Origin: Sphyrna mokarran
Lineage: Eukaryota
Length of the DNA stretch: 64,000 nt
NCBI GenBank assembly: GCA_024679065.1
Contig: JAGIQG010000013.1
Span: forward strand, 76,384,001 to 76,448,000
Direction: 5' to 3'
This document shows, piece after piece, positions 1 to 64,000 of this stretch; positions within the stretch are counted from its first letter, which is position 1, and the number at the start of each line of letters is the position of its first letter. The notes under the pieces are model-generated. The model made no database searches, was not told the origin of the DNA, and was given only the letters and a program-made list of their open reading frames with translations. The translations under genes were made by a program, and so were the position numbers.

Positions 1-519
1 CACGATAATAAAAGAGGTGGACTGGTTTAGGAAAGGAATTCTTGAGATTAGAGCCTCGACTGATGGAAGTAAAGAGGCTAATAATGGGGAGAAGGAAGAG
101 TGGTCTTTGCTTAAATGTCCTGACCAAAAAACATTAAAGACATAAGATATTAAAGCTGATGCAAATCGTGGAGAATATGCTAGAATCCTGCACTGGAATT
201 TGAACACATGATTTTCTGAATCATAGCTCTATCACTTGAGCCAATAAGCGAACACTCAAGCATAATGCTTCTCCATGAAATGTGGGTGTCACTAGCAAAG
301 TTAGCATTTCTGTCTATCCCTAATTTCCCTTGAATTAAGTGGCTTGCTTGGCCACTTAATATTCAACCACATTGCCATGGACCTGAAATCACATGTAGCC
401 CAGTTGGGTAAGAGCAGCAGATTTCCTTTCTTACAGAATATTTGCAAAAATATCCCAAATGGCGTTAATATGGTAATAAGTGACAGTTTTGCGGTCACCT
501 TTAATGATGACAATAATCT

Positions 520-1245
520 CTCCCCTACGTCAACAAAATAAAGGAGATTATCATTGATTTCAGAAAGCATAGAGGAGAACATACCCCTGTCTACATCAAT
601 ACGGACTAAATAGAAAGAGTGGAGAGCTGCAGGTTTTTAGGTGTTTGGACCATCAACAACCTGTCCTGGTCCCCCATGCTGACACTATAATTAAGAAAGC
701 CCACTAATGCCTCTACTTTCTCAGAAGACTAAGGAAATTTGGCATGTCAGCTGCCATTCTCGCCAACTTTTACAGATGCATCATCGAAAGCATTCTTTCT
801 GATTGTATCACATCTTTGTATGGCTTCTGCTCTGCCCAAGACAGCAAGAAATTACAAAAAGTTGTGAATGTAATCCAATCCATCACGCAAACCAGCCTCC
901 CATCTGTCGACTCTGTCTACACTTCCTGCTGCCTCGACAAAGCAGCCAGCAAGGACCCTATGCACCTTTGACATTCTTTTTTCCACTTTCTTCCATTGAG
1001 AAAAAGATACAAAAGTCTGAGGTCATGTACCAACCAACTCAAGAGCAGCTTCTTCCCAGCTACCATCAGACTTTTGAATGGACCTACTTTGCATTAAGTT
1101 GATCTTTCTCTACATCCTAGCTATGATTGTAACACTACATTCTGCACTCTCTCATTTCCTTCTCTATTAATGGTATGCTTTGTATAGTGCGCAAGAAACA
1201 ATACTTTTCACTGTAAGCTAATACAATAATAAATCAAATCAAATC
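520..1245 (+). mobile_element. Rex1/Babar-like LINE 3' fragment, inserted in a SINE
   Basis: RT C-terminus (NFYRCIIESILSDCIT...CSAQDSKKLQKVV) and (AAATC)n tail; the host SINE runs 270-500 and resumes at 1250-1360. Confidence 0.8.
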
Positions 1246-1414
1246 TATCTTTATATTTAAAATTTATTTCTAATTTCAATTCCACCATGGTGGGATTTGA
1301 ACCCATGTCGCCAAGTATTTACCTGGACTTCTGGTTACTAGTTCAGTGCCATTTCCTGCAAGTAGCATATTTTCAAAAACAATAAGTTTTTGAAAGAATG
1401 CATTATGTTAAAAC

Positions 1415-4150
1415 TTTTTTTCCATTCATGGGATATGGGCATCACTGGCTAGTCCAGTATTTATTATCGATACTTAAATGCACTGAAAAATGTGGTAGTG
1501 AGGTGCCTTCTTGAACAGTTGCAATCCATGTGGTTAGGGACGGAGTTCCAGAATTTTGATACAGTGTAGGAACAGCAATATACTTCCAAGTCAGGCTGGT
1601 GTGTAGCTGTGAAGGGAACCTCCAGTTGGTGTCCTTCCATATGTTTGTCACCTTGTCCTTCTAGATGATGGTAGCTGTGGAATTGGAAGGTATTGTCTAA
1701 GGAGCCTTGCTGCAATGCATCTTGTAGGTGGTATTGAAGGAGGCAACTAATATTTATGTTCATTAAAAGGGTTAAAGAATTTAAGGACCCAAGGACACAA
1801 ACTGCAAGCAGTTAGTTAAGTCACAGAGATTGTAAAAACAATGTGGGATACTCTACAATTTGCTATAATGACCAGATTATCTAAAAGTTAATGTAGGGAG
1901 GCAATACTATCTTCGAACCTCCCTAGCTTGGGTGAATTCAATAAGCATGGACAGGGAGAATAATTAATATCTACAACTTATGTTAAGAAAAAGTTGAAGC
2001 TATAAATCAAAAAGTTGAAGTAATAAATCAAACCAACATGTGCAAGTCTTTACACTGATTAGATATTATGATCAAATAGATGTGCACAGGCTGGTAATTG
2101 GCTAGATGTATTTGTAACTTATGCATGTTGTAAACCTAATAGATAGTTGTGAGTGGATCCAAATAACTTCTATGAAAATGTACATCTCTGATTGATGTAT
2201 GCTAATTACTTGTAAACAAACTTGTCTGTGTGATTCTGTATTCAGTGTAAAGACTTGCACATGCTGCGCCACCAGCTGGTGTACTGGAGCTCTAGCTGTA
2301 ATTTGTAATAAAAGTCAATTTTAAAATTCTGAAAGTTCGCATCTGGTTTCTTAAAGGGAACAAGTTTGTGAAGTAGGGAAAAGCTGAATGCATTTTGTAC
2401 CTGAAGAGAAAGGGTTAATGGATTTTGTACTTAGAATATGTCACAAACATAACCCTTCCTCATGGCTGACCTCCTTTAGCTTATACTGTTCCTGGCATTA
2501 ATGTAAGTTATTTGTTCGTATACTACATGCTTTAACTCTCATTTTTATTCAGACAGATAGTTTAATGTGGGTATTATTTTGTAGACTTTGCAAATCTTAC
2601 CTATTTGTGTTAGTAGTCATCGTTACGCAAATGGTAGTTTACAATATCGGCTTTTGACAGCTGCTGATGGCAGATCACAATACTGGCTTTTAACAGGAAG
2701 AGTCCTACTGGGACAGCCACAATCACATGAGTAACTTCAAAGACAGGAATGCCGGTACTGCTGCAGAAAGGGTTTGAATCATGACTGTGTCTCATGACTC
2801 AGCTGCCAGCTGGTCTATGAATTGTGATTAACTCTCAACCAAGGAAGGAAGACCCAGAGGTCTGGAAGAAATTGGAACTTTGAATCTTAATTCCTGCTGG
2901 AGCTCATAATGTATAAATGCCCAGTTGTGTTTGTATTCTACGAGAAGTTTGGTAATCCTTAACTGGAACCAGTTGTCTCCCAAAATTCTGGAATACCCAG
3001 AGTTTTGAAATAAAAACCACTGTATTTTGACCCACTAACAGTCTCAGAGGTATTATTTAACCTGGACAGCTAATTTTGCCCTGCAACGGTGCACACATCT
3101 GCCACTGTGTGCCTGTGGTGGAGAGGATGAATGTTTGTGGATGGGGTGCCATTCAAGCAGGCTACTTTGTTCTGGATAGTGTGAAGCTTCTTAGATGATT
3201 CCTAGACTCTGATTTGCTCTTATAGCCACAGTATTTATGTGCTTGGTCTAGCTCAGCATCTGATCAGTAGTAACCTCCAGCATATTGATACTGTGAGATT
3301 CAGTGATGATAATGCTTTTGGAAGGACAATGATAAGATTTTCTCTGTCTGCAGATGGTCATTGCTTGGTATTTGTATTGCAGAAATATTATTTGCTACTT
3401 GCTACTTGCCCAAGGCTGAATATTGTCCAGGTCTTATTGCATTTGGATGTGGACTGCTTTAGTATCTGAGGAGTTGAGAATGGTGCTGAATATTGGGCAA
3501 CTTTCAGTGTACATCCTGACTGCTGACTTCATGATGCAGGTCATTGATGAAGCAACTGAAGATGATTAGGCCTAGTACAACTACCTTGAGGAGTTCCTGC
3601 AGTAATGTTCTGGAACTGAGGTGATTGACTTCAACAGCCATAATCACCTTCCTTTGTGCCAGGTATGACTCCAACTAAAAGAGAGTTTTCTCCATAATTC
3701 CCATTGACTACAGTTTTGCTTGGGGTCATTAATGCAATATTCAGTCAAATGCTGCCTCGATGTCAGTGCCGGTCAATTCCACCTCACCTTTGGAGTTCAG
3801 CTCTTTTGTCCATGTTTGAACTAACACTGCAATAAGGTCTGAAGCTGAGTCTTTCTGGCGGAATCCAAACTGAGCATCAGTGAGCAGGTTATTGCTAAGT
3901 AAGTGCTACTTGATAGTGCTGTTGATGACACCCCTTCCATCACTTTACTGATGATCGAGAGTAGATTACCATGTATGTCCTGTCCCACCAACAGATGGTG
4001 ATGGTAGTACCTTATCTGTCAGGCATGATTCCATGTGTATGACAATGTCAGGCTGCTGCTTGGCCCAATATTGGCACAAGCCCCAGATGTTACTAAGAAG
4101 AACTTTGAAGTGTCGACAGGGTCTTTGTCATTTGCCATTGCCACTCCTGG
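1415..4150 (-). mobile_element. Degenerate CR1/L2-type LINE interrupted at about 1735-3085 (related pieces near 22500-22980, 38520-38830, 59535-60500)
   Basis: Recurrent shark LINE 3' sequence; continuity CATCTTGTAGGTGGTA ... CACACATCTGCCACTGTG across the insertion. Confidence 0.6.
1735..3085 (+). mobile_element. Candidate solo LTR / LTR-like insertion
   Basis: TG...CA ends (TGAAGG / CCTGCA), TATAAAT at 2912, AATAAA at 3009; interrupts a LINE. Confidence 0.4.
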
Positions 4151-5297
4151 TGCCTAAATTTCATTCAGAGGGCAGTTATGAGTCAAGCACATTGCTGTGG
4201 GTCTGAAGTCATATGTAGGTCAGACCAGCTAAGGACAAAAGATTTCTTTCCTTAAAGAGCATTAATGAAACAGATGTATTTTTACAATTAACAATGGCTT
4301 CATGGTCACTGATATGCAGTAATCTACTGAGTCCAGAAATCTATTATGCAGCAATACCAGTTGTTTGGAAGCATTTTGTGCAGACTTAAGCAACTTTTAG
4401 TATTATTTCAATACAATGCTTCAGGAGCAGAAATGTGAGTGATATATTATTTACATAAGTAAAGCAATTTTTATTACTGATTTATAATGTTTTATCACTG
4501 TCTTATGCATCAGGTAAATATTTATGTTTATTGATGAGCAGTACTAGTGGTAGTCTCCTGTTTGTTCAAAGTACGTGATTTCAAAAGTCACAATGATCAC
4601 AGTTAAACCTATGCTAAGGAAATTGATTATAGCAGAGGAAGAGGGCACCCCCCACCCACACCACAAAAACCAAAACCAAAAAAACAAACACCCCCACCAC
4701 AACCACACAACAAAACAACAAAAAAAAAACCCAAAACACCACCAAAAAACCACACACCAACCAAGCTAATGCCTTTCTAGAAGAGCAGCATACTTCATAG
4801 AATCCCTTGAGTTCAGGATGAGGCCATTTGGTCCATCAAGCCTGCACCGATTCGCTTAGTCCTATCCCCATAACCCCATGCACTTACCATGGTCAGTCCA
4901 CTTATGGGAGGAAACTGGAGCACCCAGAGGAAACCCAAGCATACATGGCAAGAACATGCAAACTCCACACGGCCAGTCACCTGAGGTTGGAATTGAACCC
5001 TGTTCCCCAGGTGAGCAACAGTGCTAACCATGATGCCACCATGCTGCCCAACTTAGTCTCACTCCCCCTACATTTTCCCATTTCGATGAATTATCCAGTT
5101 CTCTTCCAAAACTTATATGGTGATAATATGTTCTTAATGTGATCCACATTGTCCAGATGAGCTACAGCAACCAATGATATGCCATTACGATATATTAAAA
5201 CCAATTTTCAGTTTGATTTGATCTGATTAAAGCAACTTTACGAGATCCAAATTGCTTTTAAAACTCTGACATGGATTAATGTATTCAAACAAATCAT

Positions 5298-5660
5298 GGA
5301 TAGGTGATAGCTTAGTGGTATTATTGCTAGATTATTAATCCAGGAACTCAGCTAATGTTCTGGGGACTTGGGTTCAAATTTTGTCCATGGAGGTGATGGA
5401 ACTTGAATTTAATAAAAAAAAATCTGGAATTAAGAATGTACTGATGGCCATGAATCAATTGTCGATTGTCAGGAAAATCCATCTGATTCATAAATGTCCT
5501 TTAGAAAAGGAAATCTGCTGTCCTCAACTGGTCTGGCCTACATGTGACTCCAGAGCCACAGCAATGTGACTGTCACTCAACTGCCCTCCAAGGGCAACTA
5601 GCGATGGGCAATAAATACTGGCCAGCTAGCGACACCCATGTCCCATGAATTAAAAAAAAG
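5298..5660 (+). mobile_element. Another abundant tRNA-headed SINE family (also about 4160-4310, 24330-24660, 33890-34260, 37840-38105, 39140-39500)
   Basis: Recurrent core AATGTCCTTTAG..AAGGAAATCTGC...GGTCTGGCCTACATGTGACTCCAGA.CCACAGCAATGTG. Confidence 0.7.
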
Positions 5661-6735
5661 TCAACAAATCAAGCTGTGTGCTCAATTGAGCATTTCTGAA
5701 ATTAAAATAATTGAATTAAAATAATTAAAACATTGAAATCAGTTGCTATTAAAGGAATTTGATATAATAAAGATTTTACAAATAATCCACTTTAAACATC
5801 GTTGACACCGTTTGCAAAAATCAGAACTTTTCAATTCATGACAGTTACTTCTATTTGTCGATAAGTTGTCAGCGTCCAACATCAGAATGACATGCAAACA
5901 AAACGAATCAAAATGGAAAGCAAAATAAATGCACCTTGACAAATTCATCATGCTTTATAAATTGTTGTGAACTCGTGAGAAAATTTAAATTCAGATGTCT
6001 GTGCAGAATTTTCGTACCTAAAAATCTAAAATAATTAAATATCTGTCGTCAGAAATACAAGGGAAATACAAAATAGAACTAAACACTCATGAAAAGGGCA
6101 TCCTAAAAAAAAATTTAAACACGTACGGAATTGTAGTAGTCAAATCAGACATTTGTTACCCAGCAGGCTGTTAGCAACACAAGTGACAAGATTCAACAGT
6201 GAGTTAATGTGGTTTCAAACTTTGCAACCCTTGAATATGTAGTCATGATACTCTCTATCTTTCAAATTAACAGATCTGCTATTGATCCAACAGCAACACA
6301 GGCAGCACTGGAGCAAAAAAAAGGCTTTCTCCTTAAAATATAAACTCATTATAACATAATGGCAGTAGAAAAAAGGACAACACTATAAGCAAAACTAAAG
6401 TAAAATCCAGGTCCTTGGTTAGCCCCATTTTCGTCTTCCATCCGCTGGTATCCACTCTAATGCCACTGTGTATATTCAGAAGGCAAAATATGTATCTTAT
6501 TACCCTTAGGCATCTCTTCGTCACATTGATCCACAGATGCGTTCTGTCGTCAGTGTCTAGGTCTTCTTGCAACCAACCTTGGCACTGCCAGACTGCTAGT
6601 CACATTTTGGAGTGTGCAATGTCATCTGTAAAATCTAGGTCTGTCAACTGGTGGTATTTCCCATAGGTTGGAGAGTATGTAGCCCTGGTGTTTGAGCTGA
6701 TCTTGACACAGCAGCTGGAGTCACAGAATAAGCTT

Positions 6736-7068
6736 TGAAGATGTTAATATATTGTTCCAGGCGTTTTGCCATCTTGTGAAGATGCTAATATATCGCTTCT
6801 GGATTCAGCACTGTCTTGTGAAGATATTAATATTTTGCTCTGGATTCAGTACTGTCTTGTGAAGATATTAATATATCGTTCCTGGATACAGTACTGTCTC
6901 ACGAAAATATTAATATATTGCTTCTGGATTCAGTATCGTCTGTGAAGATATTAATATATCGTTTCTGGATACAGTACTGATGGGAAAGTTGCCTATGTAT
7001 CATTCCTGGATGCAGTACTGTCTTGCAAAGATACTGTTGGCCTGTCACTTCCTGGTTCGGAATCTGTC
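6736..7068. repeat. 41-42 bp tandem repeat, about 8 copies, plus an isolated related copy near 7677-7720
   Basis: Unit TCTTGTGAAGATATTAATATATCGCTTCTGGATTCAGTACTG starting at 6772, 6814, 6855, 6897, 6939, about 6980 and 7021. Confidence 0.9.
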
Positions 7069-8156
7069 CCAGAAGGGTTTACCTGGCAATTGTCCAGAAC
7101 AACTAACTTTTGTGGGCTGGGAATTGGCCCACAAAACAATTTAAATCACTAGCTTCAGATGGCTCTGTGAACCTTAAACTCATAGTTATTCTGAAAGTTA
7201 GAAGGGAAAAGCACTTCTAATTTAAGAGTAATTATTTTAAACACCTAGACTGAAACCCACTGTGAGCTGGGTTTTCCCTATCCATACAGGATTCCTTACC
7301 TCCTCCCAACCTGACCTTACCGCCCAATTTGGACCCAAATGATACTTCCCCCACGTGAAGGACAACCCCCTAAAGTTGATACCACTAAACCTCCCCACCC
7401 CCCACCCACTATGCAAATCCCCACATCCCTTGCCTTTCACAGGGACATTTAAACCCAACTGCTTTACAGTAGCTAGTGCTGTAAAAAGGGGCCATATCCT
7501 CCTTCACTTTCTCTCCTTTTGCACTTTGTCTTGGAGCTGGGGATGCAATTCACTTCTTTATTCTCACCTGGCCTGAGTCAGGAAGGGCAGGTGAGACAGG
7601 CAATTTAAGCACAAGTCAATCGGTACGGTGTAGCAATCTGCTCCTGACTGTCACTCTGATTGAAGTTGTGGGTAATCATATCGCTCCAGGATAGCGTACT
7701 GTGTTGCAAAGATGTGAATGTCTACGGGATGCTATATTGTGGTTAAGTCATTGAAGAACAATCCAAAAGATGAATTCCAAAAAAGCACTTCTAAGTTTAG
7801 AATAAAACTAAAGCAATTTGGAAAGATGGTAATTGCGGCCTGCATTTTCTTGGAGATTTAGCCAAAATGCATTCCAAAACTCTCCTCTTGATGCAGAGAT
7901 CCTATGTCTTCTCTATGTGCTGAGGGTGCCATCTACAAAGACTGTGCCTCTGCTGTCTCCACCACACACACACACACAATTCAATAAAGTTTCATGTGGA
8001 AAATACTCAGGGTGCAGCTGATGATATCCATGCAACTCTTGTTATCACCTTATACTGTAGGAAAGAAGTTTTAAAAGGCACGAATCATTTACCTCACACC
8101 TTTCATAATGGTGTTTCTCAAATTTGCTTCAGCCCAATGATCGACCTTTGAAGTAA

Positions 8157-9510
8157 TTTGATTTGATTTATTACTGCCACATGAATTAGTATACAATTGA
8201 AAGTATTGTTTCTTGCGAGCTATGCAATGCATACCATTCATAGAGAAGGAAATGAGAAAATGCAGAATGTAGTGTTATAGTCATAGCTAGGGTGTGGAGA
8301 AAGATCAACTAATGCAAGGTAAGTCCATTCAAAAGTCTGGCGGCAGCAGGGAAGAAGCTGTTCTATAGGTGGTTGGCACATGACCTCAGACTTTTATATC
8401 TTTTTCTCGATTGGAAGAGAGAATGTCTGGGATGCTTACTTATGCTGGCTGCCTTTCCATGGCAAGGAGATGTGTAAAAAGTGTTAATAAGTGAGAGGCT
8501 GGTTTGAGTGATAGACTGGGCTTTGTTCACAACCCTTTGCAGTTTCTTGCTGTCTCGGACAGAGCAGAAGCCATAAAAAGCTGTGATATAACTAGAAAGA
8601 ATACTTTCTATGGTATATCTGTAAAAATTGGCAAGAGTCATAGCGGACATGCCAAATTTCTTTAGTCTCGTGAGAAAGCAGAGGCATTTGTGTGCTTTCT
8701 TAACGATAGTGTCAGCATAGGGGGACCAGGACAGGTTGTTGGTGACCAGGACACCTAAAAACTTGAAGCTCTTGACCCTTTCACTTCAGTGGAATCGTGT
8801 AAACTGTAATCAAAATTGACAAAGCAGAGTCTTGTATTTTTACAGAATGCAATTCAATTTTAACAGATATAAATTCAGCACACAAGCTATTTTAAAATGG
8901 AAGAGAATCCCCAAGCAGGGACTGTCACAGAATGTGTTCCACTGCATCCCTCACACAATTTCTGCCTGGCTTGTCCATGGTACCGGGACGATGGTTGTCT
9001 TCTTGAAGCAGATAGGAACTCAGCTTGTTGTAAAGAGAGGTGGAAGGTGTTTGTGAATACAGGATCTGAGTGCTCGTCTGGTATCCCTTCCATGCCAGGC
9101 ACATTCTGTGGATTGACCTTCGAGAAGGCTGCTCTGACATCTGCAATGGTGATCTCAGATATAGGTTCATCTGAGGGTTCCCAAGTGGAGGATGTGCACT
9201 TGCTGATCTCTTGCTCAAAATGGACACAGAATGAATTGAGCTGATCAGGGAGTGGTGCGTAGGAGCTGGCGATTTTACTTGCTTTCATTTTGTAGCGTGT
9301 TATATCTTGCAGAACTTGCCATAGTTGGTGAGGGTCTGTGGGATTCTAGCTTGGTCTGGCACCGTCTTTTGGCATCTTTGATGGATCTCCTTAGATCACA
9401 TCTGAGTTTCCTGACTTGAATGCCTCAGACCTAGACTTCAGCAGGCTGTGGATATCCCTGTTCATCCATGGTTTTTGGTTGGGAAACATGCAAATTTGCT
9501 TGATAGAATA
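8157..9510 (-). mobile_element. Rex1/Babar-like LINE, fragmented
   Basis: ORF remnants NFYRYTIESILSSYIT and FPNQKPWMNRDIHSLLKSR; (AAATC)n tail near 8157. Confidence 0.8.
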
Positions 9511-9629
9511 GTGAAGTAGTTGATTCTGAGACCAAAGTCTTGAAACCCAATAAAAGTAACTATGATGGTTTAAGGCATGAATTAGCTGTGATGTACTGGG
9601 AAATATTACTGAAAGACAGTGGATAGGCA

Positions 9630-10596
9630 ATGGCAGGCATTTAAAGAATGAATAGATGAACTCCAGAAGTTGTTTATTCCTATTTGGCACAAGAGTGGAG
9701 AGGCCAAACCATGGCTTATGAGGAAAATTAGAGACAGTATCCATTTCAAAGAAGAAGCATACAAATTGGCAAGAAAAAGCAATAGACTTTAGGATTGAGA
9801 GAGTTTAAAATTCAGAAAGGCAGACCTAGGGATTGAGAGGAGGAATATAAAGTATGAAGATAAGCTAGCGGGGAACATAAAAACTGACAAGAAAAGTTTC
9901 TGTGGGTAAAGAGAGAAAGACTGACAAAATGAACATAGGTGCCTTACGATCAGAAATGGCTGAGGAACTAAATCTATACTTTGCTTCTGTCTTCATAAAG
10001 GAAGACATGAATAATGTACTGGAAATTCTGAGAAACAGGTTTTAGTGAGAGAATCAGTATTAGTAGAGAAATGGTTTTGAGGAAATTAATATGATTCAAG
10101 GCGGATAAATCTCCAGGTCCTGATAATCTTCATCCAGCGTACTTAAGGAACTGGCTCTAGAAATAGCTAATCCATTAGTGGTCATTTTTCAAAATTCGTT
10201 GGACTCTGGACTGGTTCCTACAGATTGAAGGGAGCTAATGTAAGCCCGCTATTCAAAAAGGGAGGTGGTACAGACCAGTAAACCTAACGTTGGTAGTAGG
10301 GAAGTTGCTAAGTCCGTTATCAAACATTTCATAGCACAGGAGTTATAAAGCCAGTTATAAAATCATTCAAAGTCAGCATGGATTTATGAAAAGGAAATCA
10401 TGCTTGAAAAATCTACTGGACTTCTTTGAGGATGTAACTACTAAAGTTTACCAGGGAAAACTGGCGCATGTGGATTATTTAGACTTTTAGAAGGCTTTAA
10501 TCAGGGTCTCGTGTAGATTGCTATGTAAAATTAAAGCAGATGGGATTATAGGTAATGTCTTGTGATGGATAGAAAGGTGGTTAGCAGACAGGAAGC
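9630..10596 (+). mobile_element. Degenerate CR1 LINE ORF2 fragment
   Basis: DNA motifs for KSPGPD, SQHGFMK.KSC..NLL.FFE and YLDF.KA regions. Confidence 0.75.
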
Positions 10597-11102
10597 TGAC
10601 TCATTGTAAATAAAACCTGTTTGGAATTGTGGGGAACTTGGAGTAGCACAGGGCATGGCCCCAAGTTGGGAGTAATGAAGTTTTTTTATTAAACCCTTTC
10701 TTTGATTTATAAGTTGGCCTAAGTTTTGTTAACATTTTCATTATCTGTGAAGAGTTCCTTCTGAAGAAACATTAAGCAACATCATCAAAACTGCTTATCT
10801 GGTGTCAGATAGCTGTTTGTAGCCGCACCATAATTGGCTGCTGTATTTCCTGCATGACAACACTTCAAAAATATTTTCTTTCCTCCAAATCATTTTGGGA
10901 TGCATTGACATCATGAAAGGTGCTATATAAAGGTAAGTCCTTTCTGAACCATTTGACAATAATCTTACAATTTACAAAATACACCCCTATTATTGCATAA
11001 TAAATAAAAAGAAAATATTGTTTATTGAAAGTTAATTTAAACTTTAATTTACTGAGGAATCTAAGTATGAACTGGATGTCAAACAATGCAACAATGTAAA
11101 GT

Positions 11103-11378
11103 TAAAGTTTATTTATTAGTCACAAGTAGGTTTACATTCACACTGTAATGAAGTTATTGTGAAAATTCCCTAGTCGCCACACTCTGGCAACTGTTCAGGT
11201 ACACTGAGGGAGAATTTACATGGCAAATAACCAGCAAATTTTTGGACAGGAAGCCAGAGCTCTCAGGGGAAATCTACACAGACACAGGGAGCACGTGCAA
11301 ACTCCACACAGGAATCGAATCTGGGCCCCTGGAGTTGTGAGGCAGCAGTGCTAACCACTGTGCTGCCATGCTACCCAA
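11103..11378 (-). mobile_element. tRNA-derived V-SINE in the putative EBPL 3' UTR
   Basis: Head GGCAGCACAGTGGTTAGCACTGCTGCCTCAC, V domain TGTGTGGAGTTTGCAC, tail ...CCTACTTGTGACTAATAAATAAACTTT. Confidence 0.85.
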
Positions 11379-11467
11379 GACATGTTTATGGAATTCAACA
11401 AATTTTTTAGACCCCAAAATTTTATAAAGATCTGACTCACTTTTGGATGAAGTGGCAACAGTATTTG

Positions 11468-12075
<608 letters not shown>

Positions 12076-14312
12076 GTTGAATAAGTTGGCATTTTTCAAA
12101 ACAAATTGATTTTTCAGAAAGTTGCTGGTGCTGTGAGACAGCAGTGCTGATCACTATGCCACCATGCTACCCATTGATTGAGACTGATGTCAGAGTAGAG
12201 TACTTATCCATTTATGTCTCTTACAGATTAATTCTTCAAGGCATTATCAGTTGGAAGATTAAGCACAGTGGCACATATCATCCAGAAATGTTGGCTCTAT
12301 CTCTCCCCGCATTTGCTGCTGAAGTTTTCCAGCATTTTTTGTTTTTGATTCAGATTCCAGCATCCATTGTAATTTGCTTTTATCTGCTGATATTTTTGTT
12401 GTTAAACTAAAGAGTCAATGTTTTTATTCCAATCTGCAGTTTATCAATCCAGATTTGTGTAATGTAATGATAGTGGGGTAATTGATATATATTTTTTCTT
12501 TTGTGTTTAAGCGGAATGTTTAAAAATCAGCTTCATACTACAGGTAGTATGTCAGGAAAAAATACAGCTCAGATTTTTGGAGATCAGGGTAATTACTCAT
12601 TTAAACCTTGCAAATATTTATGGTAAGCAAAGTTAATAGACTTTTGTTTACTTAAGTTTCTCTTGGATTTCAGATTAGAGTGATTGACAGGGTCATGTGA
12701 TCATGTGGTTTACATGCAGAGGCAAAAGCTTTTGCAGAAAGCAGTTTACTTTGCAGCTGAAACCTGGTTGAAGTTAGAATGATTTTACATTCTTCTGGAA
12801 CTCCATCTCGCACTGAAAACTTCAAAACTGTTTACACTCATTACAGCAAGTATAGTTATGGTTGCTAACTATATTTAATGCGGCATTTACATCTGTATGA
12901 AGAATGCTGCTTATTTGAACTTGAAAAAAGTGATATAAGAAATTAAAGTTGTTCCCTTTTCATTTGACTGTTAATAGTTAAGTTGCTTAATTTGTTAGAG
13001 TTACATTTACACTATTATTAAATAAAGTTTGTTTTGACTATAAAAGATCCCTAATTTATCAATGGAATTATTGCTGAAATGAAACATTCAATCCTCACAT
13101 TTATGCAAAATAGAAAAATGGTTGGGTCTACTCTAGCTCCATAATCTACCTTGGGATTCTCGTCCAGGACGCTAATAGTAACTAGAAGCGTGGCATATAG
13201 CCAAAGATAACTGCAATCAACATTCTAATCAGACAAAAGTCCCTTCATCAGACTGTAATAAATTGAGGGTAACTCGATGAAGTTTCAGAACACAAAGGCT
13301 TATTGTTAAAGCAACGAGTAATGATATACAAAAAGCATCTGTCAGAATAACTGTGTGACTACATTTCTTCTTGGCTCCAACTGCTGATCTTTCCCAACCC
13401 AGGATACACATTCTTGCATTCCACTGGCTCAGCTTCTCACCACATCAGTCCACTGGGTACAGTCTGAACACGTCGTCTTCAGGGAACTTAAAGGGGCCAC
13501 ACTACCACACAAACACTAAGTGCTCTTTCTCTCCTGATTATTGAAAGACTTCAATATCCACTCTCATAGAGTACTGTAATGCATCAGCCATTCACCAACA
13601 GACTCTTCCCAGATCCATATTCGCTCATGCTATTTGCAGTAGGGTGAGAGGTACCAATGTGGCAATTCATTGCAGGTTTTCCTTTGGGAGCATGAGGAAA
13701 TATGAAAGGGAATACAGAGAAGCATTCAGGGTTTTCCCTGTAGCTCAGCTGCTAAGTTTATTTCTCAGTGACGTATTGAGCCATACACAGCAACACAGTT
13801 CCAGGTTCAACCCTTAGACTGTGCTGAATTAGTTAGCTCAATAGAATGGTGCTGAGGGCAAATGCAAACAGTTTAGGTACTCTGATTTAACATGTTCTTA
13901 CTACCCAATGAGCTCCACGTGAAAAATGTACACATAGGTGTTTTCTCATACAGTCACTCCGTCCCCGAGTCAAACTGCTTTCATCATCTACACTCAAGAA
14001 GAACAATCAAGTGGGTAAAGAATTGGAGAAGCCAGCAGCTTCAGGACAATGGTCCAGAATAAGCCAAGACTTTCAGAGAAGGAGGAGTAAAATGAAGGGA
14101 CCAGAAGTGAAGAAAATTGATGGATAACAAGGTTAGGATAGAGAGAGGGGGATACAATGCTTTACATTGCATTTCTCCCCAGTGGAATGTTCTCTTTTGA
14201 TACTGATGCACAGTGCAGATAGAAGCAAATTAATGCTGATTTGCAGAATAATTTTATTGGCATGTTTACTGCTTGGACGTTTTTCATAATGAGCAACATT
14301 CCAATCTTCTTA

Positions 14313-14489
<177 letters not shown>

Positions 14490-15990
14490 TCATCACTGAT
14501 ATAAACATGCACGCACATCATAGTGACTATTAGCTAAGTATATCAAAATTTATCCCTGGATAAGTTTTTTTTTCATAGTGTCACAAATAGACTTATATTA
14601 ACACTGCAATGAAGTCACTGTGAAAATCCCTGGGGTGTGTCACTCTGGATTGTATCCCCGACTCACCACTTGGATTTAACAAACTTGCCAAAGAGTTTTC
14701 AACTGAGCTGATTTAAACAGAAAAAGAAATGTATACTCCAGTGCCTGTTTGGATACATTGAGGGAGAATTTAGCATAGCCAATGGTCCCGACACCATAGT
14801 TAAACACCAGTCCAACATACATATGTCACTCTCTGCAGCCCAGCTACCAGATCATACAGAATGTCAGCAACACAGTAGGGGAAAAACCTTCAGAGGACGT
14901 CTGTTTTATCAATTTATTGTGATATCCCTTTGACTCCCTTGTTTGAGAGTTGTTTATCTAGCTTGTCAGGGTCGAGCTTCTCTCCCCTCAGTTTCTGTTT
15001 GCCTTCCATTGTCCATCGCCTCTATCCACCTCCTTGCCTACCATCACAAGTCCCACACCCCCCTGTTTGCATGACCCCCAACGTCTTCACTAGGTAACTG
15101 ACTCTCATCGCCAGCCTCACCTTGCTTGCACTCCAGCCCTGGTCGAAGTTTGGACCTTTGGTGGCTGTCTGAGACCCACAGCACTGTACTGTACGGATAG
15201 ATACTGGTGTGTGACACCTGGGAGGAAGGAGATCCCCAAACCCAGGCAAAGCACTGAACTGGGATGGTGACACAGGAAGGTCTATGGGTCCAACAGCAAC
15301 ACTGCTGTCTGTGAAGACCAGCTTGGCACAGAGATGGAGACAGGTGCTGGAGTGCGCCGACCGAGTGATGGAGAGCAAATCAGCAGCAGTGCAGCACTAT
15401 GGCACTATTGCTTCAAGATCTCTGGTGAACTGAGGGCCATCCACTCTTTAGCAATTGGGTTTGATGCCGATGTGCTTCCTTGCTGGTGGAGGGCCTGGTG
15501 CCACATGGTGGACAACTGTTTTAATGAACATTCACGAGATGCAAACGACATTCGTAGCACCTGCCAGCAGGGGGACTGACCTACCGCCACTGGGAGAATG
15601 GCAACAGGATTTTGCACCGACTGATTTCTGACTTCTTCGCTCCTGCCATACTGGTGCCCGCCTGCCACCAAAGCCACCACAGGTGGGTTGGGGGAATTCC
15701 ACCCACTGAAGGGGCTGAGTGAGGGACATCTAGTCAACTGGAGCTAGATGTCACCAGTAGACCTCTGGAACAAGGCGCTGTATTCCAAGATGATGGCACG
15801 TTGTGGCAAAATATAGGTGAGAAATAGGGAGGGGGAACCCCGGATCAATCCTTGGAGAACGCCAGAGATACCATCAGAAGCACAGGGGGAGAAACATCCA
15901 GGTTCTCTCGGTACACCAGAGGCCACATTTATTGTGATAAGCAGCAATTACCAAATTTGTGTTAGGTTTGTAAAAACATTCAGAACTTAC

Positions 15991-16060
15991 ATAGGAAAGC
16001 AAGAATATTATCAGATTGTGCCACCGTCCCCACCAAAGACATGTAAACAAATGGGCCTTC
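15991..16060 (-). CDS. EBPL: EBPL coding exon 2 (70 nt)
   Basis: ttgcag|EGPFVYMSLVGTVAQSDNILAFL(W)|gtaagt; phase fits neighbouring exons. Confidence 0.96.
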
Positions 16061-17441
16061 CTGCAAGACAATAACAACATCCAATTTAATTAAACAGAAA
16101 ATGCTGGCTAAACTCAGCAGATCTGGCAACGTCCGTGGAGACAAACACTGTTAATGCTTCGTGTCCAAGTGATGCTTTTACAGAACCAAAAAAAGATAGA
16201 AATGTAATGAAATTGGCTGTTGACTGTCGAGGTGAGACGATTAAATTCTCCTGTTAAAGATGATCATTGCTTTCTGTGGCATAAATATTACTTACCATTT
16301 ATCAGCCCAAGCCTGAATATGATCCAGAGTCTGTTACGTATGGACATGGACTGCCATCGGTATAAGGGCTCGCAAATGGAACTGAACATTGTGTGATCAC
16401 CAGTGAATATCCCAACTTCTGACCTTGTGTTAGAGGGAAGTTAACTGAGGAAGTAGCTGAAGATATGTGGGTGGAGGACACTATCCTGAGGAGCCCCTGC
16501 AGCGGTGGAAATAGTGCCGTACAGCAATGTCACTTAAATAATAATCCAGGGCCTATCTAATGTCCTGGGGATATGGGTTCAAATCCTACTGTAGTAGCTG
16601 GTATGCCCTCTCAAACTCTGGAATTTCCTGTCTCAAACTCGCCACCTCTGCACCTTATTTAATCCCTGGAGACCAGGAAAGTTGTCAACTCCCTCGCTCA
16701 GATACAAAGGAAATCTGAAACTTCTAAACCTGTCCATCCAGTTATTTTCAATGGTTTGCAAGCTAAGGTTCCAGAAAATTATTGTCTCTGCAAGGCCAAA
16801 TGTTCTTAAAAGTGCTTGGCTCAATTAACAATAGCCCGGTTGCTGTGTTGGCTACACTGTGGGATCTTGCTGCGTCAATTAGCTGTAGTATTTGCCATAT
16901 TAGAAAAACGCTCGGACTGCTTAAGTGTGTGCAACCCTGTAAAAAAATCACACACTGAAATGTGATGAATGTATATAGTTTTTGGAAGAACTGAACTGTA
17001 ATGTATTGAATTGATACTATGAAACCAAAAGAGAAAATGCTGTAAAATCTCAGCAGTTCTGGCAGCATCTCTAAGGAGAGAAAAGAGCTGACGTATGAGT
17101 TTTTTGCTCTGTTTGTAATGATTGAAAATGTTGTTTCAGCAATGATATATTTCAGAGTATTTATGAATAAAGTATATCTTTGAAATAATTTTTTCCTACA
17201 TTATAACACTTGACCACATCTTAAAACTCTTAATTGCCTGCAAGGCATTGGGATCTTCCCAGGGTTAGAAAAGCCGCTTTATAAATGCAAGTTCTTTCTT
17301 AATAAGCACACAGTTGGGTGGATTTTTATCCTATCTTTCCCCTTATGCTGTAGATTCGTGTTTTTATATGAAATGTTGAAAGACAGCCCGAAGATTAACT
17401 GGGTTTAATGCAACAAAAGAAGGAGAGAGGGTTTTACTCAC

Positions 17442-17648
17442 CAGAGTGAAATGCACGATGGCATCGTAGAAGAGCCAGGTCAGGAGTGCCCGCTCCAGAG
17501 GTGGGCAGCCCTGCCCGAAGCGCAGAGTCAGTGCCCAAGCCAGAGGCACCTGAGCGGCGCAGAGCAGCAGCGGGCAGAGCGCTGCCCAGCTCAGCAGCCC
17601 GGCCATCCCCGCACCTCCACTCCGCTCCCCAGAACTGTTCACATCCAT
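17442..17648 (-). CDS. EBPL: EBP-like protein, coding exon 1 (start at 17648 or at in-frame ATG 17606)
   Basis: Translates (MDVNSSGERSGGAG)MAGLLSWAALCPLLLCAAQVPLAWALTLRFGQGCPPLERALLTWLFYDAIVHFTL, matching the EBPL W..YDA.VHF motif; donor GTGAGT follows on the minus strand. Confidence 0.93.
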
Positions 17649-17896
17649 CCCATAACTAACCCTGGGCGGGACCAGCTACTGACATCCACAACCAAGAGCT
17701 CTTCTCATCTTCTTCACACTCCGACTTCCACACTTCTGCTGGAACATTATTTGGAGCAGTATTAATTCTATCAATCCATTTGATCACACCTTTCCCCTGC
17801 AGGAACTCCCCTTAACCAGCATCTACCATCTAGTGGCCGCATCCAGTATTACAGCCGCTGTATCACCAGCCCAGGGTTAAACCTACCGTTTGCTAC

Positions 17897-19389
17897 GCCC
17901 CTGGCGGCGGGCTCCGGGGGTTCAGGGTGATTTGCTGCCCCTGGTGGCGGGCTCCGGGGGTTCAGGGTGATTTGCTGCCCCTGGTGGCGGGCTCCGGGGG
18001 TTCAGGGTGATTTGCTGCCCCCGGGTGGCGGGCTCCGGGAGTTCAGGGTGATTTGCTGCCCCTGGTGGCGGGCTCCGGGGGTTCAGGGTGATTTGCTGCC
18101 CCTGGTGGCGGCTCCGGGGGTCAGGGTGATTTGCTGCCCCGGTGGCCTCCGGGTTCAGGGTGATTTGCTGCCCCTGTGGCGGGCTCCGGGGGTTCAGGGT
18201 GATTTGCTGCCCCTGGTGGCGGGCTCCGGGGGTCAGGGTGATTTGCTGCCCCCTGGCGGGCTCCGGGTCTCAGGGTGATTTGCTGCCCCGGTTGGCTCCG
18301 GATCTCAGGTGATTTGCTGCCCCCGGATGGCGGGCTCCGGGAGTTCAGGGTGATTTGCTGCCCCCGGATGGCGGGCTCCGGGATCTCAGGGTGATTTGCC
18401 CCCTGGTGGCGGGCTCCGGGATTTCAGGGTGATTTGCTGCCCCCGGGTGGCGGGCTCCGGAGTTCAGGTGATTTGCTGCCCCGGGTGGCGGGCTCCGGGA
18501 GTTCAGGGTGATTTGCTGCCCCCGGGTGGCGGGCTCCGGAGTTCAGGGTGATTTGCTGGCGCTGGCTCCCCGGAGTTCAGGGTGATTTGCTGCCCCTGGT
18601 GGCGGGCTCCGGGGGTTCAGGGTGATTTGCTGCCCCTGGTGGCGGGCTCCGGGGGTTCAGGGTGATTTGCTGCCCCTGGTGGCGGGCTCCGGGGGTTCAG
18701 GGTGATTTGCTGCCCCCTGGTGGCGGGCTCCGGGAGTTCAGGGTGATTTGCTGCCCCTGGTGGCGGGCTCCGGGGGTTCAGGTGATTTGCTGCCCCTGGT
18801 GGCGGGCTCCGGGGGTTCAGGGTGATTTGCTGCCCTGGTGGCGGGCTCCGGGGTTCAGGGTGATTTGCCCTGGTGGCGGGCTCGGGGGTTCAGGGTGATT
18901 TGCTGCCCCGGGTGGCGGGCCCCCGGGGTCAGGGTGATTTCTGCCCCTGGTGGCGGGCTCCGGGTCAGGGTGATTGCTGCCCCGTGGCGGTCCGGGTTCA
19001 GGGATCCCCGGTGGGGGTCCGGGATCTCAGGGTGATTTGCTGCCCCCGGATGCGGGCTCCGGATCTCAGGGTGATTTGCTGCCCCGGGTGGCGGGCTGAT
19101 CTCAGGTGATTTGCTGCCCCCGGATGGCGGGCTCCGGGATTTCAGGGTGATTTGCTGCCCCTGGTGGGGCTCCGGGATCTCAGGGTGATTTGCTGCCCCC
19201 TGGTGGCGGGCTCCGGGATCTCAGGGTGATTTGCTGCCCCCGGGTGGCGGGCTCCGGTAGTTCAGGGTGATTTGCTGCCCCCGGGTGGCGGGCTCCGGGA
19301 GTTCAGGGTGATTTGCTGCCCCCGGGTGGCGGGCTCCGGGAGTTCAGGGTGATTTGCTGCCCCCGGGTGGCGGGCTCCGGGAGTTCAGG
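17897..19389 (+). repeat. GC-rich minisatellite, 40-41 bp unit, about 37 copies
   Basis: Unit CCCC(C)TGGTGGCGGGCTCCGGGGGTTCAGGGTGATTTGCTG repeated head-to-tail with variants. Confidence 0.97.
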
Positions 19390-19445
19390 CTGTGGAACAT
19401 TCTGTAGTCTCCTCGGCGGCGGGCGGGGCGGAGCTGAGTAGCGCG

Positions 19446-19514
19446 ATGGCGGACAGCAGTGGCGCCGAGAATCACCGCATCAAAAGCTTCAAGAACAAGG
19501 GCCGCGATGTGGAG
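19446..19514 (+). CDS. KPNA3: Importin subunit alpha (karyopherin alpha 3), exon 1
   Basis: MADSSGAENHRIKSFKNKGRDVE|gtgagc; ENHRIKSFKNKGRDVE matches KPNA3 rather than KPNA4; EBPL is its known neighbour. Confidence 0.96.
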
Positions 19515-19811
19515 GTGAGCGACCCGGGGAGGAGAGGCATAGGGCGGCAGTGGGTGCCAGTTTCAGTCTCTCTGAGCCTGGGAGCCGCGGCCCAGCGAGT
19601 TGGTTGTCGCCGGCCGAAGCCGGGAATAGCGAGTCCTCCCCGCCCGGGGCCTGGGATCAGGCTGCCCGCCGCAATCAGGCCCGAGGCCGCCGCTGCCGTT
19701 CTACTGCCAGGAACCGACACCCGGTCCGAGAATCGGGGGAAGAGGGAGGAGGAGGGGGGTGGTCGCGTCCAACTCGGAACCCCCTACCAACCGAACCCCC
19801 ACTTGGGGACT

Positions 19812-21760
19812 ATCCACCCGTCCCCGACCCCCCCCCACCCCGTCCCCGACCCCCCCCCACACCCGTCCCCGACCCCCCCCCACACCCACCCCCACCCACC
19901 CCACCCACCCCCCGTCCCCGACCCCCCCCTCACCCCCCCCACCCCCCACCCCCCCCCCCTCCCCCCACCCCCCCCGTCCCCGACCCCCCCTCACCCCCGT
20001 CCCCGACCCCCCCCCTCACCCCCCCCTCACCCCGTCCCCGACCCCCCCTCACCCCGTCCCCGACCCCCCCCTCACCCCCGTCCCCGACCCCCCCCTCCCC
20101 CCGTCCCCCCCCCCCCCCCTCACCCCCGTCCCCCCCCCCCCCCCCCCCCCACCCCCCCCGTCCCCGACCCCCCCCCTCACCCCCGTCCCCGACCCCCCCC
20201 TCACCCCCGTCCCCGACCCCCCCCCCTCACCCCGTCCCCGACCCCCGTCCCCGTCCCCGACCCCCCCCCTCACCCCCCCCCCCCCCCCCCTCACCCCCGT
20301 CCCCCCCCCCCCACCCCCGTCCCCGACCCCCCTACCCCCGTCCCCCGTCCCCGACCCCCTCGCCCCCCGTCCCCGTCCCCCCGTCCACCCGCGTACCTCG
20401 CCCCCCGTCCCTCGCCCCCCCACCCCCGCCCCCCGTCCCCGCCCCGCCCCCCCCCGTTCGCCCCCCCTCGCCCCCGTCCCCGTTCGCCCCCCCTCGCCCC
20501 CCGTCCCCGTTTCGCCCCCCCCCCCTCTCGCCCCGTCCCCGTTCGCCCCCCTCGCCCGGGCCCCCCCCCGCCCCCCCTCGCCCCCCTCCCCGCCCCCCTC
20601 CCCCCCCCGTTCGCCCCCCCTCGCCCCCGGTCCCCGTTTCGTCCCCCCGCCCCCCGTCCCCGTTCGCCCCCCGTCCCCGTTCCCCCCCCCGCCCCTCCCC
20701 GTCCCCTCCCCGTCCCGTCCCCGTTCCCCGTCCCCCCCCCCCCCCCCCCCCCGTTCCCCCCCCCCCCCGTCCCCGTTCCCCCCCCGCCCCCCCTCCCCCC
20801 CCCCCCGCCCCCCCGTCCCCGTTCCCTGCCCCCCCGTCCCCGTTCCCCCCCGTCCCCCCCCCCCCGTCCCCGTTCCCCCCCGTCCCCGTTCCCGTCCCCG
20901 TTCCGTCCCCGTTCCCCCCCCGTCCCCGTTCCCACCCCGTCCCCCACCCCGGCCCCATCCCCTTCCCTCCCCCCCCCCCCGTGCCCCCCCGTTCCCCCCG
21001 CCCCCCCCCGCCCCCACCCGACCCCCCGCTCCCCCCCCCCCCCCCCCCCCGCCCCCCCCCGCCCCCACCCCCCCCCCCCCCGCTCCCCCCGCCGCCCCCC
21101 GTCTCCCCCCCCCCCCGCCCCCTCCCCCCGTCCCACCCCCCCCCCGCCCCCCCCCGTACCCCGTCTCCCCCCCCCGCCCCCCCCCCGTCTCCCCCCCCTC
21201 CCCCCCCCCACGCCCCCGCCCCAGCCCCCAGCCCCCGCGTTCCCCCCCGTCCCCGCCCGCCCCCCCCCGTCTCCCCACCCCCTCCCCCCCCCCCTCCCCA
21301 CCCCCCGCCCCACTCCCCACCCCCCCGCCCCCACCCCCCCCCCCGTCCCCCACCCCCCCCCACCCCCCCCGTCCCCCCCCCCCCCCCCCTGTCCCCGCCC
21401 CCGGTGCTCCCCCCCCCCCCCCCCCCCGCCCCCCCGTCCCCCCCCCACCGCCCCCCCCCCCGTCCCACCCCCCGCCCCCGCCCCCCGTCTCCCACCCGCG
21501 CCCCCCCCCCCCCCGTCTCCCCACCCCTTCCCCCACCCCCCGCGTCTCCCCACCCCCCGCCGCACCCCCCCCCCACCACCCCCCCGCCGCTCCCCCCCCC
21601 CGCCCCCCCCGCCGTCTCCCCCCCCCCGCCCGCCCCCCCCCGCCCCCGTCCTCTCTGCCCCACCCCCTCGTCTCCCCACCCCCCGCCCGCCCCCCCGCTC
21701 CCCACCCCCCCCCCGTCCCCTTTTCTCCCCACCCACTACCCCCCCCCCTCTGACCCCCGA
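19812..21760 (+). repeat. C-rich degenerate tandem / low-complexity tract
   Basis: Units like CCCCGTCCCCGACCCCCCCCTCA, then CCCCGTTCGCCCCCCCTCG, degrading into C-runs; very strong strand asymmetry. Confidence 0.9.
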
Positions 21761-24208
21761 CTCCTCCTTGAATTCCTCCTCAACCAATACCCTGAAAGTG
21801 GACCCCACGGTTGGGGAGATTGGGAGGCCCTCAGTCACCTTCACTCTCCTCACCCCCTTCTCAACCTTACTCCTCCTGCTGTCACTCCCCTTACCCCCCA
21901 ACTCCTCCATGCTCATTCTTGACCCACTTTCACCACTCTCTATGACCCTCCTTCTTGTACCCCCCCTCCTCCCCCAGTCCCATTGGGGAGAGAGAGTGGA
22001 ATAGCTTTAAAAGTAAAACGGTTGGTGAATTTGGGTGGTGATTGCCCACATTTTGGATAGTGAGTTCCTATTGATGCCAGAACAAGTTCGTTCATTGACT
22101 TTCATTCATTGACTTTTGTTCATTCCCACTAGGGGGCTAGAACACCGTACCCAGGTTGAGGTACCTTGTATTTGTACAGTGAAAGCTTCACCTGTTAACT
22201 GGTAACTTGAGTGGACAATTGCTGCAAATGCTGTCCTGTCCTTATGGAGACCTGCTCAGTTGGCTGAACATGTTTGATGAATGTATTTAGTAAATACAAT
22301 GTAAATGTAGATTCAGTATGGATGTCATGCACAACTTGCTGTGTTGCATTTCACAAAGTGTAAGGAAGTTGTAAAGCTCTTGAACAGAAAACACTAGCAT
22401 TAGGATGTCTGCAATTTTGTTTGTTTTTGGGTGGTGAGCATAGTTGGTAAGGCCAGAGTTTGTTGCCATTCCAAATTCTCCTTGAGCTTTCTTGAAATGT
22501 TATGTGGGATATACCCTTCAGTGTTGTTAGGGAGTTCCAGGATTTTGACCTGGCAAACAGTGAGTCAGGTTGGTATGTAATTTGAAGGGAATTTGCAGTA
22601 GGTGGTGTTCTCAGGTCTGCTGTGCTTTTAGGTGGTGGAGATTTTAGATCTAGAGGTATTGGCAAGTCGCTGCAATGAATCTTATAGATGGAACACATTG
22701 CTGCAATTGTGTGCCAGTGGTGAAGGGAGTGACTATGTAAAATGGTCGATGCAGCGTTGGTCAAGTCGGTGGCATTGCCCTGGATGATGCTGAGCTTCTT
22801 GAGTATTGTTGGAGCTGCATTGATTCAGATAAATAGAGAGTATTCTGTCACACTTCTGTGACCTGTGCCTCATTAGATGGCAAATAGGTTTTGGGGAATC
22901 AGGAGGTGAGTTGCATGCAGTAAATTCCTGGCCACCATATTTATGTCACTGGGCTTTGTTCAGTGTCTGGTCAATGGATACCTGACCTCTGCATGGACTG
23001 AATCCATAGTTTACTTATCAGCTTCTTCCCTTCAAGAACGCGTTACTTAGTTTGGAACAATTAAACTCTAACCTTTAAAGAATTAACCTATTACATATTG
23101 TGGTATGATATTCCTAATCCTGCAAAATAGGGCATCTTTGATTTAGTGAGCAGGTCTCAGCATGTGCAAATGAAAGATGGTTTATACGAATTGTAGGTCC
23201 AAAAAGAAAAGTCTTGAGAAAAATGTTTTGTTCTGTGCATCTGACCTGGAGTCAAACTGAGGAGCATGTTACAATTCATAAAGTTCTCTGATTAAACAAC
23301 ACTTCAAATTTGAGTGTAGTTAACAGCAATTAGCTTTTGTGGTCCTAAAGATGCACTGTCCATTAGCAGGATAATATTGCTGTTCTCAAAAATGTATTTT
23401 CAAATGTTGTTTTGTTAAGTATAGAGTCTCAACCCTTAATGTCTTGCAAGTTACAGCTTTGTCTTTAAAAAGGAGGTTGTTTGGGTACGCGTGTGACTTC
23501 AAGGAAATGTAAAATCTCTTATCCATTGTTTAAATAGCAGTAATAGACTTTATGGCCTTAGAGGTGTTTAATTCTGACAGCACAGTACTCAGGGAGGATA
23601 TATTGCTGTAGAGGGGGTACAACACATTAGACTGAGACTGGAGATACGAGTTAAAATATGAGGACAAGTTGCATAGACCAGGCACGTATTCCTTTGTATA
23701 AATGGATTAATAATGATGCAAGTTAAGTTTAAGTTGATTAAAGGAGTTGATAAGGCAAACACAGAAAAAGGGGAGTCCAGAACAAAGGGATGTAATCTGA
23801 AATTAGATTTGATGCTTCAGGAATGATTTCAGGAAACAATTCTTTACATAACAGATTCTGAAAACCTGAAACACTCTCCCAAGAAGTAGTTGAGGCTGGG
23901 GGTCAACTGAAAATTTCACAAGTGCGATTGATAAATATGTCAGATAATGTTATTATGGGCTCTTGAATCAAGAAATGTGAATGGAGTTGATTTACAGGTC
24001 AATCATGAGGTGAATGACAGTAGTTCAAGAGACTGAGTTCCATGTTTCAAAAGGAAACTAGGTTGTTCTTGGATGATAATTCTCCTGTCCTTGTTTAGAA
24101 GTATCTTGTTTGACATACTGTGAACATGCCATGGGAGATCTCATTTTACTGCTGGAGCAATTTGTCGAGCAAGATGATTAATTCTGGCTGCTACCTCTTC
24201 TGTTTCAG

Positions 24209-24253
24209 ACTATGAGAAGACACAGAAATGAAGTAACAGTGGAACTAAGAAAG
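24209..24253 (+). CDS. KPNA3: KPNA3 exon 2 (45 nt, IBB domain)
   Basis: tttcag|TMRRHRNEVTVELRK|gtaaag. Confidence 0.97.
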
Positions 24254-25232
24254 GTAAAGACTTTGCTTTTTCTGTAGCTGATTGCTACACATTGTTTCTC
24301 TTTGCTTTTTATGGCAAAGAATTGATGGCAAAACTAGCCTTTCAAGCCCATCCCTAAACTGAGTGGCTTGTTTGTGATTTGAGAAAGCAACCATTAAATT
24401 GATGTAATCGCATACAGGCCAAACCTGCTAAGAATGACAGATTCCCTTTCCCGAGAGCAGCTAGTAAACTTAATGGGATTTTGCAACAATTTGTAGTTAC
24501 CACACCGATTTTAGCTCTTTTAAACAAAACCCTGATTTTTAAGTAACTGCAGTAAATATTCTCTAAGTACTATGATGGAATTTGATCTCAACCTCATTAT
24601 TAATCCAGGTCCTGGGATTGCTAATTGAATAACGTAACCATTTTATTGCTGCACCTGCTACTTGTATTCTGAATATTTTTAATGTGTAACCAGTTAATGT
24701 AAATCACTTTGATGATCCTGTAGGGTGTTGTTTATTTAATGTGTTTCTAATCACGCATGGGCTGGAGGAACATCTTTTGAATATTGTGGTGCACAAGTAC
24801 ATTCACCACCATCCTGCTACTCCCACTCTCAGCCTTTTGCAAATGGCAGTTGGATAGAAAAGCTGTGCTTTGGTCACCGTCAAGCGCTGTTGCTGTTTTT
24901 GATAAGTGTATGTTTTTGCTGCCTGATGTGTTAGTGCTGCATTAATGATAGAAGCAGTGGGAAGCAATTTGCTGTTTGGGTGGGAGAGGGTTTATTTGGG
25001 GAGCAGAATTTAAATGCTTGCGACTGAATCTCACTGTGTAGGATGCTTATTGGCTCATTGTGCCTTTGCTGGTTCTTTGAAAGAGTTTTTTCCCCTCTTA
25101 GTCCTGTAAATCTTTCCCTTCATGTATTTATCCAATTCCTTTTTGAAAGTTACTGTATCCACTAGTAATCAACTCTCTATGGATGGAAGCAGTTTCTTCC
25201 TTTTATCAAAAATAACTTCATAATGTTCACAC

Positions 25233-25520
25233 AGGGCGGAACAGAGTTCAGTGCTGCTGCTCACGGTGCGAGGGACCTGGGTTCAATTTCCAGCTTGGGT
25301 CACTGTCTGTGTGGAGTTTGCACATTCTCCCCAGGTCTGCGTGGGTTCCCTCCGGGTGCTGTGGTTTCCTCCCACAGTCCAAAGATGTGCAGTTAGGTTT
25401 ATTGGCCAGGTCACATTCTCCTTCAGTGTACTTGAACAGGCACCGGAGTGTGGCGACCAGGAGATTTTCACAACTTCATGACAGTGTGAATGTAAGCCTG
25501 CTTGAGATTAATAAATAAAT
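25233..25520 (+). mobile_element. V-SINE, tail type B (also about 27269-27530 +, 29101-29745 +, 38232-38515 -, 54697-54920 -, 60848-61120 -)
   Basis: tRNA head, V domain GGGTCACTGTCTGTGTGGAGTTTGCACATTCTCCCC, tail GTGTGGCGAC...TGTAAGCCT.CTTG. Confidence 0.85.
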
Positions 25521-25636
25521 GTTACTTTGTATTAAATCTCCCTTAACCTTCTTGATATATGACAAGTAATTTCTCTATTTAGGGATGATACTTATTTTAG
25601 GTTTATTCTATGGATATACGTATGTCATCAATTGAG

Positions 25637-26026
25637 AACTCAGTAAAGTTTTACAACACCAATTTTAAATCCAACCAATTTATTTGATAGTAAATCTGCG
25701 AGCTTTCGACTTTACAGCCTTCGTCAGACAAATGCAGTGTTCTGATCTGCAGAGGCACTCATATCCACACAGACAGTTACAGATTGCTGATTAGAATGCG
25801 AATCCTCACTTACTGTGCTGTCTGGAGAAAATACACAATTCTCTAACCAATGCTCAGGATTCCCTTCACACACATTGTTAGCCATTTTAACACTTGAATA
25901 GCAGGTTAGATGTAAGGATTCGTCGAAAGCTTGCAGATTTACTATCAAATAAATTGGTTGGATTTAAAATTGGTGTTGTAAAACTTTACTGAGTTTACCC
26001 CAGTCCAACGCTGGCATCTCTGCATC
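25637..26026 (+). mobile_element. Penelope-like element remnant (inverted terminal repeat plus tail, TSD)
   Basis: 74-bp inverted arms 25637-25710 / 25922-25995 (1 mismatch); tail TACCCCAGTCCAACGCTGGCATCTC; direct repeat TCATCAATTGAGAA at 25625 and 26025. Confidence 0.82.
25694..25733 (-). ncRNA. Minimal hammerhead ribozyme motif (PLE type)
   Basis: Minus strand ATTTGT-CTGACGA-A-GGC-tgtaaa-GTC-GAAA-GC-TC-GCAGAT; stem I pairs over 6 bp with G-U wobbles. Confidence 0.68.
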
Positions 26027-27954
26027 ATCAATTGAGAAACCATTGAATTGCACATGTAAGCTGTTTCTGGTGAGGACACAGTAGAGATAAATGGAAAGTT
26101 GTCTGGTCAGTCATGTGCTCCATATGGTGAACTGAGCCAGTGGGCCTCCTCCTAATGTCTGAAAATAGGGCGCTTAACCAGCAAACTTTGTGGATCAGGT
26201 TTCTAGAGCAGCAGTATCTGCTGAGGTAGTGCCCAAGATTCAAGCATGGTGGTCACCCTACGATTTATGAAGTATTTCACCTTTCCACTTGTAAGAGAAA
26301 CATGAGACTTGTAAGTTGTTATGGGATAATTTACTAGAAGAATCCCACCTTAAACTTCTTTCAATTGCGCACATCGTGTTAGAAGCTCCCATGAAATGCC
26401 CTTTCATTTTGGAGGAACAGCATAGCACAATGATCTGTCACCTTATGGTAATATGTTTGCTTGTAGCAATAAGTATCTGAGTGTCAGATATGTATGTGAG
26501 TTTTTACTGTCAATATAAAACACATTTTGATCAGTGATGCATTTATAGCTTTAGACTTTGCTTCTTGAGCACCAAACAGGCCATACCTAACATGATAACA
26601 GGAAGCTTTGGAAGTCCATGGGTGACTTTTTTTTCTTGCCCATTGTATGCTGATCATTGTGAAGTGACAAGTGATTGGTGGTTTGCGGTGACTGGTGGAC
26701 AGATCTCAGTATTTTGTTTTTATACAAGCTGTCAAGCAATGTGAAGTGTTAGCACAGTAATTATGATTTGACTCTATTTATAATGCAAAACTTAGTTTGT
26801 TTGACCAGCCACTAGGCATGTAGTCAGGCTATTGCTGCATGTTTAAGATGCAGTTTCTGCGTGTGAACATGCTGTGCTTGACTCATTATTGGAGATGCAA
26901 AAATGAATGTGCAGTGATTGCCGTTCAGTCTCGATGGTGAAACCATATTTATGACTTAGAGATGAGTAAACAGGATGAGCATTTAGATCGTTTGCTGAAA
27001 CAAATCTTTAGATATCTATGCTTAATTGAAATGAGGCAATTGATATTTATGTAGCTATTTTAATAACTTGTCAGATCATAAGCCTTTGTGTCCAGATAAT
27101 ATTTCTGGATTACGAGATCAACTTAGTCATTGAACCTTATCACTTTGCTGTTTCTGTTCTAAATCCTGAAAAAGGTGGTGTCAGTTTGCAGATCTTAGGA
27201 TTTCATCTCTCCCCTTTGCAAGAAATCCGCATAATATATTTATATAGATATTTAATTTATTATTTATTGGGGCGGCATGGTGGCACAGTGATGAGCACTG
27301 CTGCCTGACAGTGCTGGGGACCAGGGTTTGATTCCCAACTTGCTTCACTGTCTGTGTGGATTTTGTATGTTCTCCCTTGTTTGCGTAGTTTTCTCCCACA
27401 TTCTGAAAGATGTGCTGGTTAGGTGCGTTGACCCAAACAGGCACCTGTATGTGGTGACTCGGGGAATTTCTCAGTAACTTCACTGCAGTGTTAATGTAAG
27501 TCCATTTGTGACTACTAAATGAACTTTATTTAAATGAATAGCCTGCTTTTTGACTTTCTGTACAAAGCTTTGCTCTGTTTCTCCCATGTCTGCCTATGTT
27601 TAAATTGTGCATGGTACAGTAATATTGCTCCACTGATAAAGTCAAGTAAAAATCAGCATACTTGTTAATTTCAGGATCTTGGTGCTGTATCTATGTAAGT
27701 TGTTCTGTCGCTCTATTCTGATCCAAGTTGCTCATGCAATCCAAGTATGGAGCCCAGCTCAGTCGTCACGTTCTCGCCTGAGTCATTAGCTCTTTGGTTG
27801 AATTGACATGTTGGAGACTGAAATGCATATTTTAGCTGACACTTCACTGCCTCTCCATCAAGAAAAGGTGCTAAACCAAGGCCAATCTGCATTCTTAGAA
27901 TGACCTAAAAAAAAATCATATGGTATCATTTCGAAGAACAGGGAAGTCCAGTGG

Positions 27955-30900
27955 GAACATACAAATTTGGAGCAAGAATAAGCTCCTCAGCCCTTCATGG
28001 CTGATTTAATGATTTAACTTCAATGCCACATTCCCACCTATCCCTGAATATTTTTCACTCTCTCCTACATATCAAGAATCTGTTGAGATCTACCTTAAAG
28101 ATATTCAAACTCTCTTTCCACTGCCTTTTGAGGAAGAGAGTTCCAGTCCCCCGCAAGAGGAAAAAAAATCCTCATTTGTCTTAAATCGGTGACCCCTTAT
28201 TTTCAAACAGTGACTTCCAAAACTAGATTCTCCACGTTTCAATCAAGTCACCTCTTACTCTTCTAAACTCTAGTAGATACAAGGCCAGCTTGTCCAACCT
28301 CAAAAGATATCCCTTCCATTTGAGGTATTCATCGAGTATACCTTATTTGAATTGCTTCCAATGTATTTATATCCTTTGTTAAAGAAGGAGATTGATGCTG
28401 AAGACAGTACTCCAGATGTGGCATCACCAGAGCTCTGTATAACTGAAGTACAGTGTCCATATTTGTATATTCAATTCTCATCACAAATTATAACACACTA
28501 TTAGTTTTCAGAATTATTTTCTGTATCTGCAAACTAACCTTCTGCGATTCGCGCTATAATCTTGATTCCTCTGCAATCTCTCACCATTTATACAATGTGC
28601 TTTTTTATTTTTCCTGTCAAAATGGACAATTTCACACTGTCCCACATGATACTGCATTGGCCAGGTCTTTGCCCACTCACTTAACTTGGCTATAATCTCT
28701 TTGTTAGCCTCCGTTTGTCCTCTTCACACTGTACTATCCTATCTTCGTTTGTGTCGCTAACAGATTTAAAATTTATTTATTAGTCACATGGAAGGCTTAC
28801 ATTAACACTGCAAAGAAATTACCGTGAAACTTCCCTAGTTCCTACACTCCAGTGCCTGTTCAGCTCAATGCACCATACCTTTGGTCCCTTCATTAAATCA
28901 TTGATGTAAGTTGTGAAAAATTAAGTCTCCAGCGCTAATTCCTATGTCACACCACTCATTATATCTAGCCAACCAGAAAATGTCCCTTTTAACCCTACCC
29001 TCAGATTCCTGTTAGCTAGTCAATCTTCCATCCGTGTTATCTGCTACATCATGAGTTTTTGTTTATTAGAATAACCTTTGGTGTACCATTGTGCCTTCTA
29101 GGGTGGAGTGATGGCATAGTGATTAGCACTGCCGCCTCAGTGCCAGGGACCTGGGTTCAGTTCCCAGCTTGGATCACTATCTATGTGGAGTTTGTACATT
29201 CACCCCTTGTTTGCGTGGGTTTCCTCTGGGTGCTCCAGTTTCCTCCCACAGTCCAAAAGACGTGCAGGTTAGGTGGATTGGCCATGTTAAATTCTCCCTG
29301 TGTACCCTAACAGGCTTAAGTCCAATCGATTTATTTGATAGTAAACTCACAAACTTTCCAGGTTCCCCTCTTTGTCAGGTGAATGAAGAGTTCTGGCCTC
29401 AGACAGTACATATAACAGCACAGATACTCGACAGATTACTGATTAATTGCTAATTACTGATTAATCAGTAATTTGTAAACTGTCTTTGCTGTTATATGTA
29501 CTGTCTGAGGCCAGAACTCTTCATTCACCTGACGAAGAGGGGAACCTCAAGCTTGTGAGTTTACTGTCAAATAAATTGGTTAGACTCAAACCTAGTGTTG
29601 TCAGACTTCTTACTATGTTTACCCCAGTCCAATGCCGGCATCTCCACATCCGAACAGGTACCAGAGTGTGGCGACTAGGGGATTTTCACAGTAATTTCAT
29701 TGCAGTGTTAATGTTATTTATGACACTAAGAACTAACCTTTAAACTGGAAGTTCATCTACCAGTTCCCCTTTATCTGCTGCATATATTACTACTTTAAAG
29801 AACTCCAATAAGTTGGTTAAACATGATTTGACTCTGCTCGATTACCCTGACCTTTTCCAAGTGACCTATTATGTCATCTTTATAGCTTCTAACATTTTCT
29901 GTACGACTGATGTGAAGCTAACTGGCCTGTAGATTCCAACTTTTTGGCTCCTGCGCTTTTTAAATAAAGAAATCACGTTCACTATTTTCCAATCTAATGG
30001 AATCTTCACCGAATCTAAGGAATTCTGGAAAATTAAAATCCCTTAGCCTATCTCACTCTCCGTGAAGTACATCAGGATTAGCTCGTGGCCCCTCTTCCCT
30101 GTTGATTGAATCCCGGGTGGGTTCCTGCCTTCCAATTCCTCATTTATAGCTATTTCTGGGGTGTTATTTGTGCCCTCTGTAGTGAGCACTGAATCAAATT
30201 ACCTGTTTGATTCATCTGCCATCTTCTTACTTGCTGTCATTAATTCTTTTGACTCACTTCCTGTAAGATCTGTGGTCACTTTGTTATAAAATATCTATAA
30301 ATCTCAATACTATCTGTCTTTGGAGTATGAAAGAAAGATAGCAGGAAATATGTTTTCCTCCATTTTGTCATTCTTCGCCATTTTTATATCTTGTCCAGTC
30401 TTCTAATGCACCCATCTGGTGCAATTAAATGCTTTTCTTTAATTTTGATACTATGTTTAATTTTTTTTAGTTAACCACAGATGGTGGATCCTTCTTTTGG
30501 AACTTTTTTCTTGTTGGAATGTATCTATTCGTTGTACTCTTAGATATTCTCTTAAATGTCTGCCACAGCATCTCAATTGATCTATCCCTTAACCTAATCT
30601 GCTAGTTCACTTTAGCTAGGTGTACTTTCATGTCCTTATAAGTGCCTTTATTTATATTTAAAATATTAATCTTGGATGTATTCTTCTCTTCCTCAAATTG
30701 AATGTAAAATTGAATTATATTATAATCATTGTTACTTTGCGTCACCTTTACTGTGAGATAATTAATTATCCCATTTTATTGCATAGTCTCCTTTCTGGTT
30801 GGTACAAGAACGCACTACTCTAAGAAACTATCCTAAAAATCTTCTATGAATTCCTCATGTAGGCTACTTTGCCCATCTGATTTTTCCCAGTCTATGTGCA

Positions 30901-32540
30901 GATTAAAATCCCACATGAATATTGTCATACTTTCTGCCATGCTCCCATTATTTTTTCCTTTATACTCCACCTTGTTGTATGGTTACTGTTAGGGGAACTG
31001 TACCCAACTTCTGCAGGTAACTTCTTGCCTTCATTTCTCATCTCTATCCAAACCATTTCTACATTCTGGTACCCTGAACTTGGCTTATTCTCTCTGACTT
31101 ACTAATACCATCGTTACTTAACAGAGCTACTCCTCCATCTTTTCCGAGCTGTCCTTTCTAAATGTTATATATCCCTCAATATTCAAATTCCAATCTGTCA
31201 TCCTGCAGCCATGTTTTTATAATGCCTGTAAGATTGTACTTATTTCTGTTTGCAATCTGGGTTAATCTGTTTTGTTTTGAATGCTATGTGCAACCTGTTT
31301 CTTCAGTTTTGTCCTTTTATAATTTTTGAAGCCTTATCTGCTGATTTACTCTTTTCCTGTATACTCTCTTCCTGTCACAATCTGCTTATTTCCAACATTG
31401 ATACCTTTCTCTCTTGCCCCTTCTTTATTCTTTGATTTACCATGTTTTTCCAAATTTGATCACTTGCCGCCACTATTTAGTTTAAAATCCTCTCTACTAG
31501 AATACTGGTCTCAGCACGGTTCAGGTGTAGACCTTTGCAGTGTTACAGCCCCTACTTTCCCCAGTATTGCTGCTACTACACCAAGAACCAGAACTCATTT
31601 CTTCCCAGCCATACTCTCACTATGCACGCTATGCAATTGCGTGCCCCTCTGGTAATGATCAAAGCTTACTACCATTGAGGTTCTGCTTTTTAATTTAAAG
31701 TCTAGCTCTTCATATTTTCTATGAAGAACCTCTCCCCAGTTCTAATTTTGTTGTTGGTACCTACGTGGACCATTATGACTGGAGTGCCCCTCCCCCACTG
31801 GAAGTTCCCCTCTAGTCCTGAGCAGATATCATGAATCCTGACACTGGATAGGAAATACAATTGTCTGGACTCCTGCTGCACAGAACAATGTCAATCCCTC
31901 TGACTGTACCGTCCCCTACTACCACCACTACCCTTTTTGCTCCCCATATTTTAATGACTTCCTGTACCACAGTACCATGGCCAGTTTGCTCATCCATCCA
32001 GCAGCCCCCACTCTCAAATAAATAGAAAAGCTTAAACTGATTGGACAATTGAAAAGGCTGAGACTCCCACACTTCTGTGCTCTAGACCGGTCATCTGCCT
32101 CGCCTGCAGTCACACCCTCCTGTCTCCTGGTACAAACTACCTGGTTATATTCTCCCATATGTTGCAGTCCCCGCAATTCAGCTTCAGTTCAGTGACTGAG
32201 CTGGAACTTTTTGATTTGCAAAAACTTACTGCAGACATGTTAGCCTTGGAACATGCTGATATTCAGGAGCCCCCACATGTTGTAGCCTTGATACATCACC
32301 TGTCCTGCCATCTTTTGTGTTTTAATTCATTACTTAATTATATTATGCACTTGTTTTCCTTTTTTATATATTCTATTAACTTTAGCAACAGTTGGTATGC
32401 TATTTTAAACTTTGAGACTGGAATAGTCTTTAACCATTTGCCAGGTACTCATCAAACAGCTGACTCCTTTCTCTGTAGTAGAGTCAAAACCAATTCCTAC
32501 AGGGTGAAAAAAGAAAGGAACAGCATCTTTCCCTCTTCGC
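27955..32540 (-). mobile_element. Long, highly degenerate CR1-like LINE with nested SINEs and Penelope
   Basis: CR1-type 3' end near 27960, RT-region remnants, and an ORF1-like VHVGTNN-coding segment near 31760. Confidence 0.6.
29314..29650 (+). mobile_element. Penelope-like fold-back element nested in a V-SINE
   Basis: Inverted arms of about 135 bp, the same tail, and a CC(T/G)AACAGG duplication on both sides. Confidence 0.82.
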
Positions 32541-34939
32541 CAAGCATGCTCTCAATTCCAAAGCCTCACTTATGTTGGCTCTTTAATGAGATGTGTGATT
32601 AGTTCACACCCTGGTCTTTATAGAGAATATGCTGTTGATTTTGGTAATGCCCTGTGAAATGTTTGATTTCAGTGTGTTATTTAGCATGAAGGAGGAAAGT
32701 GCAGAATTGCCAGCATGTTGACATCATAGTTTTGAAATTTTTGATAGACTGGAAGGCAAATAGGTCGAGAGGTACACATGTTTACTTGCAGAAAAAATCT
32801 GTTCATCTGAGGAAATTTGAATGAGTGATGATTTAAAATATATCCAGAATATTCTGGTTTTCAGAATATTTCTTAACCACGTTGTCTTGTAGCAGACAGG
32901 CTAAAGGACAGTTATTTAAATAAGATTGACATCTTTTAAGCAACTAAAACCTGTGCAGCCCCACCTCAGACCCTTTTGACGCATATTTCTGCAAAACCTT
33001 ACTGTGATTACAATGTATAGAGACTGCTGATGTCCCTTGAAGATGTAGTGTGGGTGCCACATGGAAAGTAATTACAGTTTTAACAGTGTTTGAGGCTTCG
33101 GCACTACTTGTATTTGCCCAGAGCTTACTGGAATCTGCAGAAAAAAGTGCTGTTTGGAGTGTTAAATTTTAATAAAAACAGAAGTTCACATTTGCATTTC
33201 TATGCTACTTTCCGTGGTTTTGTTATGCTTCCAAACCATTTTACAGTAAGTGAAGACACCATTGGAATGCAGGGAAGCGCATCAGCTAGTTTGTGCTTGG
33301 TGAGGTCCTGTAAACAACAATGGGATAATTCAGCAGATAATCAGCTTTTAGTGATTATATTAGTTGAGGGATAAATGTTGGCCAGGCTGCAGGGGAGAAT
33401 TCTCCTACACTTAGTCAAATCGTACCACAGATTTCTAAAAAAATATTCACTTAAGCAAACTTGGCTTTGACCTTGCAGATCAGCTCATGTGCCCACAACA
33501 TATTCCTGGCAGCGAGGATTTAAATCTCAGCCAGGCAATGTAACTAAGGCACTGCCTGACTGGAATTGTCTGCTTAACCATCCTGCACTCACTAACTACA
33601 GTACGAAAGTTTTCTTAGTTTTCTGAAACTTAGCGGTTTGCTAAGATTGGTGTTACTTGCTAAAGTAACTTTCTTCTTTCATTGACCAAAGTGTTGTCTT
33701 TACTGCCCGATGTTTAGGTTTGCTCACCAGGCCATATGACCTTGGTGGTGATTGATGAGTGTGCAATTTTGATGTGTTTCTATAAGTGAGAGATTAACTT
33801 TGCCGTGTGGTATAATCATATTAACTATCAGTGTTGAAGCTCTTGATTGTTTGAAAAATTGGCTTCTGGACCATTTTTTCAACCATGGTTTTTTTTATTG
33901 TTTCATGGAATGTAAATGTCACTGGCAAGACCAGTTACCCATTTCTAATTGCTGCTGAACTGCTTGCCGTGCTATTTAAAAGGGCAGTTAAGAGTCAGCC
34001 ACTAACTGGAGTGTTGGCCAGACTGGTAAGGATGGCAGATTCCCTTCTCTAAAGGACATTAGTGAACCTGTATTCATGGGCTACTACATGGGCATAACCT
34101 GGTGTTCGTGATTTTATCATGGGCACCAGTACTGAGAGTAGTTTTATGTTCCAGATTTACTTAGTGAATTTAAATTTCACCAGATGCCATGGTAGCAATT
34201 GAACCAGTGTCACTACAGCATCAGCTTGAATATCAGTATTACGAGTCCGCAACCACTAACTACATTGTTGTCTTTCAAACAGGTATACAATGTACTAACC
34301 TAACTAAGAGAACATGTAAAACATACTATATCTTTATCTCATTATAAGCACAAATCTTCATTTATAGATCACCATTCATGGTATTGGAGCGCCCCAGAAT
34401 GTTTTACTGCCAATGAAATATCTCTGAAGTGTGATATGGCAGAATAAATTTGCAAATCAAGTTTTCAGAAACAGTAGTGAAATAGATTGAAGGAAAATGT
34501 TGCTCAGGTGCAGAAAAGGCTCTTCAGACTATTTAATAAGTTATCTTGGAAGTGTGCTTGATCACTTGCAATCATAGACAAATGCCGAGCCCAAGTTGAG
34601 CACAATAAAATCCCAGACATGCCAGTCAGATAATGGCCAGTTTATTAGTTTTTGGTAGTTTTGGCTGAGATCAGTATTGGCCAGGACAGAGGAAACATTT
34701 ATCCCATCAGCTTAAAAACTGGATCAAAGCTTGGCTGTTCTGTACGATGAAACTAAGTAACTGCAACCAAGGATTCCAAAAGTGAACTGGCTAGGATCAA
34801 TATGATGTTTACAATAGATTGTCAAGAAATTGATTGCAGTGCAGGCAAATGTCTTGTAATAATCAGTTTTAATATCTACAAAACTAGTAAAAAGGAAAAA
34901 TAACTAATCCCAAACCAACTTACAAACTACTGCATGCTC

Positions 34940-35104
34940 CACTTGCCTCCAATCCTGCCCCATGCTGGTATTATTTCACCTGATGAAGGCCATAGAGTCG
35001 AAAGCTTGCGAGTTTACTATCAAATAAATCGGTTGGTTTTAAAACTGGTGTTGTCAGACTTCTTACTGTGTTTACCCCAGTCTAACGCTGGCATCTCTAC
35101 ATCA
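34940..35104 (+). mobile_element. Penelope-like terminal repeat (single arm)
   Basis: CACCTGATGAAGG...GAAAGCTT...CAAATAAA...GGTGTTGT...TACCCCAGTCTAACGCTGGCATCTC, homologous to the other three copies. Confidence 0.78.
34976..35011 (+). ncRNA. Minimal hammerhead ribozyme motif (PLE type)
   Basis: TCAC-CTGATGA-A-GGC-catAGA-GTC-GAAA-GC-TT-GCGA: core boxes plus stem II; stem I has one mismatch. Confidence 0.65.
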
Positions 35105-38100
35105 CGGGTATTATTTTACCCATGTTTATTTTTTGATAGTCTTTGGCTTTTCTGAGACAAATATCTTTGCAGTTTTGAGACCTGCAGTGCCCACTCTTGT
35201 ACAACTACACATGGTTTTCAAATTGTACCCGTATGGCAAATATTGTGATTCTGTTTTTCCTCCTGTCCTTCAAATTGTGGTACATTTTTAAAAATCCTCT
35301 GTGCTACTGTGTGTGAGAGAGGAGTCAGCCTGTTTTGTGCTGTCTGCTGGCAGTTGTGGAAGCCTAATGAATGGATTGATTGAATCTACATATTTAATGG
35401 CAGGCACATGTTTCCCCCCACTATCTGGAGGAGTGTCTATCACCATGTTGTGCAGCAATACTTGCCCATGTAAACACTGATAGGTCTGATATCATGTCCA
35501 CACTGCAATAATAATGGTGATGTAGTCCTTGCAAGCTTATTCACACATTGTCTGTTGTTGCCTGGTATGTGTCATACTGATTTAAAGCTTTGTAAGTAGG
35601 ATTTATTTTGTCTCCTCTTCCACTCGCTGATCATATGATCAGATTAAATGCTATATGTTACTAAAGTTCAGCCCTTGTGGAATTTATTTTTGTATGTTCA
35701 AATTTTTTTTTCAACTTGCTGTAGCTTAAACTAGAAACTGCTAATGTGAACTTGAGAAACACTTTACGTAAACTTGCTGTTTTATGAGCTAAGTGTCGAG
35801 TTAGTCTCGCTTTGTGAAAATCATTGGCATGGCTAAGTGCTATAATATGCCTGCCCAACATGATAGATGGTTGTGGAATTCTGTCTACTAGAGCTGGAAA
35901 AAAATTAATAACGGAAGACCATTTTGTCTAATGAACACAAAACGATATGTTGACAGAAAATGTACAGTTGTGAAATATACTAAAATTGATATATAATGGG
36001 GCTTGCACTAAGTAAAGGGTGTTACTTTCCTCCCCAGTAAACTACAAGAAATTGACAGGTATTTGTCCAAAATCTGTTTGTACATATCAGGTGGATAATA
36101 TTGCAGGTGTTATAAACCAACTATCGAGTGCATAACTTTCATGTCTGTCTCCTGTTGTTACCCAAATCCTGAATGCCAAGATATTGCCCATTCCTAACTG
36201 ATATATTGGCATTAAGAATTAACCAGTATAGTTTGTGACTAGATTCACATGTTTGTGAGAGCAAGTGACAGTGTGTCACTTATATTGGACAGTGTCAGTA
36301 CTGCTGCACAAATTCAACATTGGTTTTGATGACACATGGATCTCCCCTAAAAAACTAAATTGCTTGTGTAAATGAATTTTGCAGGTGGGGAGAACGAGGG
36401 AGTTTCTTCTATTCTTGAGTTCATCTGATTTATTAAGTTGTAGGGGAGGAGGTAATGTCCAACCACTACTTCACTAGATTAGATAGGGAATGAGGAAAAG
36501 TGCTTTGGGTTTAGTGCCTGTACTGTTCTGAAGGATGCTAGTTCGCCAGCTGGGTTTTTATGACAACCGAGCTGCTTTCGGTAATTTTCCAGTGTTGTGC
36601 TATAAATTCCCACATTTCTTGAATTTAGATCCACAATTTCCCATTGTGGCATTTGAACTCGTGAACTCTGCATTGCAAGGCTCATATCATAATGAGTGTG
36701 TTTTAACTCTTCATCCTTCCTGCCAGTCTAACCACTGGAATGAACTGGATAAACCAAAGAGTACAAGATACTCTTCAGTTTTCTCCTCCTCCTCACCGGT
36801 TGACCTGGATTGTACTGCAGGTAAATTCAGAATGCTGGCAACTTTAAACTGGGGGAGAACTTAAGAATATAAAACAGAACATTAGAGTGCTGGGAATTGA
36901 AGGCTTCCAAGGTTGGCTTATGTTCATCCAAGTCACACTAATTCGACTTGATAAAATTCCAGATCAATAACAAATACTTGACTGCACATTATTATTATGC
37001 TAACAATTTGTTTCTCATCATCATTTTCACATTTTCACTTCACACTTTTCAACATCTGTTTCTTTCTCTTGAGTATTATTCCTTATTCAAGCATTTCTAC
37101 TTAACTTTAAAATTCTGTGTTCTGAACTTTCCAATTTTGGGGAATTTCTGATTTTCTGTCCACTCATGATAAGCCACAGTAATGTTTGAAATTGATTTGT
37201 GATCAATTGGCTGAGGATAGACTTCCTCTAAAGCTCTAGCTCTGTCCTGACCCCAAACTCTCATTCTCTCTCTTGAGATCATCTGTTTCCTCAATCCCAT
37301 TGCCACTAAACTGCTGATCACCCAACTTTCCTTCCTGGAACCAATGATAGGTGGCATCATTAATAATTCTCTTTTCAAGTACTGTCCTTCTTCCTTTTAA
37401 ATCTGCTGTCATTGCCCCTGCTCCATAAAAACAACCCTTGACCTTACCATTCTTGCAAACTACCACCACATCTCTGAATATGTTTTCACTTCCCAGATCC
37501 CTGCCTATCTGAGTTCCTTCAATCAGGTTTCCACCATTATCACAGTACTGAAATGGTTCTCCACAAAATCATAGATGGCATTCCGTATGACTTCAAAAAA
37601 AATTGTTCAAGGAATGAGAGTGCTACTGGCAAACATTTCACGTATTGCCCATTTATCATTGCTCTTGAGAAGGTGGTGACGAGCAGCTGTCTCAGAGAGC
37701 TACAGGCAATATGGTGTAGATTCCACAAGTGCTATTAGGAAGGGAGTTCCAGGATTATAACCCAGCAACTGTGAAGGAATGGTGGTATATTTCACAATCA
37801 GATTGTGTATTATATGTGATTGTGAAGAAAGTTACAAGTTTTTACTCTTTGGTGGGACGTGGACATTTACTGCCCACCCCAAATTGCCGTCAAGCTGAGT
37901 GGCTTGCAAGGCCATTTCAGACAGCAGTTGAGAGTCAACCGTCCACTGACAATGGTTTCACTGATATCGTTAGACTTCTAATTCCAAATTTTTACTCAGT
38001 TCAAATTCCACCTGTTGTGGTGGGCATTGAACTTGGGTCCCCAGAGTAGTACCTTGGGTCTCTAAATTACTAGTCCAGTGACAATACCATTATGCCAGTG

Positions 38101-39633
38101 TCTCCCTTAGAAGGATCTTCTGTAGGAGTTTTTGAAGTGAAAGTTATTACATGGTCCACATTGCTGCCATAGTGTGCTAATGGTGGAGGGAGTGAATAGT
38201 TGAGGTGCCCAGTCAAACAGAATGCTTTATCTAAAGTTTATTTATCAGTGTCAAGGCTTACTGTAACACCGCAATGAAGTTATTGTGAAAATCCCCTAGT
38301 TGCCATATTCAAATGCCTGTTCGGGTACACAGAGAATTTAGCATGGTCAATGCATCTAACCACATGTTTAGGACTGTGGAAGAAAATTGTAGCATGCAGA
38401 GGAAACCTATGCAGACACTGGGAGAATGAGCAGACTCTGTGCAACAGTGAACCAAGCCAGGAATCAAATCTGGGTCCTGTGAGTGGGTACTAACCGTTGT
38501 GTCACCATGCCACCCATCTGGGATGCTGTTGAGCTTCCTGGGTATAGTTGATGCTGCAATATCCAGGCAAGTGGAGAGTATTCCATCACAGTTGTGATTT
38601 GTGCCTTGTAAATGGTGGACAGGCTTTGGGAAGTCAGCAAGTGAATAACTGTGTACAGAATTCCCAGAACCTGCTGAGAAGGCAATGGTATTTACATGAC
38701 TGGTCTGGTTAAGTTTCTTGTCAATGTCAGTTTTAATGGTGGGGATTCAGTGATGGGAATGCTGCTGTTCATTGTCAAGGAGAGATGGCTAGAGTCTGTA
38801 TTAATGGCACTGGCTATCGCTTGGCACTGACATCTCCTTGTTCTTCTGTCTGCGAACCATGGCACATTGATCACACCATCCTTCTCCAATGTTCCTTTGC
38901 TGTCCAACTGGATGGGTCTGCATGCCTGGTTCCATTTTTCTCTATCTAATCATAACCAAAGAATCAGCTGCAATGGCTTATTTTCTCTTTCCTCACATTG
39001 CCTCTGGTGTTTCTCAGTTTTCTATCTTTGACTCCCTTCTAATTCTCATTTGTATGCTGCCCCTTGGAAATTCATCTAAAAACAAAGCATCATATCACCA
39101 CCACTTCTCTTGTTTTCCACTGTTTCTGAAATATTTGATTTTTTTATTCCCCATGGGATTGGATCCTATTGGTAAGACCAGCATTTGTTTCCCAAACCTG
39201 AGGGCACTTAAAAGTCAACCACATTGTTATGGGTCTGGAGCCACATGAGGCCAGATCAGGTAAGGATGGCCAATTTCCTTCTCTAAAAGACATTAATGAA
39301 CCAGATGGGTTTTTACAATAATTGATGATAGTTGTCATTGTAACACAATCATGAGAGTAGCTTTATGTTCCAGATTTTTATTAATTGAATTCAAATTCCA
39401 CTAGCTGCCATGGTGGGATTTAAACCCATGTCTGTGAAGCTTTTGCTGAGCTTCTGGACTCCTGATCACGTAACATTGCCAGCACGCCACCATCTCCCCA
39501 GATTTAAGGGTCTGATATGCAGTATTGAAAGAGCAGAACTTTTCTGTGAGTATTAGTAAGATTGCAACTGTAATATTCGTGATATATAATTTGAGGAAAT
39601 TTCTGTTCGTTTGGTACTGAATATCACAAGAAG

Positions 39634-41090
39634 GATTTGATTTATTATTGTCACATAGTTTTCACTATATGTTAATACATTATTTCTTGCGTGCTATACA
39701 GACAACGCATACTGTTCATAGTAAAGGAAATGAGAGAATGCAACTAGTGTTAGTCGTAGCTAGGGCATAGAGAAAGATTTACTTAATGTGAGGTAGGTCC
39801 ATTCAAAAATCTGATGGCATTAAGGAAGAACCTTTTCTTGAGTCAATTGGTACGTGTCCTCAGACTTTTGTATCTTCTTCCCGACAGAAGAAGATGGAAG
39901 AGAGAATGCGTGGGGTCCTTAATTCTGCTGGCTGCTTTGCCGAGGCAGTGGGAGGTGTAGACAGAGCCGATGGATGGGAGGCTGTTTTGTGTGATGGATA
40001 GGGCTACATTCAAAGAACAAAACAGCACGGGAAATAGGCCCTTCGACCCAACGAGCCGCGCCACCACCTCGATGTTCCCACTTCTACCCATGATCCCTGT
40101 CATCCCTGTCTATGTTTATAGATCTATGCATTAGAACCAAATTTGAGACAATTTAGGGAGAATTTGTTCTGCCAGTCAGCCTAAGAGCACATCTTTGGGA
40201 TGTGGGAGGAAACCGGAGCACCCGGCGAAAACCCATGCAAGCACGGGGAGAATGCACAAACTCCCACAGACACAGGCCCAAATCCATGTATCTGCACAGC
40301 ATAGCAATAGTCCCTGAGCTGTCATGTTTGCCCATCAGATGGTCCAGGTCAAGCATACACTAACGACGTGAAGCACTAGGCTACTCTCAAAATCCAAGAG
40401 CAGCCCTCTCATGACCCATCGCGTGTATGCCCCTTGTTAGACAAGGTGGACCAAAGTACCTATAGGATAAAACAAATACATCAATATTATTGACAATTTA
40501 CACACTTCCCAGGAAACTCCCAAGGTTCATGATGTCTATTTTAAATCTGTTTTCTATATCCCCCCATTCCCATTCTGTTCATGTGCCCATCTAAGTATCT
40601 TAAATAACTCCAGTGTGCCTGCCTCCACTACTTTACTTGGCAGCGCGTTCCATACCCCCACCACCCTCTGTCTGAAAAAACTCCCTCTCGTATCCAAATT
40701 ATACCTTACCCCCCTCACCCTAAGCCCATGACCCCTTGTGCTATTTGAGTCCATCCTGTTTACTCTATCTATACCCCTCATAATCTTGTACGTCTCATTA
40801 ATGACCTTCTGTAATTTCTTGTGGTCTTGGGCAGAGCAGGAGCCATACCAAGCTGAGACACAACATGAAAGAATGCTTTCTATGGTGCATCTGTAAAAGT
40901 TAATGAGCGTCATAGCTGACATGCTAAATTTCCTTTGTCTTCTGAGAAAGTAGAGGTGTTGGTGGGCTTTCTCAACTATAGTGTCAGCATGAGGGAACCA
41001 GGACAGATTGTTGGTGATCTGGACACCTAAAAACTTGAAGCTCCTGACCATTTCTACTTTATCCCCATTGATGTAGATGGGGCAAGGACT
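39634..41090 (-). mobile_element. Rex1/Babar-like LINE 3' fragment split by a CR1 insertion at about 40013-40795
   Basis: IYINGDKVEMVRSFKFLGVQITNNLSW...NFYRCTIESILS; the 3' part resumes at 40012 going down. Confidence 0.8.
40013..40795 (-). mobile_element. CR1-clade LINE 3' end with a V-SINE-derived 3' UTR
   Basis: TYKIMRGIDRV...FFRQRVVGVWNALPSKVVEAG then long UTR, V domain and CR1-type tail; a second copy lies at 63557-64000. Confidence 0.8.
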
Positions 41091-44000
41091 GGGCATTCAT
41101 GTGAAAAGTTTCTTTTTTAATCTGTTCAACAACCAGTCGTTTCACCAGCTGATAAACATGTAAATTCTGCCTGGCAGCAGTTGACATTCAAACTGAATAC
41201 TCCCACTTGTAAATAAATTGCTAAGAATCAGCCATGTTACTTAATAGAACTAGGCACATATAGGCCATACTGGGTACAGGATGCAGATTTTGTTTGCTAA
41301 AGGACATATATGAAAATGAGTTATTAATGGCAAAGTGACAGTTTCATGGTCCGTTTGGCATCAGATTTCTTTTTGAGAGTTTGAATTCATTTAATATCAG
41401 CGGATTTAAACTTAGCACCCTTAGCCCCTGCATTACCATTACAGTAATATAACCATACTGTACAGTTTAGCTGCATTTGTACAGTGATGGATCTGCCAAA
41501 TTATATTATCTGCCTGTATCGTGTTGACTATAACAAGAGTTGGCGAACTGCACGTTCTTGATTCTGATACTCTGGTTGCTGATTGGAAAATAATTGATGG
41601 GGCACTTGGCTCCTGTTAATAAAAATGGATATAGCATGGTAGTCGGGGAAATTTTATGATCTAAAAGTTTGACCCAGTATAGTAATAACCAAGCAAGAAC
41701 ACAGTTTAGAAATTGTGCAGTGCAGGTTATGTTACAGATGGACAATTGTGATGTAGTACCAGCACCAAAAAGTACATTTGAAAATTGTGGGTTTAGGTTT
41801 CAATGTGTCTTCAGCTAGTAAAGTGACACCACAGTTTGCTGTTAAAAAGCACTAACGGTGGGCTGGGTTAAAAGAGTGAATGGAATTGTTAAAAGAAAAA
41901 TCTGTTGTAACTTTTGTGACCCATTTGGGTCACTGGATCATCTGACAGGAAAGTGTTAACTGCCTTAATTTTTAGTCTGCTATTCATCTGAATGAGAAGT
42001 ATTCTATACTTGCGTGCTTTGCTCATGCTAACTGTGTTACACTAGCTTGTATTGACAGCATTGCATGCTTGCAAAAACTCAACAGAGTTGTTACACCTGC
42101 AGTCATGTGTCCCATACACTTATCTCACTACATCCCGTAATGTTCACTTAAAATTTATCAGTATAGTCTGCAGTCTGAAGAGGGTCTAACTGCTTTTATT
42201 GGACAACTTCATAGCTGAGGTCTACTTTTATTTCTCAGGCATTTCAGTTGCTTAATTGTTAATTTAAGGGGCATGGTGCCATTCTGTCAGATCACCTCAT
42301 CTTCATGAGCAGAGTTGGACACTGAGCACTGGAATGGTACTGTCAGATAATTACAGTCAAATCTAGTCCTGTCGTCAGACAACCATATGTACAGACTTCT
42401 CTGAAAACATTACTAGAAAGCAGCAATGGGAAAAATACATTTATATAACATCTTTCACGATGTCAGGATGTTTCAATGTATGTTACTACCAATGAAGTAT
42501 ATTTTTGAAGTGTAGTCACTATTGTAATGTAGGAAACACATCAGCCTGTTTGCCACAAAAAACTATGTAATAATGAGCAGATCATTAGTCATGTTAATTG
42601 ACAGCAAATAATGGGCTACAAATAACTTACTTTCTGTTCTTCGGAATAGTGCTGTGGGACCTTTTTATGCCCATCTAGAGGGTAGGCACGGCCTTGGTTT
42701 GATTCCATTTGAAAGATAGCATCTCCAACAGTGCAGTATTCCCTCAGTGCTGCACTGCAATGTCAACTTGGCTTTTCCTTTGTGCTCAAGTCTCTAGAAT
42801 GGTATTTCAACCCATGTACTTCTGATGCAGATGCCAGTGCCACCAATTGAGCAGATGATCATGATTGCCCAAATGTACTGAGGCAAATTTTGTCTCTATT
42901 AATGAAATAGGGCTGAATTCAGCTCGCTGAATGGAAAAGCAGATATTTTAATGAGATTTTTAAGCAGTTATCTTGTCAGAGATGGGCATTTGTGTGAAAA
43001 TTCCCCACATTAACATGACTGAACTTGGCTTTTTTAAAATACAATTTTTATTGTGAATTTTCAATTTATATTGGTTTGATATGCAACAGATTCCTAGATT
43101 CAGCACATTCATATTTATATATACATAGAAAAGACCAGCACAGATCAACACAAATAATTCAAAGAATCAGATATCCCAATCCCCATTGCTATAGTCAGCG
43201 CTGCCTCCTGTTCAGATATTGAAAGGACAACAGGAAAAGAGTGGGGAATCAGGGCAACAGGATATGGTCACAAAACATGGCAGTACAGGGTGCATCCCCT
43301 TTCACAGAACAACATAATAGAAACTCAAAGACCTATCAACCATGCTCAGGTTTACACCACCAATAGGAAGGAAAAGAACCTGCACTAACAAGGACAAGTA
43401 CAGGATTTCTTAAACTCAGGATAAGTAACAAAATCAAAGAAAAATACAATGTCAGTGGTTTTAATGGGGAGGGGGGGGCTTTCCTCCCTAAAATGAGGAC
43501 TTAACGCCATACCAACCATCTCTACATCTATCTGTCTATCCACCTCCCTGCTTGTCTTTTTTTTAACTAAAATAAAGGTACTGGAAAAGAATGCACTCCT
43601 TCAGTGCAAACACAAGAAATACAGGGAGCACACCAGTGGAAGAGCCACCAACAAGGACTCAAAAGACAACATCACATAAACAGGAGCAGAATTGCAAGGG
43701 AACAGAAGTTCAGGATCAGCAATGAACCGCAGGCGCACAAGCCATCCACGGAACAAGAAGATGCCGAAGTCAGTGACTAAACATCCAGGACTCGAGACTT
43801 CCGGCCCTCATATCGAGATTGCAGAAGCATGGCAGCTGGCCATCAAAATCAACTGGGAATCTCACTGCAGCTGCTCGACATATTATGCAGTGGGATTTCT
43901 AAGGATCAAAGGTGAGCCCTCACTTGAGGACTTGACTGTAAGGACCATCATCTCTGCATCTTCTTTGTACAATATCTTGCAGTTCATCGTGGTGGGCACT

Positions 44001-45117
44001 TATAACCTGTGCTGAGGAGTGGAATACATTTTCCACATTTTGTAAAAGCAATCTTCATCTTGGCAGCATCAGCACCACCTTGCTCACTGGCAACACTGCC
44101 ACTGTGAACTCGGCGATACCCAAGTCAGCTCTGATCACATCACACAAAGATTTCTTTGACTTAATTTGACTCCTTGTCATCAAAATGATTAACCAGGATC
44201 TTCATAAATATTGCACGGATTATATCAGGATCAACCAGTAGGTTGTGCCTTCGGATGAAAGAAAGGATCAAAAGATGAGTAGTGTCAGAGCTCATGAAAA
44301 CACAGCCTATCTCACGCTCACGTTTTGTGATGCCCGAATCTGCTGCTGGGCAAAGCATGGGAGATTAAATAGGAACAATGGGGGAAATTGAAATGTGGGT
44401 GCTAGTTTCCTAAGGTATAAATGTAAAGCTGTCTTATTAACCCTTCAGATGTCACAGCTGCTAACCATTCTTTCTACCTAGATTGGGAACATGAACACTT
44501 TTTGTTGGCAGTATTTGCAAGATTTAAAAAAAATCTGCTCCACAACAAAATGTGATACTGTTGTCAGAGGCAATTGGTCTGATATGAAATTTATATGGGT
44601 TGTGTACTTTGTTAATGGAACAGATAGGCATTTAATCAAGCTGAGCATCAAGTTATATAATCCAATTCTTCCTGGTCCAGTTTTCATTTCCTGTGGGTTA
44701 ATAACCAGTATTAATAGATATTATGTCTGCTTAATTCAGACAAGAACATTTTTGCAAGCAAGTGTCACATTGATATGAATTAGATTTATTTCATAAAATC
44801 ATAGAAACCCTTGCAGTGCAGAAGGAGGCCATTCAGTCTGCAACGACAACAATGCCGCCTAGGCCCTATCCACGTGATCCCACACATTTACCTCGCTAAT
44901 TCCTCTAACCTGGCATCCTGGGACACTAAGGGGCAATTTAACATGGCCAATGCATCTAACTTGCACGTCTTTGGACTGTGGGTCGGGAGAAAACCAGTGC
45001 ACCCAGAGTTTACACATGTGGACACGGCAAATTCCACACGAAGACCCAAGCTGGGAATTGAACCCAGATTTCTGGAATTGTGAAACAGCAATGCTAGCTA
45101 CTCTGGCGTCCGTAAAA

Positions 45118-45202
45118 GGCTTGCCTGGATTTGAACCTGGGCCCCTCTCAAGTTCATCAATTGAAAATCCTAAGTGAGAATCATGCCCTAGACCAACAAG
45201 CC
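45118..45202 (-). pseudogene. tRNA-Pro(AGG)-derived sequence with an anticodon-loop insertion, probably a pseudogene
   Basis: GGCTTGTTGGTCTAGGGCATGATTCTCACTTAGG-attttcaattgatgaact-TGAGAGGGGCCCAGGTTCAAATCCAGGCAAGCC followed by TTTT; aligns to vertebrate tRNA-Pro; mismatches in the T and anticodon stems. Confidence 0.75.
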
Positions 45203-45930
45203 TTCTTGTTTTAAAACACAAAGTTGTTTGATGATCCATGTGTGAGACACTGCTGTACCTTTTGGTGGAAATAAAACCAAATAATTCATTTTAAGGTTTT
45301 TAAATAAGCCATTAAAATAAAATGCTGCTACATTGCCATCTATTTGAAGATCTGTTATCTTCTGATAATGAATAGAACTTTAAGTATCAATGAGGCAGGG
45401 TAGTTTGTGTTTGTAAAATGTTTGACCAATATTTAAGCACTGTCTACAAAGGGCTAGCAACGGTCTAGATTTGTGGAAATTATTTTAAGCGGTATTTTGA
45501 GATGCCTCTCTGGTGCTTATATTGCTAGACTAATAATTTAGGAGCTATGTGTTTAGATCTCATCATGGTTGTTTGAGAAGTTGAATTTAGTTGAAAGGAA
45601 ATCAAGAAATAAAACAGGTCAGGGAAGGAAAGCCGTTGTCCTTAGTGGGCCTAGCATCTGTGACTCTAGTCTCACACTGGCATTGACTCTTGGTTGCTCT
45701 CTCAAAACCACTCCAATAAGCAGTCCAAGAGGAAAGCCCACTATAGCAGCTTAGGCAAGCAATAAATGAAAAGGGAAAAGTGACTACCTGCCTGCCATTG
45801 TCAGGTAGTCAAGTCTCCAGTTATGGTCAGATTGGCACACTGGCAAAATCTTCCCAGCTGTGTGGGCAGACCTTTTGATTAAGAGATGTGGAAGTCACTT
45901 GTTACTATTGCTTAACCCATTAAGGCTGAA

Positions 45931-47080
45931 CATAGAACACTACAGCACAAACAGGCCCTTCAGCCCACAAGTTGCGCCGATCACATCTACCAATCCACAG
46001 ACCTGTCTATAACCCCCTATCCTATTCTTTTCCATATACTCATCCAGAAGTCTCTTAAAAGACCCCAGTGAGTTTGCCTCAACAACCTCCGACGGCAGTC
46101 GGTTCCATTCACTCACCACCCTCTGAGTGAAAAACCTACCCCTGACATCTCCTTTGTATTTGCTTCCCTGCACCTTACATCTGTGTCCTCTCGTAGTGAC
46201 CATTTCAGCTCGGGGAAATAGTCTCTGAGAGTCCACCCTATCTATTCCTCTCAACATTTTATAAACCTCTATCAGGTCGCCTCTCAACCTACGTCTCTCC
46301 AACGAGAAGAGTCCCAGCTCCCTCAACCTATCTTCATAAGGCCTGCCTCCCAATCCAGGCAGCATCCTTGTAAATCTTCTCTGAACCCTCTCAATAGCCT
46401 CTACATCCTTCCTATAATGGGGCGACCAGAACTGCGCACAATACTCCAACTGGGGTTTGACAAGAGTCTTTTATAGAGCTGCATCATTACCTCCTGACTC
46501 CTAAACTCTGTTCCTCGATTAATGAAGGCCAGTACATCGTACGCCTTGACCACTTCCTCCACCTGCGAGGCCGATTTAAGAGTCCTATAGACCCGCACCC
46601 CGAGATCCTTCTGCTCTACAACACAGCTAAGACTCCTACCCCTTATATTGTACTCCTTCATCCCATTATTCCTGCCAGAATGGACCACGACACATTTATC
46701 TGCGTTGAAGTCCATCTGCCACTTCTCCGCCCAGTCTTGCATCCTGTCTGTGTCCCGCTGCAACTTTTGGCATCCCTCCAGACCATCCACAACACCACCG
46801 ATCTTTGTATCGTCGGCGAACTTACTAACCCATCCCTCCACTTCCTCATCCAGGTCATTTATGAAAATGACAAACAGCAGGGTCCCAGAACAGATCCCTG
46901 GGGCACTCCACTGGTTACCGACCTCCATGCAGAACAAGACCCATCCACAACCACACTCTGCCTTCTGCCGGCAAGCCAGTTCTGGATCCACGAGGCCAAA
47001 GCCCCTTGGATCCCATGCCCTCTCACCTTCTCCAGAAGCCTTGCATGTGGGACCTTATCAAACGCCTTACTAAAGTCCAT
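45931..47080 (-). mobile_element. Relatively young CR1 (HER1-like) LINE, 5'-truncated
   Basis: MDFSKAFDKVPH...SGVPQGSVLGP, SKFADDTKIGG, EYCAQFWSPHY...WNRLPSEVVEA; few frameshifts; CpGs retained. Confidence 0.93.
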
Positions 47081-48271
47081 AACTCAATTCCAGTTTGATT
47101 TTGAAAATATTGAAGGAATGTGCAACCTTCTTATCCCTTTTCTGCAGTGCTCTTTGTGTGAAAATTATCAGAAGCTTGCATCTCATTTCCCTTCATATTT
47201 TCAAATCTTTCTGCTGCGTTTTACTAATTGGCAATCAGCTCTTTTTATTGCACTTCTGTCTGAACTCGAACAACTTTCCCTTCTATTCACATTCCATGAT
47301 AAGAACAGTTGCAGTATTAATTGTTGGTTCCACTATTGGCTTGTCCTTTGGTTCCACCTTCTAACTGTGCAGACTCCAATTTACCTTACCAACCCTTTCT
47401 TGTTCTTGTGCTTTATATTTTATGCTGTATTCCTCACATGTTCTCATGGGTCTCATTAATTTCCTGGCCTTCCTCTGCTTTGTTTTATAGCTCTTTTTGT
47501 CATATTCCCTCTACGTTTCAGAGCTTAATCTATTGTACTTCCTCATACCGTCTGGAACTTTCATTTATATCCACATTCCTTGCCTGTTTGGTTGTTGATT
47601 TATTTCTGTAGTGAACTGTTGCAATGTTTGAGAAAGCAAAATCTCCTTAAAAATACTCAAATGTTTACTGAGCAGTTAGAGTGTCTTTGGTTTAATGTCT
47701 GCTCTATGAGATAACACCTTTGACAATGCAGATCTTGAGTGCTGCATTGAAGTGTCAATCTAGATTATAAACTGAAGTCCAAGTTTCAGAGCTTTGAACC
47801 CATGACCCTCTTGTTCAGAGATAAGAGTGCTATCACTGAGCCCATGCTAAAACTTGGTTGATGGAACTTACTAAAAATGGCAAAGTTGAATTCAAAGCAA
47901 TCTAAACCTTGGAATTCTGGCTTGTATGTTTGAAGATCTGTTGCTAAGTTTTGAGAATAGCCTATCAATTCTTTTCAAAAATTATATTTGTTAGTGCCAA
48001 AAACCATATTTTGTTTAAACCATTTAATTCTGCCTATTTTTTGTGATAATGAGGATAACCTGGGCCTTACTATATCAAATTTGATTCTAATTTTGTTTTG
48101 GCACAATTATGTGACTGATATTTTGGCTTTGAGTGTAGTTTATATACTGTGTCCAGGCACTTTCTATACCTATGTGATATAGCAACAAGTGTAAATATGA
48201 ATATATACAATTGTACGTAAGTGACATAATTTTTACACTTGCCCTTTCAACTGGTTATTTGTCGTTTACAG

Positions 48272-48361
48272 AATAAGAGAGATGAACACCTACTCAAAAA
48301 AAGAAATGTGCCGCAGGAGGAAAGTTTAGAAGACTCTGACGTGGATGGAGATTTCAAAGCT
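48272..48361 (+). CDS. KPNA3: KPNA3 exon 3 (90 nt)
   Basis: ttacag|[30 protein letters not shown]|gtaagt. Confidence 0.97.
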
Positions 48362-49766
48362 GTAAGTGATTTCCTTGATGTCATTATATGGATAATGTGT
48401 ATCAGGATTCATTTTTACCACTTAGATTTGATGTAAAAAGTACATTTTTATAAATGGTTCCTATATATCAGATAAATGTAAACCAGTGAGGGATATGACA
48501 GTGATAGTATCCAAATGTTGCCACTGATTTGATTTCTAGTTACCATTTCAGAAAAGAGACCTTGCAAAGTTGGAGGTATTAAGCTGTTTGGTAATGTAGG
48601 TGCAGATTAGTAAAAGTAGGAGAGCCTGATGATCACCAGCCCTTCATTTTAGTATTTCTAGGCTCAGAGTACTTTTTCAAGCTATAATTTAAGGTTATAC
48701 TTTAAGAACATTGTATCAAAATGCAAATCAGTAGTAATGAGAAACTTTTGGCTTTCGAAACCTTCAGTGAAAAGTGCTATATAAAATATTTTCTATTACA
48801 AATATATTAACCTTGAATTTAATAATTGGAAACACAAGATTTTCTTTAAAAATCATTTTTTGTGACTTTCTGTATAATTTTTTGAATAATCACTTTAATG
48901 TAATTTTGTTAATCAGCCACTGGTTAATCACAACACGTTTTTACGTTTACTTTTATTGAACTATACATAAGCAGGTGATCTGAACTTCTGGCACCTGTAC
49001 AGTAGCAATGCACTGATGCTGAAATATTCAACCATTTACATGATTTGATTTTGGAAATCCTGCTTTTGTCCTTTTGTTGCAAAACAGCAAAAGTTAAAGG
49101 TGGCCAGATCTGAAATGCAAGCTAAGAAATTTGTGATTAAGCTTGCACTCAAAAAAAAAAGGGTTTAGGTTTAAGTATTTTTAAAAGTCAAGCAAGAACT
49201 GAAAATCTATTAAAACATATGTGGATTTAGCTAGATAGAGTAAAATGTTGTATCACTGTTACTATTTTAAAAGAAAAGAGTACCATTTTGACCAATTTAA
49301 GTTGGATTTGGATTTTCATTTATAAAGATGACTGGTGAATAGGAAGAGTTGAATTTAGTTGTCGGTAATCGTTAACAATGTTGTTCGAAACTTTGAAAAT
49401 GCCATAAAGGGCAGTTTTCTTTTAAACTGCTTACATAATGAAGAAAGAATTTCCCATGATATTTGGTTCATCAGTTCTGTTTCTGCAGCAAACACTGACA
49501 GGTCAACACAAATGTTGAGTAAAAAATTTATAATACAGTTCATTTATTACAATAATATTTTAGCTATCAGTGTAGCTTTCAGAACACTAGAATCATATGG
49601 TGGATAGACTTACAGACTGCTAGTTATTGTCATTGTTAAGCTATGGGTATAGACAAATCACAATAATATGTGGATACAACAGTATAATACAGCACTTTAT
49701 TCTTGGCTACTTTAAAATTATGATGCCTAAACAATTGCCTTCTAATTTTGCTTTTTTCTTTTCTAG

Positions 49767-49796
49767 CAAAATATAACCTTAGATGCTATTCTTCAG
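49767..49796 (+). CDS. KPNA3: KPNA3 exon 4 (30 nt)
   Basis: ttctag|QNITLDAILQ|gtaaga. Confidence 0.94.
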
Positions 49797-50446
49797 GTAA
49801 GAAAGCTGTTAACTGAAATTTTGAAACCTAAAAATGTGCTGCTGTTTTCCAAATTGACTTTTTAAATTGTTTCAGTGACAATAAATGTTTAATTTTTATA
49901 TTGCACTGTGAATGTAAAGTAAGACATTTTGCTTGCAAGTTGTTTATTCTGTAATGTGGAGCAAATTACATGCAGCACAGTAGATACTTGGAATGATTGC
50001 AAGACAGGAATTCTGTTGAATGACTCAGTTAGTTTTTGTAAAGAGCATGAAGAAAGTTTGAGCAATTGAAAGCCTAATATCTGACCTCAGGACAAGATTG
50101 GTTGCACCATTCTGGTAGTGCAACATTGTTTTGGTAATTTATGCACTTTAGAAAGTGCATGAGCAATGATGAATCATGTAATTTTTGGCTTTGTCCTGGA
50201 GCTTTTCGTTAATGTGATAAAATGGTACAGACACTCTCCATAACCATCATTTCTTCATACCAGATTGCTATTCTCATCACAAGGAGTTGTTTCTTTCAGT
50301 TTAGCTACAAGTTGATTAACACTGAAATACTAAATTGACCAAACTATATGGCTAGTGACTGTAATATATCAGAGTGCCCTCTTTCACACCTTGCAACCAA
50401 TGGGCTTTACTCAATTTATAGGAGTGTAAAATACAGTTGGATTGAC

Positions 50447-50745
50447 AGGGTGGCACATTGGTTAGCATGACTGCCTCACTGCACCAGGTATCCAGTTTGA
50501 TTCAGGACGTGGGTGGCTGTATGTGTGGAGTTTGCACTTCCTCCTCATGTCTATGTGGGCTTCCTCCCACAATCCAAAGATATACAGGTCAAGTGGATTG
50601 GCTACGCTAAATTGTCCCCTAGTGTTCAAAGATATGTAGATTAGGTGGACAGGGTTAATGGCCTGGATGGGATGCTGTTTCGGAGAGTCGGTGCAGACTT
50701 GACTGGCCAAATGCCGCCTTTCTACACTGCAAGGATTCTATGATT
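50447..50745 (+). mobile_element. HE1-like V-SINE with CR1-type tail (also about 4795-5050 -, 44790-45110 -)
   Basis: tRNA head, V domain, tail GGTGCAGACTTGACTGGCCAAATG...GATTCTATGATT. Confidence 0.85.
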
Positions 50746-51894
50746 TCAACACCAGTCTTAAAATCTAAGGCCTGGTCAACTTTGACTTTTTATCAGATTC
50801 TCTCTGCATTTCTGAAATCTATTTTTGGTCCTGTTCATGGTGGCTTCAAATATAAAATGTTCATTGTATGCATGTTATATGAGCAGTGGCTACGTGTTAT
50901 AGTAAGCATCTTCCTATTTGAATATAAGTACTGATGAATGGTATCACCAGTAGGACAGGCTTTCACAAGGCATCTGTATAAACTAGCTGCCTCCAGTTCT
51001 GAGTCCATGCTGCACTGTATTTCAATGTTTTATAAGTAAAGAAGATTGAATATCACAATGCATTTGACAACTTTTTTGTGACCAACTTACTACACTGTGG
51101 AGTACAGTCTTGTGAGGCAGTATAATTCAGTGTCACGTTTGCACAAAAGCACACTTAGTGATTCTTAAAATTCCATAATATTGAGGAAATTTACTCCTGT
51201 TTAAGAAAAGGCTAATTAGTTTTTTTTGCAAGGTGTCAGTAGAAATCTAATCTTATTAGATGAGACAGTCGTGTGGCCAGATCACTCACTGGATAGCACT
51301 GCACAGTTGAGCGACTGTGATGAAAGGCAGTAAAGCTGACCATTTCAGCTGTCTATTATTGGAATGATTTTGGCCTCTATCAAAGTTCAGACTGTCATAA
51401 CTTAATCTATGATTGGGAATCTTCTTTTAAAAATGGGGTTTGCTTGTGAAAAAAATCAACAGCATTTTGCGTACTTTGCATTCCACCCTTAATACTTGCC
51501 AGTCAGACAAACGCAACTATAAACTGAATGTGTTGTTTGTCTTAAGTCATACTTTAAGAGGTTCTCCATTACTAACTTCTGAAATGGAGTGCATGAATTA
51601 ATTGCAGTGTCTAAAATCTTGGTGTCATACTACTGTTACATCACAGCTTAATAGTTAAAAAATCAAAACTGTCAAATTCTTTATCTATTTATGTGCAGAA
51701 AATCTTTACAATGGTTCTCCGTAAAGGAAAGAAATGTATTTAGAATTTGTAATATTCTTCAGCAGGTGCATAGGATTCAGAGCATTCTCACTGGCTTACG
51801 TTTCTTAGGAAAATCCTCAGATATGTGCCAAGTCTCCTCTTAAATGGTTATTTCCCTTACCACCATTTTATTGCAATGCAAAAATCCAAATATT

Positions 51895-53200
51895 TACATA
51901 GAATATAGAGGTTGTTGGAATAGAGTTAAGAGATAAATCAGGAGGGCAAAAAGGGGATATGATATTCCTTTGGTAGATAAGGCAGAAGAGAATCCAAAGA
52001 GCTTCTGCAAGTGCTTAAAAGATAAGAGTAACTAGGGAGAAAGTAAGGCCTCTTAAGGATCAACACAATCATCTTTAAGTAAATCCACAAGAGTTGGGTG
52101 AGATTCTAAATTAATATTTCTCATTGATACTTATTGTTGAGAAAGGCATGGATATTAAGGAACTTGGGGAAATAAATAATGATATCTTAAGACTGTACAT
52201 AGGTGCTGGAAATCTTAAAGTGTGTCAAGGTAGATAAATTCCCAGGATCTGATGAAATGCATCCCAGGGTGTTGTGGAGGCTGGAGAGGAAATTGTTTTT
52301 TTTCAAACTGGAAACCTGAGACCAGTGGTTTGCCTCAGGGATTGTGCTGGGTCCACTGCTCTTTGTTGTTTATTTGGATGAGAATTTAAGCATGGTTAAT
52401 AAGTTTGCAGATGACACCAAAATTAGTGGCATAGTGGACATGAATAAGGTTATCTAGGATTGGAGTAGGGCCTTGTTGGGCCAGTGGGCCAAAGAAAAGC
52501 AGGTGGAGTTTAATTTGGATAAATGTAACATGATGTGTTTTTGGTAGCTCAAATCAGGGCAGAACCTATTTAGTTAACATTAGGGCATTGGAGAGAGTTA
52601 TAGAACAAAGATCTAGGAGTGCAGGTTCACAGCTCCTTGAAAGCAGAATCACAGGTGGACAGAGTGGTGAAAAAGGCATTTGACATTTGCCACATTTGGC
52701 CCATATCCTTCTATAGCCAGCTTACCCATGTAACTGTCTAAATGCTTTTTAAAAGACAAAATTATATTTGCCTCTACTGTTGCCTTTCCAAGTTCATCGC
52801 AGACTCTCACCACCCTGTGAAAAAAGTGCCCTCCCAGACTCTTTTGTATCTCTTCTCTCTCACCTTAAACCCACGTCTGCTCGTTTTAGACTCCCCTACC
52901 TTTGAGAGGAGATGTTGACTACCTAGCTGATCTATGTCCCTCATTATTTTATTGACCTCTATGAGATCACCCCCTACGCCTCCTATGCTACGGGGAAAAA
53001 AGTCCCAGTCTATCCAGCCCCTCCTTATAACTCAAGCATCCGAGTAAATCTTTTCTGCACTTTCTAGTTTAATAATATCCTTTCTATAGTCGGGTGACCG
53101 GAACTGTACACAGTATTCCAGGTGTGGCCTTACTAATGTCTTGGACAACTTCAACAAAACTTCCTAACTCCTGTATTCATTGTTCTGATCAATGAAATCA
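51895..53200. mobile_element. CR1 LINE fragment with an internal inversion (plus 51895-52690, minus 52690-53200)
   Basis: KFADDTKI-coding segment on plus; EYCVQFRSP / RRRGDLIEV-coding segment on minus. Confidence 0.75.
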
Positions 53201-53404
53201 TTTTACCTTTTGAACTGTTGTGCACTTTGTCCACACTTTCAATTCAAGAGAATGCCAGCACATTCTATTTTCAGAGCTCAGATTAATTTGTTTTCCCCTC
53301 CTAAACAAATTTTGAAATCAGCATAAGAATTGTTACTATTTTGGATATCAACCTTTTTTTAAAAAAAAAGCACCGTTAATATGTGAAGGAGTTTATAGTC
53401 AAGA

Positions 53405-53720
53405 GACTTTACTGCACAATGTCTCTCGTGTATTAAGGAAGTGCTGCACTGTTGGAGGTGCCGTCTTTCAGATGGGATGTAAAATGAAGGCCCCAGCTGA
53501 CTCCTCAGGTGACCAAGCAGGATTAACCTGATGTCCTGATCAATACCCATCAACAAACATCACAAAACAGATTATCTGGTAATCATTACTGTTGTTGTGC
53601 AGTTTGCTACCATGTTTCCTACACCATAAGAACTAAAATCCTTGCATATTCATAGTGATTATACTTCAGTTGTATTCCATCGACTGTAAGCATAACATGA
53701 TTGTGATAATCATGTGCAAG
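53405..53720 (+). mobile_element. Deu-domain SINE, SacSINE1/AmnSINE-like (also about 27750-27950 +, 33180-33460 -, 42440-42850 -, 47700-47850 -, 53730-54040 -, 62210-62900 -)
   Basis: GTGCTGCACTGTTGGAGGTGCCGTCTTTCAGATG core. Confidence 0.7.
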
Positions 53721-54172
53721 TCTTTCTGTTTCTTCTAGAAGAAAGACTTGTATTTATGCTATGACTTGAGAAAGTCCCAGAGTACTTTACAGCTAAATAA
53801 GCTCTTCTAAAGTTAAATCACTGTTCTAACATAACAGCCATTTTTTACACAACTAGGTCCCAGCAATGTAATAATGATCAGATAATCAATTTTTTGTGGT
53901 GTCAATTCAGGCATAGGTATTGATCAGGACACATGAGAACCCTTTGCTGCTCTTCAAATTAGTATACCGGGGTCTTATGCGTCTCTCCGGCACAGAACAT
54001 TTCAAAAGTGGGACTTAAAACAGGTGACTTTCTGACTCAGTTATGAGTTTCTTGTGCAGTAAGGAGAGCTGTGAAAATGCATAATCAACCTGATGTTATG
54101 AAATAGTGATTTTTGACTGCTATAGATGATAAACAAATATGCTTTATTTTTCTCCATGCTTCATAATTGCAG

Positions 54173-54225
54173 AATGCAACTAATGAAAATCCTGTCATTC
54201 AACTCAGTGCTGTTCAGGCTGCAAG
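54173..54225 (+). CDS. KPNA3: KPNA3 exon 5 (53 nt)
   Basis: ttgcag|NATNENPVIQLSAVQAA(R)|gtgagg. Confidence 0.96.
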
Positions 54226-55278
54226 GTGAGGTGATTTATTAGCTTTGATGTTAACTGTTGAATATATAGGACAATGTGATTGGACTTAAATGGTAATTAT
54301 ATTAGTTCAGTACTGTTTTACACTGATTTTTAGTTACTTTAATTATGTCTTGTATCGGTATTTTGCAGTCAGCTATGAACATAAAATGTAGATACTGAAG
54401 CTGAGAGTTTAATCATTTGTCACGAATAGCTCACTTTACAGCTCTGTATTTTAAGTTCAACAACAAACTGATCTCCTAACTGTCTTCACATAGCAGCTTT
54501 GCAAATACAGAGAAAATCTAGGATTTGCACTTTTAGATTTTAACAAAAACATTTACTTATTGTTTTCAGTTTAGAAAAATGTCCTATGGCACTTCACAGG
54601 ATGCTGCAACAAATAGTAAAATGTTAGGGGATGTGTCCAAGTTTGAACTTGGTCAAAGAGTTGGGTTTTAGGAGGTTCTTAAAAGAGGAGAAATAGGTTT
54701 AAAGTTTGTTTATTAGTCACAAGTGGGCTTACATTAACATTGCAATTAAGTTACTGTGAAATTGCCCTAATCGCCACACTCCAGCGCCTGGTCAGGTCAA
54801 TGCATCTAACAGGCACGCCTTCAGATTGTGGGAGGAAGCTGGACAATGACCCAAGCTGGAAATCGAATCCGGGTCCCTGGAGCTGTGAGGCAGCAGTGCT
54901 AAGAACTTGTGCCACCAAACTCTTATCATTAAGAAGAGAATTGCAGAGCAGTGGTGTCCAACCTTTTCGGTAACATGTTATACTTCAATGAAGGGGTTTA
55001 GCGAAGTTAAATACATGTGGTTACGGGGATAAGACTTGGTCCTGAGTCAGTGCAGATTCAGTAGGTCAAATGGCATTCTGTACTGTCAGGATTCTATGAC
55101 TGTATAATTCTAGTTGTAACACTTCACTTGCTGCAGATACAGCAATGGTTCACTCAAAGCATTTGTGCTGCCACAATTTACATTATTCATTGTTACCAAA
55201 ATTTTATTTGTTATACATGTATTAAGGCTATTTAAAACATCTATGTTTCTAATTTAATTGCTTTTCAAAATCTTACAG

Positions 55279-55374
55279 GAAGCTGCTGTCAAGTGATAGG
55301 AATCCTCCAATTGATGAATTAATAAACTCTGGAATCTTACCAGTCCTGGTACGATGTCTAGAAAGAGATGACAA
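55279..55374 (+). CDS. KPNA3: KPNA3 exon 6 (96 nt, ARM repeat)
   Basis: ttacag|(R)[31 protein letters not shown](N)|gtaagt. Confidence 0.97.
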
Positions 55375-56339
55375 GTAAGTGTTTTGATATAGTCACCCCT
55401 TGTGTTTACTTTACATATGTGAATTATGAAAAATACTGACAATATAACTTGCATCAAATTGCTGTATTGTCTGCTGGCCTTTATGCTTTGCCTATTAAAA
55501 GTAGAATTTTAACTGCTGTGCTACATACACTAATTTCTATTCCTGCATGTATTCAACTTTCATCTTTCTTCTGTTTAGGTACATTTAGCATAGTGATATT
55601 TGAGATATTTTTGTTTCAACAAATGCAGGACTTGATTAGTAATACATGTTGCTGTTTGTTAATAGAAGTTACCTACATTCTGATCTAGAGTTTGATTTGA
55701 CTCAGCTTTGCATTTTGAGCATATGCATTAACTAATTGTAGAACCCAAGTATTTTGCAGTTTGTGATGTCGACAGCCTCTTCGTATCTGTCTTAATTTAA
55801 AATGATTCATTGGCTAAGCAAACTAGCAGGGTGATTCTTTGTCACAAACTTGACTTGGCTGCAAGAAGCTACAGGGAAGAAATGGATTAGATTGCCTACA
55901 AACTCTTCTTTAGTTTCTCACTGAGATGTAGCTGCAGATTAAGGTTGGGAGTCCATCTCAGGGCTATTCATATACTGTTATATAGGGAACTATCATTGCA
56001 ATTTTATGTATGCAATAGTAATAGGGTGTGCTGGAAGGGCTGTTTCTCCAGTATTGTTGGTCCCAGACAGTTTACATTATCCTAAATTAGTCTTGTATTT
56101 GAGATTCTGGTCATCAAATAATGTTTTCCTCTTTCCACTGACTACTGAACTAACATATTGGATGCAATGATGAATCTCATCAACATCTGCCTTTGTCAGC
56201 AGAAGCCACCAAGATATGGGAAGTGGTTTCATGTTGTGGTAGATGGTTGGACAAGGACTTCAGGTTTCTGAGTGTTTGGCAAAAGATTCATTTTTTCTTT
56301 TGCTTTGGAGAAAGAGTCAACATTGACCCAGAGTTCTCT

Positions 56340-56730
56340 TTGAGTGAGTGCACACAGGTTCCATCTGCATACTGGAACTAAGTGGCTTTGGATTAAAATT
56401 GAAGCAGGAAGAAAACTCCCAGGCGGACTGAAAACACTTCAAGGATGTCCTCAAAGCATCCTTGAAGAGCTCAAGTATCCCTGGCTCGTGATTCTCCAAA
56501 ATGGAGAAAGTACATTTGGGAAGGCACTGAACACATCAATAGATCTGTCAGGGGAAATCGAAATGCAGAGACAGTACACTAATCTCCAAAGAAGACATCT
56601 ACACCAATCCTTCAAGTACCAACCACTCCACGTGGCAGAATCTGCGGATCCTGCAGTTATTAGCCATTTCAGAGCCATTAGACAGGAACAAATGCAAGTG
56701 TCCTTGACCCAGAGGAACTGCTTAAAAAGA
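56340..56730 (+). mobile_element. RTE-clade LINE 3' remnant
   Basis: Decayed PGG..K.FKDVLKASLK segment and a C-terminal GRICGS...ISHFR zinc-knuckle-like segment. Confidence 0.55.
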
Positions 56731-57686
56731 AGGTATACTGTGATGTAATACTTGTTTTGATTATGCAGGAAAAGTACTTTGAGCTTTGAGATCAAATAGT
56801 TGCTCAATGCTGTCCAAGTCCTGATTAAATATGATGTTGGATTTCACAGAGTATTTTTGCATACATTGTAATCCCTTAGGTCTTGGCATAATTTCTATGC
56901 TATGCCTTTGCTTTCAATGTAACGAAAGTAGTGTACCAGTTACTGAAAAGAGTACATGCTAGACCAAGCCCTTAAACCTCTTGAATGATGGCATTAAATA
57001 TTGAAAAACAGCGCCATGTACCTTCAAAGAGTCAGTCTCTCTTGACCGCATTTACTTGTCTTCTAGCAGAAGGGAGAAGGCAACAGAGGCAAAAACATTC
57101 TCCAAATCGGTGCATCACCTTCAGATCAACATGTCTGGTCTGCTGCACCAACACCCACCGCTGCCAGTGAATGTTAAATTTAAAAGAATTCAGATCGTTA
57201 TATGAGATCATTATCATTTTGAGAATTGATTCTCTTTGTTACTAAGTTGAGATTAAAGATTTTACCCTCCCCAGTCGGTTCCTGCACTGAAATAGATGTT
57301 GAGCAGAGACGGCAGCATTTCCTTGGAGTTGAGTGAGGACAATTGTGGTTGAATTTGTACTGTTGCTAGGCTGTTGACATACATTGCTCTGCAACCAATC
57401 AAACAAGACCATTGGTAGAATTTGAGAAGAGAGCTGACAAACATTTTCAACCAGCAGAAATCATGTGGGATATTAGAATGGCAACATTTGCAGGAGTTAA
57501 TGGAGGCTGCATGGAAGTTGAGTGCATCAGACATTAGATAACAGCCCAAAGCAGATAGAAATGTTGTTACTTACTGCAGTTCTCAAATGTTAATGCAATG
57601 AAAATATAATTGAAGCCCATATAGTTATTTGCTTTACAATGTAGAGGTGTTTGATTTGTTACAGCGTAATAATGTATGTTCATTGA

Positions 57687-57785
<99 letters not shown>

Positions 57786-59227
57786 TGACAAAAAAACAAT
57801 CTGATGGTGATTTTAATCCAGTCGTATTTTATAATTTTTTGATCATGTATCTTGTTACTCCTCATTTCTAACAAATTTACCTATAATATGCAAATGAAAT
57901 GATAGAATCCGGTGTTAAATGTCAAACCTATTTTTTTCAGAGCACTGGCAGTGCTTGATGGAAACCTAGAACAGCATGTTTCCTTAAAAAAAACAATCTT
58001 GAATGACTGTCAATGCAGGAATACTTTGACAGTTTTATAATGTGTGAAAGCACAATGCTTGCAGAGAGTTCAGTTTTCAGACATGAATTCAGTGCAAGCA
58101 TCTTCGACGTGATTAGAGTTTCAATTGACAATAAGTGCAGAAACTTATTTTATATAAATGTAAATTTCAGTTCTGTACTGTTCAGCCATCCATGCTAAAT
58201 ATTTCAATGTAATTTTCTGTTTCTTTTGTGAAGAAGGTAATGTAGAAATGAATATTTATAGAACTGTTTAATTGAATTTTTAGAATGCTTCAACAGTTTA
58301 GGCCTCTATAATTTGACTTCCATTATGTCCACAGCAATTTTAGTCACTGACATTTTTGTGACAAGGTTGCCCCTTGTCCTCCTTGATCTCTGGGCAGCAG
58401 TCAACATGACAAATCCTTCTGTCATCCTCCACTATCTCTCATTTCTAATCTATCTTCACAGGTGTTCCCTTAACTGATTCTCCTCCTTCTCCCATTTGAA
58501 CCGATAATAATTTTTCATAGTGTTGCACTCGATACTTTCTTTGATCCCACTCTCTTTGCTCAATTATATGCTGCACTTTGCAAACATTGTTCACAGATAT
58601 GGGTGAATTTGCATCTGTCTGCCATCAACACCATGCTGTACATGTCACCAAAATCTTCGATTCCACAACTACCTTGGTATTGTCAGCTGTCTGATATCAT
58701 ATTAATAAGGCAGATTTTCTTTCAGTTGAACACTGAGAAGATCAAAACTAGCAATGTAAAGAAAACTTTTTGATCTTGCTGTCAATGCTATGAGCAATAA
58801 TAGTGCTCAAGTCATTGTGTAAATTTCATTTCAAACACAATATTCTCTCCAACACTAAGATAATGCACCCATTATTCCTGCCCTCATCATACGTTTCTTT
58901 TAATCATTTTGATAGAAAAAGATGTAAAATTGTACACGTTGCTATTTTTCCAGAGTAAAAGTAGTGTGTAAAAGATTTTGCATTCCCACCACTATTCTGC
59001 TAAAACCTAAGTGTTGCATTGTGTGTTCACCTGCTTGGTAAAACTGACATTTTCATTTATAGGCAGACTTATTGAAGGAATATTTTCATGACTGATCATT
59101 TAAACCTGAATCCTAAAAATGGAATGCTCTCACCTCTGCACTTTAAACCAAGTTATAAGCTAAATTTTACACATGTATTCTTTTAACTGCAATTCTCCAG
59201 TTGTTTCTTCAATTAGAATAGAACTAA

Positions 59228-59350
<123 letters not shown>

Positions 59351-61359
59351 TAAAAATCTTTTTTTAATGCTGTTAAAACATGGGATTTGTGGTTTTATAA
59401 ATCAAGGAAAAGCAAAGAAACTAAGCTAAATCTTTATAAATTGCTGCTTAGGTCTCAGTAATGCCTAAATCTAGGCACCATAGATATCTAATCTTTATAG
59501 AGGGTGCAGAGGAGATTTATTAGAATTTTAAAAATTTATTCATGCAATGTGGGCATTGCTGGAAAGTCCAGCATTTAATGCCATCCTTAATTGACCTTGA
59601 GATAGTGGTCCACTGCCTTGTTGAACTGGTGCAGACCATGTGGGGAGATACTTGTGTGATGCTTCTCAGTTGGGAGTTTGACCAAGTGATAATGGAATAG
59701 GGATGCATTGAAGTCAAGAAAATATGTGACTTGGATGGAATTGGTTCCATTGGATGGATGGATGTGGTTCCCACATGCCTACTACTTTTGTCCTCAGGTG
59801 AGGTTGTGGGTTTGGAAGGTGCTGTAAACCAGCAGCAGTGTGCTGGTGTTGAAGAGACTGAATGTTTATGGTGATGGCATACAAGTGGGCTGTGTTATCC
59901 TAATGATGCTGAGCTTCTTGAGCATTGTTGAAATTGTACTTTCGCAAGTGAAGAATATTCCATCATACTCTGAATTGTGCCTATTAAATGGTGAAATTGT
60001 CCCCATGAGATGTTTATAGTGGGGAATCTGGTGATGTAAATGGTATTGAATGTTAAGGAGAGGTGATTAAACTCAATTTTATTGGAAACTGTTATTTCGG
60101 TGCAACCCTTGACTGCCTTATAGGCACAGACTGTTCTATTATCTGAAAAGTTGGAAATCAGCCAGCATCTCCACTTCTGACTTTGGAAGGAAAGTTATTC
60201 ATGAAGCAGCTGGAGAAGGCTGGGCTGAGGACGTTGCCATGAGGAGCTTGTGCGGCAAAGTCCTGTAACTGAAATGATTAACCTCCTGACTCTTAGAGTA
60301 GATTGTGATTTCAGTTTTTCAAGAATTCTTTCCACTCTTGTCAAATGCTATCAGTCTCAAATCACCTCTGGTATTCAGCCCCTTTGTTCCTGTTTGGACC
60401 ATGACCACAAAGAACTCTGGAGTCATATGGCAATAATGGAACTCAAATCCAATATTGGGAACAGGTTATTGGTCTGTCAACAGCACCTTCCATTTCTTTG
60501 CTGAAAATAGCCTGACTCCAGGTACGAGGCCCTGAGTTACGTGGAGAGACGAAAGAAGCTGTCATTGTTCTCAGAGCCAGAGACGTTAAGAAGAGATTTA
60601 ATACAACTGTTCAGAGTTGTTGCGTCTTGGATAGAAGAGGGTCCACTGACAAGACAGACAGTAACCAAAACAGAGACTTATGGTAATCGGCAAAACTATC
60701 AGAAGAGAGATGAACAGACACGTATTTTACAAAGCCAGTTGTTATGGTCTGCAGTGCATTACCTGAAAAGAATGAAAGAAACAGGTTCAGTAGAAACTTT
60801 CGAAAGGGATTTGGATAAATACTTGACAACATAAACTTTAAGGGCTAAAAGTTTATTAATGTCACAATTAGATTTACATTAGTACAGCAATGAAGTTACT
60901 GTGAAAAACCTCGAGTCGCAACATGCAGGCGTCTGTTTGGGTACGCCAAGGGAGAATTTAGCACAGCTAAGGCATCTAACCAGTATGTCTTTTGGACTGT
61001 AGGAGGGAACTGGGATACCTGGAGGAAACCCATACAGACATGGGGAAAATGTGCAGAATCAGCCATCGATTCAAGCCGGGAATCATACCTGGGTCCCTGG
61101 CACTGAGGCAGCAGTGCTGCCCTGGAAGAACAATAGTGAAGGATTTACTGCAAAGTTATTTCAAGGAGCCAAAACAGGCACAATGGGATTATTGGCCTCC
61201 TTTGTATGATTTAGTATTGACAACTTAAGCTCAACCATTCAAACAAACCACCAAAATGGCATATGTTTTTTTGATTTTAATTGTTTTAATGAGTTAGTGC
61301 ATTAACATTTTCATCTAGCTACAGTATATGCATCAGCCACATCATTGCTTCTTTCATAA

Positions 61360-61596
<237 letters not shown>

Positions 61597-62393
61597 TAAT
61601 TTGTCTGTTTGGTTGTTATGAGTGAAAGTACCTTATGCATTTGGCTAGGACAGATATATGTTTTAAATATTCTGGATAAACACCAGTTTCTTATCCCTTG
61701 AACTCATGAAATTCCATTATGATAGGTCTATATAGGTGGCATTTGCAAATTTGTAGGGAGTGAATACAATTAATGTTATTTGCCCAGGGTGAAGAGAAGC
61801 ATTGAAATTGGACATGAAGTATTGGTACTTATCCTTGTAATAACATCATGAATCTGTTTAACAAGTATATGTGCCAGTTTGGCATTGGAGAACATGATGG
61901 ATACTTGCTGTTCCATCAGCTAGGAATTTTCGTTAAACATGGAAATGCAAATGAATATATTTTAGAACAATTAGCATCAGCTCTTTGTTCTTTTCTATGT
62001 AGAGTGGTTTACCTTAAAGCTTCATTAGATCAGAAATAGTATTTTATTCTTTCACGCAGCCCCAGGAAAGAAATTACTCATGTGTCTTACATATGACTGC
62101 AGACCCACAGCATTGTGGTTGACTCTCAACTGTCTTCAAGGGCAAATCAAAATGGTTACCAAATATTTAGCCTTGTGAGAAATGTCTACAAGCCATGAAA
62201 GAATCATTTTACAAAGGGACATCCCAAAACACTTAAGTGAAATACTTCTTAGATATTGCAATGTAGAAAATACAATTGCCAATTTGCACACACAAGTTTT
62301 CACAATGTGATACGTGACAGATCATTTCCAGTGGTGTTGATCCATGGATAATTGTTGTTTGGGATACAGAAAGAGCTCCCTGGTTCTTAGAAA

Positions 62394-62704
62394 AGTAAGA
62401 ATTCTCACAACACCAGGTTAAAGTCCAACAGGTTTATTTGGTAGCATAAGCTACTAGCTTTCAGAGCACTGCCCCTTCATCGGGTAAGAGGAATTTCAGT
62501 TCACAAACAGGGCATATAAAGACACTAACTTGATGTCTGTGTTGACATACCGTGTTTGTGAACTGAAATGCCACTTACCCGATGAAGGGGCAGTGCTCTG
62601 AAAGCTAGTAGCTTATGCTACCAAATAAACCTGTTGGACTTTAACCTGGTGTTGTGAGAATTCTTACTGTATTTACCCCAATCCAACGCCAGCATCTCCT
62701 CATC
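62394..62704 (+). mobile_element. Penelope-like fold-back element nested in a Deu-type SINE
   Basis: 116-bp inverted arms 62394-62509 / 62553-62668 (2 mismatches), tail to 62704, imperfect TSD TCTT(A/T)GAAAAGT. Confidence 0.85.
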
Positions 62705-63556
62705 TTTGAAAAGTGAGATGCGATTGTTCTCTTTCACTATAAGAGGGCAATTAGGGCTCTGCTTTAATGATTCAGCCTTTTGACACTGCAATCCTTTGTC
62801 AGTACTGTATTGAACTGTCAGCAAGCGTTGATTATGTGCTCAAATCTCTGAAATGGGGTAGAACCAATAACCTTCAGACTCAGGTGCTACCTCTGCACTT
62901 AAAGTAACAGATCTGACAGACCAAGAAGAGCTGAGGTTCAGACAATAGGCAGGGGAGAGTTACTGAGGAAGGCAATTCTGTTGATTTTTCTGACCCTGCG
63001 TGAATAAATGGAAATTTCTGATTGGATTTTTTATTCTGGTTGCTAGTAATTGTTCGTTGGGAGGGAGGCGTATATGTGCATTGAGTCAGGCTGTGTTGTC
63101 CCAAAATGTCAACACCCACTAACCTGAGCTTTCATATAACAAAATTGGCACTTAAAAGAGTTGCAGAGAGCTGTTGATGCTAATTCAACTCTATCTCAGT
63201 AAATCTCACTTGCAACAGTACATTGAACAGGCAGAGAATTGAATGGGGGTTAAAAATGCAGACCCCAGATACTGTGACATATGTTTTCTATATGTCAATA
63301 GTTAATGACACCAATTGCCCTTGAATGAGTACAGTAGCAGTTGAGCAATGATTGGTCTATGGTTTGTAATATACGAACATACAAGGATTATCCCCCAGCA
63401 TCTTCTGTAGACATTTTTATTTACAAATAATTCCAGTGCTTTTGAGTACTAGTTGACCATTTTCAAATAGGATTACAGAGGAGCTGCCATGATCAGATTG
63501 TTCACCTGTTGGCTTGATGTATTTTTCCCATATACGTTGCAGACAATTATTACTGT

Positions 63557-64000
63557 CAACAAAGAACAAAACAGCACGGGAAACAGGCCCTTCAGCCCAA
63601 CGAACCCGCGCCGCCACCCCGATGTTCCCACCTCTACCCCGTGATCCCTGTCCATGTTTATAGATGTATGGATTAAAAAACAAATTTGAGACAACTTAGG
63701 GAGAATTTGTTTTGCCAGTTAGCCTAAGAGCACATCTTTGGGATGTGGGAGGAAACTGGAGCGCCCGGAGAAAACCCACGCAAGCACAGGGAGAATGAGC
63801 AAACTCCCACAGACACAGGCCCAAATCCATGTATCTGCACAGCACAGCGATAGTCACTGAGCTGTCGTGTTGCCCATCAAGTGGTCCAGGTCAAGCATAC
63901 ACTAACGATGTGATGCACTAGGATACTCTCAAAAAAGATCCAAGAGCAGTCCTCTCACGACCCATCGGGTGTATGCCCCTCATTAGACAACAAGGTGGAC
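63557..64000 (-). mobile_element. Second copy of the CR1 3' UTR/V-domain element (runs off the window)
   Basis: Collinear with and highly similar to 40013-40450. Confidence 0.85.

Follow-up and report, generated by a model that had tools for sequence, protein, structure and literature searches.

A Minisatellite of Predicted Bipartite CTCF-like Sites between the Divergent EBPL and KPNA3 Genes of Sphyrna mokarran

Results

EBPL and KPNA3 Lie Head to Head

The Sphyrna mokarran window (the whole 64-kb stretch of DNA analysed, to which all positions refer) contains EBPL on the minus strand and KPNA3 on the plus strand, and exon mapping places them head-to-head (Table 1). The preliminary description of this DNA had named both genes as flanking the array, and homologues together with the mapped exons bear this out. 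Four EBPL exons were placed, the first of which is 97% identical to the EBP-like protein of Mustelus asterias. The N-terminal extension of the M. asterias EBPL model aligns at 17606–17685 in a frame other than that of the rest of exon 1; given this difference in frame, EBPL translation probably begins at the ATG at 17606, unless the sequence contains an indel near 17625–17632. The KPNA3 ATG at 19446 opens an importin-alpha exon, eight KPNA3 exons were placed in all, and the named homologues of a later one are karyopherin alpha 3/importin alpha-4.

In a bidirectional promoter, both start sites lie within ~1 kb of each other and share one common promoter; EBPL and KPNA3 have the head-to-head arrangement that such a promoter entails. 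Their start codons are 1797 bp apart (ATG to ATG), and a tandem array occupies 1.5 of these 1.8 kb; 334 bp are left after subtraction of 38 array units. A fused gene model from sturgeon (a named record) has the importin repeats first and the EBP domain second. Because this single unverified model implies a KPNA3-to-EBPL tandem, it suggests that the head-to-head layout is not universal, and the different gene orders in sturgeon and shark could reflect either a lineage-specific inversion or an assembly difference.

Table 1. Positions of genes, array components and CTCF-like sites in the window
Feature	Position	Strand	Properties
EBPL coding exon 1	17442..17648	minus	candidate ATGs 17648 and 17606
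Further EBPL exons	near 15992-16060, 14313-14459, 11471-11713	minus	from exon mapping
Single-copy bipartite CTCF-like site	17821..17853	minus	core 17821-17836, 14.6 bits, p 4e-6; upstream motif 17845-17853, 6/9 at -17
Whole minisatellite	17886..19389	minus (CTCF-like sites)	38 40/41-bp units; one diverged border unit
Diverged left border unit	17886..17926	minus	core score -4.3; CpG at core 2-3; upstream motif 6/9
Array first half, 17 units	17927..18581		G-tail block, ATCT/ATTT-tail block, four AGTT-tail units
Array second half, 21 units	18582..19389		block order as in first half
Third strict-core unit	18391..18428	minus	core 18394-18409, 16.4 bits; upstream motif 18418-18426, 8/9
Best unit, 5-C/T	18702..18742	minus	core 18708-18723, 22.5 bits, p 9e-9; upstream motif 18732-18740, 7/9
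Second-best unit, 5-C/T	19185..19225	minus	core 19191-19206, 22.5 bits; upstream motif 19215-19223, 7/9
Four full-length 5-C/G units adjoining KPNA3	19226..19389	minus	16.3 bits, p 1.6e-6; upstream motif 6-7/9; CpG at core 6-7
Unique spacer, array to KPNA3 ATG (56 bases)	19390..19445	plus	run that we take to be GC-box-like
KPNA3 coding exon 1	19446..19514	plus	GT donor directly after
CTCF core, KPNA3 intron 1	22126..22141	plus	matches strict core, without upstream motif; divergent relative to array

Several other repeats were seen in the window. A 14-nt inverted repeat (17657–17670/17866–17879; 93% complementary, arms 195 nt apart) holds a telomere-like GGGTTA hexamer and flanks the unique stretch on the EBPL side, including the single CTCF-like site. 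KPNA3 intron 1 contains a second, very C-rich repeat of 1.9 kb (19817–21750) with CCCCGT-like units, ragged C runs and a GC content of up to 0.9; it creates spurious proline-rich frames of 700–880 codons, and probably has minus-strand G-quadruplex potential and is poorly polished. An older AT-rich minisatellite lies at 6772–7033 (period 42/83, ~5 copies, 78–87% matches). Two self-complementary elements of ~280 bp (29312–29593 and 62394–62668; 86% and 92% palindromic) have a shape that we take to be MITE-like, and the KPNA3 introns hold many copies of other interspersed repeats.

The Array Is a Minisatellite with Interspersed Unit Types

Tandem Repeats Finder reported the array at 17897–19389, with a period of 40/41, 38.8 copies and 88% matches. 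Splitting at the unit end gave 38 full units (17927–19389) and one diverged border unit (17886–17926), close to the ~37 copies of the preliminary description. The array is a minisatellite, made of head-to-tail units of tens of bases with 69% GC and interspersed variants of at least five types. The string GCTGCCCC(C)(T/G)GGTGGC, previously ascribed to each unit, is intact in 22 of the 38. No further copy of the unit was found in the rest of the 64-kb window, and within that window it does not have the distribution of a dispersed or mobile element.

The tail variants form blocks whose order in the first half of the array recurs in the second (unit shuffle P=0.002; run shuffle 0/1500, both from a post hoc test), and the best-scoring split of the tail string fell one unit later than 18582, at 18622. 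The similarity of the two halves, with 17 and 21 units, hints at turnover or at two alleles; they represent either a true higher-order doubling or the assembler's fusion of two alleles.

Sequence noise in the 38 units, with five unit types drawn from the array as reference, amounted to 79 bases deleted, 1 inserted and 12 substituted. The damage is concentrated in the middle of the array; full length is retained by the four units at its start and the five at its end. This dominance of deletions points to long-read deletion error.

A coding role for the array was rejected: every unit has a stop on each strand, and the long frames rely on indels. The translated frames of the upstream region had no match in other sharks at E<=0.01 (84 candidates). 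An RNA role was also rejected, with 0 Rfam matches in 17000–22500 and a fold of the last four units plus leader at z=+0.98 relative to shuffles. Four plus-strand ATGs in the array (18327, 18368, 19050 and 19124) would open uORFs of 8–19 codons; they arise in GGAT-type units, and three of them read ATGGCGG, as the KPNA3 start does, which is presumably a YY1-like word. At 24 unit junctions (17927–19389) two direct half-sites follow each other, RGKTCA and then GGGTGA, which we take to be nuclear-receptor-like, a candidate alternative ligand site of the array. The plus strand of the array also contains 5–6 non-overlapping patterns of four G tracts.

Array Units Contain CTCF-like Cores in a Single Orientation

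Units were scanned with a reconstruction of the JASPAR CTCF matrix MA0139.1, the column sums of which (908–913) are consistent. With a uniform background, 25 of the 39 units (border unit included) matched this reconstructed matrix at p<1e-4, 11 at p<1e-5 and 2 at p<1e-6; with a 69% GC background, the reconstructed matrix gave 21, 3 and 2 units at the same thresholds. The passing best match per unit is always on the minus strand. Weaker plus-strand positions in the array reached 1e-4 eight times with the uniform background and not once with the GC-matched one. Intact units score 22.5 bits (5-C/T), 16.3 (5-C/G), 12.8 (4-C/T) and 10.7 (GGAT type). Units of the 4-C type are borderline, at p 1.2e-5 (6.5e-5 with the GC-matched background); the GGC of their core is displaced by one base, and their upstream match is the weakest of all types. 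The preliminary description had held that mainly 4-C or GGG units with poor scores and no CTCF occupancy would refute its reading; 4-C and G-type units are indeed the majority, but intact ones score p ~1e-5 and 2e-6.

The strict core CCASYAGRKGGC occurs in three units (18398–18409, 18712–18723 and 19195–19206). Two of these had already been located, near 18711 and 19194; a third proposed near 18247 is a CCGCCAG variant that fails CCASYAGRKGGC, and the unit at 18409 had been overlooked. The core portion of a bipartite CTCF site is thus present by the reconstructed matrix (11/39 units at p<1e-5, and three strict matches). The chance of such scores was assessed on one dinucleotide-shuffled unit, rescanned on both strands with the reconstructed matrix; a single unit is the fair null because all copies descend from one unit. 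The shuffle P was 0.005 for the 4-C type, 0.0008 for the 5-C/G type and 0/20,000 for the 5-C/T type. Units at p ~1e-5 or better are present at both ends of the array. Additive matrices are described as overrating defective cores (PMC10287918).

An Upstream Motif Lies Exactly 17 Bases Ahead of the Core

The optimum for CTCF fingers 9–11 determined by Spec-seq is given as TGCAATCCC (PMC10287918), and in the library design of that study the T of TGCAATCCC sits 17 bases ahead of the core (PMC10287918, supplement). When all offsets between cores were tried, the best offset was exactly -17 in 6/6 unit types. At this position the match is 6/9 in the 4-C type, 7/9 in four types and 8/9 in units with the ATTT tail; position -15 is A in every array unit, where the optimum has C. 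With the core fixed, the other 22 bases shuffled and a single upstream consensus used, P was 0.003 at -17 and 0.006 when -18 was allowed (4-C type: 0.02 and 0.04), and the upstream portion of a bipartite site is thus present as well, within the -17 or -18 spacing. The core and upstream tests are separate, and the product of their P values is ~5e-6 for the 5-C/G type. Among the 11 units with at least 15 bits, seven match 7–8/9 upstream bases, one matches 6/9 and three are out of register through deletions. At five other strong sites in the window, no upstream match exceeded 4/9.

The site, from -17 to +16, plus 8 bases makes up the whole of a 41-bp unit, and each unit would thus be roughly one full, predicted bipartite CTCF-like site. 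The part of the unit that forms the variable tail is the centre of the upstream motif, and each of the four tail variants retains 6–8/9 of the motif's bases. The better tails occur together with the full core. The earlier proposal of an amplified, co-oriented CTCF-like site gains support, as judged from sequence, and is strengthened by the upstream motif at exactly -17.

Core and Tail Variants Are Linked

Of the 38 units, 33 could be classified for C-run and tail, three with ambiguous tails and two with unparsable runs being left out. Five C's were found in 0/14 G-tail units and in 15/19 of the rest (Fisher p=6e-6). When only T-type units with an unambiguous tail were counted, the short run accompanied 13 G tails and one other tail, and the five-C run was without the G tail in 4/4 (p=0.0016). 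The full 5-G run is retained in 12/17 non-A-tail units. Because the G-tail variant lies ~15 nt away from the C-run, the two are linked variants, and an origin of the 4-C units in homopolymer error alone was ruled out. The 4-C/5-C difference is mostly a genuine linked variant, with a residual possibility of long-context basecalling bias. The suspicion of error-prone homopolymers was therefore right as regards the noise of the array and wrong as regards the 4-C/5-C difference, which is tied to the tail; the expectation that re-polishing would turn 4-C units into perfect sites is not supported, given the G-tail counts. If all short C-runs were errors, 28 of the 38 units would reach at least 15 bits, vs 11 as read. 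The commonest exact unit is of the 4-C type, with 7 copies.

The Methylation-Sensitive Core CpG Is Rare in the Array

Strong methylation sensitivity of CTCF binding in vitro is described at core positions 2–3 only (PMC5694663). A CpG occupies these positions in 2 of the 38 array units, one of them badly damaged, and in the border unit; the remaining CpGs of the units are at -9, -2 and, in the G types, +6. The CpG observed/expected ratio is 0.55 in the array, 0.84 in the flank on the KPNA3 side and 0.25 at 22000–64000. The array thus differs from an H19-ICR-type insulator, which has the CpG at core 2–3, and because this CpG is so rare and the ratio is 0.55, an H19-type methylation switch, as had been suggested by the term methylation-sensitive, is not supported by the sequence. 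A partly methylated repeat would fit the ratio of 0.55.

Related Sites in the Window and the Origin of the Array

The separate single-copy minus-strand site reported before the array is present, in the orientation of the array and without a CpG at core 2–3. Its 6/9 upstream match at -17 compares with a window background of 1.1%. Outside the array, 15 matches at p<1e-4 were found in the 64-kb window vs ~12 expected by arithmetic, and the single-copy site alone is near chance for a window of this size. A role for it as parent or old duplicate of the unit was not supported, as similarity outside the motif positions was not significant (P=0.09). Two divergent CTCF-like cores were also seen in EBPL intron 2 (15496–15579; minus at 15496, p 4e-6; plus at 15561, p 6e-5), in a GC-richer, repeat-like stretch and without upstream motifs.

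Descent of the array from a real CTCF site appears quite probable. The parent may have been a strong promoter site that decayed to the 4-C type and the border unit, or a weak site that improved inside the array. The ancestral state may be represented by the border unit, whose core is poor as read (-4.3) and would reach 14.4 if one C were added to its C-run.

Discussion

Unit anatomy, variant linkage, orientation and gene context are direct observations at this locus. The explanation that we prefer, with a probability of roughly 0.5 as a whole, is an amplified bipartite site with CTCF on the 5-C units and a one-way stall of cohesin. A 40–41-bp promoter segment comprising the upstream motif (fingers 9–11), an 8-bp linker and the core (fingers 3–7) would have been amplified in tandem, turnover would have produced interspersed strong (5-C) and weak (4-C) types, and the entire array would probably have doubled once. 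CTCF would occupy a subset of the units, mainly the ~11–15 5-C units, and the flanking single site, facing EBPL. By the convergence rule, minus-strand sites anchor loops running toward EBPL. Occupied units would stall cohesin coming from the EBPL side and make a one-directional loop anchor or boundary within the shared promoter; the plus-strand core at 22126 faces into KPNA3 and, with the array, would give a divergent, boundary-like layout. Methylation, if relevant, would close the array as a block, not via the classical core CpG. Occupancy of at least some units by CTCF in vivo seems rather likely, and a measurable barrier effect of the array somewhat less than an even bet.

The two-part CTCF motif is reported to be in use in lamprey (PMC5504073), shark CTCF to have 11 fingers, with a testis-biased CTCFL in sharks (PMC7471279), and skate TAD borders to show the CTCF orientation bias of loop extrusion (PMC10115646). 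The upstream motif is reported at 13–15% of CTCF sites only and as needed for enhancer blocking at IL3 (PMC12885311). More tandem CTCF sites are described as giving more insulation, with gains that shrink past two sites, and arrays of non-boundary or weak sites as giving none; those tests used 139–180-bp spacing, unlike the 41 bp here (10.1101/2020.07.07.192526, PMC11828424). A bolder version of the explanation, which we regard as unlikely, is that of a selected, allele-tunable CTCF barrier near maximum density, with one 11-finger site per unit, inside a head-to-head promoter that bony fishes lack. Such a barrier would put promoters ~330 bp apart in separate loop domains, its strength would be set by the 5-C/4-C mix and not by length, and its cores would have lost the methyl-sensitive CpG that the border unit retains.

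The array could instead be a neutral passenger, an ordinary, unstable GC-rich minisatellite that picked up the CTCF site of a promoter and has since been decaying or become methylated, with CTCF binding slight or inconsequential; we hold this to be a tenable but lesser prospect. The weak 4-C units are genuine and form the largest class, CpG is depleted in the array relative to its flank (0.55 vs 0.84), and the second GC-rich repeat, 430 bp off and with no link to CTCF, suggests that this island spawns repeats anyway. The CTCF sites of the mouse DXPas34 minisatellite are likewise reported to vary widely among rodents and to be absent in one vole (PMC3149622). Against this reading, all four tail variants hold 6–8/9 upstream bases and a better tail accompanies the full core, and units at p ~1e-5 or better persist at both ends of the array. 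On a further account, the CTCF likeness itself would be an accident of a GC-rich unit, and the length and best units of the array would in part be assembly artefacts. Among the many minisatellites of a genome, some are bound to match a motif; the deletion-dominated noise (79 to 1), the two similar halves that may be joined alleles, and the presence of the strict core in only three units all lend themselves to such an account. It is nevertheless highly improbable, as the core and upstream tests are separate (for the 5-C/G type their product is ~5e-6), full-length units make up the first 4 and the last 5, and the linkage of variants across 15 nt (Fisher p=6e-6, 33/38 units) goes beyond random error.

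A role in tuning the promoter would place the effect on transcription or translation: CTCF or testis CTCFL would set the start or strength of transcription, or the array would form the KPNA3 5' leader, with its ATGs damping translation. The KPNA3 ATG follows the array after just 56 unique bases, and the four array ATGs would supply the uORFs. Clustered CTCF sites are reported to be occupied by CTCF together with BORIS and able to turn into start sites (PMC10832218), testis-biased CTCFL is described in sharks (PMC7471279), and the minisatellite of the INS promoter alters expression via MAZ sites (PMC8282625). The last four units and leader fold no better than shuffles, however, and the literature cited ties the upstream motif to insulators, not to dynamic sites (PMC12885311). 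We consider promoter tuning distinctly improbable.

The amplified-site explanation invites comparison with other repeats. The nearest likeness is DXPas34 in the mouse Tsix promoter region, described as a CpG-rich minisatellite whose 30–34 bp monomers each carry a CTCF site; it is restricted to certain lineages, and local amplification has been proposed as its origin (PMC3149622). The shark array shares the promoter-proximal position, the CpG-rich minisatellite and the CTCF motif in each monomer, but it lies at EBPL/KPNA3 and not at the rodent Xist/Tsix locus; it is like DXPas34 without being a member. The role of DXPas34 is in rodent X-inactivation, and short, loose consensus motifs were used to predict its sites (PMC3149622), whereas the shark unit has core and upstream motif and lies between head-to-head protein-coding genes. 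DXZ4, ICCE and FIRRE are tandem repeats with dense CTCF sites that anchor loops; their units are of kilobase size in DXZ4 (~3 kb) and ICCE, contain up to four motifs distributed over both strands, and are described as bound on the inactive X (PMC6125249). In contrast, the shark unit is 40–41 bp with one co-oriented site, and the array has neither the kilobase unit nor the mammalian X location.

The human HRNR VNTR has a count of predicted two-part CTCF sites that grows with length, with a conjectured effect on folding and neighbor expression; it is an ~8 kb coding-exon repeat with sparser sites, not a promoter repeat with one site per short unit (PMC10234305). The IL3 +2.9 kb and chicken HS4 insulators are described with the core and upstream layout seen here, with an ~8-bp linker (PMC12885311), and engineered tandem CTCF arrays with dose-dependent insulation from 139-bp synthetic units (10.1101/2020.07.07.192526). 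These bipartite insulators and engineered arrays have single or few sites; the shark array has up to 39 natural predicted sites at 40–41 bp. The INS VNTR, like this array, is a GC-rich promoter minisatellite that repeats the site of a zinc-finger protein; its factor is MAZ, its polymorphism and effect on expression are known, and its promoter is not described as head-to-head (PMC8282625). Among the top-ranked results of a literature search, there was no shark report of the EBPL/KPNA3 array. What appears to set the array apart from the cases compared is a unit that is one predicted bipartite site, with co-orientation, linked strong and weak variants, and a place between divergent shark genes.

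Tandem repeats that multiply CTCF sites are already known in mammals. If unbound, the shark array would be a promoter minisatellite of the ordinary sort, whose parent motif can be identified. If bound, it would offer a natural dose series for the occupancy of adjacent footprints and for insulation vs site number and quality, and could be used to test boundary placement within a bidirectional promoter. The birth of CTCF clusters driven by repeats would then extend from transposons and macrosatellites to the minisatellites of cartilaginous fishes.
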